From a virus, in IMG/VR virus record IMGVR_UViG_3300017605_001304, positions 1 through 64,000 of that record: a stretch of 64,000 nt of DNA, one strand, 5' to 3'. The notes beneath the pieces are model-generated. The model saw nothing but the letters and a program-made list of their open reading frames with translations, had not been told where the DNA came from and did not search any database. The position numbers and the translations under genes are program-made. Of the stretch, positions 1 through 64,000 are shown one piece after another. The number at the start of each line of letters is the position of its first letter. Positions within the stretch are counted from its first letter, which is position 1.

Positions 1-97
1 CTCCTCATCCCCCGAATCGGCACGGCTCGGGAGCACACCGATAGGCGTCTCGCAAGGTCGATGGCACCGGCCTCGCGCGGCGTGCCGGGTCCGTCGA

Positions 98-1132
98 CTA
101 CTTCGCCTCCGCCATGCGCGGCTCGGGGACGACGCTGAAGGCTGCGCCGTCGCGTCGCGGCAACCCGCCCTGCGCCCACTCCGCGTTCGGCAGCAGCGGC
201 CGCGTGCCCGTCTCCAGCTCCACACGAGCGGCGATCATGAGCTTCAGCTTGCGGATCGCTGCCGGCCGGTGCTTGTCGGTGTTGTTGCGGCCGACCAGCC
301 AGTCGACGTAGTGGTCGTTCGCGGAGACCGACATCATCGCCTTCTCGAAGAGCTCGGGACTCAGCCGCGTCGCCCGCTTGGCGTGCCTCCCAGTGCCGCG
401 CTCCTCGTCCGTCGCCAGCACGGACCTCCGGTAGATCCAGAAGCAGAGCGTCAGGTTGAGCCCGTTCCACAGGCGGCTCACCTCCGGATCGTGCCCCCAC
501 GCCGCCGCCAGCACGTTCGCCGCGTCCGCGCACTGGATCGCGTCCGGCAACGTCAGGGCTTCCGCGGTGGCCTGCGCAGCGGAGCTGCTGCGGGTGCCGG
601 CGGACTCGCTCTTGCTCATGTCCCAGCAGCGCAGCAGCAGCGACATGGACAGGAACGCGTTCGACGAGTTGGTGTGCCGCAGGGTCCCGTAACCCACGAA
701 CGGGCAGCGCCTGCGGATCGCCTGCAGCGGCGGAGACTGCGGCTCCAGCCCGCGCATGATGTCGTCGGGCCGGAAGGCCCTGATGGTCGAGTTGGTGCCG
801 ACGTACTCGGCCGACAACTCTTCGAGCGTGTCGAACTGCTTGATGCGCAGGTGCGCGTAGCCTTCCTTCAGCCCCGTGGCCAAGAAGGCTTCGAGCCGGT
901 GCTGCGCGTCGACGAGGTAGATCTCCCCGTTGAACTCACCGAGCACGATCATCCCCGGGATGACGCCGCTGTCCTTCTTGATCTTCTCCACCATCTGCAG
1001 GAACTTCGCATTCACGATCACGTTGCGCTGGATCCCCGGCAGCTTCCAGCTCTTGATCAGCTCCTCCGTGATGACGGCAGGCTCCACCCGCGTACGCGTC
1101 ATCTTGAATACAAGGTCCGATGCCCTCGACAT
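98..1132 (-). CDS. ParB-like N-terminal / DGQHR-type domain protein
   Basis: IYLVDAQHRLEAF resembles the ParB/DGQHR motif; GGAGGAGGAG RBS before ATG 1132 (the ORF track starts at 1183). Confidence 0.65.
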   Translation of the reverse strand: MSRASDLVFKMTRTRVEPAVITEELIKSWKLPGIQRNVIVNAKFLQMVEKIKKDSGVIPGMIVLGEFNGEIYLVDAQHRLEAFLATGLKEGYAHLRIKQFDTLEELSAEYVGTNSTIRAFRPDDIMRGLEPQSPPLQAIRRRCPFVGYGTLRHTNSSNAFLSMSLLLRCWDMSKSESAGTRSSSAAQATAEALTLPDAIQCADAANVLAAAWGHDPEVSRLWNGLNLTLCFWIYRRSVLATDEERGTGRHAKRATRLSPELFEKAMMSVSANDHYVDWLVGRNNTDKHRPAAIRKLKLMIAARVELETGTRPLLPNAEWAQGGLPRRDGAAFSVVPEPRMAEAK

Positions 1133-1241
1133 CTGCTCCTCCTCCGTTTCATCCACCGTAAGGTTCAGTCCGTGCACTCGCACGGAACGTCGTGCGATCC
1201 TACCTAGCTCAATCCGCTCGGTTCACAGGATTTCTCGGCGT

Positions 1242-1330
1242 GACGAACCTGACGAACTTGGCGAACCTGCTTGCACCCAGTTGCGCCTGATTGCACCCGG
1301 TTGCATGGGATTGCACCGGTTCGCACTTCA
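1242..1330. repeat. Intergenic periodic repeats: 3 x 9-bp G[AG]CGAAC[CT]T, then 6 x 10-bp TTGC-initiated units
   Basis: gacgaacct/gacgaactt/ggcgaacct at 1242, 1251, 1260; ttgcacccag/ttgcgcctga/ttgcacccgg/ttgcatggga/ttgcaccggt/tcgcacttca at 1271-1330. Confidence 0.85.
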
Positions 1331-3424
1331 CGGCGTGAGCACCCAGATCGGCGAGCTCCAGGCGACGTGAAAGTCCGCCTGCACGAGGCGGACGTAGTAG
1401 GCGTGGTAGACCCCGTCGTGCAGGGGCAGCGGGTCGGACCAGCCCCAGGAGATGTCGGAGCTGGCGAAGGTCGTGGTCGCGACGACCTGATCGTCGCGGA
1501 CGATGTCGGCCTTGGTGAAGGTCGGCCGGTCGTTGATCCCGATGCCGGCTGCGTGGCCTTCGACCGAGAAGGCCGGTGCCGAGCAGATCTCCTCGTCGCC
1601 CATCTCGGCACCGTTCGCCGTGGTCCAGTCGAGGAAGATGCGAGCACCGGTCGTCCCGTACGTGTGGCGCTTCCGGATCGCGTCCCAGATGCGGGCTCTC
1701 TTGTTGCCGACGGCACGCGAGGCTCGCACGAAGGCGAGGCCGGTCCGCTCGTACTCGACGCCCGCTTCCACGATGTTGCCGCTGTACCCGTGCTGGTCGC
1801 TGCCGGCGATGATGCCGAAGCGATACCCGAGCTTGAGAGCGGCACGCACGGACGCGAGGTTGCTCAGGTCGCGCTGGTTCGCGACGTCGTGATGGAGCGG
1901 GTAGTCGTCTGGGCTGGTCGCTTGCGCGAGCCAGACTTCGGACGAGCCGTGCGCCGAGTAGATCTCGACGACGGGCTGGTAGTTCGCGTCGAGCTCGCTG
2001 CCCCACTCGTACGGGGCGTTGATGGGCGGCTGGCCGTGCAGGTTGAAGTTCCAGAGCGTGTGATGCGGGATCCCGAAGTGCTGGCTGTCCGTCGGGCCCG
2101 TCTTCAGGTAGCTCAGGAAGTTGTCGGTCGTGTTCTGCAGGACCGGACCCGGCGTCTCGTAGCCGAGGTAGGTGTCCTCCGTGATCGCGGCGTCCATCGT
2201 CAGGTTGCGGTACACGACGTGGCGGTGCGAGCCGGGCAGCGTCCACTCGTATCCCGGAAAGCAGACGAACGTGTCCCAGCCGACCTTCGACTGGAAGAGC
2301 GCCGCCTGTAGGTTCGCATGCGCGAAGCCCGACATGTAGTTCTGGCTGTGCTGCACGACGGTGCCGAAGTCCTGGCAGTCGTCGTAGAGATCCCGCCAGC
2401 AGTAGTCGTCGGTGACCGCAGCGTGGCCGCCTTCGGCCGCGTGCCGCTGGAAGTCGCCGCACAAGATCTCCAAGTCGTCGGTCGACGGCAGCACGGAGAT
2501 CGGGTTGCTGAGGCCCTGCACGCCGTAGAGCGTCGCCGTGCCCGGCGGGCCGGCGTACACGTGGAACGTCTGCAGGCCGGGCGTCGAGAGCGTCGCCCAG
2601 AACTCTTGCACGCCGTGGTCGAAGGCCGGCGGCACCTGCGGGTACGTGACCAGCAGGTCCGAGCAGAGGATGCTGACCGGCGAGGAGTAGTCCTCGACCG
2701 GCAGGATCGACGTGCCACCTGGATTGTCCGCGCCCTGCACCGCTCGAACCGTGACGCGGAACGCGACGCCAGCTCGTGCCGTGACCGGACCGTTCACGAT
2801 GAAGCGCTCGGCCACGGCGCCGGTAAAGAGGATCGCAGGCAGGTCCGCCGACGAGAGCGCGTACTGCCCGTTGCCGGCGAAGTCCTCGGCGACGTAGACC
2901 TGCGGAGAGCCCGGGTTCCACGAGAGCGTCATGCCGGCTCCCGAGCCGAGCGTGATCGTGATCACCGTGCCGGTCACGAGCTTCGCGCCGGTCGTGATCT
3001 TGAGCAGCACCTCGTGGCCGTAGTTCGCGCGGTAGATCTTCGTGAGCGTCAGCGGCTGGCCGTTCGACGTCGACGCCGTGCAGTAGTTCGCGCCGTTGGG
3101 ATTCGTGATCTGGAAGCGGCCGAGCGGGAATCTCGCCATCGCTTGTGCAGGCCCGAGCAGCCAGCCCGAGTTCACCGCGTAGGCCGGGTTGCTCGTGTCC
3201 GGCGTCGGGTAGCCGAGCCCGATCATGATCCCGCCGTTCGCCTTGATCGGCGTCGCACCGACCGTGTACTTGACGACGAACGTCTGGTGGCCGACGGCCG
3301 GATCCGCCTCGTAGTCCGGCCACAGGCCGAGCGGCTCTTGGCCGGGCTGGATCGAGACGCGATTCGGAGTCACCGTGACTGTCGGCACCTGCAACAGCAA
3401 GGCACACACGAGTGCTGCGAACAT
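1328..3424 (-). CDS. Secreted PHP-fold metallohydrolase (DUF3604/CehA-McbA-like)
   Basis: Signal-peptide-like N-terminus; motifs GYEWT, HRHVVY, IPHH, VEIYSAHG, GIIAGSDQH, YGTTGARI, C-terminal AWSSPIW; strong RBS. Confidence 0.75.
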   Translation of the reverse strand: MFAALVCALLLQVPTVTVTPNRVSIQPGQEPLGLWPDYEADPAVGHQTFVVKYTVGATPIKANGGIMIGLGYPTPDTSNPAYAVNSGWLLGPAQAMARFPLGRFQITNPNGANYCTASTSNGQPLTLTKIYRANYGHEVLLKITTGAKLVTGTVITITLGSGAGMTLSWNPGSPQVYVAEDFAGNGQYALSSADLPAILFTGAVAERFIVNGPVTARAGVAFRVTVRAVQGADNPGGTSILPVEDYSSPVSILCSDLLVTYPQVPPAFDHGVQEFWATLSTPGLQTFHVYAGPPGTATLYGVQGLSNPISVLPSTDDLEILCGDFQRHAAEGGHAAVTDDYCWRDLYDDCQDFGTVVQHSQNYMSGFAHANLQAALFQSKVGWDTFVCFPGYEWTLPGSHRHVVYRNLTMDAAITEDTYLGYETPGPVLQNTTDNFLSYLKTGPTDSQHFGIPHHTLWNFNLHGQPPINAPYEWGSELDANYQPVVEIYSAHGSSEVWLAQATSPDDYPLHHDVANQRDLSNLASVRAALKLGYRFGIIAGSDQHGYSGNIVEAGVEYERTGLAFVRASRAVGNKRARIWDAIRKRHTYGTTGARIFLDWTTANGAEMGDEEICSAPAFSVEGHAAGIGINDRPTFTKADIVRDDQVVATTTFASSDISWGWSDPLPLHDGVYHAYYVRLVQADFHVAWSSPIWVLTP

Positions 3425-3441
3425 GTCGATCCTCCTCCTAA

Positions 3442-3475
3442 CGGGTTAGATACGCGTTTCGAGGAGGTTCAAGGT
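3442..3475 (-). promoter_or_regulatory. Putative promoter TTGAAC-N18-TAACCC upstream of the hydrolase
   Basis: Minus strand accttgaacctcctcgaaac matches 49258-49277 at 19/20 positions. Confidence 0.5.
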
Positions 3476-3520
3476 AGCGAACCTCTATTTCAGTCGACAG
3501 CGGTAGCTGGGGTGAAAAAC

Positions 3521-3538
3521 GATCTGTATTACAGGATC
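3521..3538. promoter_or_regulatory. Degenerate copy of the GACCTGTA-N-TACAGGTC operator
   Basis: gatctgtattacaggatc contains the core CTGTA-T-TACAG. Confidence 0.55.
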
Positions 3539-3559
3539 TGGCTCCCCGGAGACCGATCT

Positions 3560-3778
3560 CTAAGTGACTGGCGTTCCTGAACTTACGATCGTCATTTTCG
3601 TGTAGCCTCGAACCTCCGGGAAACACGTACTGACGAGGTTCGAGGTGGATGCCCCTCGCAGCCGCATGCCGAGTCGGCTGAGCTCCATCAGGACATCGAG
3701 CTCGATGACGATCTGGTTCTGCAGCTTGACGGGCAGGACCGCAGTCGTCGGCCAGGGCAGCGGGGAGCGAAGGCTCAT
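3560..3778 (-). CDS. Micro-protein, ELSxxGxRL family with NLVSTCFPEVR tail
   Basis: 72 aa; ATGA coupling to the upstream ORF; paralogous to neighbours. Confidence 0.6.
   Translation of the reverse strand: MSLRSPLPWPTTAVLPVKLQNQIVIELDVLMELSRLGMRLRGASTSNLVSTCFPEVRGYTKMTIVSSGTPVT
3606..3645. repeat. Inverted-repeat element CCTCGAACCTC-N18-GAGGTTCGAGG (copy 1)
   Basis: Perfect 11-bp arms at 3606-3616 and 3635-3645; spacer cgggaaacacgtactgac. Confidence 0.85.
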
Positions 3779-3927
3779 AGGACGCCATCCAGCACGGTCG
3801 AAGTGGACACCCGTCGTAACCGAGTGCCTAAGCGGCTGAGCTCCATGAAGACGTCGAAGCGGTCGTTGAGCAACAGGCTCAGCTCGGCAGGGAGCTGCAG
3901 GCGCAGCGCGTAGCGGCAGGTCATCAT
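3775..3927 (-). CDS. Micro-protein, ELSxxGxRL family
   Basis: 50 aa; DVFMELSRLGTRLR is near-identical to the downstream paralog; ATGA overlaps. Confidence 0.6.
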   Translation of the reverse strand: MMTCRYALRLQLPAELSLLLNDRFDVFMELSRLGTRLRRVSTSTVLDGVL

Positions 3928-4064
3928 CTTCCCGCACCCAGCAGGCGGAACAGGACGAGGTCGCACGGCTGCGCCGCTACGCCGGGAGAGAAGCGGCCCC
4001 AGACGCTGGAGATCAGCCGGTTGACGGCGTTGTTGAAGAGCCGCGGCGGCAAGGGAGTCATCAT
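3924..4064 (-). CDS. Micro-protein, RLxxxxWxxFxPG family
   Basis: 46 aa, AVNRLISSVWGRFSPG. Confidence 0.55.
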   Translation of the reverse strand: MMTPLPPRLFNNAVNRLISSVWGRFSPGVAAQPCDLVLFRLLGAGR

Positions 4065-4210
4065 CTTCGCGCTCCCAGCAGCTCGTCGAAGACCACGTGG
4101 ATGGACACGGACGCGAGGCCCGGCCGGAAGGCGTTCCAGATGTCGGCGATCAGCCACCGCGCATCGTCCGACAGAAGGTAGAGCAGGCGCACGTCCAGCT
4201 TGGACTTCAT
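4061..4210 (-). CDS. Micro-protein, WxxFxPG family (not in ORF track)
   Basis: Hand translation MKSKLDVRLLYLLSDDARWLIADIWNAFRPGLASVSIHVVFDELLGARR; ATGA overlaps at both ends. Confidence 0.6.
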   Translation of the reverse strand: MKSKLDVRLLYLLSDDARWLIADIWNAFRPGLASVSIHVVFDELLGARR

Positions 4211-4350
4211 CGGCGGATGTCCAGCATGACAGCAAGGATCACCCCCGAGAACGTCGCCGCTTGACCCGGCGCGAAGAAGACGTTCCAGAGATGCTCGGTC
4301 AGTCGATCTAGGTCGACGGACACGAACCAGTAGTTGCCGTCCACCTTCAT
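4207..4350 (-). CDS. Micro-protein, WxxFxPG family
   Basis: 47 aa, DLDRLTEHLWNVFFAPG. Confidence 0.55.
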   Translation of the reverse strand: MKVDGNYWFVSVDLDRLTEHLWNVFFAPGQAATFSGVILAVMLDIRR

Positions 4351-4541
4351 CGGTCTCGAACCTCCTGGAAACACGTACTGACGATGTTCACGAGGGACGC
4401 GGTGAGTAGCCGCATGCCGCTGTTCGTGAGCAGGCTGAGGGCACGGAGGCCGCGGTACTGATAGACCATCCACTGCAGGCGGTCAGGGAGCTCCTGCGCC
4501 GGTCGCTTCAGCAGGGCGAACTTCGGGTTGGGCTTCATCAC
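4347..4541 (-). CDS. Micro-protein with GMRL and NIVSTCFQEVR tail
   Basis: 64 aa; paralog of 3560-3778. Confidence 0.55.
   Translation of the reverse strand: MMKPNPKFALLKRPAQELPDRLQWMVYQYRGLRALSLLTNSGMRLLTASLVNIVSTCFQEVRDR
4355..4394. repeat. Inverted-repeat element copy 2 (right arm degenerate)
   Basis: ctcgaacctc-ctggaaacacgtactgac-gatgttcacgag. Confidence 0.8.
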
Positions 4542-4705
4542 CGTGCGTCCAGCAGGGCGCGTAGAACTGCGCGTACGGCCTGGGTCTGCTGATTGCCGTG
4601 CGTGAAGAAGTCCCAGTACGTCCCCACCAGCCGGTGGACAAGGACCGAGCCCTTCTTCAGCGGCAGCTCCGCGATGGGCTTACGCGTCGAGCGTTTGTGC
4701 GGCAC
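4538..4705 (-). CDS. Micro-protein, RLxxxxWxxFxxG family (not in ORF track)
   Basis: Hand translation MPHKRSTRKPIAELPLKKGSVLVHRLVGTYWDFFTHGNQQTQAVRAVLRALLDAR. Confidence 0.55.
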   Translation of the reverse strand: MPHKRSTRKPIAELPLKKGSVLVHRLVGTYWDFFTHGNQQTQAVRAVLRALLDAR

Positions 4706-4892
4706 GCCTCGATCTCCCGGCTCGAACCTTCTGGAAACACGAATCGATGAGGTTCGAGAGATTCCCCCGCATGTTGATTTCCCCGAGGTCCAAGCCGTAC
4801 CACGCCCACGTCACGGGGATGGCCCGGAGCTCGGGCGGCAACGGGGTGGACGGTAGCCGCATCACCGCGTGATGCTTGCGCGTGTCGGTCAC
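4680..4892 (-). CDS. Micro-protein with NLIDSCFQKVR tail
   Basis: 70 aa; same C-terminal module as 3560-3778 and 4347-4541. Confidence 0.55.
   Translation of the reverse strand: MTDTRKHHAVMRLPSTPLPPELRAIPVTWAWYGLDLGEINMRGNLSNLIDSCFQKVRAGRSRRAAQTLDA
4721..4758. repeat. Inverted-repeat element copy 3
   Basis: ctcgaacctt-ctggaaacacgaatcgat-gaggttcgag, 18-bp spacer. Confidence 0.8.
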
Positions 4893-5038
4893 GTCTCACC
4901 TCGCAGCGGCTGCAGGGCCGCGTTCCAGAGCTTGGTCCCGATTCCACTCAGCTCGTAGAACGGCCACAGCTCGCCCGGCCACAGCTCGCCGTAGAGGAGC
5001 TCCAGCACCCAGACGGGCGGGGCGGGCCGGGGATTCAC
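4889..5038 (-). CDS. Micro-protein, hybrid LWP + YELSGIGTKL
   Basis: 49 aa; GTGA coupling. Confidence 0.55.
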   Translation of the reverse strand: MNPRPAPPVWVLELLYGELWPGELWPFYELSGIGTKLWNAALQPLRGET

Positions 5039-5169
5039 GGCAGCCCCCGCAGCAGGAAGAGGGTGGGGATCTCGCCGGCCCGCGGCCATCCACCGAAATC
5101 GCGCCAGAGGCTGCAGACCAGCCAGAAGACCTCATCCGGTACACGCGGAATCGGAACGATGGTCCTCAT
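5035..5169 (-). CDS. Micro-protein, WLxxxLWxxF family
   Basis: 44 aa, MRTIVPIPRVPDEVFWLVCSLWRDFGG. Confidence 0.5.
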   Translation of the reverse strand: MRTIVPIPRVPDEVFWLVCSLWRDFGGWPRAGEIPTLFLLRGLP

Positions 5170-5381
5170 GGATCTCGAACCTCTCGGAAACGAGGTTTCT
5201 GCATGGACCCTTCCGGGAACAGCCAACTGTAGAGCTCCCCGGCAGCCGGGATCGAGCGCGTCTCCAAGACGTCGGTGAGAGCCGCCACGCAAGCCGGCCC
5301 GGCGCGACCCGGCCAGAAGTAGAACCAGAGGTCCGACAAGATCCGGTCTAAGACCTCGGTCGTCAAGGGCGGCACGAACAT
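5166..5381 (-). CDS. Micro-protein, WxxFxPG family with FREVR tail
   Basis: 71 aa, VLDRILSDLWFYFWPG; contains a shortened repeat copy ctcgaacctc-tcggaaac-gaggtttc at 5174-5199. Confidence 0.55.
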   Translation of the reverse strand: MFVPPLTTEVLDRILSDLWFYFWPGRAGPACVAALTDVLETRSIPAAGELYSWLFPEGSMQKPRFREVRDP

Positions 5382-5382
5382 G

Positions 5383-5532
5383 TCAGACCCTCTTGCAGGC
5401 CGCGTGGAGCGCTTGCAGCGTAGCGTGGCGTAGCCGAGCCCCGATGCCGCTGAGCTCGTAGCAGGGCCACAGCGCGCCGGTCAGGAGCCGGGCCATCGAC
5501 AGGGGAAGCGCAGCGGGGGGCCGGGCGATCAC
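5383..5532 (-). CDS. Micro-protein, LWP + YELSGIGARL
   Basis: 49 aa from GTG 5532; paralog of 4889-5038. Confidence 0.55.
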   Translation of the reverse strand: MIARPPAALPLSMARLLTGALWPCYELSGIGARLRHATLQALHAACKRV

Positions 5533-5681
5533 GTGAAGCGCACTTCCAGGAGGCGCGACAAGGCGAACGGGAAGTTCCAGCTCACCATCTCGTACGTCAC
5601 CAGATCCACGAAGCCCGGCAGGAGCCGGACCACCAAGTTCACCACCTCGGTCGGTACTTGCGGTTCGTTGGCGAGGTTCAT
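5529..5681 (-). CDS. Micro-protein (not in ORF track)
   Basis: Hand translation MNLANEPQVPTEVVNLVVRLLPGFVDLVTYEMVSWNFPFALSRLLEVRFT; coupled at both ends. Confidence 0.5.
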   Translation of the reverse strand: MNLANEPQVPTEVVNLVVRLLPGFVDLVTYEMVSWNFPFALSRLLEVRFT

Positions 5682-5782
5682 TCCCAAAGCTCCTCCATGA
5701 GCTCAAGGACTTCCAGCGCCGGCACGCTCTGGATGATCGTGTGGTCCACGTGCGGGCCCCTCACCAGTTCTTGAACACTCAT
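5678..5782 (-). CDS. Micro-protein, LxxGP family
   Basis: 34 aa, MSVQELVRGPH. Confidence 0.45.
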   Translation of the reverse strand: MSVQELVRGPHVDHTIIQSVPALEVLELMEELWE

Positions 5783-5946
5783 CGCAACAGCTCCCGCAGG
5801 GCGTTGCTGACCGCCGCGGTCGGGGCCAGCAACTCCAGGATGCGCGACTCCTCCAGCCACACGATGAAGCGGCGCGACTGCTCGGCCGTGTCCGGACCCA
5901 CGGCATCCGGTCCATGCACGAGCCGGAAGACTAGAGGGGCAACCAC
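5779..5946 (-). CDS. Micro-protein, LxxGP family (not in ORF track)
   Basis: Hand translation MVAPLVFRLVHGPDAVGPDTAEQSRRFIVWLEESRILELLAPTAAVSNALRELLR. Confidence 0.45.
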   Translation of the reverse strand: MVAPLVFRLVHGPDAVGPDTAEQSRRFIVWLEESRILELLAPTAAVSNALRELLR

Positions 5947-6101
5947 CAGACCATCCTCTTCAACGCCACGTCGAAGGCGTCGCGCAGGGACATCTCACAG
6001 TCGAGGAGCTCGTCCCAAACGACGTCGCACGGAGGCGATTCTAGCCCCTTGGGGAGGCGCTCCGGTCCGTAGAGCAGCCGGATGCGGGCAACGCGATTCA
6101 C
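5931..6101 (-). CDS. Micro-protein, LxxGP family (not in ORF track)
   Basis: Hand translation MNRVARIRLLYGPERLPKGLESPPCDVVWDELLDCEMSLRDAFDVALKRMVWWLPL. Confidence 0.45.
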   Translation of the reverse strand: MNRVARIRLLYGPERLPKGLESPPCDVVWDELLDCEMSLRDAFDVALKRMVWWLPL

Positions 6102-6247
6102 TTCAAGACCTCCGTCAACGCGAACACGAAGAGGTGATCGTGCTGGACGTCGGTGATGATACGCGACCAGACGAACAGCATCAGCACGCTGAACTCGGGG
6201 CTGACGTACGCGTGGTTCGGACGCGCCGCGATGTACACGGAGTTCAT
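6098..6247 (-). CDS. Micro-protein
   Basis: 49 aa, MNSVYIAARP...ALTEVLK; ATGA coupling. Confidence 0.5.
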   Translation of the reverse strand: MNSVYIAARPNHAYVSPEFSVLMLFVWSRIITDVQHDHLFVFALTEVLK

Positions 6248-6393
6248 GCTTCGAAGAGCTCCTGAAACGCGTACCGGAACGAGAGCGACAGCTCGCCCGG
6301 ACGAAACGCCCACCAGAGCGCCGCGACCAGCCGGTTCACCGCGACCGGAGCTCGCGGGTCCATGTAGCCGCGCATGCTGTGGACCGGGTTCAT
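6244..6393 (-). CDS. Micro-protein, WxxFxPG family
   Basis: 49 aa; AVNRLVAALWWAFRPG matches 3924-4064. Confidence 0.6.
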   Translation of the reverse strand: MNPVHSMRGYMDPRAPVAVNRLVAALWWAFRPGELSLSFRYAFQELFEA

Positions 6394-6560
6394 GCGAGTA
6401 GGTCGCCGTAAGCGTTCCTGTTGCTGAACCATGGCACCTCGCACTCCGACGGGAAGAGGCCGCCCGCGGACGCGCCCGCGTCGAGGTAGACGCCCCACAA
6501 GCGAGCCGAGAACAGGCGCGGCCAGCCGGTGTGCCAATCAGCTCTAACGACGCGCAGCAT
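6390..6560 (-). CDS. Micro-protein, WxxxWPxxFxxxLW family (not in ORF track)
   Basis: Hand translation MLRVVRADWHTGWPRLFSARLWGVYLDAGASAGGLFPSECEVPWFSNRNAYGDLLA. Confidence 0.55.
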   Translation of the reverse strand: MLRVVRADWHTGWPRLFSARLWGVYLDAGASAGGLFPSECEVPWFSNRNAYGDLLA

Positions 6561-6561
6561 G

Positions 6562-6768
6562 CTAGATCCCCGCGAAGAGGTTGAGATTCAGCAGCCAGTA
6601 GCCCGCCGGAACCCCGTTCCGTAGCTCCCTGCGGTGCTCCTCCGAAAGGACGTCGCGGCAGGCGGTGTAGAACTCCCACCACAACCCCTCATCGAAGGGA
6701 CGGGGCCAGCCGTCGTGCCACTTCCGCTGCGCCGTGGCCAGCGGCTCCTCGTTCGAGCGGAGGCTCAT
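6562..6768 (-). CDS. Micro-protein, WxxxWPxxF family
   Basis: WHDGWPRPFDEGLWWEFY. Confidence 0.55.
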   Translation of the reverse strand: MSLRSNEEPLATAQRKWHDGWPRPFDEGLWWEFYTACRDVLSEEHRRELRNGVPAGYWLLNLNLFAGI

Positions 6769-6769
6769 G

Positions 6770-6976
6770 TCACAGGCTCCGGAGGATCGTCTCAACGAGG
6801 CTCCAGGGGAAGTCGAGACGGTGCATCCAACTGCCCTGACGCGGCTGCTTCATGGCGTACCTAAAGTACGGGTCCCACATCTCGTCCAGGAACGGCGCTG
6901 GCCAACTGCTGAACCACGTGATCGGCAGACGCCGGCTGCGCAGGCCGCGCTTATTAGTGGAGTCCGGGAGCAGCAC
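6770..6976 (-). CDS. Micro-protein, WxxxWPxxF family
   Basis: WFSSWPAPFLDEMWDPYF. Confidence 0.55.
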   Translation of the reverse strand: MLLPDSTNKRGLRSRRLPITWFSSWPAPFLDEMWDPYFRYAMKQPRQGSWMHRLDFPWSLVETILRSL

Positions 6977-7226
6977 TCGGCACCTCTTCAGGCAGAGTGT
7001 TCAACCACGCGGCCGCGGTGTCGAGCTCCTCGCGCTCTTCCTTCGCGGCGAGTCGCTTGGTCGCCCACAGCGCCGACATCTCGATCGAGACGAGGCGCTG
7101 CTCTTCCTTGGCGATCAGGTCACGCAGGATCTCTTTAGGACTCTTCATCCGCGAACTCCGCCTGGGGCTTGGGGACGAACGACTCGTCCCGGAACACGTA
7201 GACGCACCTCGGATAGTACCGCTCAT
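6954..7226 (-). CDS. Small coiled-coil hypothetical protein (start 7226 or 7148)
   Basis: Helical, charged ORF in operon. Confidence 0.5.
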   Translation of the reverse strand: MSGTIRGASTCSGTSRSSPSPRRSSRMKSPKEILRDLIAKEEQRLVSIEMSALWATKRLAAKEEREELDTAAAWLNTLPEEVPSAAPGLH

Positions 7227-7582
7227 CGTCCCTTGAGGACCACGTCGTCCGGGTGGGCGTTCGAGAGATCCTTCTGCAGCGGATCGTCGTCGGTCGTGAA
7301 GTGATGCGCGGGCGACGATCCGCTCCGCTTCGGTTCTCCGTAGAAGGCCCCGTCACCGGTGAAGCGCGTCTCGTCACAAGAACGCGTCATCAGCAAGACG
7401 ACCATCGTGAACAGAGAGGCGACCACGCCAGTAACGCCGGCCGCCTGCGCGCTCCCGTCGCTCTGCCGCGCCTTGTAGATGGCACGCAGACTCAGCGGGA
7501 TTCCGATGAAGATACACGCGAGCGCCGCGAACAGCAGCAGCTCGTGCGGCGGGGTCGACATGATCTCGCGAAACGTGCTCAT
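7223..7582 (-). CDS. Two-TM membrane protein
   Basis: Two hydrophobic segments; RBS. Confidence 0.6.
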   Translation of the reverse strand: MSTFREIMSTPPHELLLFAALACIFIGIPLSLRAIYKARQSDGSAQAAGVTGVVASLFTMVVLLMTRSCDETRFTGDGAFYGEPKRSGSSPAHHFTTDDDPLQKDLSNAHPDDVVLKGR

Positions 7583-7600
7583 GCTCCTTCTCCTCCTGAC

Positions 7601-7879
7601 CTAAATGGAATCCTCGATCTCGATCGAACGCAGCGAGCGGGCAGGCCCGAGTCCGAGGCTCTCGCGAACACGAAGGGAGCTGATCTTCTCCCGTTCGCCG
7701 TCGAACTCTTCGAGCCAGCCGCGCTCGCGGCCGTATTGGTCCCGCTCCAGGACGAGCCACGACTGGCGCTCGCTCCGCTTGCCGGTGCTGCGCGAGATGC
7801 TCTGGACGAAGATCGACTTGCAGCCGACCTCTTCCCACCGAGGCCGGAAGTGGATCGCGCGTAGGAGTTTCCTCAGCAT
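7601..7879 (-). CDS. Hypothetical protein
   Basis: MLRKLLRAIHF..., overlapping the phosphoesterase stop. Confidence 0.5.
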   Translation of the reverse strand: MLRKLLRAIHFRPRWEEVGCKSIFVQSISRSTGKRSERQSWLVLERDQYGRERGWLEEFDGEREKISSLRVRESLGLGPARSLRSIEIEDSI

Positions 7880-8436
7880 GGTTCCGCCTTCAGCGCCGCG
7901 CGGCGCTCCTTGAGCAGGTCCCGTAGGAGCTGGGGTCGCCACTCCTGGCACTGCTCGGCTGATACGCAGATGAACCGCCGATCCTCCAGCGCATGCGTGT
8001 GCATGTGCCCGTGCACGTTCAGCTCGAAGCGGTGAAACTGATTCGGGTTGACCGGGATGTGCGTCAGCAGGCAACCGTCGAACTCGAAGCAGGCGCGGAC
8101 CTTCGAGAACAGCTTGTCGTAGGTCGCGACGGGCCGCTGGTCGTGGTTGCCGAGCGCGAGCTTCTTCGTGCCCTTCAGCTCCGCGACGCGGTCCACCTGG
8201 AACACGTCGCCCAGCACGTAGACCACGTCACGCTTCGTCACGGTCGCGTTCCAGGCTGCGACCAGGGCGTCGTCGTGCTCCTGCGTCGACGCGAAGCCGC
8301 GCACCCCGGCCACCTTGACGTGTCCGAAGTGCAGGTCTGCGATCACGAAGACGCGTCCACCGGACTCGGCCAACGGAATCCCTTTCAGTTGGGGCCTGCT
8401 GCATCCACGCCGGGCCCCGGCGACGCTCGCACCCAT
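7873..8436 (-). CDS. Calcineurin-like metallophosphoesterase (likely start TTG 8373)
   Basis: ADLHFGH, LGDV, GNHD, THIP, HGHMH motifs. Confidence 0.9.
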   Translation of the reverse strand: MGASVAGARRGCSRPQLKGIPLAESGGRVFVIADLHFGHVKVAGVRGFASTQEHDDALVAAWNATVTKRDVVYVLGDVFQVDRVAELKGTKKLALGNHDQRPVATYDKLFSKVRACFEFDGCLLTHIPVNPNQFHRFELNVHGHMHTHALEDRRFICVSAEQCQEWRPQLLRDLLKERRAALKAEPC

Positions 8437-8536
8437 GTCCTAGGTACACGGTCAGTTCCGGGCGGTGCCCGTTACGCAGTCGGCCCGTCCCGCTGCAGCT
8501 TCAGGAGGCGTAGCTCAGGTGGCATCGGCTTGGAAT

Positions 8537-8578
8537 GAAACAGGGGCCGATACCCATGTGCTGGATACCGGCCCCCTG
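8537..8578 (-). terminator. Rho-independent terminator
   Basis: GGGGCCGGTATC...GGTATCGGCCCC stem followed by TGTTTC on the minus strand. Confidence 0.55.
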
Positions 8579-8610
8579 GAGTCACGTAGGCTCCGTGGTG
8601 TCGCCTTCGA

Positions 8611-9030
8611 TCAGTCGGCGACCGCGCGCTTCGTGGAGAGGTCCTCCTGGAAGCGCACCTCGTAGCAGCCCGTCGGCAGGTCGATGTGCGCGTGCTCCGG
8701 GTGCGTCAGCGTCGCCGACTTCCCGAGCACCTCGAACACCGGGCCCGTCAGCGAGTCGCCGTTGTCCCGCGCCCACACCTTGACCTGACCCGCCAGCACG
8801 TGGCGGGAGCCCTGGGTGTTGCCGGGCGCGAGCTGGCGCTCCTGCGTCTCCTTGAGGCCGCTCGGGATCGCCTTGATCCGGACGGCGTAGACGTCGCCCT
8901 GGCGCACGAACTGCCCCGCCTCGATCTTGCGGACCACACGCGTGGTCTGCTTCGCCTTCGCGGCGATCTTCTCGATCCCCGCGACCGCAGCCGCCGCATC
9001 GGCGGGCTGCGCCTTGGTCTTCGTCGCCAT
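8611..9030 (-). CDS. Small His-rich protein usually encoded next to DUF6745 genes
   Basis: RQGDV...GSRH...THPEH...LPTGCYEVRFQ...RAVAD pattern. Confidence 0.7.
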   Translation of the reverse strand: MATKTKAQPADAAAAVAGIEKIAAKAKQTTRVVRKIEAGQFVRQGDVYAVRIKAIPSGLKETQERQLAPGNTQGSRHVLAGQVKVWARDNGDSLTGPVFEVLGKSATLTHPEHAHIDLPTGCYEVRFQEDLSTKRAVAD

Positions 9031-9138
9031 GTGTCCTCCCACGGAATGTCCACTTTCTGAAGGAGGCCGAGACACCTCGGCCTCCGGACTCGATACAGCC
9101 TACCAGTCGTGTTCGTTCAGTGCAAGTCCCGACTTGCG

Positions 9139-10302
9139 TCAGGACTGCGCGACCATGTCCTTCTCCTTCAGGCGGGAGATCGCCTCGTGCGCCTGCGCGC
9201 ACGTCTTCACGTCGTTCGGCGCGAGCATGTAGTACACGCGCGACGTCGAGCTGTCGGAGCCGACCAACCAGCGCTGGTTCTCGTCGTCCTCCAGGAGGAC
9301 CCGGCTGCAGCCGCCGAGGAGCGGGTCGTCCACGTGAGCGGCCGACTCGTCCCAGTCGATGAGCTTCGCCTTGATCTCCAGGAGGTAGCGGCCCTCGCCG
9401 AACTTCTCGCGGGCGATGCGGCGGACCTCCGCGTTGGTCTGGCCCTTGATGTACTCGACCGTGATCTTCTCGGGGTTGTCGATGATCAGGCGCGGGATCG
9501 CGACACCGTTCCACTGGTAGAGCTTGAAGCCGTCCCGGAACTCCACGGCCGGGTGGTCGTGGTCGTTCAGGCGCTTCTGCTCGTCCATCTCGAACCGGAG
9601 GGGCCGGTCGCAGACGATCACGAAGTCCTCGCCCATCATGCGCGGGCCGCTGTGGATGGCCGCCTTCTCGTAGGGGGCCCACTCGTCGTACAGCTTGCCC
9701 AGGTCGAAGGCGCAGACGTCCCGGAAGAACGAGAGGCAGGCCGGGTAGCCCGACCAGAGGTTCCCGCCGTTCCAGATGTCGTAGTAGCCCTTGATCGCCT
9801 GGGAGAGCTCCTTGACGAGCGCCTTGTCCTCCTTGCCCTCCGGACCCTTCACGGTCGTCGCGAGCGCAGCGAAGATCGCTTCGAGCGTCTCCGTACGGAA
9901 CGTCTTGAAGTTGACGCGGTAGGGGTAGGTGTCGTCGTCCTTCTGGGAGAGCAGCTTCTCGACCGCCTCCACGGCGCCGAGGATGCTCGCCCGCAGGTCC
10001 GGATCGATCTCCTGCGTCGTGCCCGGCTTGATCTTGCGCTTCTTCATCTGCTCCCACGCCTTGGCGGCGATCGCGCCGGCCACGGCCAGCACGAGGTGCG
10101 AGCGGACGAACACGATGGCCTTCGGCGGAGCCGCCGGCACGTTCGCGTACATCACGTTGATCGCGTCGGCTGTCTTCTCCCGGTCCTCGGCGCTCATCGT
10201 CTCGCACGACATCGTGATCTTCTGCCACTTGAGAGCATGAGGCCGGATCTGGGCCTTGTGCTCCTCGGTGAGCTCGTACTTCTTCTGGTCCTTCGTTGCC
10301 AT
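9139..10302 (-). CDS. DUF6745-like domain protein
   Basis: IVCDRP...DEQKRLN...PAVEFRDG...WNGVAIP...NAEVRR...G..RYL...DSSTSRVYY..P pattern. Confidence 0.7.
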   Translation of the reverse strand: MATKDQKKYELTEEHKAQIRPHALKWQKITMSCETMSAEDREKTADAINVMYANVPAAPPKAIVFVRSHLVLAVAGAIAAKAWEQMKKRKIKPGTTQEIDPDLRASILGAVEAVEKLLSQKDDDTYPYRVNFKTFRTETLEAIFAALATTVKGPEGKEDKALVKELSQAIKGYYDIWNGGNLWSGYPACLSFFRDVCAFDLGKLYDEWAPYEKAAIHSGPRMMGEDFVIVCDRPLRFEMDEQKRLNDHDHPAVEFRDGFKLYQWNGVAIPRLIIDNPEKITVEYIKGQTNAEVRRIAREKFGEGRYLLEIKAKLIDWDESAAHVDDPLLGGCSRVLLEDDENQRWLVGSDSSTSRVYYMLAPNDVKTCAQAHEAISRLKEKDMVAQS

Positions 10303-10351
10303 GGTCTCTCGTGTCCTCCGATGGTTAGCGGGTTAGCACTGAACTCCGTAC

Positions 10352-11233
10352 TCAAGACGCCGCGGCGTCGTGGTCTTCCTTCTCCGAACCGGCCACGCTC
10401 AAGTCAGGCATGACGTCAAGGTTCTGGAACGCCGTCGTAGCGTCCTTGCCGGACGGGTCAACGACCGGCTTGAACTTCAAGCTGAGGCCGTCCCGGAACT
10501 CGACGTAGCCCGCCGCGGGTGAGAACAGGAGCGGACGGTCGCAGACGATGGCGAAGTCCTCGCCCATCATGCGCGGTCCCGAGATGAGCGCGAGCTTCTC
10601 GTAAGGCTCCCACTCCGCGTAGAGCTTCCGCATGTGTTCGTCATCGAACTTGCAGACGTCTCGGAAGAACGAGAGGGTCGCAGGGTAACCCGACCAGAGG
10701 TTCCCGCCGTTCCAGATGTCGTAGTAGCCCTTGGGGGCAGCGCGCAGTTCCACCTGGATGGCCTTGTCCACCTCGCCGACTTTGCCTTCCAGGCTCGTGG
10801 CGAGCGCGCCGAAGACCGCGGCGCGCGTCTCCTGCTCGAAGGTCTCCCGCTGCACGCTGTACGTCTCGGGGCGAGCACGCGCCTCCACGCCCTTGCCGAA
10901 GAGCGAAATCACCGACTCGATGGTGGCCCGAAGATCCGCGTCGATCTCTCGCCTCTCGCCCATCTTGAGGTCCGGCGCCGGGGCGTGCTCCCACGCCTTG
11001 GCGGCGATGGATCCGGCGACGGCGAGTACGAGGTGCGAACGAACGAACACCATGGCCTTGGGCGGCGCCGCCTGCGCGTTGACGTACATGGCGGCGAGCA
11101 GCGGCTTCGCCTGCGCCCGATCCTCGTCACTCATCGGCTCGCACGACTCCGCGTTCCGTCGCCACTTCCCGGCGTGAACCGGGATCTGCGCCTTGTGCTC
11201 TTCCGTGAGCTGATACGTCGGCTTCTCGCTCAT
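10352..11233 (-). CDS. C-terminally truncated paralog of 9139-10302
   Basis: Shares FVRSHLVLAVAG, KGYYDIWNGGNLWSGYPA and GPRMMGEDF; ends shortly after VEFRDG. Confidence 0.8.
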   Translation of the reverse strand: MSEKPTYQLTEEHKAQIPVHAGKWRRNAESCEPMSDEDRAQAKPLLAAMYVNAQAAPPKAMVFVRSHLVLAVAGSIAAKAWEHAPAPDLKMGERREIDADLRATIESVISLFGKGVEARARPETYSVQRETFEQETRAAVFGALATSLEGKVGEVDKAIQVELRAAPKGYYDIWNGGNLWSGYPATLSFFRDVCKFDDEHMRKLYAEWEPYEKLALISGPRMMGEDFAIVCDRPLLFSPAAGYVEFRDGLSLKFKPVVDPSGKDATTAFQNLDVMPDLSVAGSEKEDHDAAAS

Positions 11234-11255
11234 GGGCTCCTCCTCTTCCTTTGCG

Positions 11256-11474
11256 TTAGAAGGTTCGATCCACCGGCCAGTTGACCGCGCGACGCAACGC
11301 ACGGATCACGAAGGCCGTCAAGGTTCGGTTCTTCTCCAGCTTCGCGTGCTCCGCTGCTTTCTCGATCGCTTCCCGAAGGTCCGGAGGGATACGCACCACG
11401 AGATGCCGGTTCCCGTACACGCGCCTACCGTCTCTGTCGACTCGCGGCTCGACGTCTCCGCTCGGAGCGGCCAT
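11256..11474 (-). CDS. Ribbon-helix-helix (Arc/HicB-like) DNA-binding protein
   Basis: HLVVRIPPDLREAIEKAA...RTLTAFVIRAL. Confidence 0.7.
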   Translation of the reverse strand: MAAPSGDVEPRVDRDGRRVYGNRHLVVRIPPDLREAIEKAAEHAKLEKNRTLTAFVIRALRRAVNWPVDRTF

Positions 11475-11495
11475 AGCGATCCCTCTCGTTCCCCG

Positions 11496-11523
11496 AGCGT
11501 ACCGTAATCCACATAGGCGTCAA
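11496..11523 (-). promoter_or_regulatory. sigma70-like promoter TTGACG-N16-TACGCT
   Basis: Immediately upstream of the RHH gene; spacer contains a GTAATCCA operator-like core. Confidence 0.5.
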
Positions 11524-11524
11524 G

Positions 11525-12346
11525 CTACTCGATCGTGATCTTGCGCCGCTTGACCCAGCCGTTCGTCACCGCCTCCTGGATCAGCTTCGGGAGCTGGGTC
11601 AGGCTCCGGCAAACGATCTCTCCGAAGAACTTCCCACCCGGGACTGCGATCTCCCAGTCTCCCTCCGGGTCGGCCACTCCGTTCTGGATGAGGGCCGGCT
11701 TCGTGGCCACCGCCGCCCGGACCGTGAAGCCGACCGTGGCGCGAGGCGGCTCCGTGGGCACGGAGACAGCGGCGATGCTGGGTGGAGCTGGACGAGCCGG
11801 CAGGCGCAGCACCGCCACCCGAGACGGCCGCTTGCGCTTCGGGTCGATGTAGTGCAGCACCGCCTCATCGCTCGGCGTCGCCTTGAGCTCCGCGTAGAGC
11901 CCACGGACGAAGGACGTGCCCGGCTCCTCGGTCGAGTACAACGCGTTCGCGACGCGCGTCAGCAGGAAGTCGATCGCCGTCGGCGTTGTCTCGAACTTCG
12001 TGATGATGTCCAGCGCGGCTGCGGTGCGCTCTGTCTCGTCCGGCTCGCACAGCAAGAGCAGACAAGAGAGTTGCGCCGAGATCGGCATGCGCCGGTGCGC
12101 GAGCGGCGTGTCGTACGCCATCGAGAGCTGCTTGCCGCAACTCCGGCAGCGCCATCGGTTGACCTCGTCGAGACCACCCGTCGTGGTCTCGCGCATCGTC
12201 ATCTGGTAGGGCCCCGTCGTGTTGCTTGACGCGACGGACTTGCACTCGAAGCAGCGCTTGGGATTCCCGAGACGCACCAGCAGAAGCAGATCGTGCGCGG
12301 CCTGCTCATCGCTCAGTGCAGGATGCACCGCAAAGTCGATCACCAT
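11525..12346 (-). CDS. Zn-ribbon protein resembling the IS1595 transposase N-terminus, no DDE domain evident
   Basis: CFEC...WRCRSCGKQLS...TPLAHRRMP. Confidence 0.55.
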   Translation of the reverse strand: MVIDFAVHPALSDEQAAHDLLLLVRLGNPKRCFECKSVASSNTTGPYQMTMRETTTGGLDEVNRWRCRSCGKQLSMAYDTPLAHRRMPISAQLSCLLLLCEPDETERTAAALDIITKFETTPTAIDFLLTRVANALYSTEEPGTSFVRGLYAELKATPSDEAVLHYIDPKRKRPSRVAVLRLPARPAPPSIAAVSVPTEPPRATVGFTVRAAVATKPALIQNGVADPEGDWEIAVPGGKFFGEIVCRSLTQLPKLIQEAVTNGWVKRRKITIE

Positions 12347-12364
12347 GAGATCCTCCGTGCCATG

Positions 12365-12404
12365 AAACTGGCGGGGGCCTCCGGCGTGAACCGGAAGCCC
12401 CCGC
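12365..12404 (-). terminator. Rho-independent terminator
   Basis: GCGGGGGCTTCCGG-loop-CCGGAGGCCCCCGC then CAGTTTC. Confidence 0.6.
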
Positions 12405-12410
12405 TGAAGG

Positions 12411-12839
12411 TCACTTCTTCAGCGCGTAGAGCCCGCGCGAGACCTTCTCGACGTCCTTCATCTCGGTCAGCCGCTGACCGACGATCACCGCGAAGCTCTT
12501 CGACTTCGTCTCGTAGCCTGCGGTCAGCACCGCGGCCGCGAGGTCCGCGAGCTTCATCGGCTCCTTCGCGTCCTTCAGCACGTCGCGGATCTTGTTGTGC
12601 AGCGCACCCGTCCCTGCACTCTTCGCCGTGGTCGTGGTGCTCGTGGTCTTGGTCTTGCGACCCGTCGCACGACGGATGATCCGCTGGCCACCATCCGCAC
12701 CGAGCTCCTGATTGAGCTTTTCCAGCGAAGTCTGCAGCGCGTCGCGCCGCTTCACGAGGACCTCGATCTTGCGCTTGCGCGCAACGAGGTGACGCTCGAT
12801 CTGCGCGATCGGCATGCTCTCCAGAACCGAACTGTCCAC
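12411..12839 (-). CDS. Coiled-coil + basic linker + winged-helix DNA-binding protein (nucleoid-associated-like)
   Basis: N-terminal coil, K/T-rich linker, C-terminal wHTH-like IRDVL..PMKLADLAAAV..GY.T.S..F......L......RGLY. Confidence 0.7.
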   Translation of the reverse strand: MDSSVLESMPIAQIERHLVARKRKIEVLVKRRDALQTSLEKLNQELGADGGQRIIRRATGRKTKTTSTTTTAKSAGTGALHNKIRDVLKDAKEPMKLADLAAAVLTAGYETKSKSFAVIVGQRLTEMKDVEKVSRGLYALKK

Positions 12840-12886
12840 TTGGCTTACCCTCCTGAATCAGAACAGCACCCAACGACCATCGCCGG

Positions 12887-12915
12887 ATGCTGCATATCCT
12901 CACACCGTTTGTCAA
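12887..12915 (-). promoter_or_regulatory. sigma70-like promoter TTGACA-N17-CAGCAT
   Basis: Consensus -35 and 17-bp spacer upstream of the 12839 start. Confidence 0.55.
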
Positions 12916-12934
12916 GACCTACACCGTTAGATGC

Positions 12935-15625
12935 TCACGAGACGATGATCGTACCGAGCTCCGCGGGCGGGTTGATCGACCGCGCCTCCGAGGCCGCGAA
13001 CGGATACAGGTAGCTCCAACAGAGCGTCCCTGCAGCCGCCCCGACGGCGTCCCCACGGAGCTGGTGGAACGTCGCCATACACGGCACCGGGAAGTGGAAG
13101 TTGTACGAGCCGGCGCTCTGCTCGCCCTGCTTGTTGCGGTCGTGGAAGTTCGCGCCTAGGCCGTCCCCGCCGTCATACGACCATCCGCAGACTCGCCATG
13201 CTTCCGGCGGCCAGGGCGGCGTCTTGCCGTTGTTGTTCCAGTCGACCTGCGGCAACGCGCAGAAGTGCGAGCTGATCGGGCAGGTCCCGTTGATCGGCGG
13301 GCCGCTGTTGAACTTCATGTCGACGTTCACCGCGAGGTACCACGCGAGCTCGCCCAGGTTCGTCACCGTGCGGAAGTTCGAGCTGCGCTTGCCGCAGCCG
13401 CCGTGGTAGCCAGCGTTCGGTGTCGTGTCGAAGACGGCGATCGGCAAGCTGTACGTCGAGAGCCAGAGCAGGCGGCGATCGAAGTTCGGCGAGAAGCCGA
13501 CGGTCTGGCTCGCCCAGTCGATCGTGTTCACGCGATCCGGGGCGTTGAAGCTCCAATCGATGAGGCGGTACGTCATCGAGTAGTCGACGAGCTGCGTGCC
13601 GTCCCAGAAGCACGCGTAGCCCGAGCGCTGGTGGTACTGCGGGTAGACGCGCGGGTCGAGATAGGCGTAGGCGTACTGCTGGCTATACCAGTCGAAGTTC
13701 CGCTCCGCGTTCAGCGCGACCGAGTCACCCTTCGAGCGGAAGTACCCCCAGATCTGGAACATGCTCCAGACGAAGTAGGCGTTCGCCCAGCCCGAGCTCT
13801 GCGTGCCGCACTGGAAGTCGTCGCGCGCGGCCGCGGTCTGATCGCCGTAGTACACGATCGCGCTGCCGGTGACGGTCGCCGTCAAGTGCAGCGGCTCGAC
13901 GCCCTCATCGCGAAACTGCCGGATGAGGTCCATCGTGTTCTTGACGGACTGGTAGGCGTAGTCACGGATCGTGTCGCCCGGCGTCGCGTTGCAGTAGGCG
14001 CCGGCCGAGTAGAAGTAGTTGTCCGGCAAGAGGAACGCCGCGTTCGAGGCGTCGCGCATCGGCCAGCCGCCGTAGCGGTCGCCGAAGAGGACGCACGGCG
14101 CGACGACGTTATGCAGGCCGTTGATCAGTCCGTGGCTGAACTGCCCGTCGTTGTACGCACCGGACAAGCTGCGGTAGGACGCGCGGATGCCCCAGAAGCA
14201 GAGCTCCTCCGCGAACCAGGACTCCGCCGTCAGCAGCCACATCACGTAACCGACCTGCGGCGAGTGCCCGAAGTCGATCCCCGTCGTCGTGTAGTTGTCG
14301 ACCTGCGCGTTGCTGTTCGTCCAGCCGTTGTTCGCCCAGACCTGATCGCGACAGCCGCCCGGGCCCACGATGGCGCCCGGAACGCCGGGAGCTCCAGTCA
14401 CAGGATCGCGAGCGTGGATCGTGAACTGGTTCTTGCCGCCGTAGGTGCCGGCTCCGTTGCACGAGGCGGCATACGAGATCTTCCAAGCATTGGCACGGTT
14501 CGCCGAGCCGGCCGAGTTGAGCGTGTAGATGTCCCAGGTCGTGAGCGGGCCGCGGTCGTCGGAGCCGCCAGAATGGGCCATGTCCGCGCGGAACGGGTCG
14601 ACGAGGTACGGCGTGCCGTTCGGGTTCGCCGTCAGGTCCTGCGGGACGCTGAAGGCTTGCTCGCCCGTCGTCGCGGTGCTGAAGCCCGCAAGGACCGACG
14701 ACGAGATCGGGTGCGTGTAGTCGTAGCGCGGCACGATCAGATTCGTCGCGAGGTACTGGTGGTCCTGAATCGTGTAGAGGAGCGGAGGCGGGCCGCCGTT
14801 GCCGTTGCCCGTGTTGTCCTTCGTCCAGCCGGTCACGCGGCAGCGCGTGTCCGTCATGATCTTGCAGTTGTTGCCCACCGTCGGGAAGCCCGTGTAGGCG
14901 TAGCGCGTGATCGTGTTCGAGAGCCCGACGAAGAGCTTGATGTGCGTGAAGGCCAGCGAGCCGTAGTGCGTCCCGAAGACCCACGCCTGACCGACCGAGC
15001 TCGGCGTCGGGCTGTTCTCGATCGACCATTCGATCGATGCGCCCGGCCAGCCGGACCAGATGCGCACGCGCAGGAGCGTCTTGATCCACGGATGCTGGAC
15101 GTTGCTCGGATCGAGCAGCGGGACGTACGCCTCGTACTCGCACATGAGCTTGCCGAAGGCATTGCGCTTGAAGCCGGGCGGCAAGCTGGCGCCGCTGTTC
15201 TGGTTCACGGCGTCCGCGAGCAGAGCGCCCGCCGTCGTCGTGTCGAGCGTCGCCTTGAAGGCGGTCCCGTCCGTGCGCAGGATCTCCAGGTAGTTCCACA
15301 GGTCCGCGGCCACCACATTGGCCGTGAAGGTCTGCGGGATCGTCGGCGAGCCCGCCGAAAGCGTCACCGGCGTCGTCGAGTTCGCGGTGATCTGCGGCGC
15401 CAGGAACGAGATGCGGGCGTGCTTCGCCGTGCCCGAAGGCCACGTCGACAGCACTTCCACCTGGGCGGGCTGCGCGACACCGCCCCAGCTTGGGACCACG
15501 CTCGGGCCGGCGATGTCGCCGTCCTTGAACACGGCGCCGAAGCTCACGGGCGTCGGCACGCTCGTGCTTCGCCCGGAATACTCGCCGACTTCCACCGCGG
15601 TCTCAGGCACGATTCCACAGGCCAC
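12935..15625 (-). CDS. Large protein with RIFT-barrel-like N-terminus (YetA/PcRGLX lyase-like); possible virion depolymerase
   Basis: PVSFGAVFKDGD...PAQVEVLSTWPSGTAKHA; aromatic-rich helical C-terminal region. Confidence 0.5.
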   Translation of the reverse strand: MACGIVPETAVEVGEYSGRSTSVPTPVSFGAVFKDGDIAGPSVVPSWGGVAQPAQVEVLSTWPSGTAKHARISFLAPQITANSTTPVTLSAGSPTIPQTFTANVVAADLWNYLEILRTDGTAFKATLDTTTAGALLADAVNQNSGASLPPGFKRNAFGKLMCEYEAYVPLLDPSNVQHPWIKTLLRVRIWSGWPGASIEWSIENSPTPSSVGQAWVFGTHYGSLAFTHIKLFVGLSNTITRYAYTGFPTVGNNCKIMTDTRCRVTGWTKDNTGNGNGGPPPLLYTIQDHQYLATNLIVPRYDYTHPISSSVLAGFSTATTGEQAFSVPQDLTANPNGTPYLVDPFRADMAHSGGSDDRGPLTTWDIYTLNSAGSANRANAWKISYAASCNGAGTYGGKNQFTIHARDPVTGAPGVPGAIVGPGGCRDQVWANNGWTNSNAQVDNYTTTGIDFGHSPQVGYVMWLLTAESWFAEELCFWGIRASYRSLSGAYNDGQFSHGLINGLHNVVAPCVLFGDRYGGWPMRDASNAAFLLPDNYFYSAGAYCNATPGDTIRDYAYQSVKNTMDLIRQFRDEGVEPLHLTATVTGSAIVYYGDQTAAARDDFQCGTQSSGWANAYFVWSMFQIWGYFRSKGDSVALNAERNFDWYSQQYAYAYLDPRVYPQYHQRSGYACFWDGTQLVDYSMTYRLIDWSFNAPDRVNTIDWASQTVGFSPNFDRRLLWLSTYSLPIAVFDTTPNAGYHGGCGKRSSNFRTVTNLGELAWYLAVNVDMKFNSGPPINGTCPISSHFCALPQVDWNNNGKTPPWPPEAWRVCGWSYDGGDGLGANFHDRNKQGEQSAGSYNFHFPVPCMATFHQLRGDAVGAAAGTLCWSYLYPFAASEARSINPPAELGTIIVS

Positions 15626-15670
15626 GGAAGACTCCTGCTTGGGCTCCGACCGGAGCGGTCAACAGACGGG

Positions 15671-15913
15671 TCAGGGTTTCGGCAAGACGCCGAGCTCTTC
15701 GAGCAGCCGCTCCTTCGTCTTCTGTCCATCGTCCAGCAGCACGTGCTGGCCGTTCATCTGCGCGACGCGCGAGACGATGCGCGTCGTCTTCACCACGAGG
15801 ATCGCTTCGCTGAACGCGGCGATCCAAGCGTGGCGTGCAACGTCATAGAGTTCGGGGCGGCCGCCGACCGCGGCCCAATATGCCTTGAAGCGCTCCTCGA
15901 CCGTGGGCGCCAT
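15671..15913 (-). CDS. Hypothetical protein
   Basis: GAGG RBS before ATG. Confidence 0.5.
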   Translation of the reverse strand: MAPTVEERFKAYWAAVGGRPELYDVARHAWIAAFSEAILVVKTTRIVSRVAQMNGQHVLLDDGQKTKERLLEELGVLPKP

Positions 15914-16020
15914 ATACGAGACCTCAAGAAAGGGCCCCGCGCCGGGCTGCAACCCACGAAGGGCCACGCGCTCGGAAGGGGATTCTTAACGCGTGCCGCC
16001 GTGACCCGGCGCGGAGCCTC

Positions 16021-16431
16021 TTAGATCAACTCGAAGGAGATCTCGCCTGAGTTGCGGTCGGAGACTACCCGAAGTCCAGTCCCGTCCGAAAAGCGGATAT
16101 CCACGGACGTGACGGACGACACCGGCGCGGGCGACAGCTTCTGCTCGAAGTCGGCGATGTCGTCGGTGTACGCCACGCTGGTGATCGTCAGCGCCGAGCC
16201 TTCGTAGTACGCGCGCACCGGGCCGAGCTCGCCGTCGTCGAAGTCGATCTCGCTCGGGGAGACGAAGCGCGTGACGGTCGAGCCGTCGTGCAGCGTGAAC
16301 GTCACGTTGTACGTGCGCACGGCCGGCACGCCGAACGTCTGCACGATCTGTCCCGCCGTGCCTTTGGGGACGACGACCAGTCCCGTCGAGACGTCGACGA
16401 CGTCGTGCGATGCAGTAACCCGGACCGCCAT
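16021..16431 (-). CDS. Hypothetical beta-rich (SH3-like) protein
   Basis: RBS; in operon. Confidence 0.6.
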   Translation of the reverse strand: MAVRVTASHDVVDVSTGLVVVPKGTAGQIVQTFGVPAVRTYNVTFTLHDGSTVTRFVSPSEIDFDDGELGPVRAYYEGSALTITSVAYTDDIADFEQKLSPAPVSSVTSVDIRFSDGTGLRVVSDRNSGEISFELI

Positions 16432-16440
16432 GGGTTCTCC

Positions 16441-16656
16441 TTACGCGAGAAGCGCCGCGAGCTGCAGGATCGTCACGCTGTTCCGCACGATCGCGTTCGC
16501 GAGGTCGTGGTCGTCCGCCATCTGGCGGAGCTTCGCACGCAGCGCGTCGATCTGGGCCTGCGGGAGCGTGCCGAGCTTGGCCGTGATCTGCTTCACCTGT
16601 TCCGGCGTGAGCGTCAGGTCCGGCAGGTTGCCGAGCCCGCTGACATCGATGGTCAC
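16441..16656 (-). CDS. Small hypothetical protein
   Basis: GTGA coupling. Confidence 0.55.
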   Translation of the reverse strand: MTIDVSGLGNLPDLTLTPEQVKQITAKLGTLPQAQIDALRAKLRQMADDHDLANAIVRNSVTILQLAALLA

Positions 16657-16997
16657 GGCTTAGCTCCAGGCAGGAAGCCGGCGATCGTGGTGATCAACTG
16701 CTGCGCGAGCGCCGGGTCGAGCGACGAGGACTTGATCAAGCGGACGAGGTCCTGCTCCACGTGCTGGGCATTCGTCCGGTTCACCTCAAGCTGGACGCGG
16801 ACCTTGGTGATCTCCGCGTTGCCGGGGTTCTTGGCCTCCAGCAGGTTGAGCGTGGCGGTCATGGCCGAATAGAGCTCGGCGTGCAACTGCGCCAGCGTCG
16901 CCGAGGCTTCCACCATCGCCTGCGTCTGCTCCGACGGGTGGAACAGCGTGCAGCTCGGCAGGAGCATCAGCAGCGCGCAACTCCTGAGACTTCTCAT
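16653..16997 (-). CDS. Putative lipoprotein
   Basis: MRSLRSCALLMLLPSC lipobox-like sequence, AAGGAG RBS. Confidence 0.55.
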   Translation of the reverse strand: MRSLRSCALLMLLPSCTLFHPSEQTQAMVEASATLAQLHAELYSAMTATLNLLEAKNPGNAEITKVRVQLEVNRTNAQHVEQDLVRLIKSSSLDPALAQQLITTIAGFLPGAKP

Positions 16998-17274
16998 GGA
17001 CAAGGACTCCTTGACGAGCACGAGTGAGGTGCTCCTCCACCTGTTGCCGAACCATCTCGCCGCCGAGCGCTCGCTCACTCAGAGCGGTCCAAGCTGCGAC
17101 GACCTTGAGGGCCGTCTCGATGTCGAGCACGAGATGAGAATAGATGGCGCCGTCCCCGGCGTAGCGGGTCGCCAAGAGCTGATTCCCTTGGATCCCCAAT
17201 CCAACCCAACCCGCCCTGCGGTCGAGCAGCGGGTCGACGTACGCCACCGGAATCGGGCTGTTCATTCGGGTCAC
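16786..17274 (-). CDS. Hypothetical protein whose 3' end overlaps the lipoprotein gene
   Basis: Protein-like N-terminal ~90 aa. Confidence 0.45.
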   Translation of the reverse strand: MTRMNSPIPVAYVDPLLDRRAGWVGLGIQGNQLLATRYAGDGAIYSHLVLDIETALKVVAAWTALSERALGGEMVRQQVEEHLTRARQGVLVHEKSQELRAADAPAELHAVPPVGADAGDGGSLGDAGAVARRALFGHDRHAQPAGGQEPRQRGDHQGPRPA

Positions 17275-17653
17275 CCATGAACTGCTTCACGAGGCCGTCA
17301 AGGTCTCGATGCGTCAACGAGAAGAACGTCTCGACGCTGCAGCGATCCCACGACAGGATCGAGTTACGCCAGCGGCGACGCACGTCGCGGACGAACTCGA
17401 CGAAGAGATTGCGGCGCTTGTAGTCGAGGATGCTCGACTCACGCATCGCACCGTGCAAGACAAGGTAAGCCGACGCCATGCGAGAGATCTTGGGATAGAG
17501 CTCTCGCCACCAGTGTCTCTCCCAGACGGGGTCTGGACGAAGTTGACGGATCTGAGTCGCGGTCACATCCACTGCATACAAGGCATGCAGTTCTCCATAG
17601 AGCCGAAGCGCACGTGGATCCTCACGGAGGATCTCCTGCAACGCGTCGATCAT
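17075..17653 (-). CDS. Hypothetical protein
   Basis: Directly downstream of the portal gene. Confidence 0.5.
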   Translation of the reverse strand: MIDALQEILREDPRALRLYGELHALYAVDVTATQIRQLRPDPVWERHWWRELYPKISRMASAYLVLHGAMRESSILDYKRRNLFVEFVRDVRRRWRNSILSWDRCSVETFFSLTHRDLDGLVKQFMGDPNEQPDSGGVRRPAARPQGGLGWIGDPRESALGDPLRRGRRHLFSSRARHRDGPQGRRSLDRSE

Positions 17654-17668
17654 GGGAGGTCTCCGGAA

Positions 17669-19666
17669 TCATGGCTCCAGTTCGGCCACGAACGGACAGG
17701 CATGACAGAGCATCGTCTTGGTTCCGCGATCCTCCCGAAGGACCACCACGACATCCTTCGACTTGCACGCGGGGCAAGTGCTCATGCGTTCCTCCAACTT
17801 CTGCTGCTGCGCGTACAACACCTTCTCGGCGTCGAGGTCGAACACCCGCTCCTGCTGAAACGTCGGCAGCTTGCCGTCCGCCTCGGTCAGGATCACGCGG
17901 TCCGACTGCGGCGGGGTAAGCCCAGTCGTGATCGTCTGCTCCGCCGCGTTGGGCTCGGCCTCCATGCCGGGCTCCATGCTGCCGCCGGCCGGCTCGCGGT
18001 CGAGGGCCACGTTGCGCGGAACGGTCGGTCCGCCGCCCAGGTCATCAGGACCCCCCAGCCCCGCTCCGGGGCCTTCTCCCGGCGGGCCTCCGACGTCCGC
18101 TGGCATACCGGGCATGCCCGGTTCACCGGGCGGCATGCCGGCACGGGACAGGTTCATGTACGGGACGTAGTCCGCGACCTGTGCGTCGCTGAGCTTCACG
18201 AAGTCACGCAGGACGAAGCGCGCCCATGCCTGCTTATCGAAGTCGTCCGTCGCGATGCTCAGCATGTTCTGCGCGAGCTGCACACGGTTGCTGTAGGTCT
18301 CGATCCGCTGCAACTCGTCGAGCTGCGAGATCGGCGCCATGTGCACCTCGAACATGTTCTTCTGGTCGAGCGGGTTCTTGCCCAGAAGCGCGAGGTGGAT
18401 GCGGCAAAGCTGCGTGAGGCCGTAGATCAGAGCGCGCTGCAGGCGCTTCACGCGCCGGGCATAGCGGACGTCGAGAGCGACGAGCGTCGCACGCGCGTTC
18501 AGGTCCGTCGTGTCGCCCGTCAGGAACGCCTTCGGCACGCCGAGATCGCCCGCGAGCATCGTGACGAAGTGCTCCAGGTCTCCGATGTCGTTCGCGTTCG
18601 GCGAGCCATCGAGCTTCGTGATGTCGGTCGCCTTGTCCTTGGCCACCGACATGAAGATGTCTTCGTCGACGCCGAGCGGGTTGTACTCCTGCCGGAAGAT
18701 GCCCGTGCTCGTGCTGAGGAAGGTTCGCTTGCGGTAATACTGCCGCCACGTGTTCAGCGTGCGGCGCTGCTCCTCGGTGTTCTGCGACCCCGTGTCGATC
18801 TTGAACACGAGCCGCGTCGGCGCACGATTGAGGCGATAGAGGACGATGGCATCCTGCAGCATCTTGACGATGCGCCACGTCCGGCGAGCGTCCAAGATGA
18901 GCGACATGCCGTGCGATCCCGTCCGACGACCGCCCATCAGGCGGAAGTGGATGAAGTCCCACGGCTCTGCGAACCGTCCCTCGAAGCGCTTGCGGAGCTC
19001 GTCCATCTTCAGGCGCCGAACCTCCTCGTCTTCGAGAAGTTCCGGCACGAAGCCGAGCAGCACGCCGCGCGGGTCCTCGATGCGGGTGACGTTGGCCGGG
19101 TGCGTGTAGCGCAGCCCCAGCACGCCCTCGTTCCGCGAGTAGATCACGTTCTCGAAGTTGTCGCCGAAGATCGCCGACGAGTACGCGAACGCGTAGATGC
19201 GGTCCTCGATCTGGCAGCGGTCGAGCATGGACGTCAGCATGCGCTTGACGTCGGCGCTCGGGGACTCGATCCAGACCGAGCGGCCGTGCTCGACGTCGTA
19301 CTGCGTCGCGTCTTCCGCGAAGAGACTCAGGGCCGTGGCGCACAGCCCGAACTGCGAGATCTCCTGCACGAGACGGTAGGAGGCAAGGCGAGAGTTCTCA
19401 AAGGAGAGCTGCTGCTCGTACCACGAGAGTGTCCGCCCATTCTTGAGCTGGTCGACCTCGAACGGACTAGGTTCCGCCGTTTCCGTTCGGTCGAGTCCGA
19501 ACAGACTGCGCAGTAGTTTCCGGTTCGCGAGGAAGTCCGATCCCTCCACGAACCGCCGCAGCAGGCCCGGAGGCGGTGCTGGTACGCCAAGCACTTCGCG
19601 CTGCTCCGGGCTCAGGCGCTTGAAGTCATCCGGAGTCAGGCTGGAGAACAGGGTCGGGTGGGCCAT
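17669..19666 (-). CDS. Portal protein (T4 gp20-like)
   Basis: FIHFRL...GMSLILDARRTWRIVKMLQDAIVLYRLNRAPTRLVFKIDTG...EDIF...DLGVPKAFL...DVRYARRVKRLQ. Confidence 0.9.
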   Translation of the reverse strand: MAHPTLFSSLTPDDFKRLSPEQREVLGVPAPPPGLLRRFVEGSDFLANRKLLRSLFGLDRTETAEPSPFEVDQLKNGRTLSWYEQQLSFENSRLASYRLVQEISQFGLCATALSLFAEDATQYDVEHGRSVWIESPSADVKRMLTSMLDRCQIEDRIYAFAYSSAIFGDNFENVIYSRNEGVLGLRYTHPANVTRIEDPRGVLLGFVPELLEDEEVRRLKMDELRKRFEGRFAEPWDFIHFRLMGGRRTGSHGMSLILDARRTWRIVKMLQDAIVLYRLNRAPTRLVFKIDTGSQNTEEQRRTLNTWRQYYRKRTFLSTSTGIFRQEYNPLGVDEDIFMSVAKDKATDITKLDGSPNANDIGDLEHFVTMLAGDLGVPKAFLTGDTTDLNARATLVALDVRYARRVKRLQRALIYGLTQLCRIHLALLGKNPLDQKNMFEVHMAPISQLDELQRIETYSNRVQLAQNMLSIATDDFDKQAWARFVLRDFVKLSDAQVADYVPYMNLSRAGMPPGEPGMPGMPADVGGPPGEGPGAGLGGPDDLGGGPTVPRNVALDREPAGGSMEPGMEAEPNAAEQTITTGLTPPQSDRVILTEADGKLPTFQQERVFDLDAEKVLYAQQQKLEERMSTCPACKSKDVVVVLREDRGTKTMLCHACPFVAELEP

Positions 19667-19668
19667 GT

Positions 19669-21600
19669 TCAGCGAATCCCCACAATGCGATGGTCGCCGC
19701 TCTTCTTGTCGATAATCCAACTGTGGTCCTGCGGATCGACCGGCCGCCAATCCGGCGCGGGCGCCTTGGGCGGCTCGCCCATCGGGGCGTGCAGCAGACC
19801 TTCATCGGACATGACGTGGTGACAACAGGCGGCCACGGCATCTGCAACGTCCTTGCTGCCGTGGACGGGATGGTCGATCTTGTGCGTCGAGGGGTCCTCT
19901 AGCAGGGCGAGGACCTCCTGGATGAAAGGCTCGTAACGGTAGAACTTGAAGCGGCTCTCCTGCAAAGCCTGCCGCAGGTTGTAGTAGGGGTTCGGCGTCT
20001 TATCGACCGATAGGAGTTCGACGTTGAAGCCCTGCTTCGTCAGGATCTGCGACGCGTCGATCGACTGCCAGCCGTCGAAGCTCACCAGCTTGATCGGGAA
20101 GCCATACTCCGAGAGCATCGAGATCAACTGCCGGACCTTCGAGAAGTCCACCTGACTTCCACGCGGCGGTTTGATGCGCAGCATCAGGTCGACGACGATG
20201 GTCGGCGCGAGCGCCTCGTAGCCGCTGCCGTCCTTGTTGAAGCGCTGGACGTTGAGCGCCGGGCCTGCGTGCACCATCGCGACGCCGGTCGCGTCGCGGA
20301 CGGCGCCAAGGTCAACGTGGAGGTACCGAGGCTCAGCCGGGTCGTAGCGCGGCGAGTACCGACCGCCCTGAATGGTGAGCAGGTCGGAGTGGACCAGGAA
20401 GTCCTCGACCGCGTCGTTCGTCTTGTAGTCGATGATGACGTGCTCACCCTCGAACGGGTGCTTGCGGGCCGGGTCCACAGCACGGCGGACCAGCTCCGAG
20501 TTCATGATGAACCGGTACGAGCGCTCCGACGAGATGCCTGCGAGGTCGCGGGCCGCGGCGATCGGGTCTTCCTCGAAGGCGCGGCGGACGTTCGGAGCGT
20601 CGGGCGCGTAGATGACCTGTCCCGTGAGCGGGATCTCCTCCTGCGGAAGGAGAATGCGCCCTTCCTGCATCTGGTCGCCGAGCCAGACCCGGAAGCGCTC
20701 CTTCGGGTACTTGTCGGGCTTGGCATCCCAGATCGCGTAGTCCGCGACGCGGACCGACTTGTCGTTGCGGTGCGACTTCACGTACCGCTCGATGTAGCTG
20801 TCCGTCGTCTTCTTCGAGCTGACCAGGATGATGATGCCCGGCGGCAGCGTGTACTTCTTCCCGAAGCGGGACTCAACGCGGCGGCGCACCGCCTGATGCA
20901 GGGCCTCGGCCTGTCCACGTTCCGTGGCCGTGCCGGCTTCCTTCATGAAGTCAGCCTCGTCGATCAGCACCGAGAAGAGGTTCTCGCCGATCGCCTGGAG
21001 CTCGTTGGCTCCCGTCGCGACGTAGACGTTGTGCGGGAAGATCAGGTCCTTCGTACGCTTCGGATCGGCGGGGAAGTTCTTCTTGAAGTACGCCGAGTCG
21101 CGCACCATCTCGTTCAGACCGTGGAACGAAGTCGTCGCGACCTTGTACTTGAAGAGTGAGAACATCCCGAAGGCGATCATCGAGCCTTCGGCGAGGTCAT
21201 AGAACTGCTGCGGGTTACGCAGACACGAGAGGCAGTAGAGCTTGTAGGCGATCGCGCAGTCCGCGGCGTAGGTCTTTCCGGAGCCGATCGAGCCGGTGAG
21301 GGCGAACTCGTAGACGCCCGGGGTGGTCAAGACGTAGCGCAGCTCGTCCCGCCAGACCTTGTAGAGGCTCTTGCCCTGCTTGCCGATGAAGTATTCGTTC
21401 GTGAAGAACTCGTCGGGGCTGACCGGAATGCGGAGGTAGTCCAGCAGGTACAGATCATTCAGCGTTTTCGACGGTCCGCCCTTCGCCATCTCGCTCAGGG
21501 AGGCCATTACGAGCGCTCGCTCGTCCGGACTCAAGTTCCCGAACGTCCGCTGGTGATGCGGACTCAGCTTCCCCAGTAGGGCTGTTACTTTGCTGTCCAT
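19669..21600 (-). CDS. terL: Terminase large subunit
   Basis: Walker A GSIGSGKT, Walker B LIDEAD, nuclease HVDLG..RD, SFDGWQS, DHPVHGSKDVADAV. Confidence 0.92.
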   Translation of the reverse strand: MDSKVTALLGKLSPHHQRTFGNLSPDERALVMASLSEMAKGGPSKTLNDLYLLDYLRIPVSPDEFFTNEYFIGKQGKSLYKVWRDELRYVLTTPGVYEFALTGSIGSGKTYAADCAIAYKLYCLSCLRNPQQFYDLAEGSMIAFGMFSLFKYKVATTSFHGLNEMVRDSAYFKKNFPADPKRTKDLIFPHNVYVATGANELQAIGENLFSVLIDEADFMKEAGTATERGQAEALHQAVRRRVESRFGKKYTLPPGIIILVSSKKTTDSYIERYVKSHRNDKSVRVADYAIWDAKPDKYPKERFRVWLGDQMQEGRILLPQEEIPLTGQVIYAPDAPNVRRAFEEDPIAAARDLAGISSERSYRFIMNSELVRRAVDPARKHPFEGEHVIIDYKTNDAVEDFLVHSDLLTIQGGRYSPRYDPAEPRYLHVDLGAVRDATGVAMVHAGPALNVQRFNKDGSGYEALAPTIVVDLMLRIKPPRGSQVDFSKVRQLISMLSEYGFPIKLVSFDGWQSIDASQILTKQGFNVELLSVDKTPNPYYNLRQALQESRFKFYRYEPFIQEVLALLEDPSTHKIDHPVHGSKDVADAVAACCHHVMSDEGLLHAPMGEPPKAPAPDWRPVDPQDHSWIIDKKSGDHRIVGIR

Positions 21601-22117
21601 TGGTCTGCCCCACGAACTGTGCGAGCTCCAGCATCATCGAGCGGAGCTCTTCTCGGCGCTCCGGCGTCTCGGACGAGATCGTCCGCATGCCGACGGTCAT
21701 GTCCCGGAGCTGGACTTCCACCTCCTGTACGAACTTGGTGGCGTCGTGCTCGACCATGCCCTTGATGAAGTTGAGGGCGGTCTCCATGTGCTTCTGCAAC
21801 GCGTCCCAGATCCGGATCAGCTCGTCGGTCGTCGCGCGCTTGATCCGGCCCGGCGAGAAGAGCTCGGCCTGGACGTTGTTCGCGTTCTGGAACATCGCCT
21901 GCACGGCGCGCGTGCGCTGGATCGCCATCACGTTGAGAAAGACGTCGAGCCGCTGGCTGCTGCCCTTCATCACGTCCTTCACCCGCTCCGCGAGCTCGGG
22001 TGGGAACTGGCTGTGCCACGCGACCCAGTGCGCGACGTCGGACAGGAGCTGGTCGGGGTCGGTCCCATCCGCAGCGGGGTGAACGAAAGCCAAACCAGAC
22101 GGGGACGGCTTCTTCAT
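21455..22117 (-). CDS. Helical protein, candidate terminase small subunit
   Basis: Position immediately upstream of terL only. Confidence 0.4.
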   Translation of the reverse strand: MKKPSPSGLAFVHPAADGTDPDQLLSDVAHWVAWHSQFPPELAERVKDVMKGSSQRLDVFLNVMAIQRTRAVQAMFQNANNVQAELFSPGRIKRATTDELIRIWDALQKHMETALNFIKGMVEHDATKFVQEVEVQLRDMTVGMRTISSETPERREELRSMMLELAQFVGQTNGQQSNSPTGEAESASPADVRELESGRASARNGLPERDGEGRTVENAE

Positions 22118-22527
22118 GTCTTCCTCCGGTGCATGCGTGCGACCTTCTCGATCGACGCGTGCAGTCGCCGAAAGGTCTCCATCGCGCCGGGGCCCTTCAG
22201 CCCGTACGACTCCGCCACGCGGTTCACGGCCGACGGGTCTGTGCGGTCGATGCGGCTGAGCTCGTGGTAGAGCTTCGTGTCACGCACGGCGCGCTCCAGC
22301 ACGTGGCGCGTCGGAACCTTGATGGTCAGGCCGGCGAACTGGTCGAGGAACTTGTACGCGGCCTCGTTGCCGAACGTCGAGGCGATCTCCGGAATGAGCG
22401 TGTCGGAGACGGCGTCGATCAGGATGAGCATGAACAGATCAACGTGCTTCAGGGCCCGCCGATCCAACAGGGTCGGCAAGCCTTGCGATTCATGGCGCGA
22501 AGAGACTGCCCTGCTCATCAGTCCCAT
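22114..22527 (-). CDS. Mor/C-like transcription regulator
   Basis: FLDQFAGLTIKVP...RDTKLY resembles the Mor family. Confidence 0.55.
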   Translation of the reverse strand: MGLMSRAVSSRHESQGLPTLLDRRALKHVDLFMLILIDAVSDTLIPEIASTFGNEAAYKFLDQFAGLTIKVPTRHVLERAVRDTKLYHELSRIDRTDPSAVNRVAESYGLKGPGAMETFRRLHASIEKVARMHRRKT

Positions 22528-23239
22528 CGTCGGCGTCCTCGTCCTCTTGAAGAAGAAACACCACCGGATGGCGCAGGAGGACCTCGGGGAAGTCCTCGTA
22601 CATCTCGTTCAACTGACGACGGATCGCCAGCACCGCGTAGTCGAGCAGGAAGTTGCCGCGCGGGTATTCCAGCTTGAAGCGCAGGTGAAGACGTTCCTGC
22701 GTCGGCCGTTCCCCATGGAACATGCGCTCGATGATGTAGCGGAACGCAGGTGCCTCGGCTTCCGAGATCCGTGCGCCGCAGCGCACCTCGGCCTTCCAGA
22801 TCGCCTCGGGCAGCTCCTCGACGAAGATCTTGTTCTCCGTCGCGATCGCTCCGCCGTCGCGCGGACAGGACATGTTGCGCTCGGCCATCACCCGGTCGGT
22901 GCTACCGTCCGGTAGAAACTTCTTGCTGAGATGGATGCGCCGAAAGGCGTAGGCGAAGTTGCGCAGCACGGTTCGCCAGTATCCCATCGCAAGGTTGGCG
23001 TTCTCCGTCAACGCATACCGTCGTTTCTTCAGCTTGAACCACAAGCTCGACGCCATATATGCGTCGACGTCTTCCTGATCGACCGACCACAACTGAATGT
23101 TCGTGCGACACAATCGGATCAGCGGGACAGTCGCATTGAATGCGGCTTCGAGGGTCCCAGATCCTTTCAGTAGGCGAGACTGCGCCTTCCAGGCGGCATC
23201 GCGATCGAAGCGTTGCCGGATCAGCTCGGACAGTGACAC
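22490..23239 (-). CDS. Divergent sigma-factor-like protein
   Basis: DQEDV...LWFKL...YWRTVLRNFAYAFRR resembles sigma region 2. Confidence 0.4.
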   Translation of the reverse strand: MSLSELIRQRFDRDAAWKAQSRLLKGSGTLEAAFNATVPLIRLCRTNIQLWSVDQEDVDAYMASSLWFKLKKRRYALTENANLAMGYWRTVLRNFAYAFRRIHLSKKFLPDGSTDRVMAERNMSCPRDGGAIATENKIFVEELPEAIWKAEVRCGARISEAEAPAFRYIIERMFHGERPTQERLHLRFKLEYPRGNFLLDYAVLAIRRQLNEMYEDFPEVLLRHPVVFLLQEDEDADDGTDEQGSLFAP

Positions 23240-23241
23240 CG

Positions 23242-24081
23242 TCAGGGTCTCCGCAAGAGGATCGTTCGGTCCTCCCAACTCCCCTCCACCGGTTCGTATC
23301 CAGCCAACGCGACCTTCGCCTTCTCGCGCGGGTCCTCGCCCTGGCACCAGGGGCGATAGATGTGCAGGTCCGACCAGGGCGCCTGGGTCGTATGGCCGAA
23401 GAGGAGGAGCGGCGCACGCGACGCCACCTCCTGGATGAACTTCGGGCCTGCCGCTCCGCGCTCGACGAAGTCGAGCATCACGACAAGGTCGTAGGACGGC
23501 GCCAGCGCCGGCACGGCGTTGAAGTTCGCGACGGGACACCAGCGCACGTCGAGGTAGTCCTGTCGAGCACGGTAGCGGAGCGTCTTCAGCAGGCCGGAGC
23601 TCTCCTGCTCCACCGCGGTGATCTCGTGCTCCTGCTCCGCGAACGGGTAGAGATAGGTGCCCACGCCCGCGCCGACGAGCAGGACCTTCTTGTGCAGCCC
23701 GAGACTAGCTGCAAGGCGGCGGGCGATAGTCGTTCGCGCCAGCGTCTGCGGGCGGCTCTCCTCGAAGAGGAGATGGTACATCCACGCCCGATCCTTCAGG
23801 AACTCCGGCAGAGGGGGGACGGTCCCCGCCTCGGACTTCCTCCGCCACGCATCCCACAGGTGGAGGGGGTCCTGCAGCTTCGGCTGCACGAACTCGACGG
23901 GGCGGCTTCGGTAGTGGCAGACCCACGCGATCCGATGATTGCGCATCCGCTGCGTGAAGCGCGCCAGCTCCTCCTTGTCCGTCAGGTTCGCTGCGGCGTT
24001 GGCGTCTTCGACGGGGTCGATCCGGATGGTCGAGAAGTCCTCCGCCGGCCTCTCGAACGGGATCGGCTTCGACCCGGTCAT
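23242..24081 (-). CDS. Class I SAM-dependent methyltransferase-like protein
   Basis: KVLLVGAGVG, ITAVE, YDLVVMLDFVE. Confidence 0.7.
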   Translation of the reverse strand: MTGSKPIPFERPAEDFSTIRIDPVEDANAAANLTDKEELARFTQRMRNHRIAWVCHYRSRPVEFVQPKLQDPLHLWDAWRRKSEAGTVPPLPEFLKDRAWMYHLLFEESRPQTLARTTIARRLAASLGLHKKVLLVGAGVGTYLYPFAEQEHEITAVEQESSGLLKTLRYRARQDYLDVRWCPVANFNAVPALAPSYDLVVMLDFVERGAAGPKFIQEVASRAPLLLFGHTTQAPWSDLHIYRPWCQGEDPREKAKVALAGYEPVEGSWEDRTILLRRP

Positions 24082-24424
24082 GCTCACCCCTCCCTGTGAT
24101 CGTGATCTCGCGCAAGCTCCACAGCTTCCTTTTACCGCGCTCACCAGTCTTCCGCCACGCATGCACGACGATCTTCCAGCCGGCGGCGAGGATCGTATCG
24201 AGATGCGGCGAGAGCTGGATCTTCTCGCAGCGCGCCGAGGCGCTCGATCCTGCACACGCCTGCACGCCGATCGTCTCGCCGTCGCGGATGCCGAGGATGT
24301 CGATGATTCCGAAGAGGTCTTGCCGGATCCGAGCCCACTGATTCCAGTGCTCGACGACCTGGACGAGATAGCCGCGGTCGCGCATCTCCTTCAACGACCG
24401 CGACGTCGGGCTGTTGCCCTTCAT
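23705..24424 (-). CDS. PD-(D/E)xK nuclease, Holliday-junction-resolvase-like (long 3' extension)
   Basis: RDRGYLVQVVEHWN...RQDLFGIIDILGI...VQAC. Confidence 0.7.
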   Translation of the reverse strand: MKGNSPTSRSLKEMRDRGYLVQVVEHWNQWARIRQDLFGIIDILGIRDGETIGVQACAGSSASARCEKIQLSPHLDTILAAGWKIVVHAWRKTGERGKRKLWSLREITITGRGEHDRVEADPVREAGGGLLDHPDRPRRRRQRRSEPDGQGGAGALHAADAQSSDRVGLPLPKPPRRVRAAEAAGPPPPVGCVAEEVRGGDRPPSAGVPEGSGVDVPSPLRGEPPADAGANDYRPPPCS

Positions 24425-24433
24425 GCGTCCTCC

Positions 24434-24479
24434 TAAAACAGAACACCCCGCAGAACCCATCAGGCTCTGCGGGGTGCTC
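24434..24479 (-). terminator. Rho-independent terminator
   Basis: CACCCCGCAGAGCC-loop-GGTTCTGCGGGGTG then TTCTGTTTT. Confidence 0.6.
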
Positions 24480-24503
24480 AGTCTCGATTGAACGGTCGGG
24501 GCG

Positions 24504-25097
24504 TCAGCAGCTACACGAGAAGAAGTTCTCGCGCTGGTCCTCGTCGACCTTCCGGCCAGTGACGGTCTCGAAGTGCTGCCAGAACTCGGAGGAGGTGCTG
24601 ATGCCTTCCAGCAGTCCGCCTCGAACGAGGTACTCGCCGTGGTCGAGGAATTCCTGCGCACCTTGCAGGAGGTCGACATAGCCGACGTTGAGGCCCTCGG
24701 CGTAGTCGCGGATCCACCGCTCTGCCTTCGAGCGCTCGGACAGGACGGGCGTCGGAGCAGCGGCAACCATCGGCTCGTCGGGGAAGGCGGGGTGTGTCCA
24801 AACGTGGCGCAGGCTCTTGACCTTGCGCGGGTACATCACGAACCAGAAATACTGGTTCTTCAGCACGGGTGCTTCAAGGAACGGGTCGACGATACCGAGT
24901 CCTGCACCCGGATTGGTCGAAGTCGCGATCCCGTCCTTCACCGTGATGTGATCGCCGGGGAGCAGCCGCTCGCCTGCCTTGACCGGCTCGACGGCGAGGT
25001 GAATCGCATCGCGCTTCTGCGTCTTGTCGATGATCGTACCCAGCGTCTCCAGCGCGTCCGTCGACACGGACCGCTTGTCACTGCCCTGCTCACTCAT
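24504..25097 (-). CDS. Conserved phage hypothetical protein
   Basis: RDAIHLAV...GIVDPFL...SLRHVWTHPAF. Confidence 0.7.
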   Translation of the reverse strand: MSEQGSDKRSVSTDALETLGTIIDKTQKRDAIHLAVEPVKAGERLLPGDHITVKDGIATSTNPGAGLGIVDPFLEAPVLKNQYFWFVMYPRKVKSLRHVWTHPAFPDEPMVAAAPTPVLSERSKAERWIRDYAEGLNVGYVDLLQGAQEFLDHGEYLVRGGLLEGISTSSEFWQHFETVTGRKVDEDQRENFFSCSC

Positions 25098-25300
25098 GTT
25101 GCGTCATCTCCTCGGTCTACTCTTGCGGCCTTCTCCAGGTTCCGGATCCAGGTCCCGAGGCTCAGGATAGCGAACACGCCGATGAAGTATGCACATACTA
25201 CTGGCACGCCGCCCGTCGCCGCGAGGGCGGTGAACAGGATGATCTGCACCACGGGGACGATAGACCACCTCACCCAGCTCAGCAATTCTCGCTTCGTCAT
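25094..25300 (-). CDS. Small two-TM membrane protein
   Basis: Two hydrophobic helices; ATGA coupling. Confidence 0.55.
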   Translation of the reverse strand: MTKRELLSWVRWSIVPVVQIILFTALAATGGVPVVCAYFIGVFAILSLGTWIRNLEKAARVDRGDDAT

Positions 25301-25629
25301 CGGGGTGGGAGCCTCAGCTTCTGGCCGACCGCCAAGCGGCCGGGGTCCGGGATCTCGTTGATCGCGGCGATCTCACGCCAACGTCCACCGCTGCCCAAGG
25401 TCCGCGCCGCGATCGAGTACAACGTGTCGCCCGGCGCAACGCAGTAGGCAGACGTCGCTTCTGTCTCCGTCATGCCCGGCGGCGTCGACGGGATCCTCGG
25501 CACGTAGGAGTGGTACCCCCACGCATAGCCAAGCGCAGACGCGATCGAGACGCACATGAAGAACGCCCATGCGTCCTTCAACAGGAACGCGAACAGATTC
25601 TCGCGCCGGGCCTGGGTCGTCATCTCCAT
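25297..25629 (-). CDS. Membrane-anchored LysM protein
   Basis: TM helix then YCVAPGDTLYSIA...WREIAAIN.I.DP..L.VGQKLRLP. Confidence 0.85.
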   Translation of the reverse strand: MEMTTQARRENLFAFLLKDAWAFFMCVSIASALGYAWGYHSYVPRIPSTPPGMTETEATSAYCVAPGDTLYSIAARTLGSGGRWREIAAINEIPDPGRLAVGQKLRLPPR

Positions 25630-25641
25630 CGCGATCCCCCA

Positions 25642-27435
25642 TCACTTGTGACGAACGAGCTCAGAGATACCGCCCTGCTTGCGAACGGTCCAGGTATCTT
25701 CGATCAGATTCTTCCATACCGGGCTCTGGCTCATCACGAAGACGGTCCCGATCTGCTCGGCCTTCTTGCGAAGCACGTCGACGACCCGGGCCACCCCGTC
25801 CTCGTCGACGAACGTACACACCTCGTCCGCGAGCAGGATGTTCGACCGAAAGCCCGTGCTGGCCGTGACCAGATCATGCAGGGCGAACGCCATCGCCAGA
25901 TCGATCCGGTTCTTCTCGCCACCCGAGGCTGACTTGTAGGTGCCGCCCGGCGTCGCGACCCGGATCTCGATCCTCGTACCCGCGCCGGCTCCGGTGTTCT
26001 TGTCGACCAAGGCGACGCTCGCCTCGATCGGCTTCCCGAAGAGCTGCTGGACGTAGCCCGAGAAGGCGGTGGAGAGGGCGGTGATCCCTCGCTCCAGCGC
26101 GATCCGCCGCAGGGTCTGGAATCCGTCGATCCAGAAGGTCCACAGGCGCTGCTTCCGGCGGGCGGCCACGCCCTGGGCCACCTCGGCCTGGAGCTTCTCC
26201 CGGGTCACCTGCAGGCGCTTCTCGATCGCCGCCACCTGGGCCTGCGCGAGCTGACCCGCGTCCGCAGCCGGCGGTGCCGTCCGGGCCACCTCGCGGTTCA
26301 GGGCCGCGAGGCGCTGCTGGGAGGCCGCCAGACGCGTCCCGACGACTCGGAGCGCTTCCTGGGCGTCCTCAGCGCGGCTGGCGATGGCCTTGGCCTGCAG
26401 GTCGAACTTCGATGCCTCGGCCAGGGCGGTATCCGCCTCTTCCTGGGCCCGGCGGGCCTTGTCCATCTGGTTCGTCGTGACCCGCATCTGCTCGACCTTG
26501 TCCATGCCCTGGCCGCAGCGGTCGCAGCGGCCGAGGCTCAAGGTCGCGATCACCTCCCGGGCCTCTCTCGCCGTGGTCGAACGGGCCTTCGCCGTCGCAT
26601 GCTGCTTGGCAGCCGCCACCGAGGCCGTGCGCAGCTCCGCGGCCAACGCCTCGCGCTCCGCCTGAAGCTGCGCCTGCGTGCCCTGGTCCGCAGTGACCTG
26701 GGCAAGCGTCGACGCGACGTCGCGTCGTGCCGCCTCATGCAGTGCGAGCGTCGCGGGGTCCATGCCCGGCAGGGACGCGAGCACGCGGCGCGCTTGCGGG
26801 AGCTCGGTCTCCTCCATCTGCGCGACCTTCTGACGCAGGTTCTCCTCGTTGGTCTGCGCGACCGTGACGTCCAGCACGGAGACCTGCTGTTCGGTCCGAG
26901 CGTACGCACGCGCCGGCTCGAACACCTGGAGCCGCAACACATCTTCGAGCAGGCGAACCCGCTCCGCGTCGCTCAAGTCGGAAAAGCGGTACGCGAGCCC
27001 TTGCCCCAAGCACGTCGTGTACTGCCAGATCTCGAAGGACACGCCGAGGAGCTTCGCCACCATGGCGTCGACTCCCGTCGTTGGGGTGATGTCGTTCTGC
27101 CCCTCGAAAATCGTGCAGCCGTTCTTGTGCTCGGGGTGGGCTCGGTACCGTGTGATCGTCAGTGAACGGCCGAAGCTCGTGACCTCCGTCACGACCGAGG
27201 TGCCGCCCTTCGCCCCGATGCGGACCACCGCGTCGTGCGACGTGTCCCGCAGCGTCTTGCCGAACAAGCACCACGAGATCGCGTCCCACAGCGTGCTCTT
27301 CCCCGCGCCGTTACTCGATGCTCCAGGTGCGTCGTGATTCTCACCTTCGATCAGCACAAGCCCGAGGTTCTTCGCCTCGAACTCGGCCGACTCGAATGCT
27401 CCGAAGTTACGGAGCCTTCCCCTCTGAATCTCCAT
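25642..27435 (-). CDS. Rad50/SbcC-like ATPase (gp46-like)
   Basis: NGAGKST, coiled coil with CDRC hook, SGGEK signature, LLADE. Confidence 0.9.
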   Translation of the reverse strand: MEIQRGRLRNFGAFESAEFEAKNLGLVLIEGENHDAPGASSNGAGKSTLWDAISWCLFGKTLRDTSHDAVVRIGAKGGTSVVTEVTSFGRSLTITRYRAHPEHKNGCTIFEGQNDITPTTGVDAMVAKLLGVSFEIWQYTTCLGQGLAYRFSDLSDAERVRLLEDVLRLQVFEPARAYARTEQQVSVLDVTVAQTNEENLRQKVAQMEETELPQARRVLASLPGMDPATLALHEAARRDVASTLAQVTADQGTQAQLQAEREALAAELRTASVAAAKQHATAKARSTTAREAREVIATLSLGRCDRCGQGMDKVEQMRVTTNQMDKARRAQEEADTALAEASKFDLQAKAIASRAEDAQEALRVVGTRLAASQQRLAALNREVARTAPPAADAGQLAQAQVAAIEKRLQVTREKLQAEVAQGVAARRKQRLWTFWIDGFQTLRRIALERGITALSTAFSGYVQQLFGKPIEASVALVDKNTGAGAGTRIEIRVATPGGTYKSASGGEKNRIDLAMAFALHDLVTASTGFRSNILLADEVCTFVDEDGVARVVDVLRKKAEQIGTVFVMSQSPVWKNLIEDTWTVRKQGGISELVRHK

Positions 27436-28174
27436 CCTTCGCCTCCCCCGCGGTCGTCGTCTTGGTCAGCACCCGGAACTGGGTCAGCTCCGGAACAGGC
27501 AGGACCACACCCGTCAGGTCGACCGGCTGCTCGGTCGGGGACGCGTAGTTGGACGAGATGATCGCACCATCGACGCCAGCGTTCGCCAGCGACATGTACT
27601 GCGCCGTCGAGCTGCGGGTGAAGTTCGCCATCGCGCCGACACCTTCCGGGGTCGGTGAGTAGATGATCTGGTTCGACTTGCGGACGCCCATGTTCGTCGC
27701 GAAGGCTTCGAGGCCCGGCGTGCCGATGAACACGACCGTCCAGCGCTGGCTCGCCTCGCACTCCTGCAGCAACGCTCGGATGCGCGTGAAGCCGACCTCG
27801 CCCTTGAAGTTCTGCGAGGCGTTCTCTTCGCCGTCGGTCAGGATGATGAGCAGGTAGAGCGAGTCCGTCTCCTCCACCGTGTCCTTGCGCATCTGATCGA
27901 CGGTGAAGCCAATCGCGTCCTGCAGCGCCGTCGTGCCCTTCGGGACATAACTCTCGTTGTTCAGGCGAGCGATCGCACCAGGGTGCGCGGCCGTGGCGAG
28001 CGAGACGACGTCATGGTTGAACAGCGTGAACCAGACCCTGGTGTCGTGGCCCTGCTTCACGTCGCTCTGCGCGAGGTCGAGCTGTTCGTTGAAGCCCGAG
28101 ATGGTCTGGCGCGCGATCCTTGCCATCGAGTCGGACCGATCCACAACGAAGCCGATGTTCTTCTTGCGTGTCAT
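27407..28174 (-). CDS. vWA domain protein
   Basis: DRSDS MIDAS, TALQDAIG, ILTDGEENAS. Confidence 0.85.
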   Translation of the reverse strand: MTRKKNIGFVVDRSDSMARIARQTISGFNEQLDLAQSDVKQGHDTRVWFTLFNHDVVSLATAAHPGAIARLNNESYVPKGTTALQDAIGFTVDQMRKDTVEETDSLYLLIILTDGEENASQNFKGEVGFTRIRALLQECEASQRWTVVFIGTPGLEAFATNMGVRKSNQIIYSPTPEGVGAMANFTRSSTAQYMSLANAGVDGAIISSNYASPTEQPVDLTGVVLPVPELTQFRVLTKTTTAGEAKDGDSEGKAP

Positions 28175-28351
28175 GCTTCTTCCTTGATGGTGAGGTAGTC
28201 GTCCGCGGCGAGTGTCGTCGCGCGGCCGACTGCGAGTGAGGTGAAGTGCGCCGCCAGTTTCGAGAACGCGTCGTACAGTCCGCGTGCCTCGAAGCGGGTC
28301 TTGCCCTCCACGACATAGTGCTTGAGCGGGAGCTCCCGAATCGGTTGACCG

Positions 28352-29446
28352 TCAAACAGGCTGAGCTGCTGTCCCACGAAGTCCCTCCAACCCCAGGTCC
28401 ACCAGTTCCTGGAACGACACGAGTTTAGCGAGCTCGGCGCTCGCTGCGATCGCCTGTCGTGCAAAGTCCTCGACCGCCTTCTCCGGAAGGTCCATCGCGG
28501 TCGGTGCCGAGATCGCGATCTCCGGCAGGTCCTCGCACCGCGCGAGCACCTTCAAGAGGCCCATCTCGGCGAGCTTGCGCTCCACGTTGCGCGCACCCTT
28601 CTCCGTCTTCGTCAAGACGCGCAGCATCAGGCGGCCGCGCGATGCCACCGGAAACTCCTCGACCCACTCAACGGCCTCCTCGGACTTGCCGACGCGCAGC
28701 GTGTGGCGGATCGGGGTGAGCTGGTTCTCGACCCAGCTCGGTCCTTCCTCCGAGTCGAACCACAGGTAGCCGCGGGGGCGCGCCACGATCGAGTCCGACC
28801 AGCTCGCGTAGAACGGCGAGCCGACGATCGCGAGCCGCTTCTCCTCGAAGAGCTGGGGGTGATGGTAGTGGCCGCCGATGGTCCACCCGCGCCGTGCTAA
28901 ACACGAGAGATCAACTCCCGTCGGCGAGGGTCGCCCCGGCGACCACAACACATCCTTAACGTCCTGATGAATCAGGGTCAAGTCAGCCGAGGCGTGCTCG
29001 GCCAGCCAGCCGTCGAGCTTCTTCGTGTCCGTCGTGTGCGGAAGGACGGCCATGGTGCCGCCGGCCGGGGTCGTGAAGCGGCGCCACTCGTGCGCGACGA
29101 TCCAGGCGTCCTTCGCCATGAGGCCGTTCAGGAACGTCACGCTGCCGTCGACGGTCGCCTGATCGTGGTTCCCCGCCACGATGATGAACGGGACATCGCC
29201 CGCCACCTTGCACGCCTCCGCGATCTCGTTCATCGACTGGCCGAACGCCTGCAGCGCGTCCATCGTGATCGACGCATGGCGGTGCGCGCTGTCACCCAGG
29301 TTCACCACGAGGTCCGGCTCGCGCGCCGCGATCTCACCGGCAAGCCACGAGCAGGTCGCACGCTGGTAGTCGAGCCGGTTCTTGTACTGCGGCAGCTCCG
29401 ACGGCGCCGAGAAGAAGTGCAGGTCGCTGAAGATCAAACACCTCAT
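28352..29446 (-). CDS. Mre11/SbcD-like nuclease (gp47-like)
   Basis: SDLH, LGDS, GNHD, GHYH, VGSP. Confidence 0.88.
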   Translation of the reverse strand: MRCLIFSDLHFFSAPSELPQYKNRLDYQRATCSWLAGEIAAREPDLVVNLGDSAHRHASITMDALQAFGQSMNEIAEACKVAGDVPFIIVAGNHDQATVDGSVTFLNGLMAKDAWIVAHEWRRFTTPAGGTMAVLPHTTDTKKLDGWLAEHASADLTLIHQDVKDVLWSPGRPSPTGVDLSCLARRGWTIGGHYHHPQLFEEKRLAIVGSPFYASWSDSIVARPRGYLWFDSEEGPSWVENQLTPIRHTLRVGKSEEAVEWVEEFPVASRGRLMLRVLTKTEKGARNVERKLAEMGLLKVLARCEDLPEIAISAPTAMDLPEKAVEDFARQAIAASAELAKLVSFQELVDLGLEGLRGTAAQPV

Positions 29447-29709
29447 CCGTGCAGGGCTCCCCCGCCCCCGAGTGGACGGTTCGACATCACGTTGCCCTGG
29501 AAGAGTCCCGCGCGCTGCGCGAGGTCCTGGCTGATCCGCAAGGTCAGCATCGCGCCAAGCCCGGCGTGCTTCCATGTGCCTGTCGCCTCCTCGATGACCG
29601 GGATCCTGATTCGCTTCGCCTGCGGCATCACCAGGACTTCGATGCCGGTCTCTTCAATGAGCAAGAGCTTGCACTCGATCTCGATCAGGGAGCCGCGCAC
29701 CGTACTCAT
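29443..29709 (-). CDS. Hypothetical protein
   Basis: GGAGGG RBS; coupled to the nuclease gene. Confidence 0.55.
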   Translation of the reverse strand: MSTVRGSLIEIECKLLLIEETGIEVLVMPQAKRIRIPVIEEATGTWKHAGLGAMLTLRISQDLAQRAGLFQGNVMSNRPLGGGGALHG

Positions 29710-29718
29710 GACACCCTC

Positions 29719-30630
29719 CTAGAGAAGTCGGCGAAACGGGTCGAGCCAATCCGGCTTCGACAACAGGGAACGCAGCGACGCCTCGGTCAACAGGTCTGTG
29801 ATCTGCCGGAGATCGCGCATACGGCACGGGGCACGCAACGACGCCCGGATCTGTTGCTTGTCAGAACCTCGCATCGGCTCCGCGCGCAGGTCCATCAGAC
29901 GGTAGTTGCGCTCGACCGTCTTCCACCCGTCGACGATGCTCTTCGCCCAGGTCTCTTTCATCTCCGCCGCGGTCTTCGCGGCCGCGTCGAACACCGACAA
30001 GCCCGCCGACTCCGTCAAGGAACGAGACTGCTGCACCAAGGTCAGCGCTCGCTTGTCTCCGACCCCGCCTACGCCCGGGATCGCGTCGGACGAATCGCCC
30101 ATCAGGCTCTTCATCAGCAGGAACTCTTCTCGATTCACGCAGCCCGACTTCTCCGCACGGTTCTCGTGCGTGATCCACTCCTTGTGGATCGGGCGATAGA
30201 CCGCCGTGCGAGGCGTGACCAACTGCCAGAGATCTCGATCCTCGCTGACGATCACGGCGGACTCGTACGGATGGAGCTTCCGAAATGCTCGGCGGGCCCG
30301 GTACATGACGTCGTCACCTTCACATCGCCCCAGGATCAACGAGCGGACGCCCAAGGCCGGCAGCAGTCGGTGCACCAGCGCGCGACACTCGTCGAAGCGG
30401 ACCGGATAGTTCGGATCACTCGTATCCTTGCGCGGTCCATGCTGCTTGTAGCCCGGGAAGATCTCCCGGCGGTGCTTCGATCGAACTCCGTCCCATGCGC
30501 AGAACGCCTGCGTCGGGCTCACCTTGTGCAACGCGACACTGAGCTGCTGCATGAAGACCAGCGCTTCGGGCCCGGTATGAACATGCAGCGCGCGGTGCAG
30601 CAGGAACGAGCCGTCCAAGATCGCCAGCAA
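29719..30630 (-). CDS. 5'-3' exonuclease / flap endonuclease (RNase H-like)
   Basis: LDGSFLLHR, WDG, YK, EGDD, SEDRD, GDSSDAIPGVGGVGDKRA. Confidence 0.9.
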   Translation of the reverse strand: MLAILDGSFLLHRALHVHTGPEALVFMQQLSVALHKVSPTQAFCAWDGVRSKHRREIFPGYKQHGPRKDTSDPNYPVRFDECRALVHRLLPALGVRSLILGRCEGDDVMYRARRAFRKLHPYESAVIVSEDRDLWQLVTPRTAVYRPIHKEWITHENRAEKSGCVNREEFLLMKSLMGDSSDAIPGVGGVGDKRALTLVQQSRSLTESAGLSVFDAAAKTAAEMKETWAKSIVDGWKTVERNYRLMDLRAEPMRGSDKQQIRASLRAPCRMRDLRQITDLLTEASLRSLLSKPDWLDPFRRLL

Positions 30631-30641
30631 TGGCTTCTCCG

Positions 30642-31814
30642 TTACACCACCATGGCCGAGGTGCTCAATGCCAACGTGAGCGGCACACTGATCACCGTGT
30701 TCACGTTGACCCAGCACGACCGCGGGATCGGCACAACGTACGTCGTCAGGTCCAACTGCCCCCGCTCGAAGATGAGCGTGTCCAAGCCCAGAGACGCGGC
30801 CTCGTTGAAGATCTGCTCCGACTCAACCACCGAGCAATCGCAGCCAAGCTCCACCGTCAAGTCCGGCGCTTGAATCGCAGAATCGAACAGGACCGAGATC
30901 ATGCGATCGACCTCGGGCTGCAGGACCACGGTGTCGAGGCCCAGCTCCGCGTCCAGGAGATTCGCGATCGCCACGTTCGTTCCGAGGTCCGTGCTCTCCG
31001 TCGCCTGGATCAGCGTCGACAAGCCGAGCCCAAGGGCCCGGTCCAGACACTGGACCGCCTCCGCGAGCGAGAGGTTCAGCGTCGAGGTCGTCGCCACCGC
31101 GGCCTCAAGCGAAAGCGAGAGCGTGCGCGTCTGCATCACGACCGTCGCCGCCGCCAAGGTGAGGGCGACGGGCACTTGGACCGCCGAGCTCAGGCTCAGA
31201 TTCAACGTCTTCGGCTGAGAGACCACGACGCTCAGGGCGAGGTTCTTCGTCCGTCCCGCCGTCTGCACCGCAACTCGATTCAAGAGGCCCGAGCTGCGGC
31301 CGAACGGCGACGCCGCCGGCTTGAGGATGTACGTACTGAGCGACAGCGACTTCGTCTTGGTCGCCGCAAGGCCCACACTCAGGGAAAGGTTGAGCATCAC
31401 CGGCGTCGAGACGTAGAGGTCCATCCTCAGCGGGAGCGGACGTCCAAGTTCCCGCACGACACACCGCGTACGGAGCCACGCATTGGCGCTGATGTGCTTC
31501 GCGGCGCTCCGCCGCACGAGCTCCTCGATGTCCGCCGGCAGGGTGACGCGGTCTCCGATGGCCGTGGTCATCGCCGTCCCAATGATCGTGTCGAGCCGAC
31601 CGAGAAGCTCGTAGCCCGAGCTGCGCAGGCGCGGCGTCCCGATCATCGACAACGCCGCCATGCGCAACGTCGAGAGCCACCCCATCGAGATGACGTACTG
31701 CTGCTGTGTGTCCGGCGTCGAGCCATTCGATGCAGAGACAATGCCGGGCAGCCCGTTCACCGAGCCCGACGGCACATAAGGATCGTTCGTTTGAGGCGGG
31801 TTGGAAGACGGCAT
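30642..31814 (-). CDS. Protein with ~14-aa LxLxL beta repeats (fibre-like)
   Basis: Repeated T[KR]xL[SN]LSL[SE]xxV units. Confidence 0.6.
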   Translation of the reverse strand: MPSSNPPQTNDPYVPSGSVNGLPGIVSASNGSTPDTQQQYVISMGWLSTLRMAALSMIGTPRLRSSGYELLGRLDTIIGTAMTTAIGDRVTLPADIEELVRRSAAKHISANAWLRTRCVVRELGRPLPLRMDLYVSTPVMLNLSLSVGLAATKTKSLSLSTYILKPAASPFGRSSGLLNRVAVQTAGRTKNLALSVVVSQPKTLNLSLSSAVQVPVALTLAAATVVMQTRTLSLSLEAAVATTSTLNLSLAEAVQCLDRALGLGLSTLIQATESTDLGTNVAIANLLDAELGLDTVVLQPEVDRMISVLFDSAIQAPDLTVELGCDCSVVESEQIFNEAASLGLDTLIFERGQLDLTTYVVPIPRSCWVNVNTVISVPLTLALSTSAMVV

Positions 31815-31826
31815 GACCTTCCTCGG

Positions 31827-32978
31827 TCAGTTCGCCTGCAAAGCCGCGATGGCGCTCCGCAGTCGAACACGCAGACCCTTCTGCTCGCGCATGAGAGCGG
31901 TGAATCCACCCCCACGTAGCGGCGCAGAGATCTCCTTACCCTCCTCCACCTTGATGTGAACCTTGCCCTTGTCGATCGAGACGACCGGTGACTTGTTCTC
32001 GATCAGGTACAGCACCATGCCGAGGTCGTCGTCGATTCCAAGCGCACCGTGGATCGGCATCGGGAAGTTCTCGGTCTCCGGCCCGAACTTCGACCGGATC
32101 ACCTTCACCCACGAGTCCTTGCCAACGATGCTGTCGCCTTCTTTCAGAGAACCCTGGTGCGAGACCCGCAGCCGGACGGTCGAGCGGAACTTGAGAGCGC
32201 GGCCGCCCGGCACGACCTCCATCGGGCCCATGTGCGGCATGCCGCCGATCTTGTCCTGCACCTGATTCACGCAGATCAGCGTGCCGCCCGCCTGCGCCAG
32301 CGGGAACGGGATCCGCCGCATCGCCTGCTGCAGCAACCGCGCTCGCGCGGCAACCTTGCCCTCGCCGAATGCGGCTTCCTTCAAGTCCTTCGGCTGCGAG
32401 GCCGCCACCGAATCCCACACAACGACGACCGGTCCGCGGTCCTTCGTCTTCTGCGCCGCGGCCTGCTCCAGCAGGTTCACGATCCAGTCGAGCTCCTGCT
32501 CCATGGTCGTCACTTCGTCTTCGTCCGGCATCAAGAGACGTTCGCAGTCGAGCCCCATCGCAGCCGCTCGGTACTTGTCGAACGCCGTCTCGCTATCGAT
32601 CAGCGCCGCGACGCCAGGGGCGGTCTGATCCGCCGTGACCTTCGGCACGTAGCTGCCGTCCTTCTGCTTCTCCCAGTTCACCAGCGTGGCTTCGCCCCGC
32701 TGCGCCGCGAGCAGCGCGTGCGTGGCAAGCGTCGACTTGCCCGCGCCTTCCGGTCCGAATACCTCGATCACTCGACCCAGCGGGTAGCCGCCGCGGAACT
32801 GACCACGTCCCAGACTGGGTGTCAGGTAGTAGTCGAGCGCCGTGCAGCCCGTATGCAGGAAGCCAGCGATGTCGCTGACCGACTGCTCCGTCCCGCGCCG
32901 GGTCACGGCGGCGCGCTGGCCCTTGTTCATGGCATCCAGCAACGCCGCCGCGAAGTCGGTCGCGACCTTCATGCTCAA
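31827..32978 (-). CDS. recA: RecA/UvsX recombinase
   Basis: GPEGAGKST, IDSE, VWDSVAA, VNQ, PGGRALKF. Confidence 0.92.
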   Translation of the reverse strand: MSMKVATDFAAALLDAMNKGQRAAVTRRGTEQSVSDIAGFLHTGCTALDYYLTPSLGRGQFRGGYPLGRVIEVFGPEGAGKSTLATHALLAAQRGEATLVNWEKQKDGSYVPKVTADQTAPGVAALIDSETAFDKYRAAAMGLDCERLLMPDEDEVTTMEQELDWIVNLLEQAAAQKTKDRGPVVVVWDSVAASQPKDLKEAAFGEGKVAARARLLQQAMRRIPFPLAQAGGTLICVNQVQDKIGGMPHMGPMEVVPGGRALKFRSTVRLRVSHQGSLKEGDSIVGKDSWVKVIRSKFGPETENFPMPIHGALGIDDDLGMVLYLIENKSPVVSIDKGKVHIKVEEGKEISAPLRGGGFTALMREQKGLRVRLRSAIAALQAN

Positions 32979-34072
32979 TCCTCATCCACCGGCGCCGCCT
33001 TCGCGGCGCGCTTCTCGGCCCGCGTCCGGCAGGCGAGGTCGCTCGGACAGATCTTGCACTGCTCGTTCGTGGCGCGCTGTTGCGCCGGGTCGTTGCCACG
33101 CGCAGGCACGAGCCAGTCGCCGTAGCAGATCGGCTTGCCGGTGTCGTCACTGACCTTCGGCGGCCGGACGGCGCCGTCCTTCGTCCGCCAGCCACGGATC
33201 GCCGGGGTCTCCGGCGCGAGGGCCTGTGCCACCGTCATCGAGGCCGTCGCAACCGGCGGCGGAAGCGTCGTCACCTGCGCCAACTGCTGCGCGGGCGCGG
33301 TCATCATCGTGGGGGCCGGAGGAAGCGGGGTCACCTCGGCTTCCTTCTTCTCCTGCCGCTGCGCCTTGAACAGCTTCTCCAGTCGGTCCGCGGCTTCGCG
33401 TGCCCGGCCACGATCCTCGTCGCTCAGCCGATGCTCGCGGAAGAGATCGTAGATCTCCGCCGGAGGATTGCCGGCCGGGAAGGCCGGCGTCGGCGCGGTC
33501 GCGACGAAGATGCGGTTCTTCTGGGTGCTGTTGCCCTTCTGGCTGATATCGGCCGTGATATCGCAGCCGCTGTCGGAGTCCAGGATGTCGAAGTCACTGA
33601 CCCGCATCAGCGTGTAGAGGTACTTCACGAAGTCGAGGCCCGTCTGCAGCACGCAGACCTTGTCGCCTTCCGCCGTGGCGCGCTTGATGGCGTTGAAGTA
33701 ATAGGTGTCCGCGGCGCGGAAGTTCCACGGAGCCGCGCGGCTGTTGTCCCGCTCCTTGCGAGCCGGGTCGAACGGCGGCGTGTACTTCTCGACGACGTCG
33801 CACAGCGGGCACGCCGACGCGTCATCCTGCTGGATCAGGCACTTCGCCACCTTGATCGGGCCGATCATGCCCCGGAAGAAGTGCTTCCGTACGCGAACAC
33901 AAACCTGTCCAGCCTCAGCGGCCGCGGCCGACCATGCCGGAAAGATGCGCCAGCGCGACTGGCCATCCGGGAAGTTCTCGTAGCTGCGATAGCCACGCTT
34001 GGTGCCCTCCTCCTGGAGGTTCTTCGCAACCTTCTGGATCTCTTCACGCGTGACCTTGAAACCAAAAGACAT
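32975..34072 (-). CDS. Single-stranded DNA-binding protein (gp32-like)
   Basis: RIFP...KHF...C...CPLC...YYFNA; context between recA and pol. Confidence 0.6.
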   Translation of the reverse strand: MSFGFKVTREEIQKVAKNLQEEGTKRGYRSYENFPDGQSRWRIFPAWSAAAAEAGQVCVRVRKHFFRGMIGPIKVAKCLIQQDDASACPLCDVVEKYTPPFDPARKERDNSRAAPWNFRAADTYYFNAIKRATAEGDKVCVLQTGLDFVKYLYTLMRVSDFDILDSDSGCDITADISQKGNSTQKNRIFVATAPTPAFPAGNPPAEIYDLFREHRLSDEDRGRAREAADRLEKLFKAQRQEKKEAEVTPLPPAPTMMTAPAQQLAQVTTLPPPVATASMTVAQALAPETPAIRGWRTKDGAVRPPKVSDDTGKPICYGDWLVPARGNDPAQQRATNEQCKICPSDLACRTRAEKRAAKAAPVDED

Positions 34073-34073
34073 T

Positions 34074-34571
34074 TCAGCTCTCCACCTTCATCTGAGCACG
34101 ACGATTGTTCGACATGTGCTCGACCGCAGTGAACCGCATGCGCAACGCTTCACGCAGTCCGTAAAAAATGTCCGCGAGTTCTTGGACCCGGATCGCGCGC
34201 TTCTTGGCGTTCTGGACACCAGGGTCCAGCTTCACCTGCTGCGCGATCTTGGCCTCGGTCAACTTGTCCTGGGTTGGGATTCCACGGATCGCAACGTCCG
34301 CGCGAGCCTCCACCACGTCGGCGTCTACCTCGGCCGCCTCGGCTGCGCCCTTGTAGAGGGCATGCAGTCCGTTGGAGGCAACGTATTGCCGCGTGAGCAG
34401 GATCAGGTGACCTTCAAGGTCACTGGCCGGGTCGATCGACAGACGAGTCAGTAGTGCGGTGGCTTCCGCAAGATCCGGCGCCGAGAGAATATCGTCGTAG
34501 CGACTCAGTTCACTGATTACATACTGCAGGTGACGCGTCGACTTCGACGCGACCGGTGCTTCTTGCTCCAA
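34074..34571 (-). CDS. UvsY-like recombination mediator
   Basis: Helical KLTEAKIAQQVKLDP...SNNRR; replication context. Confidence 0.45.
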   Translation of the reverse strand: MEQEAPVASKSTRHLQYVISELSRYDDILSAPDLAEATALLTRLSIDPASDLEGHLILLTRQYVASNGLHALYKGAAEAAEVDADVVEARADVAIRGIPTQDKLTEAKIAQQVKLDPGVQNAKKRAIRVQELADIFYGLREALRMRFTAVEHMSNNRRAQMKVES

Positions 34572-37386
34572 GTGTTTTCTCCTTCAACTTCAACGTCACG
34601 GAGATCTTCTCGTAAGGCTGAACATCCTCGATGTCTTCCGTCTTGAGTGCCGGTCCCTCCTTCGTCCGGTCGTCCCGGATGCCTTCACTGACGATGTCTT
34701 CGCGCTCGATGTCGAACCAGTGTTCGATGCACGGGCGCAGGCGTACGTAGTGATCGCGATTGCCCGACAACGTGACTTCGTTGCCCGCGAGTTCGCAGGC
34801 CATGGTCGCCTGCCAGTCCCGGCCCCACTCGAACTCGACCTTGAGGCTCGCGGTCAGCCACTCGAAGCCCTTGCCGCGATCGCCCAACATCGACGTCTGG
34901 AGCAGGTCGTAGACCTGGAACAGCTCGGGCGTGTTCAGGTCGCACTCGATCGAGTCGTGGATGAACGCGAACGGCCGACTCTTGAGGCTCATCTCCACGA
35001 GCTCGCGGCGGAAGTCGACCAGGGCCGCGAGTCCAATGTCGGATGCAGGGCCCTGGATCGGGTAGTTGACCGCCGCGCGCTCCGCTTCACCCAGGCGGCG
35101 CTTCTCGTCCTGGCTCCGGTCGTGATAGCGGATCGAGTGCAGCTTCCCGTCGGGGAGCGGGTAGTAGCGCCCCGTCGGGCCGATCAAGTAGCCGTGCCTG
35201 TGCACCTGCGTGTGGCAGGCGTCGATGAACGCCTTCACCTTCGGGAAGGTCCGGAAGTACGCGTCGACCAGCGCCTGCGCGTCCTCCTTCGAGATGCCGT
35301 ACTCCAACGCGATCGCGCGGGCACCGCGGCCGTAGATGATCCCGAAGCTCACCGCCTTCGCCCGGTGCCGCTCCTCCTTCGTTACCTGCTCCCGCGGCTT
35401 ACGCAGGATCACGGAGGCCGTGTACAGGTGCACGTCCCCGCCGAACTCCTTGAAGCGCGGGTCGGTACCCGAGAGCACGGCGAGCAGGTTCTCGTCGCCC
35501 GCCAAGGCCGCCAGCACACGCAGCTCATTCTGGCTGAAGTCGGCCTTGAGGAACGAGCCGAACGTGAAGCGCGAGATGCCGGCCGACCGGATCACGGAGC
35601 CACGCGGGAAGTTCTGCAGGTTCGGATCGTTGCTGGAGAGCCGTCCCGTGACGGTCTTCGTCAAGCCGAAGTTGCTGTGAATCAGCCAGGGCAACTGCGG
35701 CGGCTCGAAGCACCTCGTCGCCCATCGCGACTCCTCCCCGCGATTCTGAATCTCTTCCAGGAGCTTCTTCACGTATCGCGTGAGCCGGGTCTTCGCGTGC
35801 CGGTGCCGGATCACGTTGATCACCGTCGTGTAGACGTCGCCACGGTCGTGGCGGTACGCCCAGCGGCCGAGCTCGATCAGCCGCTTCTCCTTGCTGCTCA
35901 CCGACTCCTCGCCCGCCTCGTTCACGGTGGGGCAGCCCAACGTCCGATAGAGGAACGACGAGACGTGGCGAGCCGACACCGGGTTCAGCGTCGGGGCCAA
36001 GCCCTTCTTGTTCTTGGGCGCGACCTCTGCCATCCAGGAGGTGTGCTGCGGCAGGGCGCGAATCGTCTTCGCCGTCGCCGCCATCACATCCAGGTACAGC
36101 GGCTCCAGCTCGGCGAGGCGCTTGGGGTCGAGCAAGATCCCGTCGCTCTCCATCGCCGCGAGCGTCCGCCACGTCCCCATGTAGAAGCGCTTGAAGGTCG
36201 ACAGCCGGTCCGCCTGCTTCAGCTTCTCTTTCAGCATCGGGTAGAGGCGCAGCGTGGCGTCTGCGTCTCGACAGCCGTATTCCACGAGCTCGTCCATGGC
36301 GGTGCTCGCCATGGTCTGCCCCTTCAGCGCACCTTTCATCTGCCGCTTGTACGGCGGGAATCCAAGGTAGGCCGAGGACAGATAACCCAGGCTGGCCGGG
36401 CGCGAGCCCCCTGTGAGGCAGTGCTGCGCATACATCGTGTCGAAACGGACGTTCCTCGTTTCGATGCCCAGCTTGGAATACAGCCACTTGTGATCGAACG
36501 AGTAGTTATGTCCAACGACCGGAATGCCGGATTCCAGAAGGAACTTGATGTTGCGTTGGAACGAGGCCGCGCCGTCCACGGTGGTGAATGCCCGACCCAT
36601 CAGGTCATTATGGAACAGCGGGATCAGGGCCGCCTGCCCTGTGCCCCAGGCGATCTGGATCGAGACAATCGCCGCCTTCGGGTCGAAGGCGTGGAGTCCG
36701 GTCGTCTCCAGGTCGACGGCGATCGCGCCATGTTGCAGGCGCTTGTCACGGCAGTCCGCGATCAAGCGATCGACCAGCTCATGCAGGTCGCGCTTCTTCG
36801 TGATCAAGCGGTAGTCGACGGGCGCGTTGACCGTGCGGTGGTACTGCATGCGGGCGATCTGGAGGTCGCCCACAATCGCCGCACGGGCTTCGAGATTGCC
36901 CCGCAAGACGAAGGCGGGGTGATACGTCGGGATGACCGGAATGCCCTTGTACTGCGTGATCTGCCCGTGCAGCGTCCCCATCGCCGCACGCAGCCCGAGC
37001 AGGGACTTCGTCGCGACCGCGCCGAGACAGACGATCGCCTTGGGGCGGACGTGCTCGATCTCTTCGTCCAAATACGGTCGGCACTTCGTGAGAGCGTTAT
37101 CGGACGGACGAATCGTCTTGCCGTGGTCGTCGCTCGGCCAGCAGCGGACCGCGTTGGTCCACCGAACGTCCGCCTCGGGTATGCCCGCTTCCTTCAGCAT
37201 CTCGTCGAGGAGCTGGCCGGAGGGGCCGATGAACGGCGTCTTCGCTTCGTTCTCTTGAGGACCCGGCGCTTCGCCGACGATCAGGAGCTGGGGCCGGTCC
37301 GAGCCCCGTGGGTGTATCAGTGCATTGGCTTTGACGCAGAGCTCACACCGCTCGCAGTCGCGAGCGAGGTAGGCCGGAAGTGACAT
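34510..37386 (-). CDS. polA: Family A DNA polymerase with N-terminal family-4 uracil-DNA glycosylase and 3'-5' exonuclease domains
   Basis: CxxCxLC, GEAPG, YHPA (UDG4); DLETTG, GHN..FD, Y...D (exo); DFSQNELR, RHRAKAVSFGIIYG, HDS (pol motifs A/B/C). Confidence 0.93.
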   Translation of the reverse strand: MSLPAYLARDCERCELCVKANALIHPRGSDRPQLLIVGEAPGPQENEAKTPFIGPSGQLLDEMLKEAGIPEADVRWTNAVRCWPSDDHGKTIRPSDNALTKCRPYLDEEIEHVRPKAIVCLGAVATKSLLGLRAAMGTLHGQITQYKGIPVIPTYHPAFVLRGNLEARAAIVGDLQIARMQYHRTVNAPVDYRLITKKRDLHELVDRLIADCRDKRLQHGAIAVDLETTGLHAFDPKAAIVSIQIAWGTGQAALIPLFHNDLMGRAFTTVDGAASFQRNIKFLLESGIPVVGHNYSFDHKWLYSKLGIETRNVRFDTMYAQHCLTGGSRPASLGYLSSAYLGFPPYKRQMKGALKGQTMASTAMDELVEYGCRDADATLRLYPMLKEKLKQADRLSTFKRFYMGTWRTLAAMESDGILLDPKRLAELEPLYLDVMAATAKTIRALPQHTSWMAEVAPKNKKGLAPTLNPVSARHVSSFLYRTLGCPTVNEAGEESVSSKEKRLIELGRWAYRHDRGDVYTTVINVIRHRHAKTRLTRYVKKLLEEIQNRGEESRWATRCFEPPQLPWLIHSNFGLTKTVTGRLSSNDPNLQNFPRGSVIRSAGISRFTFGSFLKADFSQNELRVLAALAGDENLLAVLSGTDPRFKEFGGDVHLYTASVILRKPREQVTKEERHRAKAVSFGIIYGRGARAIALEYGISKEDAQALVDAYFRTFPKVKAFIDACHTQVHRHGYLIGPTGRYYPLPDGKLHSIRYHDRSQDEKRRLGEAERAAVNYPIQGPASDIGLAALVDFRRELVEMSLKSRPFAFIHDSIECDLNTPELFQVYDLLQTSMLGDRGKGFEWLTASLKVEFEWGRDWQATMACELAGNEVTLSGNRDHYVRLRPCIEHWFDIEREDIVSEGIRDDRTKEGPALKTEDIEDVQPYEKISVTLKLKEKTLGARSTGRVEVDASPAVCNQ

Positions 37387-37414
37387 GAGTGGTTCCAGAC
37401 TGGGTGAGGCACGG

Positions 37415-37798
37415 TCAGACCCACTCGCCGAGTGGACCGAGGCTCTCGCGAGCGAGCACGACGTCGAGCGTGCTCGGGTAGTAGTGCGTGCTGTCGTAGA
37501 CGCACGTGAGACAGATACAGTCGGCCTCGTGGAGATCCTCCGCCGTCGCCTGCGGCAGCCCCTCCTCACGGCGCAGGTCGCGCCGCTGCTGGTAGAGCGA
37601 CCGTACGGTGTCGAGGATACGGCGACGGCCGACGGCGACGGCCAGGGCGGGTGGAGGGGGACCGGCCTTCACGGCCCGTTTCACGATCCCGAGATACGCT
37701 TCCTGGAGCAGGTCTTCGATATCCAGCGGGTGTCCGCGAACGCGGCCCGCGGCGAACTTGCGCAGTGACGTGCAGACCTGTACCGAGAACGCATCCAT
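37415..37798 (-). CDS. Short sigma70 region-2-like protein
   Basis: IEDLLQEAYL...RRRILDTVR. Confidence 0.55.
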   Translation of the reverse strand: MDAFSVQVCTSLRKFAAGRVRGHPLDIEDLLQEAYLGIVKRAVKAGPPPPALAVAVGRRRILDTVRSLYQQRRDLRREEGLPQATAEDLHEADCICLTCVYDSTHYYPSTLDVVLARESLGPLGEWV

Positions 37799-37826
37799 CG
37801 CTCACCTCCCCTTGGTAGCTCAGCCC

Positions 37827-38324
37827 TCAGTCGTCGTCGCTGTTCGAGGGTCCGTCGTCTTCCTCTTCGTCCTCGTCCTCTTCCTCGTCGTCGTCCGCGA
37901 TCACGGGCGACTGTGCGAGGCGAGGCGGGTCGTCGTCATCGTCGTCGGGCGTGCTGGTGCCCGGCGGAGTCGCGACCACGACCGACGTCCCCATGCTGGC
38001 GCCGTGCGCCGGGGACGTTTCGTCCGGCTCGTCCTCATCGACATCGAGCGGGACGTCGTTCTTGCTGTAGTGCGTCTGGATGCACCGGTAGCCGTTGATC
38101 CGCGAGTAGAACTCGACGATCTTCCGATGTCGACTCTCGCGCTCGATACAGAGCTCGTTCTCTGTCACCGAGAGGACGGTTCCCTGGATCTTGACGTCCG
38201 CCTGACTCGTTCCGTGGGGCACCAGGGTGATCCCGGTTCCCACCAGCTCTTCGAGCTTCGTAGGCTTCTTGGCTGGTACTGCTGCCGTCGCCGCCTTCGG
38301 ACTCGCCCCCCTCGGACGTGCCAT
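37827..38324 (-). CDS. Hypothetical protein with acidic C-terminal tail
   Basis: GGAGG RBS; D/E-rich tail. Confidence 0.6.
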   Translation of the reverse strand: MARPRGASPKAATAAVPAKKPTKLEELVGTGITLVPHGTSQADVKIQGTVLSVTENELCIERESRHRKIVEFYSRINGYRCIQTHYSKNDVPLDVDEDEPDETSPAHGASMGTSVVVATPPGTSTPDDDDDDPPRLAQSPVIADDDEEEDEDEEEDDGPSNSDDD

Positions 38325-38356
38325 ACCCCCCTCCTCCACCGCGCCGGTTGGCGCAT

Positions 38357-38390
38357 GAAAAAGGGCTGGGAGGGTCATCCCCTCCCAGCC
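38357..38390 (-). terminator. Rho-independent terminator
   Basis: GGCTGGGAGGG-loop-CCCTCCCAGCC-CTTTTT. Confidence 0.7.
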
Positions 38391-38444
38391 GCGTACGACT
38401 CCAGAATTGTGCCACACGCGCGAGCGTGTGGCTAGTGATTTCTG

Positions 38445-39701
38445 TCAGGCTCCGGCGGCGACCAGCTCCTTGCTCTGCTTGCCGCTCATGAGCGAGCCCG
38501 CGAGCCACTCCAGGCCCGCGACCTTCTCGACGTCCTGCGTCTCCTGGCTGTAGCGCGCGACCGCCTGGGCGAGGCCCATCACCGTCGGGTTCTGCTCCGC
38601 GACGAAGAAGTTGAGCAGGTCGTCGACGTTCTCCTCGGTGAGGACGTCGGGGTTGCGCTGGACCAGGAGGTTCACCGCGCCGGTCGGCTTGACGATCTTG
38701 TCCTGCTGCGTGCCCTTGATCGACGCGACGAGCCCCTCGAAGTGCTCCTTCGTGAAGAAGGCCGTGACGATCTCGCGGATCTGCGCGTGGATCAGCTCGG
38801 CCTCCTTGTCGTTCGTCTGCTGCGAGAAGATCTGGTTCGCGGCCTGCCGCGCGCCGAGGTGGATCTTGGCGAAGAGCTCCTCGACCGTCGCGAGGTTGAA
38901 GCAGATGCCCTTCATGATCCCACCGTCGAGCTCGAAGCCGCCGTGGCCCGTCTCGCTGTTCCGGAAGCTGAGGCTCGGGTGGATCGTGCCGGGGCCGCCG
39001 GGGAGGTCGCCCATCGTCCGGGCCGCGACCTTGCTCAGCCACTCCTGGTTGCCGAGGCCACCGGCGTACCAGCCGCCCTTGCCGCCGTCCTGCGTGCGCT
39101 TCTCTTCGATCACGTCCCAGAGCTCCTTGGAGATCAGCTTGATGCGGACGTTCGAGTCCGAGAGCGTGCCCTCGATGGGCATGAGGTTCAGGCGCTTGGC
39201 CTCGGAGAGCAGCGTCTTCGTGCTGTCGTAGCTGTCGATCATGCGGAAGCTGTTCGAGAGGAACGCGCGCAGGTTGCCGTCGAGGGCCCGGAAGGTCCGG
39301 ACGGCCGGGCCGTCGTGCAGGAGGCCCGTCAGGAGGTCCGCGGCGCGGGCGGGCCGCATGCTGGTCAGGAGGCGCAGGAAGTCGCCAGGGACGGTCGGGG
39401 TCGACTTGGCGCCGATCTGCAGCAGGGCCTGATCCAGGATGCCGTAGCCGCCTTCCGGGACCCAGCCGCTGTCGTGGAGGTTCTGGTTCGCCGGGACGAG
39501 GCGGATGCCTCCCTTGTCGGCGACCGTGAACTTGACGTCGCGCGTGTCGGCCGTGAAGTCGACGCGGGCGGCGAGCTGGCGCTCCAGCTCCCGGACGATC
39601 TGGGTCAGGGAGCCGCGCCCCTTGAAGGCGCTCTGGCTGTACTCGGAGCGGATCGCGTTGCCGTCGCGGACGATCTCGGACTTCTTGCTGGGCTTGCTCA
39701 C
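38445..39701 (-). CDS. DUF932-like phage protein
   Basis: RAFLSNSFRMID, FRNSETGHG, ICFNLA, HLG. Confidence 0.65.
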   Translation of the reverse strand: MSKPSKKSEIVRDGNAIRSEYSQSAFKGRGSLTQIVRELERQLAARVDFTADTRDVKFTVADKGGIRLVPANQNLHDSGWVPEGGYGILDQALLQIGAKSTPTVPGDFLRLLTSMRPARAADLLTGLLHDGPAVRTFRALDGNLRAFLSNSFRMIDSYDSTKTLLSEAKRLNLMPIEGTLSDSNVRIKLISKELWDVIEEKRTQDGGKGGWYAGGLGNQEWLSKVAARTMGDLPGGPGTIHPSLSFRNSETGHGGFELDGGIMKGICFNLATVEELFAKIHLGARQAANQIFSQQTNDKEAELIHAQIREIVTAFFTKEHFEGLVASIKGTQQDKIVKPTGAVNLLVQRNPDVLTEENVDDLLNFFVAEQNPTVMGLAQAVARYSQETQDVEKVAGLEWLAGSLMSGKQSKELVAAGA

Positions 39702-39757
39702 AGGTCTCTCCTCGGGTTCGGCTCCGGACTATCCCGGGGCCGTGCTCAACGAGGAGG

Positions 39758-39785
39758 AAGCTACCAGACCTGTATTACAGGTCAA
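39758..39785 (-). promoter_or_regulatory. Promoter TTGACC-N16-TAGCTT with perfect 17-bp palindromic operator GACCTGTAATACAGGTC
   Basis: Read directly; palindrome at 39767-39783. Confidence 0.8.
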
Positions 39786-39827
39786 GAGGTATTCCTGAAA
39801 AATCTCTCTAGGCGGTATCCGCCCCAT

Positions 39828-39875
39828 GAAAAAGAACCGCCCGGGGCCGTACAGCATGGCGGTGACCCCGGGCGG
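39828..39875 (-). terminator. Rho-independent terminator
   Basis: CCGCCCGGGG...CCCCGGGCGG-TTCTTTTT. Confidence 0.65.
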
Positions 39876-39899
39876 CCTCGCAAAGGGAGAGGGCCTTCG

Positions 39900-40661
39900 T
39901 CAGGCCGTCTTGTTTTCCACGATCTTGTCCAGCTCGGCCATGGCCGACGCGTCGAAGAGGCCGTTGACGGCCGCCGCGGCGTGGTTCGCACCCGGGCCGG
40001 CGCCTTGGCGCCGCTGCTCATCCTCCGTGCCGACGAGGAGCCCGAGCTCGCTGGTTCGAGCGAGCTCCTCCAGCGCCTGCGCGTCGAGGTCCCGACTCTG
40101 CATCAGCGCGGCACGAAGGAGCCCCAGGAAGCCCGCCGCGCGCTCGACCGGGTCGATCGACGTGCGATAGTGGACCTCCAAGACCCCATCCTGCACCTCC
40201 AGGCGGAGCTCGGGCGCCACCTGCAGCGGACCGTTGAAGAGGGAACGCGGCGGGAGTCCGACCAGCTCTTCGAGCTTCAGGCACAGCTCGGCTTCGCGCG
40301 CCGCCTTGGCCTTCTTCTCCGCGAGGTGGTCCTTGCGGGTCTTGACCGCGGCGCGGACCTTCTCGCTGAACTCGCCGAGCTTCGCGACGATGCCGTCGAA
40401 GTTCGCCTTTCCGGCCCGCACCGGAAACCACTGGCTGTGGTGGCAGTAGCCGTGGTTCGTCTTGACGATCACCTGCTGCGTGTCCGCCCTGGTCGTTTCT
40501 CGGAGCTCGACGAGGACCTGGGGGGTCGGGTCCTCGCTCTCGGGATCGCGCTCGACCGGCTCGAACACGAGCGTGCCCACGAGCGACAGCGACTCGTAGC
40601 AGCCGAGGTCGGGGCGCCGCTTCCCGATCTCCTCCTTCAGGATGCGCATGTTCAGCTTCAC
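39900..40661 (-). CDS. Hypothetical protein
   Basis: GGAGGAG RBS. Confidence 0.65.
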   Translation of the reverse strand: MKLNMRILKEEIGKRRPDLGCYESLSLVGTLVFEPVERDPESEDPTPQVLVELRETTRADTQQVIVKTNHGYCHHSQWFPVRAGKANFDGIVAKLGEFSEKVRAAVKTRKDHLAEKKAKAAREAELCLKLEELVGLPPRSLFNGPLQVAPELRLEVQDGVLEVHYRTSIDPVERAAGFLGLLRAALMQSRDLDAQALEELARTSELGLLVGTEDEQRRQGAGPGANHAAAAVNGLFDASAMAELDKIVENKTA

Positions 40662-40686
40662 GGTTCTCTCCTCCTTGACGAAGTCC

Positions 40687-41112
40687 TCAGTTCCTCTTGT
40701 CCAAGTCGTGGGCGATGTACGACTTCACCCGGTTCTTCGGTCCGTAGCCGGCGGGCTGGTTGCCGTCCCCGCCCGGCGGTCCGCCGGACGAGCCGCCCTG
40801 CGCGCCACCGGCGGTGCCGGGCCCGTTCTTGTCGTCGGCGCAGTGAGCCGCGAGCTCGGTGTAGCCGCAGTTGCGGCACTGGAGCTGCAGCCAGTCCGCG
40901 CTGCCGGACTTCTCGTCCTGCACGAACGGCGGCTGCTCGAACTCGGCCGCGAGCGCCTTCTGGTAGGTGGGCTTGAACCAGTTGCCGACGAGCGAGGTCG
41001 GCGACACACCCGGCATCGGGCCCTGCGTGCACTTCGGACACTCAGGCGGGAACTCGAACTTGGGCTTCTCGGGTTCCGGCTTCTCAGGCTTCGACTTCTC
41101 GGACATGGTCAT
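40687..41112 (-). CDS. Zn-ribbon protein
   Basis: CPKC...CRNCGY. Confidence 0.6.
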   Translation of the reverse strand: MTMSEKSKPEKPEPEKPKFEFPPECPKCTQGPMPGVSPTSLVGNWFKPTYQKALAAEFEQPPFVQDEKSGSADWLQLQCRNCGYTELAAHCADDKNGPGTAGGAQGGSSGGPPGGDGNQPAGYGPKNRVKSYIAHDLDKRN

Positions 41113-41137
41113 CCCCTTTGCGAGAGAGGTTGAACGG

Positions 41138-41557
41138 TCACTCCTGCGGATCGATCTGCAGGATCAGTTGCGGGTCGGACGGCTTCTGCAGCTTCGCGAG
41201 CATCGTGGACGGCACGCGGCCGTTCTTCACGGCGTCGTTCCACTTCTCCGGCACGATCTTGCGGGCCGTGACCTCCGCCAAGAGGTCCGGCTTGAACCGC
41301 GCGAGGTAGCGCAGCGTCTTCTCGGCGTCGAGCGACGGCTTGAGGCCCTTCCAGAAGGTCATCGCGCGTCCGAGCCGACGCGCGGTCGACCCCTTCTGCG
41401 GGACGCCGTTCTTCTGCAGGAAGTCCGTGAGCCACTTCCGCCGCGCGTCGATCTCTTCCGCGTACGCGTCGATCTGCGCGCACACCTCGTCGACCAGCTC
41501 GCACGGCGTCTGCTGCTCGGCACTCTGCACGAACTTCGGTGGCTCCAACTTCGGCAT
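41138..41557 (-). CDS. Hypothetical phage protein (Gam/gp157-like architecture)
   Basis: Coiled-coil N-terminus; RBS; downstream of an operator promoter. Confidence 0.55.
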   Translation of the reverse strand: MPKLEPPKFVQSAEQQTPCELVDEVCAQIDAYAEEIDARRKWLTDFLQKNGVPQKGSTARRLGRAMTFWKGLKPSLDAEKTLRYLARFKPDLLAEVTARKIVPEKWNDAVKNGRVPSTMLAKLQKPSDPQLILQIDPQE

Positions 41558-41594
41558 CGCTCGCTCCCTGCTCAAGGTCCTCAGTACGGCGGAG

Positions 41595-41622
41595 AAGGTA
41601 TCAGACCTGGATTACAGGTCAA
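41595..41622 (-). promoter_or_regulatory. Promoter TTGACC-N16-TACCTT with operator GACCTGTAATCCAGGTC
   Basis: Near-identical to 39758-39785. Confidence 0.8.
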
Positions 41623-41631
41623 GCGGAAATC

Positions 41632-42681
41632 TTACTCCATCGGTGCGTGGGGAACCTTTACACGCGCGAGCCCCAGCGCCGCCTCGGTCAGCGCCCCTTG
41701 ATATGGAAGGGCCGCCTCCCGGAGCGCTACCCACTCCTCGGGAGGCAGGGACGCCGGGTCGTGCTCCTGCGGCAGGTTCACGAACGAGACGTCGAACCCT
41801 CGTGCGTGGAGCTGGCGGCACAGGCGAAACGCGTAGGGCTGCGCGTCTCCGTCGAGCGCCACGAAGAAGCGGAGATCGCGGCCCGCCAACCGCGGCATCG
41901 CGGCCAGCATCTCGACCTGCTCCGGCGACACGAACTTGCCGAAGCTCGCGAGCGCATCCGGCCCCGCACGAACGGCCGAGATCACGCCCTCCGTGATCGT
42001 CACGGAATCGATCTCGCGTCGACGCAGTGCACGCAGCACGTCGTGGTAGCGGTAGAGCCGGAGCTTGCGCGGACAGCCCGGCGACGAGAGGTACTTCGGT
42101 CCCGTCTCGTCCTTCGCGAAGGAACGCGCCGACCAGAAGTCGAGCTCACCGCTCGCGTTGTAGTTCGGGAAGAAGATCCGCTGCATGTAGCGGCGCGACC
42201 CGACCTGCAGCTCGTGCGACTCGATCACGTCCGGCGTGATGCCGCGCTCCTCGACCAAGTAGCGGTGGCTCTCCATGCCCTCGATGATCTTGAAGACGGG
42301 ACACGGGAACTCGGCGAGGACGTCTTCTGCTTGCGCGGGAGCACTCTCGGTTCCGAGCTCGACCAGCGCCGTCAGCATCTCATCCCACGACGTCGCGTGC
42401 GTCTCGACGCCAATGCCGAGCTTGCGCAGCAGCGTCGCGACCGTGCCCTTCGCTTCGCAGTTGTAGCAGATGAACCAGCCGGTGCGGCTGAACTTGCCCC
42501 GGCTCTCGCGCTTGAACGGATTGACCATCAGGCGGTAGCGCGTGTCATCACGTGCATGGCCACGCTGCACGCAGAAGGGGCAGCACCACGCGAGTTCTTG
42601 GTCCCCCATGCGACGCGGTTCGCCGAGCACGTCGACGACCTGTCCGAGCACCGACGGCAGCGGCATCCGGTCGGGCCGCAT
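41632..42681 (-). CDS. DNA primase (Zn finger + TOPRIM)
   Basis: CPFC...CYNC, KYLSSP, TEGVIS, LDGDA. Confidence 0.85.
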   Translation of the reverse strand: MRPDRMPLPSVLGQVVDVLGEPRRMGDQELAWCCPFCVQRGHARDDTRYRLMVNPFKRESRGKFSRTGWFICYNCEAKGTVATLLRKLGIGVETHATSWDEMLTALVELGTESAPAQAEDVLAEFPCPVFKIIEGMESHRYLVEERGITPDVIESHELQVGSRRYMQRIFFPNYNASGELDFWSARSFAKDETGPKYLSSPGCPRKLRLYRYHDVLRALRRREIDSVTITEGVISAVRAGPDALASFGKFVSPEQVEMLAAMPRLAGRDLRFFVALDGDAQPYAFRLCRQLHARGFDVSFVNLPQEHDPASLPPEEWVALREAALPYQGALTEAALGLARVKVPHAPME

Positions 42682-42682
42682 G

Positions 42683-42850
42683 TCAGCTCTCCAGCAACTT
42701 GAACTCGTGGCTGCAGTGCGTGCAGAACTGCTTGCTGGTGCCCTCGGTCACGTTGTGGATCGAGAGCGACGGGCGGTTGCATTTCGGGCAGGCGATCTGG
42801 GACTCAGCCTTGACCACCACCGGCGGCTGCGGGACTTGGGGCTGCTCCAC
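42683..42850 (-). CDS. 55-aa Zn-ribbon protein (not in ORF track)
   Basis: Hand translation ...IACPKCNRPSLSIHNVTEGTSKQFCTHCSHEFKLLES; GAGGAGG RBS. Confidence 0.65.
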   Translation of the reverse strand: MEQPQVPQPPVVVKAESQIACPKCNRPSLSIHNVTEGTSKQFCTHCSHEFKLLES

Positions 42851-44282
42851 TGCGTTCCTCCTCGGGTCCGCGTTGGCGGATGAGACACCGACTCAGGTCA
42901 ACTTGCAGCGGGATCTTGAAGCGGTCAGGACCCGAGCGCACCTTCTCGACGAAGAGCGTCATGCGTCCCTGCTCGCGTTCGATGTCCGTCTGCGACAGCG
43001 ACATCACGATGTGCGCCTTCTGGATCTTCTTCACTGAGTCCGAGACGGCGTCCATCCCCACCGAATCCTGGCGGTCGTAGCGCGAGCGCTGGATCTGACT
43101 CGCCGTCCAGACCGGGCAGGACCAGTCATGCGCGAGGGAGATCAGCTCGGCGTAGACGTCGCCGAATACCATGTAGGTCGTGTCGTTCTTCTGCGAGGTT
43201 CCGTGTTGGCGCGTCGGCGAGAGCTCGTCGGCGTAGTCCACGAACAAGACGTCGGGACCGCGGCCATCATCCAGCGCCGAGCGAGCCACGACGGCTCGGA
43301 CGGAAGAGACGGGAGCTCCGGGGTTCACGTACCAGATGTGAATCGTGCCGCCGCCAAGGCTGCGCAGGTGGCGGGCGCCGGCCTTGTAGTCGTCGGTCTC
43401 CGTCTCGACGTCCGAGATTGCTTGCCCAGTCAGGCGTGCGAGACAACGCACGAAGACGTCGTAGGCCGGCAGCTCGTTCGTGATGTAGACGACGCGCTGG
43501 CCCTGCATCGAGGACGCCGCCGCCATGTTCACCAGGAAGCTCGACTTGCCGAGCCCGGTGCGACCGAGCACCAGTCCGAGCTGGCCGCCGCCCAATCCGC
43601 CGCGGAGCGCGCTGTCGATCTTGCTGAAGGTCGTCGCCACTCTCCGTTTCGGATCCGCGATCGTGGAGCGGCAGCGGGACGGGTTGTCCGCGTTCGTGAA
43701 CACCTCGATGCCGGTCCCAACTCCGGAGCCCTTGAGCAGGGCCCGCTGGATCAGCGGGAGGATCTCGAAGTGCTTCTCCGAGTCGTCCGCGTGGTCGCGC
43801 AGGATCTCGATCGACTCCTGCAAGCCTTGGGTGAGTGCCCGCATCCGGCCGAAGTCCGCGACCTTCTCCTGGACGTACTTGCGGTCCGACGGCAGGTCGT
43901 ACTTGTAGATCTCGGCGACGTACTGTCGCACCTGATCCGCAAGGCCGGGGTCGAGTCCGTGCCGCTCGATGAAGCGGTTGCACTTCTCCGTGACGGTCGC
44001 CTGCGACGGGATCTCGTGGTGCTTCTTCGCATGCCGCAGGGCGATGCCTGCGACCAAGGCGATGTATTCGTACTCGAAGTACGACGCGTCCAGGACGTCG
44101 GTCAGCTCGAACAGGAACGTCGGGTCACGCAGCATCAGAGAGACGACGCTGCGCTGGAAACCTTGTGCAAATGGATAGTGATACTTCGCGACACCGTTCG
44201 TCGTTGCATGGCCATTCGTGTGGCCGTTACCGTTCAGGCTCGGCAAGCGGTTGACCGCAACGCCGTTACCAGAATCAGTCAT
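42804..44282 (-). CDS. Replicative DnaB-like (SF4) helicase
   Basis: GRTGLGKS, ITNE, FVDYAD, WTASQ, KVRSG. Confidence 0.9.
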   Translation of the reverse strand: MTDSGNGVAVNRLPSLNGNGHTNGHATTNGVAKYHYPFAQGFQRSVVSLMLRDPTFLFELTDVLDASYFEYEYIALVAGIALRHAKKHHEIPSQATVTEKCNRFIERHGLDPGLADQVRQYVAEIYKYDLPSDRKYVQEKVADFGRMRALTQGLQESIEILRDHADDSEKHFEILPLIQRALLKGSGVGTGIEVFTNADNPSRCRSTIADPKRRVATTFSKIDSALRGGLGGGQLGLVLGRTGLGKSSFLVNMAAASSMQGQRVVYITNELPAYDVFVRCLARLTGQAISDVETETDDYKAGARHLRSLGGGTIHIWYVNPGAPVSSVRAVVARSALDDGRGPDVLFVDYADELSPTRQHGTSQKNDTTYMVFGDVYAELISLAHDWSCPVWTASQIQRSRYDRQDSVGMDAVSDSVKKIQKAHIVMSLSQTDIEREQGRMTLFVEKVRSGPDRFKIPLQVDLSRCLIRQRGPEEERSGAAPSPAAAGGGQG

Positions 44283-44682
44283 CGTCGCCCTCCTCGGGCG
44301 GAGCGACCGGCTCCGCTCCGGACAACTTCTGCAGCGCGCTCTTCACGATCTTCTTCAGACGCACGCGGAGCGGTGGAGCTTCGGGGTAACGGCGGAAGAA
44401 ACTCGCCAACCAGCCACTGATGTTTTCCTTCAGGCCGGTGTGGTCCTTCAACTGCCGCAGAACCAACCAATGGAAGTTCCAGCGCGTCCAGCGATCGCAG
44501 GCGCGGATGAACTTGGTGAAGTTCACGCCTTCGGGGACAGGAAAGCCGACGGAGAATTCCGGGCGCATGGACCCGAAGTCGCCGGTCGGAATGGTCATCC
44601 CTACCGTGATCTGGATGTGATCCGGACGGATCACGATCTTCGACGGTTCAGCTTCGGCATCAGGTACATCGATCGTTTCCAC
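44275..44682 (-). CDS. Hypothetical protein
   Basis: GAGGA RBS; in operon. Confidence 0.55.
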   Translation of the reverse strand: METIDVPDAEAEPSKIVIRPDHIQITVGMTIPTGDFGSMRPEFSVGFPVPEGVNFTKFIRACDRWTRWNFHWLVLRQLKDHTGLKENISGWLASFFRRYPEAPPLRVRLKKIVKSALQKLSGAEPVAPPEEGDDD

Positions 44683-44690
44683 AATTCCTC

Positions 44691-46142
44691 CTAGGCGACG
44701 TAGCGAGCCGGCAGGTCCATCTCGACGTCGATTTCCTCTTCCAGGTAACTCTGGATGCGCTCACGCGAGTGGTTGCGCAGGTAGTGATGCGTCAAGTCAT
44801 CGAAGTCGATGATGATCGTGTCCGTCTTTCCCTCGTGTGAAGTCATGCCACGGAACGCGCGCTGTATGGTTTTGATCGGACTCTTCAATCCTCCCGCTAA
44901 GATCACGGCATCAAGATGGGGAATATCAATCCCTTCGTCCAGCACTTGCGACGCGATCAACACTTCGATCTTGCCGGTGCGGAGAGACTCCACTACACCA
45001 TCATGATCCATGTTAGATCGGCGTAGTTTGCCGAGCGGGCTGATCGTCGAGAGCGTATCCGCCGACCACGTGAATGCCGCCGAGGCACCGGCCGTGTGGA
45101 TGCTCTTCAGCAGGCTCTCGCCGTGCTCGATCCGCGAGACCAGCAAGAGCACGTGCCGCCCCTCTTTGGCCAATCGACAAGCTGCATCGACGATGATCTT
45201 GTTGCGGGCCCGATTGACCACGATCCCGAGGCGGTACACCGTAGGAAAGTGATCGCCCGAGAACTTGGGCTGCGTGATCTTCGCCATGTAGAGCTTCGGG
45301 TTGGCGAGGAAGCCCTTGTCCCGCAAGTAGCTCGACGAGATGTCGTAGATCAGCGGGCCGGTGGCGCCGACCATGTAAAGGTCGATCGGCTTCATGCGCG
45401 TGCCACGGTCGTGGAACGGCGTGCCGGAGAGGCCGAAGCGCCAAGGAGCCGCGCACGCTCGTGCGGTCGCGAGCCAGCTATCCGAGCTGAGGTGATGCAC
45501 CTCGTCGAAGATCAGCAGCTCCCGCGATCCGACCAGCTCGCACGCCCACTCCTCGCGCCGGCCGAGCGCCCCGTAGAGCGTCTGGACGGTCGCGATCACG
45601 TGACGGCCCTTCACCTCGCGCACGCCATCTCCAATCGTGCAGAGGTCCGGGACGCCCCAGGCCGAGAACGTCTTGAAGTGCTGGTTCAGGAGACGCAGGC
45701 GGTCGACGACCAGCAGCGACGGAACGTCCAGCAGCTTGATCAGCGCGGCGGCGTAAGCGCTCTTGCCCGACCGCGGCGGCGAGCGAACCACACCGCGGCC
45801 GCGAGCCAGCATGCGCTCGATGGCGGCGAGCTGGTAATCACGCAGCGTGATGCCGTGCAGGAGGTCCGGCGGGATCGGCCGCGTCAGCGTCGGGATGTCG
45901 TGGCTCGACGTGTAGGGGTAGTGCAGGTCGTCGAGCCGCTCCTCGATCAGCGGCAACAGGCCGGACGGGAAGCTGCGGTTGCCGGCGTCGTAGTAGCGGT
46001 GGACGCCGTCCCAGCGCCCCTCCTGATACGCGCGGGACTTGAACTTGTCGGGGTCGTCGATCGTCAGGATGCGGCAGAGTGCTTCCCATTCAATCGGCGT
46101 CGCCTGCACGCGAACGTCGGTCGCACCCTGAATGAAATGCAC
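44691..46142 (-). CDS. SF2 helicase (UvsW-like)
   Basis: LRDYQ, PPRSGKS, DEVH, SGT, EGIDIP, IQRAFR. Confidence 0.88.
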   Translation of the reverse strand: MHFIQGATDVRVQATPIEWEALCRILTIDDPDKFKSRAYQEGRWDGVHRYYDAGNRSFPSGLLPLIEERLDDLHYPYTSSHDIPTLTRPIPPDLLHGITLRDYQLAAIERMLARGRGVVRSPPRSGKSAYAAALIKLLDVPSLLVVDRLRLLNQHFKTFSAWGVPDLCTIGDGVREVKGRHVIATVQTLYGALGRREEWACELVGSRELLIFDEVHHLSSDSWLATARACAAPWRFGLSGTPFHDRGTRMKPIDLYMVGATGPLIYDISSSYLRDKGFLANPKLYMAKITQPKFSGDHFPTVYRLGIVVNRARNKIIVDAACRLAKEGRHVLLLVSRIEHGESLLKSIHTAGASAAFTWSADTLSTISPLGKLRRSNMDHDGVVESLRTGKIEVLIASQVLDEGIDIPHLDAVILAGGLKSPIKTIQRAFRGMTSHEGKTDTIIIDFDDLTHHYLRNHSRERIQSYLEEEIDVEMDLPARYVA

Positions 46143-46280
46143 TCAGCGCCTCCAGAGTCTCCGTTTCGGAGTTACTCGTTTGAGCTCAGCACGAAGCAAC
46201 TGCAGCTCGGCCTCACGCTTCACGATTTCGAGCTTGAGCATCAGCCGTTGCTCATCCGGCGTCAGGTAGTCCGTTGTCAT
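46143..46280 (-). CDS. 45-aa coiled-coil protein (not in ORF track)
   Basis: MTTDYLTPDEQRLMLKLEIVKREAELQLLRAELKR... Confidence 0.45.
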   Translation of the reverse strand: MTTDYLTPDEQRLMLKLEIVKREAELQLLRAELKRVTPKRRLWRR

Positions 46281-46500
46281 CGTGACTCTCCCCCGGTTCG
46301 TCGAGCTGGGCCTCGCAGTACCGCGCGAGCTGCATCGACAGGCCGTAGCAGGTGAACACGTTGCCGTAGATGAACGGCCAGCTCGCGTCGGACTCGGCGT
46401 CGTGGTTCAGCGTCAGGTGCAGCACGATCGCCTCGGAACGTCGCGCCAACGCCTTCGCGAGATCCTCCGTCGATACGAGATCGAGCTCGTCGTCGGTCAT
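46252..46500 (-). CDS. Small hypothetical protein
   Basis: GGAGGG RBS, MTDDELDLVSTEDL. Confidence 0.55.
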   Translation of the reverse strand: MTDDELDLVSTEDLAKALARRSEAIVLHLTLNHDAESDASWPFIYGNVFTCYGLSMQLARYCEAQLDEPGESHDDNGLPDAG

Positions 46501-46589
46501 AGTCCCTCCCAAAGAACATGGGCCCGCAGAGTCTTTCGACCCTACGGGCCCATTCCGGGCCTCCACCAACCGTCTCAGACTCGGCTGGT

Positions 46590-47330
46590 TTAGTTCATCA
46601 CGACCTGCTTGTCGTACTCGCGGTCGACCCACCGGATCTCGCCGCGTTCCAGGCGCTCTTTCTCGCCCTGGTTCCACGCCGGCCGGTTCGCCCGCTTCAA
46701 GACGTCGTCCTCGTCGTGCATGAGAGCCAGCGCCAGCGCGCCGACCCGGTCCTCGACCGGGTACTGGAAGCTCGCGTGCATGCAGAACTTGTCCTTCGGC
46801 TTGCCGTCGTGGTCGAGCAGGTAGAGCTCGCCGCCGAAGCCGGGGTTGATCTCGAAGATCCCCGCCTTGCCGCGGTAGCGGACGATCTTCTTCGTCCGCC
46901 AGTCGCGCATCTGCTCCTCGGAGAGGATGAGCGACAGCATCTGCTCGGCGGTCTGCCGCTGCTTGCGGCGCTTCCACCGACGCTGGACCTTCGCCCGGCG
47001 CTGCTCCTCCGCCGTCGGCGGGACGTACACCTGCTGGTTGACCTGCTGATGGTTCCAGTGCTGCGTGTACCGGATCTGCCCGGTCCAGTTCGACCAGATG
47101 ATCCCGGCGTTCGTGACGGTGACCGTGGACGCCCCGCTCTCCCCGTACGTAGCGTTCGTCCAGGTCTTCCAGACGATGGGCGCGCTGATCGTCGTCGCGC
47201 TGCCGGTCACGTAGTTCCAGTTGTTCCAGACCGCGTTGGTGTACGTGATGCCGCCCGTGACGGACGTGACGGACGTGTCGGAGTCCGTGTTGTATCCCGT
47301 GCCCCCGCTGGTTGCCGCGTAGTACGGCAT
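46590..47330 (-). CDS. Protein with T/S/N-rich WxxW-repeat N-terminus and C-terminal CxH...D domain
   Basis: VWNNW, VWKTW, IWSNW; FCMH...YPVEDRVGALALALMHDE..VLKRAN. Confidence 0.75.
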   Translation of the reverse strand: MPYYAATSGGTGYNTDSDTSVTSVTGGITYTNAVWNNWNYVTGSATTISAPIVWKTWTNATYGESGASTVTVTNAGIIWSNWTGQIRYTQHWNHQQVNQQVYVPPTAEEQRRAKVQRRWKRRKQRQTAEQMLSLILSEEQMRDWRTKKIVRYRGKAGIFEINPGFGGELYLLDHDGKPKDKFCMHASFQYPVEDRVGALALALMHDEDDVLKRANRPAWNQGEKERLERGEIRWVDREYDKQVVMN

Positions 47331-47333
47331 CGC

Positions 47334-47609
47334 TCAGCCGCCAACGACCGCCGCGGCCATGATGACCGCCTTCGCCTCGGGGTCGAACTTGCGCATGACC
47401 TCGGCCTTCTCGCCGCTCTTCTTCACGGCGTAGCCGACCATGCCGCGCTTCACGCAGTCGTCGAACGTGCGGCGCGCCGTCTCGGTCTCGTCCTGGTTCT
47501 CCGGATCCCAGATGACCTTCACGTCACCGGCGCTCGGATCCATGTAGCGGAGTACGTGCGGCTCCTTCGAAGCCGCGCTCTCCTCCAACATCTGCAACGT
47601 CCCAGGCAT
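47334..47609 (-). CDS. 91-aa protein ending in Gly-Gly
   Basis: AAGGAG RBS; GDVKVIWD...F...G..GY...FDPEAKAVIMAAAVVGG-stop. Confidence 0.8.
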   Translation of the reverse strand: MPGTLQMLEESAASKEPHVLRYMDPSAGDVKVIWDPENQDETETARRTFDDCVKRGMVGYAVKKSGEKAEVMRKFDPEAKAVIMAAAVVGG

Positions 47610-47653
47610 CGCTCGTGCTCCTTCTGGTAAGTCCGCTCCTCCGAGCGGAGTGC

Positions 47654-48172
47654 TCAACTCACAGGACTCTTCGGCCCCTCCTCGGTCGGCGGCTTCTTCC
47701 GCCGTGGCCGCTTCGGAACGCTCGGCGAGTCCTGCCGGGTCATGTTCGGTACTTCCATCTTCTGGATCTCGACCTTGCCCTGGCCGGCTGCCATCTCGAA
47801 CAGCGAGTGGAGGAAGCCGCCGGGGGCGACGGGGTCGGCCTGCCGCGGCGCCGGCTGCGCGGCCAGCATGTCCTGCGCGAACTCCTCGGAGATCTTGCGC
47901 AGCTTGACGTAGCGCGTGTCGAACACGACGCGCTTCGGCTGCTTCGCGAGGTCGCCGCTGGCGGTCGCGAGCCACTCCAGGAGCAGCATCGGGTGCTCGT
48001 AGCGGATGATCTTGAACAGGTGGTTGCGCAGGTCGGGATCGGGACCGATCCACGCCTGCCCCCAGCCGCGCTGGATGAACGCCTTCGACTCGAAGTCCAT
48101 GAACCACGCCTGCTCGATCGTCACGAACACGCCAGGAAGGTAGTCGTCAGCGGGAAGGGTTTTCACGATCAC
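47654..48172 (-). CDS. Hypothetical protein
   Basis: GTGA coupling, GGAGGAG RBS. Confidence 0.6.
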   Translation of the reverse strand: MIVKTLPADDYLPGVFVTIEQAWFMDFESKAFIQRGWGQAWIGPDPDLRNHLFKIIRYEHPMLLLEWLATASGDLAKQPKRVVFDTRYVKLRKISEEFAQDMLAAQPAPRQADPVAPGGFLHSLFEMAAGQGKVEIQKMEVPNMTRQDSPSVPKRPRRKKPPTEEGPKSPVS

Positions 48173-49134
48173 TCTCCTCCCGACAGCGAAGAGACCTGCT
48201 CCGTCACGTCGGGACTGATGTCGAACGGGGTATCGATGCGTCGACCTGACGTCGGCGTCGCCGTGCTGAAGATCCCCCAGCGCGTGAGACGGACCAGCTT
48301 CAGGATCGAGACCGGCAGCAGCGGGAGCGCGTAGCAGACCGGCCTCATCACAAGCTGCAGGCCCTTCCGCTTCGCCAGCCGATGCTCCACCGTCACACCG
48401 AGCTCCGGCACCGCCACGAACTGGACGTTGCCGGGCATGAGTCTACCACGCGCGAAGCGATAGTAGTTCATGCCGCGGCGAGGGTTCCGGGCCGGCTGCC
48501 AGATGTCCGACGGCCTGTAGACGTATCCGCGGTAGCAAGTCTGCGGCTTGCTGACCTGCTTCTTGATGCGCTTGGGCAAGCCCTCCAGCCAGCCCTCGGC
48601 GTACGCGATGTTCGGGTTCTTCGAGGGCACGAGGATGCGGCCGAAGAGCGTCGCGCGGTGCACCAGCAAGACCGGCGTCTTGATCGCGAAGACGTTCGCG
48701 GCGAAGTGCACCGAGCTGCCGGCCTGCTCGATCCGGTCCTGCTCCGCCTGCCCCGAGAACCAGATCCAGTTCTTCGCGATCTGCACGTCCCACTCGTAGG
48801 GGTCGCGGCAGCGGAAGTAGTCGACGCCCTCGTTCCTGAGCTTCTGGATCTGGCGCGTCAGGTACGCGTACGGGTCACCGGGGTCGGGCTTCTTCGCGAG
48901 CTCCGCCTTGAGCCAGTCCTCGCCCACCTCGGCGCAGAACGGGATCGGGACCTCGACCACGACGTCGCGTCGCTGGAGCGCCGTGAGGCGGATCAGGAGC
49001 GTCCGCTCGCGGATTTCGTGCAGCAGGCCCACCCGCGGCGCGAGCGGCCCGTGGACGATCTCAACGCGTTCCCCGACGTGCAGGTCCCGGACGAGAGGCT
49101 TCCCCACCCGAACCCCCATTTCAGCCGACAGCAA
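48169..49134 (-). CDS. Protein with N-terminal NusG-type KOW domain
   Basis: LHVGERVEIVHGPLAPRVGLLHEI...VVVEVP. Confidence 0.55.
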   Translation of the reverse strand: MLSAEMGVRVGKPLVRDLHVGERVEIVHGPLAPRVGLLHEIRERTLLIRLTALQRRDVVVEVPIPFCAEVGEDWLKAELAKKPDPGDPYAYLTRQIQKLRNEGVDYFRCRDPYEWDVQIAKNWIWFSGQAEQDRIEQAGSSVHFAANVFAIKTPVLLVHRATLFGRILVPSKNPNIAYAEGWLEGLPKRIKKQVSKPQTCYRGYVYRPSDIWQPARNPRRGMNYYRFARGRLMPGNVQFVAVPELGVTVEHRLAKRKGLQLVMRPVCYALPLLPVSILKLVRLTRWGIFSTATPTSGRRIDTPFDISPDVTEQVSSLSGGE

Positions 49135-49257
49135 GCCCTACCTGTCAGTATCGAAAACGGAGATTCGAAAATCTTCGCTCGCTACAAGTCGCTGGTAGGG
49201 AAGGTCTTATGGCCGTTCAGGCGCGCTGCACCCAGGTTCAGTCGTTCGGACGAGTGA

Positions 49258-49297
49258 ACCTTGAACCTCCTGGAAACCCACGTTAACCTAGGTTCGA
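49258..49297 (+). promoter_or_regulatory. Promoter TTGAAC-N17-TAACCT inside a GAACCT...AGGTTC element
   Basis: ttgaac ctcctggaaacccacgt taacct aggttcga. Confidence 0.6.
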
Positions 49298-49391
49298 CAA
49301 GTGCGAGGGGTTCGCTCGGCTGTCCGTGCTCATCTCCTCCTGCGGAAGTCCTCCGCACCGCCGCTGCGAGCTCCTCTACTTCGCTGTTCGA

Positions 49392-49426
49392 GCCCCGGGT
49401 GCCCGCTCAGGCGCCCGGGGCGTTTT
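49392..49426 (+). terminator. Rho-independent terminator
   Basis: 12-bp stem GCCCCGGGTGCC/GGCGCCCGGGGC then GTTTT. Confidence 0.6.
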
Positions 49427-49564
49427 CATGCTGCGGGCCTGCCCGGTCGTCCGCCCCCGGGCCTGGAAACAACGCGACCCCTGCAGGAGGACCTGCAGGG
49501 GTCGTTGTCCGTCTACCTTGGGGAGGTGGTTGACTCGCGGTCCGCGCGACGGCATGCTGACCGG

Positions 49565-49830
49565 TGCGTAAGAGTCGGGCTCAGAGAGTACCCGCCAACT
49601 ACGCCGGGTCAAGGGCGTCGTCCCGTGAACGATGAGCCTGGGGTCCCACCTGTACCCCGCCAAACGGCGAACTCTACGGGGATCGGCCTCGGGTGTCCCG
49701 GCGCACAGCTCCGGGGCGATTCCCTCGGGGGCCTTAAAAGCCGAGGGAGGCGTGCCCAATCCTCTGAGCTCCCGCTGATCGCGCGGGGGCCGCCCTCTTC
49801 AGCCGTAAGGCGGGAGGGGGAAGGGGGTGG
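49565..49830 (+). ncRNA. Candidate structured non-coding RNA or cis element
   Basis: Upstream TTGACT-N17-CATGCT; long-range pairing 49577-49586/49762-49771; several hairpins including a GTAA tetraloop; no convincing ORF. Confidence 0.35.
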
Positions 49831-49917
49831 GCGTTTGACCCCTCTTGCCTTCGGACTTCTCCTAGTATCACCCCCAGGAATGGACACTTCTGTCACGGCT
49901 TACGAGGGGGATCGAGG

Positions 49918-50118
49918 ATGTTCAAGGACCGCTACCGCATGCGGTGGACCCGGGTCGGTGCTGCCGGGTACGTCGGACTCGCGATGCGGGCCTCCAGGAA
50001 CACGACGACGCTGCCGGTCACCGGCGGCAACGGGCAGGTCCTCTTCCTGATGCTGTGGAACCAGGGCACCACGCGCGTCGCGCAAGAGGTCGACCGGCTG
50101 CTCGGGGCACGTAGATGA
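49918..50118 (+). CDS. Micro-protein array B, ORF1
   Basis: MFKDRYRMRW...RLLGARR. Confidence 0.6.
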   Translation: MFKDRYRMRWTRVGAAGYVGLAMRASRNTTTLPVTGGNGQVLFLMLWNQGTTRVAQEVDRLLGARR

Positions 50119-50330
50119 ACTTCAAGCACCGCTTCGATCTTCGGTGGCGCAACGCGCCGTGGCCGAGCTCCATCATGCCCACCTGGACGTTGCGGGTCGG
50201 TCCGGAAGACGAGCTGACCTTCTCGATGCTGGACGTCAACCGCATCGAGGACATGATGTTCGAGGCGAACCACGGCGCCGAGAACGTGTTCGCGATGAAC
50301 CTCAGCGGCTTGTTCAGGGACCGTTCATGA
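50115..50330 (+). CDS. Micro-protein array B, ORF2
   Basis: MNFKHRF..W...L.VGP...LFRDRS. Confidence 0.65.
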   Translation: MNFKHRFDLRWRNAPWPSSIMPTWTLRVGPEDELTFSMLDVNRIEDMMFEANHGAENVFAMNLSGLFRDRS

Positions 50331-50557
50331 ACTTCAAGAAGCGCTACGAGTTCTGGTGGCAGCCGCAGCGAGAGTGGTTCGGTCGCGTGCCGGGAGAGGT
50401 CGAGTGCGCGCTGTCGATCGGCCCCGGCATCGGGACGATGGTCTTCACGGAGCAGGACGCCGGCAGCATCGGGGACCTCATCTTCAGCGTGAACCACAAC
50501 CCCCGCGGCGAGGGTTTCACCGCGCACCTGCAAGAACTCTTCCGGGATCGGTCATGA
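50327..50557 (+). CDS. Micro-protein array B, ORF3 (paralog of ORF2)
   Basis: MNFKKRY..W...LSIGP...LFRDRS. Confidence 0.65.
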   Translation: MNFKKRYEFWWQPQREWFGRVPGEVECALSIGPGIGTMVFTEQDAGSIGDLIFSVNHNPRGEGFTAHLQELFRDRS

Positions 50558-50775
50558 ACCCGCACGGCCGCTACTACGCGCAGTGGCACACGCAGCGAGG
50601 GTGGCGAGGCGGCAAGTCGCCGAAAGTTCACTACGTCCTGACGCTCGGCCCATGCAGCGACGAGATGGTATTCTCGTGGCAAGACGCTACGTCTGTCTCG
50701 GACCTGCTCGCGATGGACAGCCTCGGCGAGCGCAGCGTCGCCGTGAGCCTGGACCTCTTGCTCGGTGCATCATGA
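50554..50775 (+). CDS. Micro-protein array B, ORF4 (paralog)
   Basis: GRYYAQW...LTLGP..EMVFSWQD..SVSDL. Confidence 0.65.
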   Translation: MNPHGRYYAQWHTQRGWRGGKSPKVHYVLTLGPCSDEMVFSWQDATSVSDLLAMDSLGERSVAVSLDLLLGAS

Positions 50776-50996
50776 ACATGGCCCGCGCCACGCTGTGTAC
50801 GCTCTACGTGAACGTCAGCGAAGGGGGTGACACACGCCTTTACTTCGATGGCTGGGGCCGTACGCCGACCACGTGGTATATGGCGACCCACGACTGGGTG
50901 CAGCTCACGTTCATGCGGCACCGCGTCGACCTCTGCTCGCACTGGCTCAACGTATTCAAGGACGACGCGCTGAGGACCCTGTTCAAGGCGGCATGA
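50772..50996 (+). CDS. Micro-protein array B, ORF5
   Basis: RLYFDGWG...LRTLFKAA; ATGA coupling. Confidence 0.55.
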   Translation: MNMARATLCTLYVNVSEGGDTRLYFDGWGRTPTTWYMATHDWVQLTFMRHRVDLCSHWLNVFKDDALRTLFKAA

Positions 50997-51256
50997 ACAT
51001 GAGCATGCGTACCCGTGCCGCGACCGAGTGCCACTGGAACTTGGACAGCCTGAGTGCGGGTGACCTCGCGGTGTATTTCTACCGCGGCGGCATGCAGGTC
51101 TGCGCCATCGCGGTCACCGCCGCCCTCGCTGACGCGATGCTCCAGCTTCGCGACCGTCGAGGGTCCTGCTGCGGCGACCTCGGGCACTGCTCGGTCGAGC
51201 ACAGCGGCGAGGCGGGCTGCAACGAGCTGAGCGACCTGCTCCGGAGCCTCTGGTGA
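50993..51256 (+). CDS. Micro-protein array B, ORF6
   Basis: AVYFYRGG; ATGA coupling. Confidence 0.55.
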   Translation: MNMSMRTRAATECHWNLDSLSAGDLAVYFYRGGMQVCAIAVTAALADAMLQLRDRRGSCCGDLGHCSVEHSGEAGCNELSDLLRSLW

Positions 51257-51480
51257 CCTTCCCGCAACTCACGCAGGTCCGCTGGGAGGCCGTCTGGCCG
51301 ACGAACGGCCCGGCTGCCGCGCTCTACTTCTACTGCGGGGGTCGTCGGATCGAGGGGATCGCACTCGACAAGAAGAGCTGGTTCGCGTTCATCGACCTGC
51401 GCGACGAGCTGGAGGGAGTCACCCTCTCCTTCCGGCTCGCCCTCTCCGACGCGGCGGGTGCTCTGTTCGGGGAACCGTGA
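51253..51480 (+). CDS. Micro-protein array B, ORF7
   Basis: ALYFYCGG; GTGA coupling. Confidence 0.55.
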   Translation: MTFPQLTQVRWEAVWPTNGPAAALYFYCGGRRIEGIALDKKSWFAFIDLRDELEGVTLSFRLALSDAAGALFGEP

Positions 51481-51713
51481 TGTGGATCACGGATGAGGTC
51501 TTCGGCGAAGCAAAGCCGCTGCGCCTGACGGCGGCGCGCAGCAACGAGCTGTCCCGAGTCACGGTTGGCGTGGCCGGAGTGATATGGTCGACGTGCATCT
51601 GCTGGGTCTGCCGCGAGCAGATCGCGACGATTACGGAGTTGCGTCCCCTCTACGATCTCTTCGCTCCCGAAGGGAGCGTTCCTTACACCCTCGTGGACCT
51701 GTTCAAGCCATGA
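51477..51713 (+). CDS. Micro-protein array B, ORF8
   Basis: Coupled; ends LVDLFKP. Confidence 0.5.
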   Translation: MMWITDEVFGEAKPLRLTAARSNELSRVTVGVAGVIWSTCICWVCREQIATITELRPLYDLFAPEGSVPYTLVDLFKP

Positions 51714-51934
51714 CCACGCTCTCGATTCACGCGAGCTCGCCCATGTACAACCACGGGCTGCGGGTCGACCTCATCGTGGAGATGGAGTCGAAGTCGCTGT
51801 GCTTCTGCGGCAACTGGTCGCGGTGGGACGTGATGACGCCGCTGCTGGAGCTCAACCTGCCGCGCGTTGACGTCGACCTGCGGGAGTGCATGGGGACGGT
51901 GCTGGGGGTTGAGAGCGATACGTCGCCTGAGTGA
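51710..51934 (+). CDS. Micro-protein array B, ORF9
   Basis: ATGA coupling; SLCFCGNW. Confidence 0.5.
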   Translation: MTTLSIHASSPMYNHGLRVDLIVEMESKSLCFCGNWSRWDVMTPLLELNLPRVDVDLRECMGTVLGVESDTSPE

Positions 51935-52271
51935 CCACGCGGGCGATCGTGTCGATCGAGACGCGGTACGCCTCCGCCAGGGCCCGGTAGGGCAGGCGCT
52001 GCGTCTCGCGCAGGCGGCGGATCTCCTCGACCGAGTCCGGGCTCAGGGCCCGTCCGTGAGCGCCGCGCTCGCTCGGCCGCGACCAGGAGAGGCGCGCCCC
52101 TCGCATCGAGGGCAGGATCGGTCCGCCCCACCCCCGGCGCGTGATCCCGCGGCAGAGCTTGTGGACGGCGGACGGCGTCACGCGAAAGCGTAAGGCGAGC
52201 AGCTTGGCGGCGTGGCCACGAGCTCGCAGCTCGCGCAGCTCTCTGACCTCGGACTCTTCGAGCGTCCTCAT
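51852..52271 (-). CDS. Tandem helix-turn-helix protein
   Basis: Two units L....V.E[LI]R.LR......LA..[FY]RV+..[AT][VI]. Confidence 0.7.
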   Translation of the reverse strand: MRTLEESEVRELRELRARGHAAKLLALRFRVTPSAVHKLCRGITRRGWGGPILPSMRGARLSWSRPSERGAHGRALSPDSVEEIRRLRETQRLPYRALAEAYRVSIDTIARVVTQATYRSQPPAPSPCTPAGRRQRAAG

Positions 52272-52293
52272 GGAACGGGATCGTACGGGGCGG

Positions 52294-52340
52294 GACCTGT
52301 AATACAAGAGGCTTGACCTGTAATCCAGATATGGTATGAT
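52294..52340 (+). promoter_or_regulatory. Promoter TTGACC-N16-TATGAT with two tandem operator copies
   Basis: gacctgtaatacaagag at 52294, gacctgtaatccagata at 52315. Confidence 0.8.
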
Positions 52341-52379
52341 GATGCCGTGTTGCATCTCTTCTCGCAAAGGAGGATGAGC

Positions 52380-52988
52380 ATGGGAACGCGTGCACGGCAT
52401 CAGGCGTTGAACGCGGAGTGGCCGGCGGTCGTCCCGCCGCTCTCGTACGAGGAGGCGGTGCGGGCCACGAAGAAGCTGCTCCGCGCCGAGCTCAAGATCA
52501 AGCCGCAGGAGTTCAAGCGCACGTCGGGACGACGGTACACGTGGCGGCGGCACGGCGTCTGGTACATCAACCCGAGCCGAGGCTGGCTCGACCTCGTCCA
52601 TGTCCTCTCGCACTACGTGTTCATGCGGACGCACACCCGGCTCCGGCCGCATCACTGGAAGCACGCGAACGTCGAGGCTCGGATGATCCGTACGGTCTTG
52701 CAACGCGGCTGGCTCGACGGCAAGCTGAAGCCGTCGGTGAAGCCCGAGAAGACGCCGGTGGATCGGCTGGAGCGTCTGAAGGGGAGGCTCGTGCGGTGGG
52801 AGGCGAAGAAGCGGCGGGCCGAGAACGCGATCCGGAAGCTCACGAGGAGCATCCGCGCGATCGAGCGCTGCAGAGCCGTCGCCTCGCTCGACCCGACTAC
52901 CGCTTCGTCCACGAACTCATCGAGTATTTCCCCTCTCAACCGATGCGGGGAGACACCTGGATCCTCCTGCACCAGTTCTCCCGCCTGA
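52380..52988 (+). CDS. His-rich zincin/SprT-like protein (HVLSH) with coiled-coil tail
   Basis: GWLDLVHVLSHY...PHH..H. Confidence 0.55.
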   Translation: MGTRARHQALNAEWPAVVPPLSYEEAVRATKKLLRAELKIKPQEFKRTSGRRYTWRRHGVWYINPSRGWLDLVHVLSHYVFMRTHTRLRPHHWKHANVEARMIRTVLQRGWLDGKLKPSVKPEKTPVDRLERLKGRLVRWEAKKRRAENAIRKLTRSIRAIERCRAVASLDPTTASSTNSSSISPLNRCGETPGSSCTSSPA

Positions 52989-53034
52989 ACACGGTGGTTA
53001 CCGCATCTGCACTAGCTTCGATCCTGGGAAGGAG

Positions 53035-53652
53035 ATGAGCATGTCTGATCCGTGCGGTCCGGAGTGGGACGCGGTCGTGCCGTTCCTCGTGAACCTCGCG
53101 ACGCAGAGCAAGGTGCCCAAGATCGCCTGCACCCGCTGCGGCGCGATGATGTTCCAGAAGACGGAGAAGCTCGTCACGCACTACGGCGTCGCCTTCTCCG
53201 CGGACGGGACGACGCACACGATCGAGCGCTGCGAGCCGCGCGGGGTCCAGCGGCGGGTCTGGGGAGAGCGCCCGAGCCGGTCGCCCAAGGACGCCATGTC
53301 TTCCTTGCTGGAAGACATGACCCACCAGCTCCCCTGTAAGAAGTGTCACAACGACGTCCGTGCGCTCAGTTCGAAGCTGAGCGGATTCTTCTGGTTCTTC
53401 TACCAGCCCGACAGCCCGAGTCGGGTCTCTCCGAAGATCGCCTTCGAGCACGACGGCACCCCGCACGAGAAGGTCTGCATCGGGCTGAAGCGCAAGCCGA
53501 GCGTGCTGCCGAAGCTGGTTCACGCGACGCCGATGGTCCTGACGCTGCTGGCCGTCGTCGGCCTGTTCCGCGAAGCCGTGCTCCACGTCGACGCGATCCG
53601 TGCCACCGCCGTGCACGCCCTGCAGGCCCTGCTCGACTTCATCAAGAACTGA
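53035..53652 (+). CDS. Hypothetical Cys-containing protein
   Basis: CTRC...CKKC; RBS. Confidence 0.6.
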   Translation: MSMSDPCGPEWDAVVPFLVNLATQSKVPKIACTRCGAMMFQKTEKLVTHYGVAFSADGTTHTIERCEPRGVQRRVWGERPSRSPKDAMSSLLEDMTHQLPCKKCHNDVRALSSKLSGFFWFFYQPDSPSRVSPKIAFEHDGTPHEKVCIGLKRKPSVLPKLVHATPMVLTLLAVVGLFREAVLHVDAIRATAVHALQALLDFIKN

Positions 53653-53654
53653 CC

Positions 53655-53987
53655 ATGACCAAGCGCGCACTCATCCACTACCGCTACGGCCGGTACGGCA
53701 ACGACCTCCTCTGGGCCCACCTCCGCCGCCGCGTCGGGCGGAGACGGAAGCTAGGGGCGGGCTGCGCCTGCGGCGACTGCACGCGCGAACGACGCCGCAG
53801 GCGAGAGCTCCCCGCCGGCCTGGGCACGATGCGGGCCGAGCTCGATCGCATCGGCTTCGCGCTCATGACTCAGCGGCGCCTCGCCCGCATCCTGACGAAG
53901 GAGCGCCCGCCTCGATCGGACCTAGAGGCGACGCCAGCGCGCGGCTTCTTCCTTCCCAACAACTTCTCCTTCAGCATGAACTGGTGA
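53655..53987 (+). CDS. Basic hypothetical protein
   Basis: CACGDC; in operon. Confidence 0.5.
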   Translation: MTKRALIHYRYGRYGNDLLWAHLRRRVGRRRKLGAGCACGDCTRERRRRRELPAGLGTMRAELDRIGFALMTQRRLARILTKERPPRSDLEATPARGFFLPNNFSFSMNW

Positions 53988-53990
53988 CCC

Positions 53991-54335
53991 ATGAGCCCTA
54001 CGTACTGGAACCTGCAGCGCTACAGCAGCAAGGGCGACAAGATGCTCGGCGAGTTGATCCGCACGCACTTCTGCAAGCGGGGACGCGTCGAGAATTCCTG
54101 GGGCCCCGCTAAGCCGTACACGGCGCACTACCTGCCGGCCGGCGTCAAGAAGATGTACGGAGACCTGAAGCGGCGGGGCAGCAGCCTGCCCAAGGAGACG
54201 TGGTACGTACTGAACCCTAATCATGACATGATCTTCAAGCTCGCTCGCGCAGAGGCTCGCTATGCGGAGGAAGAGGCGAAAGAGAAGGAGTGGCGGCTGA
54301 CACTCCGCGCTGGCTACAACGCGCGGTGGCGGTAA
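53991..54335 (+). CDS. Hypothetical protein
   Basis: Last plus-strand ORF before convergence with the tail genes. Confidence 0.55.
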   Translation: MSPTYWNLQRYSSKGDKMLGELIRTHFCKRGRVENSWGPAKPYTAHYLPAGVKKMYGDLKRRGSSLPKETWYVLNPNHDMIFKLARAEARYAEEEAKEKEWRLTLRAGYNARWR

Positions 54336-54338
54336 ACC

Positions 54339-54911
54339 TCACGAACCAACGTACGTCGCTTGGATCTCCCACTGCAGCGTGGCAGAGAAGCTCCCGTCCA
54401 AAGTAAGGTCCGTGAACTTCTTGTAGGTCACGAGGCTCGGGCTCGCGCTCGACGCAAGTAGGCCCGCTTCGTTGATCGTCTGCGAGCCGGAGCCCGGCCA
54501 GCCGCCCGGCCCCGCCGCCAGCAGCAGGTCGAGCTGCAGCTTGCCGGTCGGCGAGAAGGTGACCGACGGCGGCGCCGAGTAGATCTGGTTGCCGAGCGCC
54601 GTGAGCCCCGGGTCCTCGGTGACCGACGCGTTGCCGATCGCGAACGTGTCGATCTGATACGAAGACGAGCTGGGGTACTGTGCGCAGAGCGTGCGGACGA
54701 TGTTGTCGAGGCCCGAGTTGACCACGATGTTGCGTCCGAGCACGCGCGTGATGATCGTGCCGTTGGGATAGACCAGCTTCGCGGACAGGTGTCCCTTGAA
54801 GCCAAGCCGATCATTCGAGCCCGACAGGATCAGCAGATCCTGGTAGCGCTTGCCGAAGACGTGGAAGTCGTCGCCTTCGAACTCGCGACGAAGTTCATGC
54901 GTGTCTGCCAT
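54339..54911 (-). CDS. Tail/baseplate-associated protein
   Basis: NIVVNSG...AIG...TALGN...INEAGL...W.I pattern typical of fibre-attachment proteins. Confidence 0.7.
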   Translation of the reverse strand: MADTHELRREFEGDDFHVFGKRYQDLLILSGSNDRLGFKGHLSAKLVYPNGTIITRVLGRNIVVNSGLDNIVRTLCAQYPSSSSYQIDTFAIGNASVTEDPGLTALGNQIYSAPPSVTFSPTGKLQLDLLLAAGPGGWPGSGSQTINEAGLLASSASPSLVTYKKFTDLTLDGSFSATLQWEIQATYVGS

Positions 54912-54921
54912 GGGATTTCCT

Positions 54922-57900
54922 TTACGGCTGCGCCTGGAACTTCATCGTGATGGTGCCGCCTCGAATCGTTGCAGCGGATCCGTCGTTCGAGACGCTCACC
55001 GCCAGCTTGGCCGTCGGTGAAGAGAAGAGCAGGTTCAACGCCGCCGTCGAGAAGGTCACCGGAGATCCGGCCCCCACCAACGTCAGCGTCGCGGTCGTGA
55101 GCGCGGTCAAGTTGCGGAACGTCACGGTCACTGCCTGACCCGACGTGAGCCCCGCCATCAGGGTGAGCGTCGCCTCCACGAGGCGGACCGGCTTGCCCCC
55201 GGACGGGATGTTGGTGCCGTTCGTCGGAGAGCCGAGAACGTAGAGCGCCGTGTCGCTCGTCGACAGCGACACCGGCATCGAGCAGGTCACGTACGAGTAG
55301 CTCTGGCCGACAAGCTGGTTCGAGACGCCGGTGAGCTGGCCGGTCATCGTCGCCGCGGTGGCCGTGTAGCCGCCCGGCGTCAGCGTCACGGCGAGGCTCT
55401 CGCCGTTGATCTGGTCGGAGCCACCGGAGAGGTGGCTCGCAGCGTGGGGATCCGGGTTGAACGAGGGCGGCTTGTTCGAGAGGTCCGCGTAGCTGATCTG
55501 CCCGCCCGTGCCGACGCCGGCATGCGTGTGCGAGAAGATCCTTGACGCCGACTCGTTGCAGAGCGGGCCGGAAGCGTTGCGTCCGATGAAGATCACCGGC
55601 CCGCCGCCCGTCGCGGTACCGAGCGAATACTGCGTGGCCGAGTCGAACGAAGACGTCACGAGGACGTGCTTCGCCGGCAGGTTGCCGGTGTGGATGCCAG
55701 CGGCCGGGTCGAGCGCGTGGGACTTGTTCGTCACGTCCGTCGCGAAGTCGACGGCCGTGTACCCGCCCGTGTTGTGCTTGTGGCTGCCCGCCGCCACCTG
55801 CCCGCTGGTCGAGCCGACGTCGGCGACGAGCTGGTTCGCAGCGAACGTGAGGCCCGTGCCCGCGTCGACGTTGACCGTCGCCTTGCCGGCCAGCGGGTTC
55901 GAGACGTTGAGACCCTGCGTCCCGAATTCGAGCGTCGTGATGTTCGAGAAGGAGCCGCCGCCCGTTTCCTGGACGGCCAGAGTGCCCCCACCGCCACCAC
56001 TGGCCGCAACGCTCACGTCGACTCGGAACGAGTTCGTCCCGATGTTGACCGGCGTCACCGTCCAGGTGGCCGAAGTCGTGTTGATGAAGTTGATCTGGTC
56101 GAGCGTCTTCCCGTCCTGGAGGACCGTGCCGCCAAGCGAGACGTGCGGGTTGACGTTCGCGCAGTCCTCGACCGTCGCGAGCTTGGTGCGCTCAGTCGAG
56201 AGCATCAGGACCTTGTTCGTACCGTCCGCAATCGCGTCCGCGTTGTTCGTGGTCGTGTCGAAGAGGCCCGAGATGGTCCGGGTGACCGTCCCGTTGCCAA
56301 TCGTATTGCCGGTCGCGACGAGCTGCGTGCCCTGCACGAACGAGCCCGACGCCACGGCGGATGCGAACACGCCGCCTCCGCTGAAGACGGCGCTGCCCTT
56401 GAAGGGACTCGTCGAGTCCTTGGGGAAGAGCTGGATCAGCGGGCTGGCGTTGTTCTGGACATCCGTGATCTCGAAGGTGCTCTGCCGCCCTGTCGAGAGT
56501 TCGTTGTAGACGTTGATCTGCCAACGCTCTTTCAGAGAGTTGGCCGAGTCTCGGTTCAGGAAGTTGATCGTCGTCGGATCGGTGTTGTTGATGGCGGCGA
56601 TGGCCACAGCAGCCTGCTGCGTCGAGTGGGTCGAGCGCAGCCAGGGCTCGATGTAGACCCGCGCGTATCCAGGGACGATGCCTGCTGGGTTCGCGGCGTC
56701 CGACGAGCTCAGCACGAGGCGGCCGTTCTTGCCCAGCCACGTGGTCGGATTCGTGTCCGTCCCGAAGTAACGGGACGGGTTGAGCACGTGCGAGAACGAC
56801 GTCGACGCGTCGAAGGGTCCCGCGCCGCCCCAGGTCAGGTCTTTGGTCTTCGTGCGCTCGTAGAGGCTCGACCCCGAGCCCGAGCTCACCGTCTTCAGCG
56901 GGCCATCCACCAGGAGGACTCGGTCCCCGTCCGCGCTGTACGGGCCGCCGTCCGCGGTCGCGAAGGCCGAGTCGTTGAACACGAGCTGGCCGACGTTGTT
57001 GATCGCTGTGGAGCCCGAGACCGCCGTGCCGTTCTGCACCGCCGTGTCGAGGTACTTGCTGACGTCGAAGCCCGAGCCGCCTCCACCGGAGACGGCCATG
57101 TTGATGATGCCTGAGCCGCCCGACGAGAACGTCACGTTCGTCGTCGTGCCCTTGAGCGTGAACGAGCTGCCGGGGTTACCAGCGTTCAGCGTGAAGCTGT
57201 TGCCGTTCGCGTCCTGCAGCGAGAGCGAGCTGTACGCGTTCTGCGCGTTCACCGGCGTCCAAACGTTGGTCGCGGCGTCGTAGACGTAGACGCGCTTCTC
57301 ATTCAGGACGAGCGCGGTGACGCCCGACGGCGGATGCAGGCCGAACCAGCCCGAGCCAGGAGCCACGCGCGGCAGGTCGATCGCAGTCGCGACCGGCGTG
57401 ACCCAGTAAGGCGTCGGGCCGAGCGACTGCGCCGAGCCCGTTGTCGTGTAGGGGCGGACGGTGTCCAGACTGGTCCCAGTGACACCGTTCAGCCAGGACG
57501 GCTTAGTGCCGGTAACCGGGTCGATGCTGAGCGCGACGAGCTGCCGAATCATCGAGCTGATCGCGGTGGTGGCACCCCAGTCCGTGCCGCCGAACGTCGA
57601 GTGGGCCGGCGGCGCTGTCTTGCCGCTCTTGCCGTACTCCGCCGAGTTGTAAGTGGTGAGGTCGAGGATCTGGCTGCGCCGCGGCTGGGTCAACCAGTCC
57701 GTCGGCCGCAGGTTCAGGTTGTCGAGATAGTTCGTGTTCCACAGGAAGTCGATCGGGCTCATCGACAGGAAGGGATCGCGCTTGTTGATCGCGTCGCCCA
57801 GGTTCACGTTCCAGAGCGTCGTGAAGCTGCGGTCGCCCGTGCAGATCATCGTGCCCGGGTAAGAGACATAGTTGTAGGTCGGGCCCGAAGGATCGAACGG

Positions 57901-60525
57901 AGGAGGCGGAGGAGGCGGAGGAGGATCACCGCCACCCGCGCCGCCCGGGCCACCGCCTGTGCCGCCGCCACCCCCGCCACCGCCCGTGTCGGTCGTCGAC
58001 CAACGGAAGCGGCGGTTCGTGGTGTCCTGTTCGATCAGGATGCCCGGACCAGCGACGAACTCGCACGGGAACTCCGGCGTGCAGTCGTTGACGATGCCAC
58101 TGGAAGGCGCCGTCCAGGTCGTGCCAACCCGCAGGCTCGTGATCAGGTCGCGCAGACGCGCACCTGAGACTTCCGGCAGGCCGGGCATCGTGCCGCTGAC
58201 CTGCTCGCGGACGATGAACTTGTCGACGATCGACGTCACCGTCTGCGTGATGTGGTTGCCGAGGATCACGCCCGCGAGCGTGCCCCAGGTGCCTGCAATC
58301 GTGGTCGTGAGGATCGGCGTCTCGTCCTGCTCCCAGCGCGTGGGATCGGTCGAGGAGCGCCACCAGACCTTGAGCGTCGGCGTCGTGCTGCCGCTGAGGC
58401 TTGCACGCAGGACCTGCCCGCGCGCCGAGTTCAGCGCCTCCGTGTCCTGCGTGCCGAGCACGTTCAGCGCAAGGCCGCCCGAGCCGTTGGGACCCACCGT
58501 GCCCCAGATCAAACGGCCCGTCGGGACCACGTACGTCGGATCCGTCGGGACCTTGCCGTTTCCGTGCGTGACGAGGACGAAGATCGCGTGGTCGACCTCG
58601 GTGCCGTTCAGCACGCCGCCCAGCAAGACGCCGCAGCCCGTCTTGTAGAGCAGCGGCTGCGTGCCATTCGAGTCGTTGTCGCCGACCTGATTGTCGCCCG
58701 ACATACGGGCCGAGATCGCGACCATCATCGCGGCGGTCGGGAAGCCACCGACCGACGTGACGTTGTTCTGATAGAGGTACGCCGCGAACGCATCCGCCAC
58801 GCCGCTGATGCAGTCGCTCGGCGCGAGCTCGATCCGGTTGTTGTTGACGCGGGCACCGAAGGTGCCGCCCTGGCTGGAGCCCGTGGTCCACGCCACGCTG
58901 TCGGCCGAGCTGCCAAGCGACGGCTGCGTCGTCGACGCGCGGTTCTTGAAGTCGTCCTTCAGATCCGGCGCGCGGTAGAGATCGCGGACGCCCGTGCCGT
59001 GCACGCCGAAGGAGTTGAACGTGCCAGAGAACGTCCCGAAGAAGCGCGAGTCCTTGGCGTCGATCAGCTCGGGGATGTCGGAGATGTGCAGCGCGGCCGT
59101 GGTCGAGTTCGGGCCCGAGGTCGAGAAGTAGTGGTCGTAGCTCCCCGTCGTGCCCTTCACGAGGCCGGACGGGTTGTAGTCGAGCGTGGTGCGCAGGCGA
59201 TACGCCTCACGCTCCGGCACGTACTTGATGTGCCGGAAGCCGTCCGGGATGGCCCGCTTCCAAGCCGGCGTCGCAGCGATGCCGGTGCGGCGGACGTTCC
59301 ACGCCCACGGGATGCCGGTGTCGCGTGCGTAGCGAACCTCGCCGTCCGCAAGGCCCGTGGCCGGCAGGAGCTGCGAAGAGTCGACCGGCGGCCCGTAGAG
59401 GCCAATCCCGGCCCAGCGGTCGACGCCACGGAGCAGGGGGACCCACTCCGGGGCAGCCTGGGTCCAGGGGCGGAACGCCTGATGGTCCTCGATCATGATC
59501 GTGCCGGTGAGCGCGTGGTCGTATTCGTCGAGGTTGATCAGCCCCGTGTTGACGCCGAGCAGGACCGAGCTCGCGTCGTTCTGGACCATCGCGATCGAGA
59601 TGTACGCCGTGCCGCCGAAGGGGTCGGTCGACGGGCCCGGCACCTGGACCAGGAGCCGGTTGTCGGCGGTGAGCGAGGCGAACGTCGCCGTCTGGTACTG
59701 CGGGAAGCCTGAGACCGTGAACGCGGTGCGGCAGAAGGTGTTGATGGTCGACGGAATGGCGCTGCGCACCATCGAGCCGTTGACCAGCGCGATCGGGACG
59801 TCGACCTCCGTCGTGTCCTTCGCCTTGATCTTGAAGTGCAGGCCATTGCGGCCGGTCAGGTCGATCGTGGCGGCGAGCACCGGGCCCAGGATCTGAGCCG
59901 GACCGCGATTGCGGAACTTGATCTCTTGCTCGAAGGTCGCGGCGTCCGCCGCCACGTTCCAAAGCGCGCCGTCAAGAGGGTCCGAGCCCCGGTACGTGTA
60001 CGGCGGGCCAGATTCGCGCTTGCTCAGCGCGAGGATCTGCTCCAAGCCATCGAACTTGTTGGTCGGGGTGTCCAGGTTGTTCGTGTACGTATCGACCTTG
60101 ACGATCGAGTTCGCCCCGGCGTAGGGCGACTTCAGCAGGACGAATCCGTCGAGCTGATAGGCCAGAGTGCCGCTACCTCCCGCGCCCGTGTACGCGGTGT
60201 TGATCGTCGTAATGACGTCGGCCAGGGTGCGAGCGTTCGCAGGCGACGCTCCACCGGTCGAGCAGTCGACGTCAAACGTCAGGTTCGTCACCACCGACGA
60301 CGACGTGTTCGTCGTGATGCGGAGGAACTTCCCGGACGACAGATCTTGGGTCCCACCCGTGGTCCAGCGCCGGTCACCGGCGAGCTGGGCAGGAGTTCTG
60401 TTCTCGGTCGGGCTGCGCAGGTGCGTCGCCAGCATGCCGAGGTTTCGACGAAGTTCACTGCTCTTAACGCGCCCGCCGTAGACCGGCAGCGTCGGGTCAA
60501 AAGCGAAGAGATCGGTAGCAGCCAT
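54922..60525 (-). CDS. Large tail fibre / receptor-binding protein
   Basis: 1867 aa, G/S/T-rich; poly-Gly/Pro hinges; HxH and HAASH..GG.D motifs; next to baseplate genes. Confidence 0.75.
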   Translation of the reverse strand: MAATDLFAFDPTLPVYGGRVKSSELRRNLGMLATHLRSPTENRTPAQLAGDRRWTTGGTQDLSSGKFLRITTNTSSSVVTNLTFDVDCSTGGASPANARTLADVITTINTAYTGAGGSGTLAYQLDGFVLLKSPYAGANSIVKVDTYTNNLDTPTNKFDGLEQILALSKRESGPPYTYRGSDPLDGALWNVAADAATFEQEIKFRNRGPAQILGPVLAATIDLTGRNGLHFKIKAKDTTEVDVPIALVNGSMVRSAIPSTINTFCRTAFTVSGFPQYQTATFASLTADNRLLVQVPGPSTDPFGGTAYISIAMVQNDASSVLLGVNTGLINLDEYDHALTGTIMIEDHQAFRPWTQAAPEWVPLLRGVDRWAGIGLYGPPVDSSQLLPATGLADGEVRYARDTGIPWAWNVRRTGIAATPAWKRAIPDGFRHIKYVPEREAYRLRTTLDYNPSGLVKGTTGSYDHYFSTSGPNSTTAALHISDIPELIDAKDSRFFGTFSGTFNSFGVHGTGVRDLYRAPDLKDDFKNRASTTQPSLGSSADSVAWTTGSSQGGTFGARVNNNRIELAPSDCISGVADAFAAYLYQNNVTSVGGFPTAAMMVAISARMSGDNQVGDNDSNGTQPLLYKTGCGVLLGGVLNGTEVDHAIFVLVTHGNGKVPTDPTYVVPTGRLIWGTVGPNGSGGLALNVLGTQDTEALNSARGQVLRASLSGSTTPTLKVWWRSSTDPTRWEQDETPILTTTIAGTWGTLAGVILGNHITQTVTSIVDKFIVREQVSGTMPGLPEVSGARLRDLITSLRVGTTWTAPSSGIVNDCTPEFPCEFVAGPGILIEQDTTNRRFRWSTTDTGGGGGGGGTGGGPGGAGGGDPPPPPPPPPFDPSGPTYNYVSYPGTMICTGDRSFTTLWNVNLGDAINKRDPFLSMSPIDFLWNTNYLDNLNLRPTDWLTQPRRSQILDLTTYNSAEYGKSGKTAPPAHSTFGGTDWGATTAISSMIRQLVALSIDPVTGTKPSWLNGVTGTSLDTVRPYTTTGSAQSLGPTPYWVTPVATAIDLPRVAPGSGWFGLHPPSGVTALVLNEKRVYVYDAATNVWTPVNAQNAYSSLSLQDANGNSFTLNAGNPGSSFTLKGTTTNVTFSSGGSGIINMAVSGGGGSGFDVSKYLDTAVQNGTAVSGSTAINNVGQLVFNDSAFATADGGPYSADGDRVLLVDGPLKTVSSGSGSSLYERTKTKDLTWGGAGPFDASTSFSHVLNPSRYFGTDTNPTTWLGKNGRLVLSSSDAANPAGIVPGYARVYIEPWLRSTHSTQQAAVAIAAINNTDPTTINFLNRDSANSLKERWQINVYNELSTGRQSTFEITDVQNNASPLIQLFPKDSTSPFKGSAVFSGGGVFASAVASGSFVQGTQLVATGNTIGNGTVTRTISGLFDTTTNNADAIADGTNKVLMLSTERTKLATVEDCANVNPHVSLGGTVLQDGKTLDQINFINTTSATWTVTPVNIGTNSFRVDVSVAASGGGGGTLAVQETGGGSFSNITTLEFGTQGLNVSNPLAGKATVNVDAGTGLTFAANQLVADVGSTSGQVAAGSHKHNTGGYTAVDFATDVTNKSHALDPAAGIHTGNLPAKHVLVTSSFDSATQYSLGTATGGGPVIFIGRNASGPLCNESASRIFSHTHAGVGTGGQISYADLSNKPPSFNPDPHAASHLSGGSDQINGESLAVTLTPGGYTATAATMTGQLTGVSNQLVGQSYSYVTCSMPVSLSTSDTALYVLGSPTNGTNIPSGGKPVRLVEATLTLMAGLTSGQAVTVTFRNLTALTTATLTLVGAGSPVTFSTAALNLLFSSPTAKLAVSVSNDGSAATIRGGTITMKFQAQP

Positions 60526-60534
60526 GAGGCCCTC

Positions 60535-62637
60535 TTAGGTGTCCCAGCGGACGTCGTCGGCATCGAACGCCGATGCAGAAACGTCCCAGCGAGGCTCCGC
60601 CACCAGGATGGTCAAGCGGTCGGTGATGCCGACCGTTTCAAGGAAGAGCAGGAGATCGGGGATCACGTCCAGCGTGTCCGCGATTCCAACGGTTTCGGTG
60701 AACCGGTAGAGCCGGTTCAGTTGGTCGACGAAGCCGACCACCGACAGTTCATCGACTGCCGCGGCCACGAGTGCAACTTCGACGTGGATCGGACGGATGT
60801 CCTTCAGGCGCTTTACAATTCGCTGAAAGACGTCCGCAGAGAACTGGACGTTGGGGTTGAGCTTGCGCAGCAAGACCGTGATGTCGGAATCCGGGATGCG
60901 CAGGTCCGGGTTGCGGAAGCCGATGTTGCCGTTGTTCCGGCGGAACGCGAGGTTGGTGACCGCGTCTTCGCCAGCCCCGGACTTGATCAGCACGTCGGTC
61001 AGCGTCGAGGACTTGAAGTTGTCGAACTTCACGGTCGTCGGAATCGTGCCGAAGATCGGCATCGCGCACAGGAACATGTGGCTCGACGTGCCATAGCCAC
61101 CGAGGAACGTCGACCCCGTCGGGAAGTTGTCGAAGACCGGCGTCCCGTCTTGCCAAACCTGGACCGACTGCGACGCCATGCGGACCTTGAAATGGGTCCA
61201 GGTATTCGGGAACAGGATGGCCGTGGTCGCCTGCGGCGGCGTCGCATCGACCTTGAGGGTCAAGGCAGCGTCGTTGACCGTGAGACGCATCTGTGGAGAG
61301 GTACGTGTGTCGTTCGCGATCTCGAAGATCGAGAGCTTGTTGCCGGGGGCGAGGGAGATCGCGCCCAAGTTCACGTCGAACTCGAAGACGAAGTCATGGA
61401 CGCCGCAGTGCTTGCCGATGTAGGCACCGCCCGACGCGGTCGACTTCAGGTTCAAGATGCCCGACGAGACGGTGATCGTGCCGGCGCCGGCCGTGCCCGT
61501 GACGTCCCAACGCGTCGTGTCGTTCGAGCTGAAGTCGTCGGAGAAGAGCTCTCGCAGCGCCACGTTGTCGATCGCGCGCGGCTCTCCGACTGCTGGCTGA
61601 CTGAAGCTGTCGTCATGGGGCGGGAGCTCTTCAACGCCCGGCTCGTCGACCGGGGCGTGGGTGTAGTTCGAGAAGCGTTCCTGGACACGGCTCTGGAAGC
61701 CGAAGGTCTTGAAGAGCAGGCGGAACGAGTCGATGGTGCCCTTCAGCTTGTACGCCGGCACGGCACTCAGGATCTGCTGCTTCTGCAGGTCTTCCGGGTC
61801 AGTTGCTTCCGGCTCGAAGCCCACCTGCTGTGCGATGTAGTTCAAGCTGGTGAACTGCGGCGTGATCCCGAAGAGCGACGTCGCCGTCGGCGGCTGCTCG
61901 AAGGGCGAGTCGACGCCCAGGATGTAGGAGATCGGGTTGCCGGCCGGATCCTTACGCACGAAGAAGGTCGTGATGCGCTTGGTCTGGATCGGCGTGCCGC
62001 CCGGACCCGCGTAGATGCGGACGAACCAGTCGCGGTAGTAGTCCGTGGTCGGGATGATCGAGCGGCCCTGCGCATCCGTGGCCGGCAAGTAGACGAAGCG
62101 CGGCTGCGAGATCTCGAAGGCGATGTTCATCCCGCCAGCCAGCAGCGTGACCATGTCCGGCGGGAACGGCGGGAAGACGAAGACCGTGCCGACTCCTGTG
62201 GTCGCGTCGTACTCGTAGTTGACGATCTTGGTGTAGAAGTTCTCGAAGCTCTTCGGGAAGCCTGCCGCCTGATCCTCCTCGAACACGCCGTCCCCGTTCG
62301 CGTCGTACTTCGAGCGCAGGACGCGCAGGCCATAGCCGAGGTAGAAGTCGTTGAGCGGCGCGATGTTCGTCACGAGCTGGAGCAGGGTATTCGGCTGGAT
62401 CTGGCCGATGAGGAGCTTCTCGGGGTTGTTCACATAGTCGAAGACCGGATTGCCCTGATACTCGTACGTGCTGTTGATGCCGTCGACGTCGATGAGCAGA
62501 CCGAGCCCACGGATCTCGGAGCGGCAACGCTCGTACTCTTGCTGGACCGCGTCGAACAGGGTCTTGAGAGCAAGATCGGGGTCGCCTTCTCGGATCGTGT
62601 AGGGCAGGAGATCGAAGATGCGAACGGTGGACGGCAT
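60535..62637 (-). CDS. Baseplate protein (P2 gpI-like) with lectin-like insertion
   Basis: LNYIAQQVG...AVPAYKLKGTIDSFRLL; IRPIHV. Confidence 0.75.
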   Translation of the reverse strand: MPSTVRIFDLLPYTIREGDPDLALKTLFDAVQQEYERCRSEIRGLGLLIDVDGINSTYEYQGNPVFDYVNNPEKLLIGQIQPNTLLQLVTNIAPLNDFYLGYGLRVLRSKYDANGDGVFEEDQAAGFPKSFENFYTKIVNYEYDATTGVGTVFVFPPFPPDMVTLLAGGMNIAFEISQPRFVYLPATDAQGRSIIPTTDYYRDWFVRIYAGPGGTPIQTKRITTFFVRKDPAGNPISYILGVDSPFEQPPTATSLFGITPQFTSLNYIAQQVGFEPEATDPEDLQKQQILSAVPAYKLKGTIDSFRLLFKTFGFQSRVQERFSNYTHAPVDEPGVEELPPHDDSFSQPAVGEPRAIDNVALRELFSDDFSSNDTTRWDVTGTAGAGTITVSSGILNLKSTASGGAYIGKHCGVHDFVFEFDVNLGAISLAPGNKLSIFEIANDTRTSPQMRLTVNDAALTLKVDATPPQATTAILFPNTWTHFKVRMASQSVQVWQDGTPVFDNFPTGSTFLGGYGTSSHMFLCAMPIFGTIPTTVKFDNFKSSTLTDVLIKSGAGEDAVTNLAFRRNNGNIGFRNPDLRIPDSDITVLLRKLNPNVQFSADVFQRIVKRLKDIRPIHVEVALVAAAVDELSVVGFVDQLNRLYRFTETVGIADTLDVIPDLLLFLETVGITDRLTILVAEPRWDVSASAFDADDVRWDT

Positions 62638-64000
62638 CAGGATTCATCCAGCGAGGAGATGACCGTCAGCGACGTCGAGCCCAGGACCAGGGATTCGTTC
62701 TGTCCACACTTCAGGTCCGCGAACACGGTGTAGCTGGACGAAAGGGTCGGAGCCGTCGTCCAGTTCTTGTCAGTCGAGACCACCTTGGTCGTGCCGTCGT
62801 ACGAGCGCACGACGCGGTTCTGTCCGTTGCCGACGCCGTTCGTGATCCCGATCACGCGGTGCAGGAAGAAGTTGTTGACGCCGCTCTCGGTCGTAGCGAG
62901 GCCGACGCGGCGCGGATGCCAGAGGCGGAACGTGGCGCCAGCGACCGGCGCGGGGATGTCCCAGCTCGGGTCCACGGTGATCTCGTGCGCCGGCCCGTCG
63001 TAGCTCAGGATCTTGCGCGTTTGGCCAGCGGCGGGGCCCGTCAGGATCTCGATCCGGTAGTTCGCGTAGTAGCCGTCCGAGCTGACGATGGCGGTGCCCA
63101 GCGCGCTCCCTGGATCGAAGGTCAACGGCAGCTTGGTCTCGTTGATCAACACGCCGGTCTGGTCGGGCAGCGTGCCGCTGATGAGCTCACGCACGACCCC
63201 GACATTGATGTCGATCTGCGGCGACGTGACTTGGCACCAGCGCACGCCCGGCACCGACATGATCTCGTCGTAGATCCACGAGATGCGCAGTTCGTTGCCG
63301 TAGCGCACGCGGTCTTCCACGAAGATCGAGGCGACCTTCGCGTTGACGGCATCGAGCACGTCCTGGCGCACGTAGCGCGTGTCGATCTGCAGCAGGCAGT
63401 TGATATCGACGGGGATGTTCGTCCCGTTCATGACTTGGACGTAGACGGTGACGACCCGGCGCGCGTCGAGGTACTTCTGCAGGGCGTCCTTCAGCGCTTG
63501 CGGGACGCTGGCCGACAGCGTGTTGGCCGACGTCTTGGTCCAGACGTACACCGTGACGACGTTCGCGAGCCCATCCGTCGGATCGGCCAGCGCGGCCGCC
63601 TTGGCGATCGAGCCGGTGACGCCGTCCGAGAAGCCGTTCGAGAGCGTGAAGTAGTCGTTCTCCGTGATCGCGCGGTCGTTGGTCTTGACCCACAGCGGCG
63701 CGAAGAACTTGATGCTCGACGACGTCTCGCGGTCCTGCCCGCCAGTCGCGGGGCTCGGGTTCACGACGTTGAAGGTCACGGCCGTGAGCAGGTTCTTCAC
63801 GGCATTGAGCGAGCCGGAGAGCGTGTTCGCCGCGATGTTGCCGGCCGCGCCGCCTCCGACGCGATAGTCAAAGGAGACCGTCGTGTCGTTGGACGGGACC
63901 GCACCCGTGATGTTGTCGCCGAACTTGATCGTGGCCTTGTCGTTCTCGTCGATCTGGACCTGGAAGATGCTCTGGTTGTCGATGTCGGTCGGGTCCCCGA
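62637..64000 (-). CDS. Baseplate wedge protein (gpJ/T4 gp6-like), 5' part outside window
   Basis: IKFGDNITGAVP...YRVGGG, GGQDRET, NDRAITENDY, IMSVPGV. Confidence 0.85.
   Translation of the reverse strand, partial: GDPTDIDNQSIFQVQIDENDKATIKFGDNITGAVPSNDTTVSFDYRVGGGAAGNIAANTLSGSLNAVKNLLTAVTFNVVNPSPATGGQDRETSSSIKFFAPLWVKTNDRAITENDYFTLSNGFSDGVTGSIAKAAALADPTDGLANVVTVYVWTKTSANTLSASVPQALKDALQKYLDARRVVTVYVQVMNGTNIPVDINCLLQIDTRYVRQDVLDAVNAKVASIFVEDRVRYGNELRISWIYDEIMSVPGVRWCQVTSPQIDINVGVVRELISGTLPDQTGVLINETKLPLTFDPGSALGTAIVSSDGYYANYRIEILTGPAAGQTRKILSYDGPAHEITVDPSWDIPAPVAGATFRLWHPRRVGLATTESGVNNFFLHRVIGITNGVGNGQNRVVRSYDGTTKVVSTDKNWTTAPTLSSSYTVFADLKCGQNESLVLGSTSLTVISSLDES

Follow-up and report, generated by a model that had tools for sequence, protein, structure and literature searches.

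Does the 40-base palindromic sequence that an uncultured T4-like phage carries in six copies, and that reads as a CFxEVR tail where it falls within micro-ORFs, matter as a peptide, as a site in the nucleic acid or as a joint between gene cassettes? The window analysed here, a stretch of 64,000 nucleotides, belongs to a phage record of 149,155 bp that is 70% complete. Its portal protein matches Portal_T4 at 8e-47, and because neither an integrase nor a recombinase is found in the 70% sequenced, this large phage probably has a lytic lifestyle. Four copies lie in a minus-strand micro-ORF array, one lies at 49.26 kb and one, inverted, at 3449-3485:

3606 to 3645: copy c1, with 11-bp arms free of mismatches around an 18-nt spacer, within the C-terminal codons of micro-ORF 3778-3560 (minus strand)
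4355 to 4394: copy c2, in the last 13 codons of ORF 4538-4347 (minus strand)
4721 to 4758: copy c3, with 9-bp arms, in ORF 4892-4680 (minus strand)
5174 to 5199: copy c4, with a 6-bp stem, at the end of ORF 5381-5166 (minus strand)
49258 to 49297, plus strand: copy c5, non-coding, its box coinciding with a promoter-like TTGAAC
3449 to 3485, minus strand: copy c6, inverted and non-coding, facing a 698-aa gene
1328 to 3424, minus strand: the 698-aa DUF3604-like gene faced by c6

The pattern GAACCT-N20/21-AGGTTC is present three times in the window against 0.01 expected, as is the looser GAACCT-N14-24-AGGTTC (0.01 expected; none of 100 shuffles reaches three). A 30-nt weight matrix run over the whole 149,155-bp record returns exactly six sites with scores of 35.3-43.7, the next best scoring 15.6, and a 19-nt box matrix retrieves the same six. 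The palindromic element reported by the first-pass annotation is therefore real, with all six copies lying where it had placed them, and its description of the arms holds as well, both for the perfect c1 and for c4, which is shortened by a 10-nt loop deletion. The latter, together with a 1-nt insertion, leaves the far arm of c4 retained in another reading frame. Box and loop of c2 are 1 nt off those of c1 and otherwise identical, its far arm being degenerate (two mismatches and one G.U); the c3 loop differs from that of c1 at five positions. In c6 the partner heptamer (3479-3485; 7-bp stem, 8-nt loop) lies downstream instead of upstream. The arms are spaced by 8, 8, 18, 18, 18 and 21 nt, and one copy is everted. 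What does not vary is an asymmetric, bipartite block, CTYGAACCT-N4-GAAAC, whose inverted partner lies at a distance of 8-21 nt; the invariant block consists of an asymmetric direct pair, GAACC/GAAAC, 10 bp apart. Half-sites cluster only at 1245/1263, at 3465/3479 and at four sites within 49234-49290. One further feature, judging from its sequence, is possibly related to the element family:

1242 to 1270, plus strand: three direct 9-bp repeats with a CGAACCT-type half-site

The orphan array comprises 22 ORFs on the minus strand (GC3 0.78-0.88, with stop/start overlaps). As had been noted initially, the copies lie near the 3′ ends of micro-ORFs in uniform orientation: the host ORFs of c1-c4 (3778-3560, 4538-4347, 4892-4680 and 5381-5166) stop 9-46 nt after the core, ORF 3778-3560 continuing for 16 codons past c1. 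Each of the four marks the junction that follows a family-B micro-ORF; groups of two to five overlapping, coupled ORFs precede the sites, which lie inside coding sequence. Copies c1-c5 are uniformly oriented on minus-strand transcription units; by class, c5 and c6 are sense to their promoter and c1-c4 antisense to transcription. Because c1-c4 lie within 1.6 kb and arose from one another together with the ORFs that carry them, the position and orientation that they have in common cannot be counted as independent evidence.

What follows the element differs from copy to copy. After c2, the next ORF (4350-4207) begins with an ATG that overlaps the stop (ATGA) and lies 10 nt past GGAGG, and after c4 an ATG at 5169 likewise overlaps the stop, with the core 10 nt before the start. 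This exact 10-nt distance at c2 and c4 is more directly explained by a role at the RNA level. After c3 the next ORF starts at GTG 4705, 22 nt past the core, and has its own Shine-Dalgarno (SD) sequence; c1 is followed only by an 11-codon ORF, 16 nt from the motif, and c5 and c6 by no start codon. A second junction motif, CTGCTGGA..ATGA, recurs in the array and is shuffled among micro-ORF families. Where cassettes are paralogous, homology stops precisely at the downstream edge of the element, and in the tandem duplicate o21/o22 the break falls in the far arm.

The element is constrained at the nucleotide level rather than as a peptide. The three full-length array copies differ at 10 columns, distributed 6/4/0 over the codon positions, and each pair of copies shows no synonymous versus four to seven non-synonymous codon changes. 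Over the 13 codons immediately upstream, differences are distributed 4/6/6. The codons GTT and CGA are fixed despite being rare in this phage (7.0% of Val and 7.7% of Arg codons, respectively). Peptides are equally conserved in all three sense frames, and the downstream ORFs occupy two different frames at the element. Sequence identity is 84-89% within the element versus 67% in the flanks, where these can be aligned at all. The proposal that the CFxEVR tail arises as a by-product of a site in the nucleic acid is thus borne out by the absence of any of the 10 variable columns from third codon positions and by the fixed rare codons. Columns invariant across all copies are GTTTCC and AGGTTC, and the GG of the SD-like GGAGG varies (GGAGG, GAAGG, AGAGG), which is easier to reconcile with a bipartite protein site than with a ribosome-binding site. 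A programmed -1 frameshift at the core was considered and rejected, the slippery U UUC CCG being found in c1 only and absent from c2 and c3.

The non-coding copies had been described as promoter-like, and this description is upheld: TTGAAC-N16-18-TAACC occurs twice, only at c5 and c6, against 0.00 expected. At c5, TTGAAC (49261-49266) is separated by 17 nt from TAACCT (49284-49289), and extra half-sites are present at 49234 and 49256. With a relaxed promoter model, 8 of 12 matches, including c5, are intergenic in a genome that is 13% intergenic. About 100 nt after c5, a terminator scan places an orphan plus-strand intrinsic terminator (49392-49421), which delimits a candidate transcript:

49296 to 49430, plus strand: candidate structured RNA of ~130 nt, between c5 and the intrinsic terminator

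Its predicted fold has an energy of -66.9 kcal/mol (z -3.66), and none of 200 shuffles is as stable. It has no Rfam family, and neither Rfam nor tRNA matches were obtained across the window. Pairing of this candidate small RNA with the element cores was discarded as an explanation, since the energies (-21 to -26 kcal/mol) are no better than the mean of -30 kcal/mol for ordinary gene starts. On the minus strand at c6, TTGAAC (3472-3467) and TAACC (3448-3444) are 18 nt apart, and the ATG of the 698-aa gene follows 20 nt later; it is in its inverted orientation that c6 points at this gene. Given TAACCC, which lacks T at the last -10 position, and the 18-nt spacer, c6 would be a weak promoter at best. 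Together with c1 it also forms a longer repeat:

3451 to 3629: long-range 23-bp inverted repeat of c6 (3451-3473) with the c1 core (3607-3629)

This repeat encloses 133 bp with an operator-like palindrome at ~3521, which has no promoter and lies inside a transcribed spacer.

The explanation that we favour, with a probability of about 0.4, is that the six copies are recognition sites of one sequence-specific phage (or host) regulator acting on DNA. The family itself, its constraint at the nucleotide level, the bipartite invariant block and the promoter-like character of two copies are established by the sequence, whereas protein binding, action on DNA rather than RNA and an effect on transcription are what we infer here. 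The functional unit would be the asymmetric bipartite box CTYGAACCT-N4-GAAAC, that is, two GAAMC half-sites one helical turn apart, and a third half-site, AGGTTC, inverted and less strictly spaced, would create the palindrome. At c5 and c6 the box would fill the -35 region and spacer of two promoters (TTGAAC-N17/18-TAACCY), one presumably driving the ~130-nt structured RNA and the other facing the 698-aa gene, and could serve there as an operator or activator site. At c1-c4, where the box lacks promoter hexamers and lies inside the transcribed array in a single orientation to transcription, bound protein may block, pause or otherwise tune array transcription in a stoperator-like manner; the C-terminal ..CFxEVR.. 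would then be what the box happens to spell in that frame. The dimeric regulator initially suggested fits poorly in its symmetric form, given the variable spacing and the asymmetric block, but a DNA-binding regulator of other geometry is the best reading. In its favour are also the wide score gap between the six sites and everything else in 149 kb, the clustering of half-sites at regulatory spots only, and the presence in this phage of the promoterless operator palindrome at ~3521. Against it stand the opposite orientations of the promoter and array classes and the lack of comparative support, the element being absent from every other sequence searched. In the search for a binding protein, screening the small proteins nearby with Pfam yielded nothing of use; candidate DNA-binding proteins of the phage are the product of a tandem-HTH gene at ~51.8-52.4 kb, a ribbon-helix-helix protein (11254-11474), a winged-helix protein (12411-12839) and a 361-aa protein (98-1183). 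Models of T4 RegA and RegB produced no match here, nor did they in the controls, which makes this result uninformative.

Close counterparts of such an arrangement are the operator/stoperator sites of cluster A mycobacteriophages (PMC9283540), with which the element shares an asymmetric repeated site lying both over the promoter -35 region and at junctions inside transcribed regions, as well as uniform orientation relative to transcription. It differs in having six sites (in 70% of the genome) rather than more than 20, a bipartite box of 15-19 nt rather than 13 nt, and an inverted partner half-site. Moreover, stoperators are known from temperate siphoviruses, in contrast to this large, probably lytic phage, and for a counterpart of their monomeric two-domain repressor the general Pfam scans offer no candidate here.

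A somewhat unlikely alternative places the function in mRNA: the hairpin would keep the ribosome-binding site of the following micro-ORF hidden for as long as the upstream ORF has not been translated (obligate coupling), or would serve as a signal for processing or stability. Read in the minus-strand transcript, the core would be a long SD (AGGAGGU) and the far arm an anti-SD mimic (ACCUC), and the 23-bp c1/c6 helix would provide a site of the RNase III type that separates the array from the 698-aa gene. Consistent with this, the orientation of c1-c5 matches transcription, the junctions after the c2 and c4 cores are of equal length and nearly identical up to ATGA, with ATG 10 nt from the SD, and one of the c2 arm changes, C-to-U, retains a G.U pair on minus-strand RNA. 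The c1 hairpin is the minimum-free-energy fold, and the long c1/c6 helix appears in that of the minus-strand RNA (z -3.36). However, the local folds do not surpass those of shuffled sequences (z -1.2, +0.3, +0.4 and -0.25), those of minimum free energy for c2 and c3 leave the arms unused, and the helix shows no covariation; this, together with the variable distance and arrangement of the arms, means that the palindrome is not supported as a conserved RNA structure. The SD purines are the variable part of the core. Nor does the context of the individual copies agree: the ORF after c3 has another SD 22 nt on, c1 precedes only the 11-codon ORF, c5 and c6 precede no start codon, and c6 would be read in mRNA as the complement.

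The known system nearest to this alternative comprises the start-associated sequences (SAS) and extended SAS of cluster K mycobacteriophages (PMC3203893). Like the element, SAS is an asymmetric conserved motif that contains an SD and directly precedes the start codons of some genes. In both, the orientation is the same almost throughout, a single copy lying on the opposite strand, and imperfect inverted repeats with a variable spacer accompany the motif. Unlike in SAS, a start codon follows at SD distance after only two (at most four) of the six copies, the motif lies within the upstream ORF, and the SD purines are its least conserved part.

It is also conceivable, and in our judgement unlikely, that no dedicated factor is involved and that the copies are inherited junction modules, in which the 3′ end of a family-B micro-ORF was fused to old promoter-derived sequence. 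Such a module would have been copied with its cassette by tandem duplication and retained for serving two overlapping ORFs; its consequence would be chiefly evolutionary, since as 38-nt direct repeats the copies would let phage homologous recombination delete, duplicate or circularise cassettes of two to five ORFs. In favour of this, c1-c4 are all found in the C-termini of family-B members, the degenerate extension of ORF 5381-5166 among them. The end of cassette homology at the downstream edge, the o21/o22 break in the far arm and the shuffling of CTGCTGGA..ATGA among families are in line with exchange at junctions, and the phage has a T4-like portal. There is also a precedent in the promoter-early stem-loop cassettes (PeSLs) of T4-type phages, which combine a promoter with a stem-loop and mediate shuffling and mini-circle formation (PMC2839356, PMC4122927). 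Against mere inheritance stand the higher identity of the element than of its flanks and the direct nucleotide constraint in the substitution pattern; c5 and c6, moreover, occur in contexts without micro-ORF homology. No two copies share an exact run of more than 18 nt, a short length for exchange by homology.

The resemblance to PeSLs extends to a short repeated motif that unites a sigma-70-type promoter with a stem-loop, to the concentration of copies among small orphan ORFs of a phage whose portal is T4-like, which corresponds to the hyperplastic-region location, and to direct repeats flanking groups of ORFs. The differences are that promoter hexamers are present in only two of the six copies; that the array copies, unlike PeSL promoters, which point with the genes, are antisense and lie inside coding sequence rather than between genes; that the stem encloses the promoter rather than adjoining it; and that the stems, of 6-11 bp, have no U-tract, their folds being no better than shuffles. 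A composite reading, in which a PeSL-type mobile regulatory cassette was absorbed into coding sequence so that one 40-bp sequence would be operator, peptide tail and shuffling joint at once, seems to us doubtful, as does its corollary that such a cassette, set in a distant, high-GC T4-like phage, serves as a joint that shuffles orphan modules of two to five ORFs.

Antisense promoters, one of the initial suggestions for the array, fare considerably worse. Copies c1-c4 would fire on the plus strand, perhaps depending on an activator bound to the GAACC/GAAAC direct repeat, in a parallel to the lambda CII-dependent promoters that lie inside genes, and the antisense RNA would shut off the micro-ORFs. 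They do share their family with c5 and c6, which look like promoters, and the -35 position is flanked by their direct half-sites, which are 10 bp apart. Yet all four coding copies have TCGAAC rather than TTGAAC at -35 and no TAnnnT at 16-18 nt, the sole -10-like hexamer, TACTGA, being 14 nt away and lacking the final T, and a promoter scan of 3000-8600 finds none. We therefore regard this reading as very unlikely.

Least probable are attC-like or sfx-like sites at which a site-specific recombinase would excise, insert or invert micro-ORF cassettes: the copies are imperfect palindromes at cassette 3′ ends in one orientation, and c1 and c6 are inverted around a 133-bp regulatory segment beside a gene, the geometry of an invertible promoter, but the 149-kb record encodes no tyrosine recombinase, serine recombinase or Y1 transposase (PF00589, PF00239 and PF01797 all absent; the control genomes were all matched with PF00589). 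The first-pass annotation had seen no recombinase in the window, and the wider check of the 70% complete record agrees; its integron/shufflon-like interpretation is not supported. The outer core consensus of attC is RYYYAAC ... GTTRRRY; the arms CTCGAAC and GTTCGAG each depart from it at two of seven positions. The likeness to attC (imperfect palindromes, cassette 3′ ends, uniform orientation) is offset by the lack of an integrase, of the core consensus and of any sign of mobility, and by array ORFs that are translationally coupled instead of free-standing cassettes; beyond chance, no related element was found in the viral, metagenome, GenBank phage or species genome sets. A shufflon or invertible segment is disfavoured by the array copies being direct repeats, with only c1/c6 inverted, and by the absence of recombinases of the Rci/Hin/Gin type, and REP/REPIN or MITE sequences by the missing PF01797 and by only six copies in the phage. 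Chromosomal parS was also rejected, as GAAACACG is only partly like a parS half-site and no ParB model of Pfam matches the neighbouring 361-aa protein.

Searches for relatives placed the element in no sequence other than this phage. Two element patterns run against IMG/VR (2.9 million viral contigs) gave chance matches only, none with the GGAAAC spacer; a metagenome set gave three chance matches, and the 185,579 species genomes, scanned by pattern, contained nine scattered ones, roughly the chance estimate. The micro-ORF array had no blastn match among GenBank phages, and a 64-aa micro-ORF no homologue among 5.8 billion proteins. Portal and 698-aa protein have no close relatives in IMG/VR, the best GenBank portals being ~25% identical, and homologues of the 698-aa gene (76-38% identity) occur in other contexts with no element. 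A 69% identical phosphoesterase was tried as an anchor to a relative and dropped, because it sits in an unrelated 44-kb phage without the array.

The element is a private, small motif family of uncertain mechanism, locally useful and unsurprising in kind. In uncultured phages whose proteins are unmatched, repeated short motifs of this sort are one of the few handles on regulation, and here the element marks a small regulon made up of a candidate small RNA, a conserved DUF3604-like gene and an orphan micro-gene array. It is also a clean case of a conserved peptide motif as an artefact of a nucleic-acid signal, and hence a caution for the annotation of micro-proteins. If the array copies are recombination joints as well, the PeSL concept, in which regulatory cassettes drive the turnover of orphan genes, would apply well outside the T4-like phages of enterobacteria, Vibrio and cyanobacteria from which these cassettes were described.

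The palindromic GAACCT-type element constitutes a real, phage-private family of regulatory repeats. The pattern GAACCT-N14-24-AGGTTC has three matches where 0.01 would be expected, and a 30-nt weight matrix derived from the better conserved half of the element retrieves exactly six sites (c1-c6) from the whole record, with scores of 35-44, the next best being 15.6. A 19-nt matrix of the box recovers the same six sites, and all copies listed in the first-pass annotation were found where it placed them. Beyond chance matches, the element was not found in IMG/VR, the metagenome set, GenBank phages or 185,579 species genomes. The copies and associated features are as follows.

3606-3645, copy c1, in the micro-ORF array
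4355-4394, copy c2, in the array
4721-4758, copy c3, in the array
5174-5199, copy c4, in the array
49258-49297, copy c5, non-coding
3449-3485, copy c6, non-coding, inverted
7582 to 3560, minus strand, array of about 22 micro-ORFs of 34-119 codons
3451-3473 with 3607-3629, 23-bp inverted repeat pairing c6 with the c1 core
49296-49430, plus strand, candidate phage small RNA of ~130 nt, with promoter-like c5 upstream and an intrinsic terminator at 49392-49421
11254-11474, minus strand, small protein of the ribbon-helix-helix type, with a weak match to a TacA1-like antitoxin (E 3e-4)

The phage record (149,155 bp, linear, estimated 70% complete, the window being its first 64 kb) has a G+C content of 65%, encodes a T4-type portal (Portal_T4, E 8e-47) and carries nearly all genes on the minus strand. 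The micro-ORFs of the array have a GC3 of 0.78-0.88 with GC1 > GC2, and in most cases the stop of one overlaps the start of the next as ATGA or GTGA. They form two paralogous families, A and B, both confined to the array, and one micro-ORF, queried against 5.8 billion proteins, had no homologue. Copies c1-c4 each occupy the final 13 codons of a family-B micro-ORF, the degenerate C-terminal extension of ORF 5381-5166 being one of the four.

Among the three full-length array copies, 10 columns vary over these 13 codons: six fall at first and four at second codon positions, with no change at third positions, and every differing codon is non-synonymous. The 13 codons directly preceding the element show 4, 6 and 6 differences by codon position between the two closest paralogues. 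The fixed codons GTT (Val) and CGA (Arg) account for just 7.0% and 7.7% of the phage's codons for these amino acids. Equally conserved peptides are read across the element in all three sense frames, ORFs downstream of it continue two different frames, and in c4, where the loop has lost 10 nt and a single nucleotide has been inserted, the far arm is retained in another frame. The constraint therefore acts on nucleotides; conservation at the amino-acid level alone does not account for the pattern, and the suggestion that the CFxEVR peptide tail is a by-product of a nucleic-acid element is borne out.

Columns invariant in all six copies define an asymmetric bipartite block, CTYGAACCT-N4-GAAAC (GTTTC-N4-AGGTTCRAG on the other strand), with two GAAMC half-sites spaced by 10 bp; the variable N4 overlaps the GG of a Shine-Dalgarno (SD)-like GGAGG. 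The palindrome is completed by an inverted partner, which in c1-c5 is found upstream at distances of 18, 18, 18, 8 and 21 nt, respectively, and in c6 downstream at 8 nt; that of c2 is decayed. TTGAAC-N17/18-TAACC is common to c5 and c6 and occurs nowhere else (expected 0.00). A relaxed promoter model, TTGANV-N16-18-TAnnnT, has 12 matches in the genome, eight of them, including c5, in the intergenic 13%. A strong plus-strand terminator, preceded by no plus-strand gene, follows c5 by ~100 nt, and the unit between them folds with z = -3.66. The candidate RNA has a long closing stem, an exposed CU-rich (anti-SD-like) loop and no Rfam match. The sole inverted copy, c6, has an imperfect -10 hexamer and is directed towards the 698-aa gene, from which 20 nt separate it.

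The simplest account, to which we assign a probability of roughly 0.4, is that the element is the recognition site of one putative regulator, a DNA operator-type site being the likeliest of the readings considered. The asymmetric, bipartite, nucleotide-constrained box would be bound over two promoters (c5 and c6) and also, uniformly oriented, at junctions between genes within a transcription unit; its action would resemble that of the operators and stoperators in cluster A mycobacteriophages (PMC9283540). The ribbon-helix-helix protein is a candidate DNA-binding regulator; its gene has its own promoter, TTGACG-N16-TACGCT, at 11496-11523. At 1242-1330, upstream of a 361-aa gene (98-1183) whose product has no Pfam match, three direct 9-bp repeats carry CGAACCT-type half-sites that agree with the box's first block; TTGC units spaced at 10 bp come after them.

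A less probable main rival is an mRNA element whose core would serve as a long SD, with an anti-SD-like arm masking it; start-associated sequences in cluster K phages (PMC3203893) are comparable. The core-to-ATG distance is identical (10 nt) in c2 and c4, and the 23-bp c1/c6 helix is predicted to form in minus-strand RNA (z = -3.36), but the SD purines vary, c6 is inverted and some copies have no ORF after them. Folding also speaks against it: the helix formed by the arms of the palindrome is 82% paired with no covariation beyond shuffles, and local folds, except weakly c1, are no better than those of shuffled sequence. Viewed as DNA, the c1/c6 repeat is arranged like an invertible segment, but the record has no invertase; within the 133 bp that it encloses there is an operator-like palindrome (about 3521) belonging to the other promoter regulon of the phage.

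Somewhat less likely still is a reading without a dedicated factor, in which the element would have been copied along with its cassette as a junction module and would serve the phage's homologous recombination, as promoter-early stem-loop cassettes do in T4-type phages (PMC2839356, PMC4122927); it does mark the end point of homology between paralogous cassettes. Another junction module recurs at 3924-4705, where CTGCTGGA precedes ATGA by 6-10 nt; it terminates most family-A micro-ORFs and also ORF 3927-3775 of family B, a distribution compatible with shuffling of modules at short junction motifs. Antisense promoters in the array, proposed earlier, are improbable, all four coding copies reading TCGAAC antisense to the ORFs without a usable -10 hexamer, and the integron/shufflon idea of site-specific recombination sites is the most doubtful, tyrosine recombinase, serine recombinase and Y1 transposase models having no match in the record.

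The 698-aa DUF3604-like (metallohydrolase-like) gene at 1328-3424 on the minus strand is conserved in several large uncultured phages, where its nearest homologues (38-76% identical) lie in other contexts lacking the element. In two of these phages (L131 and L132) it adjoins thyX, dCMP deaminase and ribonucleotide reductase genes, and because of these neighbours a nucleotide-metabolism or DNA-related rather than structural role is suggested. A distant relative, L133 (DUF3604-like gene 46% identical), has its own palindrome-framed promoters at 6894-6940 and 16843-16889, with 9-bp arms GGGTACACA / TGTGTACCC around TTGACC-N16-TACTGT or TAGTGT, on a contig that also encodes a Cas12f1/TnpB-like protein; such promoters are found in L134 as well. 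Phages of this group may habitually frame their promoters with inverted repeats.

Follow-up and report, generated by a model that had tools for sequence, protein, structure and literature searches.

A chain of 21 small genes

The stretch of DNA analysed here (the window; 64,000 nucleotides of the IMG/VR record IMGVR_UViG_3300017605_001304) belongs to an uncultured, T4-like phage of 65% GC, which is represented by one contig of 149,155 bp (~149 kb). Genes for a T4-type portal, a family A DNA polymerase, RecA-like and DnaB proteins and baseplate J provide its phage context. Long shadow ORFs are frequent in its GC-rich DNA. On the minus strand, at positions 3560–6976 of the window, it carries an array of 21 successive ORFs of 34–72 aa (labelled A to U, from A at 6976–6770 to U at 3778–3560), which takes up ~3.4 kb or 2.3% of the phage genome. 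Judging from the gene layout, the array sits within a long leftward transcription unit. Its first gene shares a 23-nt overlap with a 64-aa gene upstream, and its last gene is followed by that of a metallohydrolase; virion or assembly genes are not found next to it. A second mini-gene array lies at 49.9–51.9 kb in the same genome. A previous sequence-only reading had reported about 21 back-to-back minus-strand ORFs in this size range, mostly joined by ATGA or GTGA, and all of them were recovered at the same positions. The genes are listed below, with F1 to F3 denoting the families described in the next section.

A, 6770..6976, minus: 68 aa, GTG start, F3 (Trp-rich, W..WP..F..W)
B, 6562..6768, minus: 68 aa, F3
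C, 6390..6560, minus: 56 aa, F3
D, 6244..6393, minus: 49 aa, F1 (WxxFxPG, predicted helical hairpin)
E, 6098..6247, minus: 49 aa, singleton
F, 5931..6101, minus: 56 aa, GTG start, N-terminal L..GP, weak F1-like second helix
G, 5779..5946, minus: 55 aa, GTG start, L..GP
H, 5678..5782, minus: 34 aa, L..GP, weakest coding score
I, 5529..5681, minus: 50 aa, singleton
J, 5383..5532, minus: 49 aa, F2 (ELSxxGxRL, predicted single long helix)
K, 5166..5381, minus: 71 aa, N-terminal part of F1 extended by 25 aa that end in the tail element
L, 5035..5169, minus: 44 aa, F1, start 10 nt past the K copy of the element
M, 4889..5038, minus: 49 aa, F2, closest paralogue J (z 15.6), internal 15-nt duplication
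N, 4680..4892, minus: 70 aa, nothing but the tail element in common with P and U; its offset (nt 135) equals that in U
O, 4538..4705, minus: 55 aa, F1
P, 4347..4541, minus: 64 aa, F2 plus tail element
Q, 4207..4350, minus: 47 aa, F1, start 10 nt past the P copy of the element
R, 4061..4210, minus: 49 aa, F1, used for the structure model
S, 3924..4064, minus: 46 aa, F1
T, 3775..3927, minus: 50 aa, F2
U, 3560..3778, minus: 72 aa, F2 plus tail element; GC3 is low over the final 10 codons, which resemble read-through into the spacer
Downstream neighbour, 1328..3424, minus: DUF3604-like metallohydrolase of 698 aa, preceded by a strong ribosome-binding site of its own; anchor for comparative synteny

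At 14 of the 20 junctions, the genes overlap by 4 nt (ATGA or GTGA); at three, a single nucleotide separates the stop codon from the next start (A/B, B/C and J/K, with the pattern TGAcATG/TAGcATG); and at two, the overlap is longer (16 nt for F/G, 26 nt for N/O). Exactly at the junctions, the phase of GC3 (0.8–0.97) shifts, that is, every ~150–200 nt. Pooled over the array, GC1/2/3 amounts to 0.63/0.46/0.84, equal to the values of the phage's long genes, and in a codon model trained on 38 of these long genes, the own frame scored best among six for all 21 ORFs, with the lowest scores for H, K, S and J. Shine-Dalgarno (SD) motifs precede nearly every start: the mean anti-SD pairing energy is -6.4 kcal/mol 5' of the 21 starts, compared to -2.6 kcal/mol at the other 97 ATG/GTG codons of the region (Mann-Whitney p = 4e-8). 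These observations support the view that the ORFs are real small protein genes, and their layout suggests that they are translationally coupled. No promoter-like sites were detected within 3000–9200, and the sole strong terminator-like hairpin lies upstream of the array (8576–8542). From this anatomy, we would expect one polycistronic mRNA that is read gene by gene through the stop-start overlaps, with the SD motif embedded in the end of each gene serving the next.

Orphan families and the age of their duplications

Fifteen of the 21 ORFs fall into three families, F1 with seven, F2 with five and F3 with three members, while the remaining six are singletons. The recurring motif families noticed earlier thereby withstood comparison with chance: 26 of 210 ORF pairs reach z > 4 in Smith-Waterman alignments against 300 shuffles (maximum 15.6), and leave-one-out HMMs assign the members with E-values from 1e-12 to 0.03. 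Profile comparison found no relationship of F1, F2 and F3 to each other. Besides the tail discussed below and the N-terminal L..GP ('LxxGP') motif common to the neighbours F, G and H, no module is shared across family borders. The 'LWP' of J and M, previously taken for a module combined with YELSGIG, belongs to an F2 subfamily, and we rejected it as an F3 module.

Every significant DNA match between paralogues preserves the reading frame. Identity between paralogues is 0.52 and 0.59 at codon positions 1 and 2 (chance 0.27 and 0.26), and 0.51 at position 3 (chance 0.37). Local duplication followed by divergence is established. Even the nearest paralogues match at best with 80–85% nucleotide identity across 39–65 nt, with dS of ~0.3–1.4, and the duplications are therefore old; we rejected recent segmental amplification, from which near-identical tandem copies would be expected, and for copies of this age, the description of the array as an 'expanding' library is not supported. 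In protein sequence, the paralogues are 25–50% identical and their synonymous sites are near saturation; nonetheless, Trp, Phe, Pro and Gly columns are invariant across them. Purifying selection, which had been proposed as a check, is only modestly shown, given that dN/dS is ~1 or above in several paralogue pairs and that, near saturation, amino-acid-guided alignment lowers dN.

As the sequence-only reading had recognised no described family, so did our searches yield none: not one of the 21 proteins matches a Pfam or PHROGs family at E <= 0.05, F1 has no relatives among 1.84 billion representative proteins and F2 none among 5.8 billion proteins, viral and metagenome contigs yielded no credible F3 locus, and none of the three has relatives elsewhere in the same genome. 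The array proteins also lack transmembrane helices (maximum 19-residue Kyte-Doolittle mean <=1.63, mostly <1.4) and have charged residues spread throughout, so that a holin-like or single-TM micro-gene array was rejected. The model for F1 (member R) is a helical hairpin (pLDDT 68), and that for F2 (AlphaFold2) is one continuous helix comprising residues 11–48 (pLDDT 78). These models, which are of moderate confidence, match no viral models, nor was there any sequence similarity. F2 had been considered as a mini helix-turn-helix DNA binder because of its ELSxxGxRL motif; we discarded this idea in view of the single continuous helix and the absence of a Pfam HTH match. Array proteins are best explained as soluble and largely helical, and the earlier description as small helical proteins thus agrees with the predictions for F1 and F2.

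The comparison of gene content across related phages, which had also been suggested, was made at the downstream neighbour. Homologues of the 698-aa neighbour (76–46% identity) are preceded by 4–6 coupled small genes, which are unrelated to the array genes and to each other, and none of the relatives found carries the array gene set. Since the slot holds other, unrelated small genes in these relatives, the array locus is a variable region.

The 38-nt element and the CFxEVR tail

Short repeats lie at gene boundaries of the array, namely a 38-nt element (four copies) and a 27-nt junction repeat (three copies), and K looks chimeric. The former encodes the 'CFxEVR tail' of K, N, P and U and recurs beyond the array:

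U copy, 3607..3644, minus: 10-bp inverted arms, 18-nt spacer
P copy, 4355..4392, minus: 89% identity to the U copy, 5' arm decayed
N copy, 4721..4758, minus: 84% identity to the U copy
K copy, 5166..5191, minus: element core, spacer shortened
Inverted non-coding core, 3451..3474, plus: located in the spacer that precedes the 698-aa gene; predicted pairing partner of the U copy
Non-coding copy, 49260..49297, minus: in the divergent intergenic region beside the second mini-gene array
Predicted long-range RNA structure closing the array, 3425..3660, minus: -85.3 kcal/mol, z = -3.4; the alternative is a local hairpin

The sequence-only reading had considered this tail, N[LI][VI]xxCFxxVR, a protein module within a library of shuffled modules. 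In such a library, peptide modules would be swapped by recombination, and the tail would act as a docking, degradation or localisation tag. This is consistent with the composition of K, which joins the N-terminal part of F1 to the tail, with its presence in N, P and U, and with the same reading frame in all four coding copies. However, copies of the element exist outside coding sequence as well, one of them inverted. The element retains the rare codons TGT, GTT and CGA (18%, 5% and 6% of their codon families), and its U, P and N copies differ only at codon positions 1 or 2, with third positions fully conserved (P vs. U: dN 0.43 > dS 0.28); N has no other conserved part. As the three families are unrelated and no other module but the F/G/H motif crosses between them, we regard a protein-level modular library as unlikely. 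Of the earlier proposal of duplication and recombination, the local duplication and divergence hold, but the shuffling of modules is not supported. In the best reading of these sequences, the shared tail is no protein module but a nucleic-acid element of 38 nt. The case calls for caution in method: when unrelated small proteins have a peptide motif in common, this motif can be a translated nucleic-acid signal.

What the element does may involve translation, given that its invariant core contains an extended SD motif and that it lies 10 nt 5' of the ATG of Q and of L, both of which belong to F1. Yet the two non-coding copies are not followed by start codons, so that a pure ribosome-binding-leader reading is incomplete. 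The 7-nt half-site of the element recurs as direct repeats at 1244–1270, which indicates a DNA-binding protein instead, and RNA hairpins formed by single copies of the element are no better than those of shuffles.

Interpretation and comparison with known systems

Our best explanation, which we consider probable though far from secure, is that of a lineage-specific block of 21 genes that combines orphan families of old duplicates, a nucleotide tail element and host-directed accessory proteins. Three unrelated families have grown through old, in-frame, local tandem duplication and subsequent strong divergence, in a hyperplastic region whose content differs between related phages. The element would sit directly 5' of F1-type genes and be translated by whichever gene precedes; it might further act as a leader, form an RNA structure or be bound by a protein at its inverted repeat. 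By analogy, we infer that the array proteins are non-essential accessory binders of host components, for example in host takeover or counter-defence. Phages keep lineage-specific functions for interaction with their hosts in blocks of this kind, which are largely overlooked or mis-called in GC-rich metagenomic contigs. Should the proteins indeed bind host targets, the array would provide three new small folds or families.

A more speculative extension, to which we give a rather low probability, sees the element as a lineage-specific portable regulatory cassette, a coding-embedded counterpart of the PeSL motifs described below, and the mini-proteins as diversified binders of host factors. It might drive translation of the following F1-type gene and might also be the crossover point at which mini-gene cassettes are built, shuffled and fused, so that unrelated proteins would come to end in the same tail. 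Finally, the element at the array end and its inverted copy could pair as an RNA switch, which would couple translation of U, the last gene of the array, with the exposure of the metallohydrolase gene's ribosome-binding site.

It is similarly doubtful that the ORFs are proto-genes, i.e. young and largely functionless frames that are held open by high GC and carried along by coupling, while DNA or RNA repeats or spacing matter. The empty searches for F1 and F2, the paralogue pairs with dN/dS near or above 1, the complete turnover of the slot between relatives and the commonness of long spurious ORFs in this DNA are in line with such an origin. They are opposed by a codon-position GC pattern that equals that of the long genes, by the persistence of the Trp, Phe, Pro and Gly columns, by the SD motifs and by duplicates that keep their frame. 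Even less probable is a hetero-oligomeric assembly, in which the array proteins would act together at fixed ratios set by the coupled operon, and not as independent host-directed effectors. Tight stop-start coupling favours stoichiometric synthesis, and folds such as the predicted single long amphipathic helix of F2 and hairpin of F1 usually need partners; but an assembly is normally conserved among related phages, whereas this gene set is absent from all relatives found, and no assembly genes are adjacent. An artefact, be it a long gene or repeat protein split by assembly frameshifts or chance ORFs of the kind that high GC yields as shadows, is effectively refuted by the 14 exact 4-nt overlaps with an SD motif each, the GC3 phase switches, the best-scoring own frames and the intact ORFs of 1019 and 1867 aa on the same contig.

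Several known systems resemble the array in part. The host-takeover module of Bacillus phage SPO1, a cluster of ~26 small genes (PMC6873191), is likewise an uninterrupted run of numerous small phage genes. Several of their products are known to bind and disable host proteins, and the module is the functional analogy behind the host-binder role inferred here. Unlike the array genes, the SPO1 genes do not group into paralogous families, are equipped with early promoters of their own and are located in the terminal redundancy; they share no homology with the array. In T4 and T6, counter-defence genes undergo 'accordion' amplification (tifA-dmd locus, PMC9391042; SegB-driven, PMC13096335), where small early genes are also tandemly duplicated by recombination in a T4-like genome. 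This offers a plausible selective reason for the array, namely gene dosage followed by divergence, although accordion copies are recent, near-identical and unstable, in contrast to the diverged and nearly saturated copies described here.

The array also resembles the hyperplastic regions of T4-type phages with their ORFan cassettes and PeSL motifs (Arbiol et al. 2010, PMC2839356; Comeau et al. 2014, PMC4122927). There, too, small non-conserved orphan genes lie between conserved modules, and their content is replaced among related phages. PeSLs are intergenic and combine a sigma-70-type early promoter with a terminator stem-loop, one per ORFan; the short boundary repeat of the array might serve as a recombination point. 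However, the array has no intergenic space or promoter-like site, its genes are chained by 4-nt overlaps, and its element lies inside coding sequence and bears a ribosome-binding motif. Moreover, most of its genes are paralogues and not unrelated ORFans. The array is also reminiscent of large phages that give kilobases to back-to-back small paralogous genes (2017, PMC5646251). Those arrays are single-family, with no sequence relationship to the one described here, which comprises three unrelated families and six singletons and resides in a 149-kb genome that holds a further array at 49.9–51.9 kb.

Coupled genes of the array and their surroundings

The phage record is a single contig of 149,155 bp with a GC content of 64.8%, the window being its first 64 kb. 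It encodes there a T4-type portal, baseplate J and a family A DNA polymerase fused to a UDG domain, together with RecA-like, DnaB-like and SbcC-like proteins. The reference collection holds no close phage, the portal being <30% identical to any match, and a phage collection yielded no nucleotide match. Given the T4-type genes and the lack of a close reference, we class it on sequence grounds as an uncultured, distant T4-like myophage. From 49 kb down to position 1, nearly all genes lie on the minus strand. Here, the terminator-like hairpin listed below is followed by a phosphoesterase gene, several small genes, the array of mini-ORFs A-U, a 136-nt spacer and the gene of a 698-aa DUF3604-like metallohydrolase, which has its own strong ribosome-binding site. 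The transcription unit that holds the array probably starts at this hairpin and phosphoesterase gene. An Rfam scan and a tRNA scan gave no match.

Features around the array
8576-8542: strong terminator-like hairpin with a 15-bp stem, upstream of the array
7873-8436: phosphoesterase gene (PHROG 547, E = 3e-37), first gene after this hairpin
6976-3560, minus strand: array of 21 ORFs, A to U
3425-3560: spacer of low GC (0.53) between the array and the 698-aa gene

Reading of the minus strand, followed by a script check, bore out the 21 back-to-back ORFs of the sequence-only reading (34-72 aa), with ATGA or GTGA overlaps at 14 junctions, a one-base gap at three, and longer overlaps at F/G (16 nt) and N/O (26 nt). 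The GC3 maximum (0.8-0.97) shifts frame precisely at the gene junctions, and pooled GC1/2/3 is 0.63/0.46/0.84, just as in the long genes. A codon model trained with 38 long genes ranks the own frame best of six for all 21 ORFs, H, K, S and J scoring lowest. Likewise, predicted anti-Shine-Dalgarno pairing averages -6.4 kcal/mol upstream of the 21 starts and -2.6 kcal/mol at the region's 97 other ATG/GTG codons (p = 4e-8). With four independent signals, A to U are genes and no chance product of GC-rich DNA. Stop-codon recoding or read-through is ruled out because the GC3 phase shifts at every junction, and an assembly artefact by the exact overlaps and the intact 1019-aa and 1867-aa ORFs on the contig.

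Some further observations concern the neighborhood. On the minus strand at 7135-7250, GC3 is ~0.9 in the frame with a stop at 7135. Outside the 119-aa gene that precedes it (7223-7582), this frame offers no ATG, GTG or TTG as a start. Either the stretch is a small gene that begins at a non-canonical codon, or a frameshift makes it a C-terminal extension of the 119-aa protein. Two DUF6745-like paralogs lie side by side at 9139-10302 and 10352-11302, with 56% identity across two thirds of their length. The spacer carries a copy of the palindrome CTGTAATACAG at ~3521-3537, where a good -35 or -10 box is absent; elsewhere (39.77, 41.60 and 52.31 kb), this palindrome overlaps the -35 box and spacer of TTGACC-type promoters.

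Families, divergence and searches for relatives

The recurring motif families proposed from the sequence exceed shuffled controls, with 26 of the 210 protein pairs reaching z > 4 in Smith-Waterman comparisons against 300 shuffles. They form three families, every member of which is recovered from the genome's six-frame set by a leave-one-out HMM (E 1e-12 to 0.03).

Mini-protein families of the array
F1: D, K, L, O, Q, R, S; invariant Trp and Phe, motif WxxFxPG
F2: J, M, P, T, U; motif ELSxxGxRL
F3: A, B, C; nine invariant columns, four of them Trp

Outside these families, the neighbors F, G and H have only a short N-terminal L..GP motif in common, E and I are singletons, and N shares with other array genes only a C-terminal peptide, the tail. 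Shared ancestry of F1, F2 and F3 was rejected at hhalign probabilities of ~1%, and profile-profile comparison of F1 with F2 and of F1 with F3 found no relation. The tail common to U, P, N and K, the best example of a shared module, is a nucleotide repeat.

All significant DNA matches between paralogs have frame offset 0, which rules out a frameshift-derived relation between families; since the matches keep the reading frame, it was genes as coding units that the duplications copied. A 27-nt repeat at R/S, S/T and O/P indicates that the gene junction was copied along with them. Whereas the proposed origin by duplication is therefore upheld, the description of the array as expanding is not: with protein identities of 23-58% and dS of ~0.3-1.4, the divergence is old. 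Identity at codon positions 1/2 (0.52/0.59 vs 0.27/0.26 by chance) and its modest excess at position 3 (0.51 vs 0.37) are consistent with protein-level constraint, but this is no clean dN/dS test, as alignments were amino-acid-based and several pairs have ratios of ~1 or above.

The array proteins have isoelectric points of 4.4-11.8, contain 3.8% Trp and lack transmembrane segments. AlphaFold2 models from paralog alignments show F1 as a helical hairpin (pLDDT 68) and F2 as one long helix (pLDDT 78), which agrees for these two families with the small helical proteins envisaged earlier. Helical hairpins and single long helices usually function through partner binding, and the modeled F1 and F2 may do the same.

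The sequence-only reading recognized no described family, and neither Pfam nor PHROGs gave a match for any of the 21 proteins. The three family profiles and 21 single sequences found nothing credible in the rest of the genome; a match at 141-144 kb (E = 0.019) was unsupported as an extra member by the F3 profile. Each family was searched in one large outside resource: F2 returned only itself in a word-indexed search of 5.8 billion proteins, F1 itself and three low-complexity-type matches in a profile search of 1.84 billion representatives, and pattern scans for F3 in viral and metagenome contigs gave two loci, both rejected as wrong-frame hits inside bacterial housekeeping genes. ESM Atlas scores were at chance level, and Foldseek found no match below E = 5 among viral models. 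As far as public data show, the paralog expansion is private to this phage, although near-identical genomes may escape such searches.

A 38-nt element read as a tail

A 38-nt repeat, whose copies are 84-89% identical, encodes the 'N[LI]VxxCFxEVR' tail found in U, P and N and, in part, in K. Its inverted arms are 10 nt long (CTCGAACCTC and its complement), and an extended Shine-Dalgarno motif lies within its core GTTTCCAGGAGGTTCGAG.

Further copies and half-sites of the element
3451-3474: inverted, non-coding copy, in the spacer after the array
49260-49297: non-coding copy
1244-1270: three closely spaced direct repeats that contain the 7-nt half-site (AGGTTCG on the minus strand)

Several arguments speak for conservation of the tail at the nucleotide level. 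Two copies are non-coding. The coding copies keep rare codons (TGT 18%, GTT 5% and CGA 6% of their codon families), in contrast to the otherwise saturated synonymous sites among paralogs. Between U, P and N, twelve of twelve third positions are identical and differences occur solely at codon positions 1 or 2; for P vs U, dN exceeds dS. The similarity of N to other genes is confined to the element, at the same offset as in U. Lastly, the motif stands exactly 10 nt ahead of the next gene's ATGA at P/Q and K/L; at N/O it lies further from the next start, and in all three cases the following gene is an F1 member.

Read most simply, the element would be the leader of an F1-type gene, duplicated together with that gene and translated as a 'tail' by whichever ORF abuts it. 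Yet this leader reading is incomplete, because no start codon follows the non-coding copies. The half-site repeats at 1244-1270, upstream of a 361-aa gene (98-1183; the next-but-one gene) whose product has no match in Pfam or PHROG, suggest a DNA-binding protein. Hairpins of single element copies in RNA are no better than shuffles, and the 5' arm decays with no compensatory change. Two other readings were dropped: the GTTTC core as a parS-like site, because its half-sites come in a different order, and the GGTTCGAG core as a tRNA T-arm, because the stem cannot form. Scans of viral and metagenome contigs for the element pattern gave no match.

At the array end, the U copy is predicted to pair with the inverted copy 131 nt downstream; the fold of this 236-nt region (-85.3 kcal/mol, z = -3.4) was equaled in stability by none of 200 shuffles. 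Alternatively, CCUCCUC of the inverted copy could pair with the ribosome-binding site ahead of the 698-aa gene (z = -2.9). The predicted structure could be a processing site, a stabilizer or a switch.

The slot in relatives and known gene arrays

The 698-aa gene, our synteny anchor, has relatives at 76-38% identity. The comparison across related phages proposed earlier showed that in five contigs of GC-rich relatives, four to six coupled small genes (61-208 aa) again precede its homolog. Because these are unrelated to the array and to one another, the slot is, by this comparison, a variable region; in the closest relative (a Logan contig, SRR22808004) it is visible only in part, the contig stopping 1.3 kb upstream of the anchor. 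A 36-aa fragment resembling O at the end of this contig is unconvincing (E = 0.06, opposite strand), and synteny via the DUF6745 neighbor ended at unrelated phages. In relatives of the phage lineage (L003/L004, 12600-14327), a TnpB/Cas12f-like gene lies immediately downstream of the DUF3604-like gene. Overall, the original observation is confirmed and its interpretation partly supported.

On the plus strand, 49918-51934 holds another chain, made up of about nine coupled genes of ~70 aa with a paralogy of their own (N-terminal MNFK.RY..W type); it adjoins the non-coding copy of the element at 49.27 kb. In the first gene of this chain, as in R of the main array, a terminal LLGARR is followed by ATGA, a likeness that probably reflects shared constraints of the SD-plus-overlap junction.

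In position and turnover, the array resembles the hyperplastic regions of T4-type phages, but it lacks the promoter and terminator for each gene that define their PeSL (repeated promoter plus stem-loop) elements (PMC2839356, PMC4122927). Its mechanism of origin is similar to the segmental amplification of counter-defense genes (PMC9391042), whereas its age differs. Phages G and 121Q are documented to carry small paralogous genes in tandem arrays (PMC5646251). The array is of an already documented sort, to which a tail apparently encoded at the nucleotide level adds an instructive twist.

Follow-up and report, generated by a model that had tools for sequence, protein, structure and literature searches.

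A predicted ubiquitin-like protein with a Gly-Gly end and its linked Cys/Asp partner: a candidate tagging module of large uncultured phages

At one locus of a large uncultured phage, a protein of 91 residues ends exactly in AAAVVGG, and the gene that follows it encodes a protein with a C-terminal FCMH...P.ED domain. Proteins of the MoaD, ThiS, Urm1 and SAMP type are beta-grasp proteins that are made with a free Gly-Gly end, and a free carboxylate requires ATP-dependent activation before it can be joined to anything. The question raised by the locus is whether the two genes form a ubiquitin-like tagging system on the virus side, as a preliminary description of this DNA had proposed, or whether the pair is to be explained in some other way.

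The gene pair and its genomic setting

The window analyzed here covers the opening 64 kb of an IMG/VR virus record that is 149 kb long and has an estimated completeness of about 70%; the G+C content of the window is about 65%. Translation bears out what had been described from the letters, namely the small protein (P0001) that stops directly after its Gly-Gly and the partner (P0002) that starts 3 nt beyond this stop and carries the FCMH (residues 182-185) and PVED (residues 191-194) motifs in its C-terminal part (Table 1). The start codon of P0001 is backed by its nearest relative, P0003, which likewise begins MPG. Because the partner starts only 3 nt past the stop of the first gene, the two genes are probably translationally coupled. 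The hairpin that had been noted behind the partner gene is also real: the fold of a 101-nt stretch has a z of -5.8, none of 200 shuffles folded as well, and the stem is followed by a T-rich tail, GTTCTTTGGG. The gene pair thus looks like the end of one transcription unit.

Table 1. Positions of the two genes, of their parts and of the associated signals, in the numbering of the 64-kb window
Feature	Position	Strand	Remarks
Shine-Dalgarno-like AAGGAG	47618..47623	-	8 nt upstream of the P0001 start codon
Predicted ubiquitin-like gene (P0001, 91 aa)	47334..47609	-	ATG at 47609; TGA 47334-47336; translation ends AAAVVGG
Partner gene (P0002, 246 aa)	46590..47330	-	ATG at 47330; stop 46590-46592
Partner residues 1-100	47031..47330	-	Thr/Ser/Asn/Gly/Trp-rich, predicted disordered, three [VI]-W-x-x-W repeats
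Partner residues 101-246	46593..47030	-	conserved domain predicted to bind the ubiquitin-like protein
Cys183 codon	46782..46784	-	end of strand 4
Asp194 codon	46749..46751	-	start of the helix after the meander
Terminator-like hairpin closing the two-gene unit	46518..46553	-	16 pairs, 10 G-C

The window also encodes a T4-like portal and an SbcC/Mre11-like pair, and directly downstream of the gene pair lie genes for a DnaB-like helicase and a ResIII/DEAD helicase. Given these genes and that of a family A DNA polymerase in the window, the pair is placed in the replication region of the phage, and this location among replication genes suggests that the module acts within the infected cell.

Several other features of the window deserve mention in their own right. 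The family A DNA polymerase (34510-37569, minus strand) bears an N-terminal domain of the uracil-DNA-glycosylase (UDG) superfamily, and such a UDG-family A polymerase fusion also adjoins the pair in another phage locus, L017. An orf of 1867 codons (54922-60525, minus strand) is without a Pfam match. At 50115-50996 (plus strand), several short neighboring orfs with similar starts (MNFK.R...W) resemble tandem paralogues, two of them ending in LFRDRS, and a strong, G+C-rich hairpin with a T-rich tail (12 pairs, 11 of them G-C) is found upstream of the region, at 49392-49421 (plus strand).

Distribution and linkage of the two genes

Relatives of P0001 were found by an exhaustive HMMER search, and those of the partner required an alignment as query; a word-indexed homologue search returned only the window's own proteins. 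The phmmer search of 1.84 billion representatives with P0001 gave 787 clusters at E <= 1e-3, of which 57 lie at E <= 1e-10. In nearly all of the best 150 of these 787 matches the alignment reaches the very end of P0001. Terminal GG is present in 137 of the 150 and AG in five, a handful of the 150 have a short or long extension beyond the GG, and GGV, GGI and GGANG ends occur in a few family members; among the copies in the individually analyzed loci, 35 of 36 end in GG. Residues W34 and G91 do not vary, G28, D29, A45, F49, G66, F75, D76 and G90 hardly vary, and the family has a signature of its own, GD-x-K-x-x-WD in the first hairpin and FDP ahead of the last strand. The conservation of Gly-Gly among homologues, on which the tagging proposal had been made to depend, is thus upheld; the end of the small protein is under strong selection, and the protein is a genuine ubiquitin-like candidate.

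This family stands apart from those in the curated collections. Neither P0001 nor P0002 has a match in Pfam or PHROGs, the 84 ubiquitin-like and 52 partner relatives searched in the same collections gave no meaningful family, and none of the 84 matched a ubiquitin-like family in Pfam even at E <= 10. P0001 accordingly falls outside ThiS (PF02597) and related curated families by sequence, and PF02597 itself was sought at the locus in vain. Searches of the PDB sequences with profiles of both proteins returned chance matches only, with no ubiquitin-like protein for P0001.

A few members depart from the usual form. In locus L044 (4001-4693) the ubiquitin-like protein is fused beyond its GG to a DUF6197 domain, in L045 (4001-4366) it has nine residues beyond the GG, and in both cases the partner gene follows; protein P0055, of 159 aa, is a tandem double ubiquitin-like protein.

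The link between the two genes was first apparent by tblastn in a 595-kb uncultured phage with a 36%-identical GG protein, followed by one inserted orf and then a homologue of the partner. The set of loci was extended by 33 from two IMG/VR scans (contigs of 4-390 kb) and two from metagenome contigs. Wherever DNA downstream of the GG gene was available, 34 loci out of 34 (30 of them non-redundant), the profile of the partner's C-terminal domain matches an orf directly behind that gene; the two loci without a match are contigs cut right after the GG gene, and two additional loci that were looked at separately also carry the pair. In most loci the distance between the two genes is -8 to +18 nt, and elsewhere an HNH or other orf lies between them. 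This linkage spans everything from 24-kb fragments to 595-kb genomes, with 28-49% identity of the ubiquitin-like protein to P0001. The linkage expected from the preliminary description therefore exists, and the counts support a pair that is obligate and tightly coupled in phages very distant from one another. An all-against-all comparison of the loci found no further gene common across them, and a third conserved member of the module is rejected.

Inserted genes lie exactly between the two in three of the loci: a 361-aa orf in L004 (6298-7383), a weak HNH_3 protein in L017 (7106-7648) and a 98-aa orf in L001 (4288-4584). The junction may be a favored landing site for mobile genes. A clade of huge phages also keeps two further genes upstream of the pair which are absent from the smaller phages (L001 3551-3916 and 2010-2630, with equivalents in L003-L015); one encodes a Cys-rich protein of about 120 aa with the look of a zinc ribbon, the other a protein of 110-206 aa.

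Among GenBank phages, tblastn found the pair in two metagenomic records only, the uncultured huge phage LR756511.1 and Virus Rctr197k (KX853510.1). Both have true homologues of the two genes in the same order, either unannotated or labeled just 'hypothetical protein', and their partners are without the W-x-x-W repeats seen in P0002. No relative turned up when 185,579 prokaryote species genomes were scanned twice by pattern, although scans of this kind hinge on short patterns and do not prove that prophages lack the genes. Structure searches of the ESM Atlas and BFVD gave unnamed phage proteins only. In these searches the ubiquitin-like family is known only from phage-like and metagenomic DNA.

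Predicted folds, conserved residues and complex

The AlphaFold model of P0001, made with the alignment of 84 relatives (pLDDT 82.8), consists of strands at residues 18-24 and 28-34, a helix at 39-54, strands at 57-62, 70-72 and 81-86, and a floppy tail that carries the conserved Gly-Gly. The beta-beta-alpha-beta-beta-beta order is that of the classic beta-grasp, and every top structural neighbor is a beta-grasp protein. The best Foldseek matches (ubiquitin, SUMO, UBX, NEDD8, ISG15 and FAT10) have weak E values of 0.02-0.09, so that the assignment rests on topology and on the uniformity of the neighbors. On this model P0001 is predicted to be a beta-grasp ubiquitin-like protein; the early suggestion of a possibly non-beta-grasp modifier finds no support in topology or neighbors, and such a fold is rejected. 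The tail, a hydrophobic strand followed by P-x-x-x-G-G, is one that we take to resemble those of MoaD and ThiS.

The partner, modeled from 52 sequences, has pLDDT below 50 at residues 1-19 and 32-94 and 88-97 at residues 101-220. The well-predicted domain has a long helix (107-135), a second helix (138-147), a meander of four strands (150-153, 158-162, 168-172 and 178-183) of which the last ends at Cys183, a Pro-containing loop, and two further helices (192-205 and 207-213). The alignment of 65 partner domains shows no exception to Cys183 or Asp194 (65/65 each) and strong conservation of A128, L132, L136, Y159, I161, G164, P191, F210, A214 and N215. At position 185 there are 23 His, 23 Gln and 15 Val among the 65, and the partner alignments hold no other invariant or nearly invariant His. 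Of the Cys-His-Asp partner originally described, then, the Cys and the Asp stand and the His does not: with His185 not conserved there is no universal triad, and membership of the acyl-transferases or cysteine peptidases on that ground is rejected.

The N-terminal region of the partner is very different from one phage to another. Thr, Ser, Asn, Gly and Trp abound in it and Lys is scarce, the first 111 residues of P0002 including a single Lys. In most partners that do not belong to the huge-phage clade it has two to five copies of W-x-x-W (consensus T-T-x-T-[VI]-W-x-x-W-[NT]), and in those of the clade a Cys/Tyr/Thr-rich region takes the place of the repeats. Variable arms joined to a conserved module are what one would expect of an adaptor or carrier directed at different targets.

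Weaker second copies of the Cys/Asp domain are encoded in L016 (10759-11712, E 1e-6) and L022 (7195-7980, E 1e-4), with unrelated N-termini and no adjacent GG gene, indicating that the domain is used with other 'arms' as well; a second copy was also sought on the contig studied here, and none was found. In the ESM Atlas the structural look-alikes of the partner domain are 117-145 residues long.

Whether the partner is related to E2 enzymes is a matter of predicted structure. Its model has the order of elements of the UBC superfold, and shares with E2, UEV and RWD domains the N-terminal helix, the four-strand meander and the C-terminal helices; the conserved Cys at the exit of the meander and the invariant Asp nearby are also E2-like. 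Against this, a Foldseek search of the PDB found nothing for the partner, its structural scores with solved UBC and RWD domains are in the noise range, and it has no sequence match in Pfam (UQ_con included), PHROGs or the PDB. Unlike the Cys of E2s, that of the partner ends strand 4 rather than lying in a later flap; there is no HPN motif upstream of it, and the usual motif, C-x-[HQV]-(P), has the order reversed relative to HPN...C. 'UBC/RWD-like' is thus a lead given by the model, not a membership. Compared by structure, the domain resembles none of the peptidase folds, whether papain-like, OTU, ULP or other.

Partner residues 100-236 were co-folded with the ubiquitin-like protein, using separate alignments for the two and three controls. 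The scores were 0.74, 0.75 and 0.76, as against 0.00 in all three controls; the mark applied is one that 58 of 80 solved complexes and 2 of 110 mismatched pairs attain. The runs have at least 93% of their contacts in common, with 96-100 contacts each and a pLDDT of at least 80 for the partner chain. As neither protein has a solved sequence relative, it is unlikely that this result reflects a complex already solved. The prediction supports binding between the two, short of demonstrating it. On the ubiquitin-like side, the confident interface takes in residues 21-29, 58-71 and 81-91, that is, a face of the sheet and the whole Gly-Gly tail; on the partner side it takes in residues 120-140, 182-187, 189-195, 197-206 and 210-215, so that Cys183, Asp194, Ala214 and also His185 all lie inside it. 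Asp194 touches the ubiquitin-like protein at residues 23, 85 and 86, where the expected error is low. As to whether the tail reaches the Cys, which had been put forward as a check on the tagging proposal, the tail and Cys183 do share one confident interface, but a Gly91-Cys183 pair is absent among the individually listed contacts. The predicted packing, with the sheet face on the post-meander helix and the tail following the loop of Cys183 and Asp194 and directed towards the Cys, presumably recalls the closed state of E2~ubiquitin.

Possible functions and relation to known systems

Any conjugation would need an activating enzyme. It had been noted that no E1, E2 or JAB gene is visible in the window, and this holds for the whole 149-kb contig, itself only some 70% complete, in which neither ThiF nor Prok-JAB was detected at E 0.1, nor UQ_con at E 10. 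ThiF is likewise absent from five pair-bearing phages that are 94-100% complete, and JAB from the four of these screened for it, all 100% complete; in such genomes without ThiF the module would have to borrow an E1 from the host. It is conceivable, by analogy with the MoaD-like tail, that in most of the phages it would use the host's MoeB/ThiF-type enzyme. Among five huge phages with the pair, in contrast, four encode ThiF. In L009 a full-length ThiF/MoeB-like gene (7063-7815, minus strand; 250 aa, 221 bits) is convergent with the partner gene and abuts its 3' end; the ubiquitin-like protein of this locus ends in AG, not GG.

In four pair-bearing phages, three of them huge and one of at least 111 kb, ThiF and Prok-JAB genes lie together but far from the pair (L038 887-3339, at about 280.7-282.4 kb in LR756511.1; L040/L048; L041/L049; L042/L050). 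The distance between the JAB and ThiF genes is 1 kb in one huge phage and 2-3.3 kb in two others and in the smaller one, and the two genes of LR756511.1 are separated by that of a 214-aa protein of unknown family. The ThiF and JAB genes may supply the missing E1 and peptidase, or they may belong to a separate system. No canonical ThiS or MoaD scored over the cut-off in the three ThiF-carrying huge phages searched, so that the ubiquitin-like protein is the only GG-ended candidate found there for their E1.

The reading that we favor is that of a ubiquitin-like protein served by an E2-like carrier and by a host or phage E1, a plausible account though short of a probable one; both folds and the interface in it are predicted, while activation, thioester and target are inferred. 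The ubiquitin-like protein would be synthesized already mature, with its Gly-Gly carboxyl end free, and would be adenylated there by a ThiF/MoeB-type E1, supplied by the host in most phages and by the phage itself in some of the huge ones. It would then be passed as a thioester to Cys183 of the partner, acting as an E2-like carrier, and from there to a target picked by the variable N-terminal region, or onto that region itself. Being Lys-poor and disordered, this region is not an obvious target of the lysine type. What favors the E2-like reading is how strictly the GG end is kept, together with a dedicated partner, an invariant Cys and Asp beside the tail, and the variable arm; the lack of ThiF and JAB on the contig and of a UQ_con match, the missing HPN and the position of the Cys at the end of strand 4 all speak against it.

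It is possible, if rather unlikely, that the two proteins form an obligate heterodimer in which nothing is conjugated. The ubiquitin-like protein would then be a permanent subunit or regulator, with its Gly-Gly plugging a pocket, and Cys183 and Asp194 would serve the structure or some other chemistry; MoaD-MoaE, or the ubiquitin binders of the UEV and RWD type, would be the analogues. The strength and size of the predicted interface would suit such a complex, as would the tight translational coupling, which fits a 1:1 stoichiometry. Most pair-bearing phages encode no E1, E3 or JAB, nor are such enzymes linked to the pair. There is also precedent in the RWD and UEV members of the UBC superfold, which are non-catalytic binders (PMC3173227). 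However, packing alone hardly explains an exact GG end kept in about 91% of highly diverged members, a single invariant Cys with an invariant Asp beside the tail looks catalytic, and the extensions beyond GG in some members would need processing.

We regard as unlikely a role in sulfur transfer, for which MoaD, ThiS, TtuB and Urm1 would be the models. Here the Gly-Gly end would be turned into a thiocarboxylate by a MoeB/ThiF-type enzyme of the host together with a sulfurtransferase, and the partner would relay the sulfur through Cys183 to thiolate a nucleic acid or a small molecule during replication. The likeness of the small protein to MoaD agrees with this, but comparison of the loci found no rhodanese, PP-loop ATPase or other sulfur-insertion enzyme linked to the pair. 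The partner, moreover, has only one conserved Cys and no recognizable nucleotide-binding or Fe-S motif, and its variable, disordered N-terminus would be unusual in a biosynthetic enzyme.

Still more doubtful is the idea that the partner is a cysteine peptidase specific for the ubiquitin-like protein, active in its processing or deconjugation, with the predicted complex representing an enzyme-product state. The common interface predicted for the GG tail and Cys183 would be in keeping with it, and the partner is retained beside the extended forms described above, including those of L045 and of the DUF6197 fusion in L044. Yet the conserved His that would be looked for is wanting, the domain is unlike any of the peptidase folds compared, more than 90% of the ubiquitin-like proteins require no processing, and a peptidase alone would leave the ubiquitin-like protein without a means of attachment. 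It is extremely improbable that the GG end and the neighborhood of the two genes are mere coincidence and their functions unrelated: neither protein has an annotated relative, but chance is excluded by the linkage in 34 of 34 loci and the conservation of GG, and the co-fold passed where its controls did not.

Returning to the E2-like carrier, we tentatively propose a widespread phage tagging system in which a ready-made ubiquitin-like protein and a dedicated Cys carrier with a variable targeting arm would hijack a MoeB/ThiF-type E1 of the host and modify proteins of the host or the phage early in infection. If so, it could remodel the cell or blunt the ubiquitin-like defenses of bacteria, such as Bil, Bub and CBASS Cap2. 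Should the pair conjugate at all, phages themselves would be using ubiquitin-like tagging, with two genes and borrowed activation, which raises the question of what is tagged and whether host ubiquitin-like immunity is countered in this way. Even if the association is purely non-covalent, the two proteins represent new families, and their genes form an early module that is conserved among uncultured phages, the huge ones among them.

To our knowledge, ubiquitin-like conjugation in prokaryotes has so far comprised the cellular sulfur carriers and, since 2023-2024, anti-phage operons with an E1 of their own. The protein described here differs from those of the MoaD, ThiS, Urm1 and SAMP type in having no match to PF02597 or any other Pfam family, in being found in phage-like contigs only, and in that its gene is not beside those for MoaE, ThiG, ThiF or sulfur enzymes. 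With its hundreds of clusters and its private partner it makes up a ubiquitin-like family of its own. Pfam and PHROGs contain neither protein, no solved structure is related to either by sequence, and full-text literature searches found no description of such a phage-encoded ubiquitin-like protein or of the pair. The Bil, Bub and type II CBASS Cap2/Cap3 operons are bacterial; an E1 is always among their genes, and an E2 and a peptidase usually are too (PMC11601596; see also PMC10097602). The present module, by comparison, belongs to phages, consists of two genes and is mostly without a genome-encoded E1 or peptidase. What may be new is ubiquitin-like chemistry on the side of the virus, with two genes and no obligatory E1; if the tagging proposal is true, the pair would be the first viral counterpart of the bacterial systems and the smallest ubiquitin-like conjugation machinery known.
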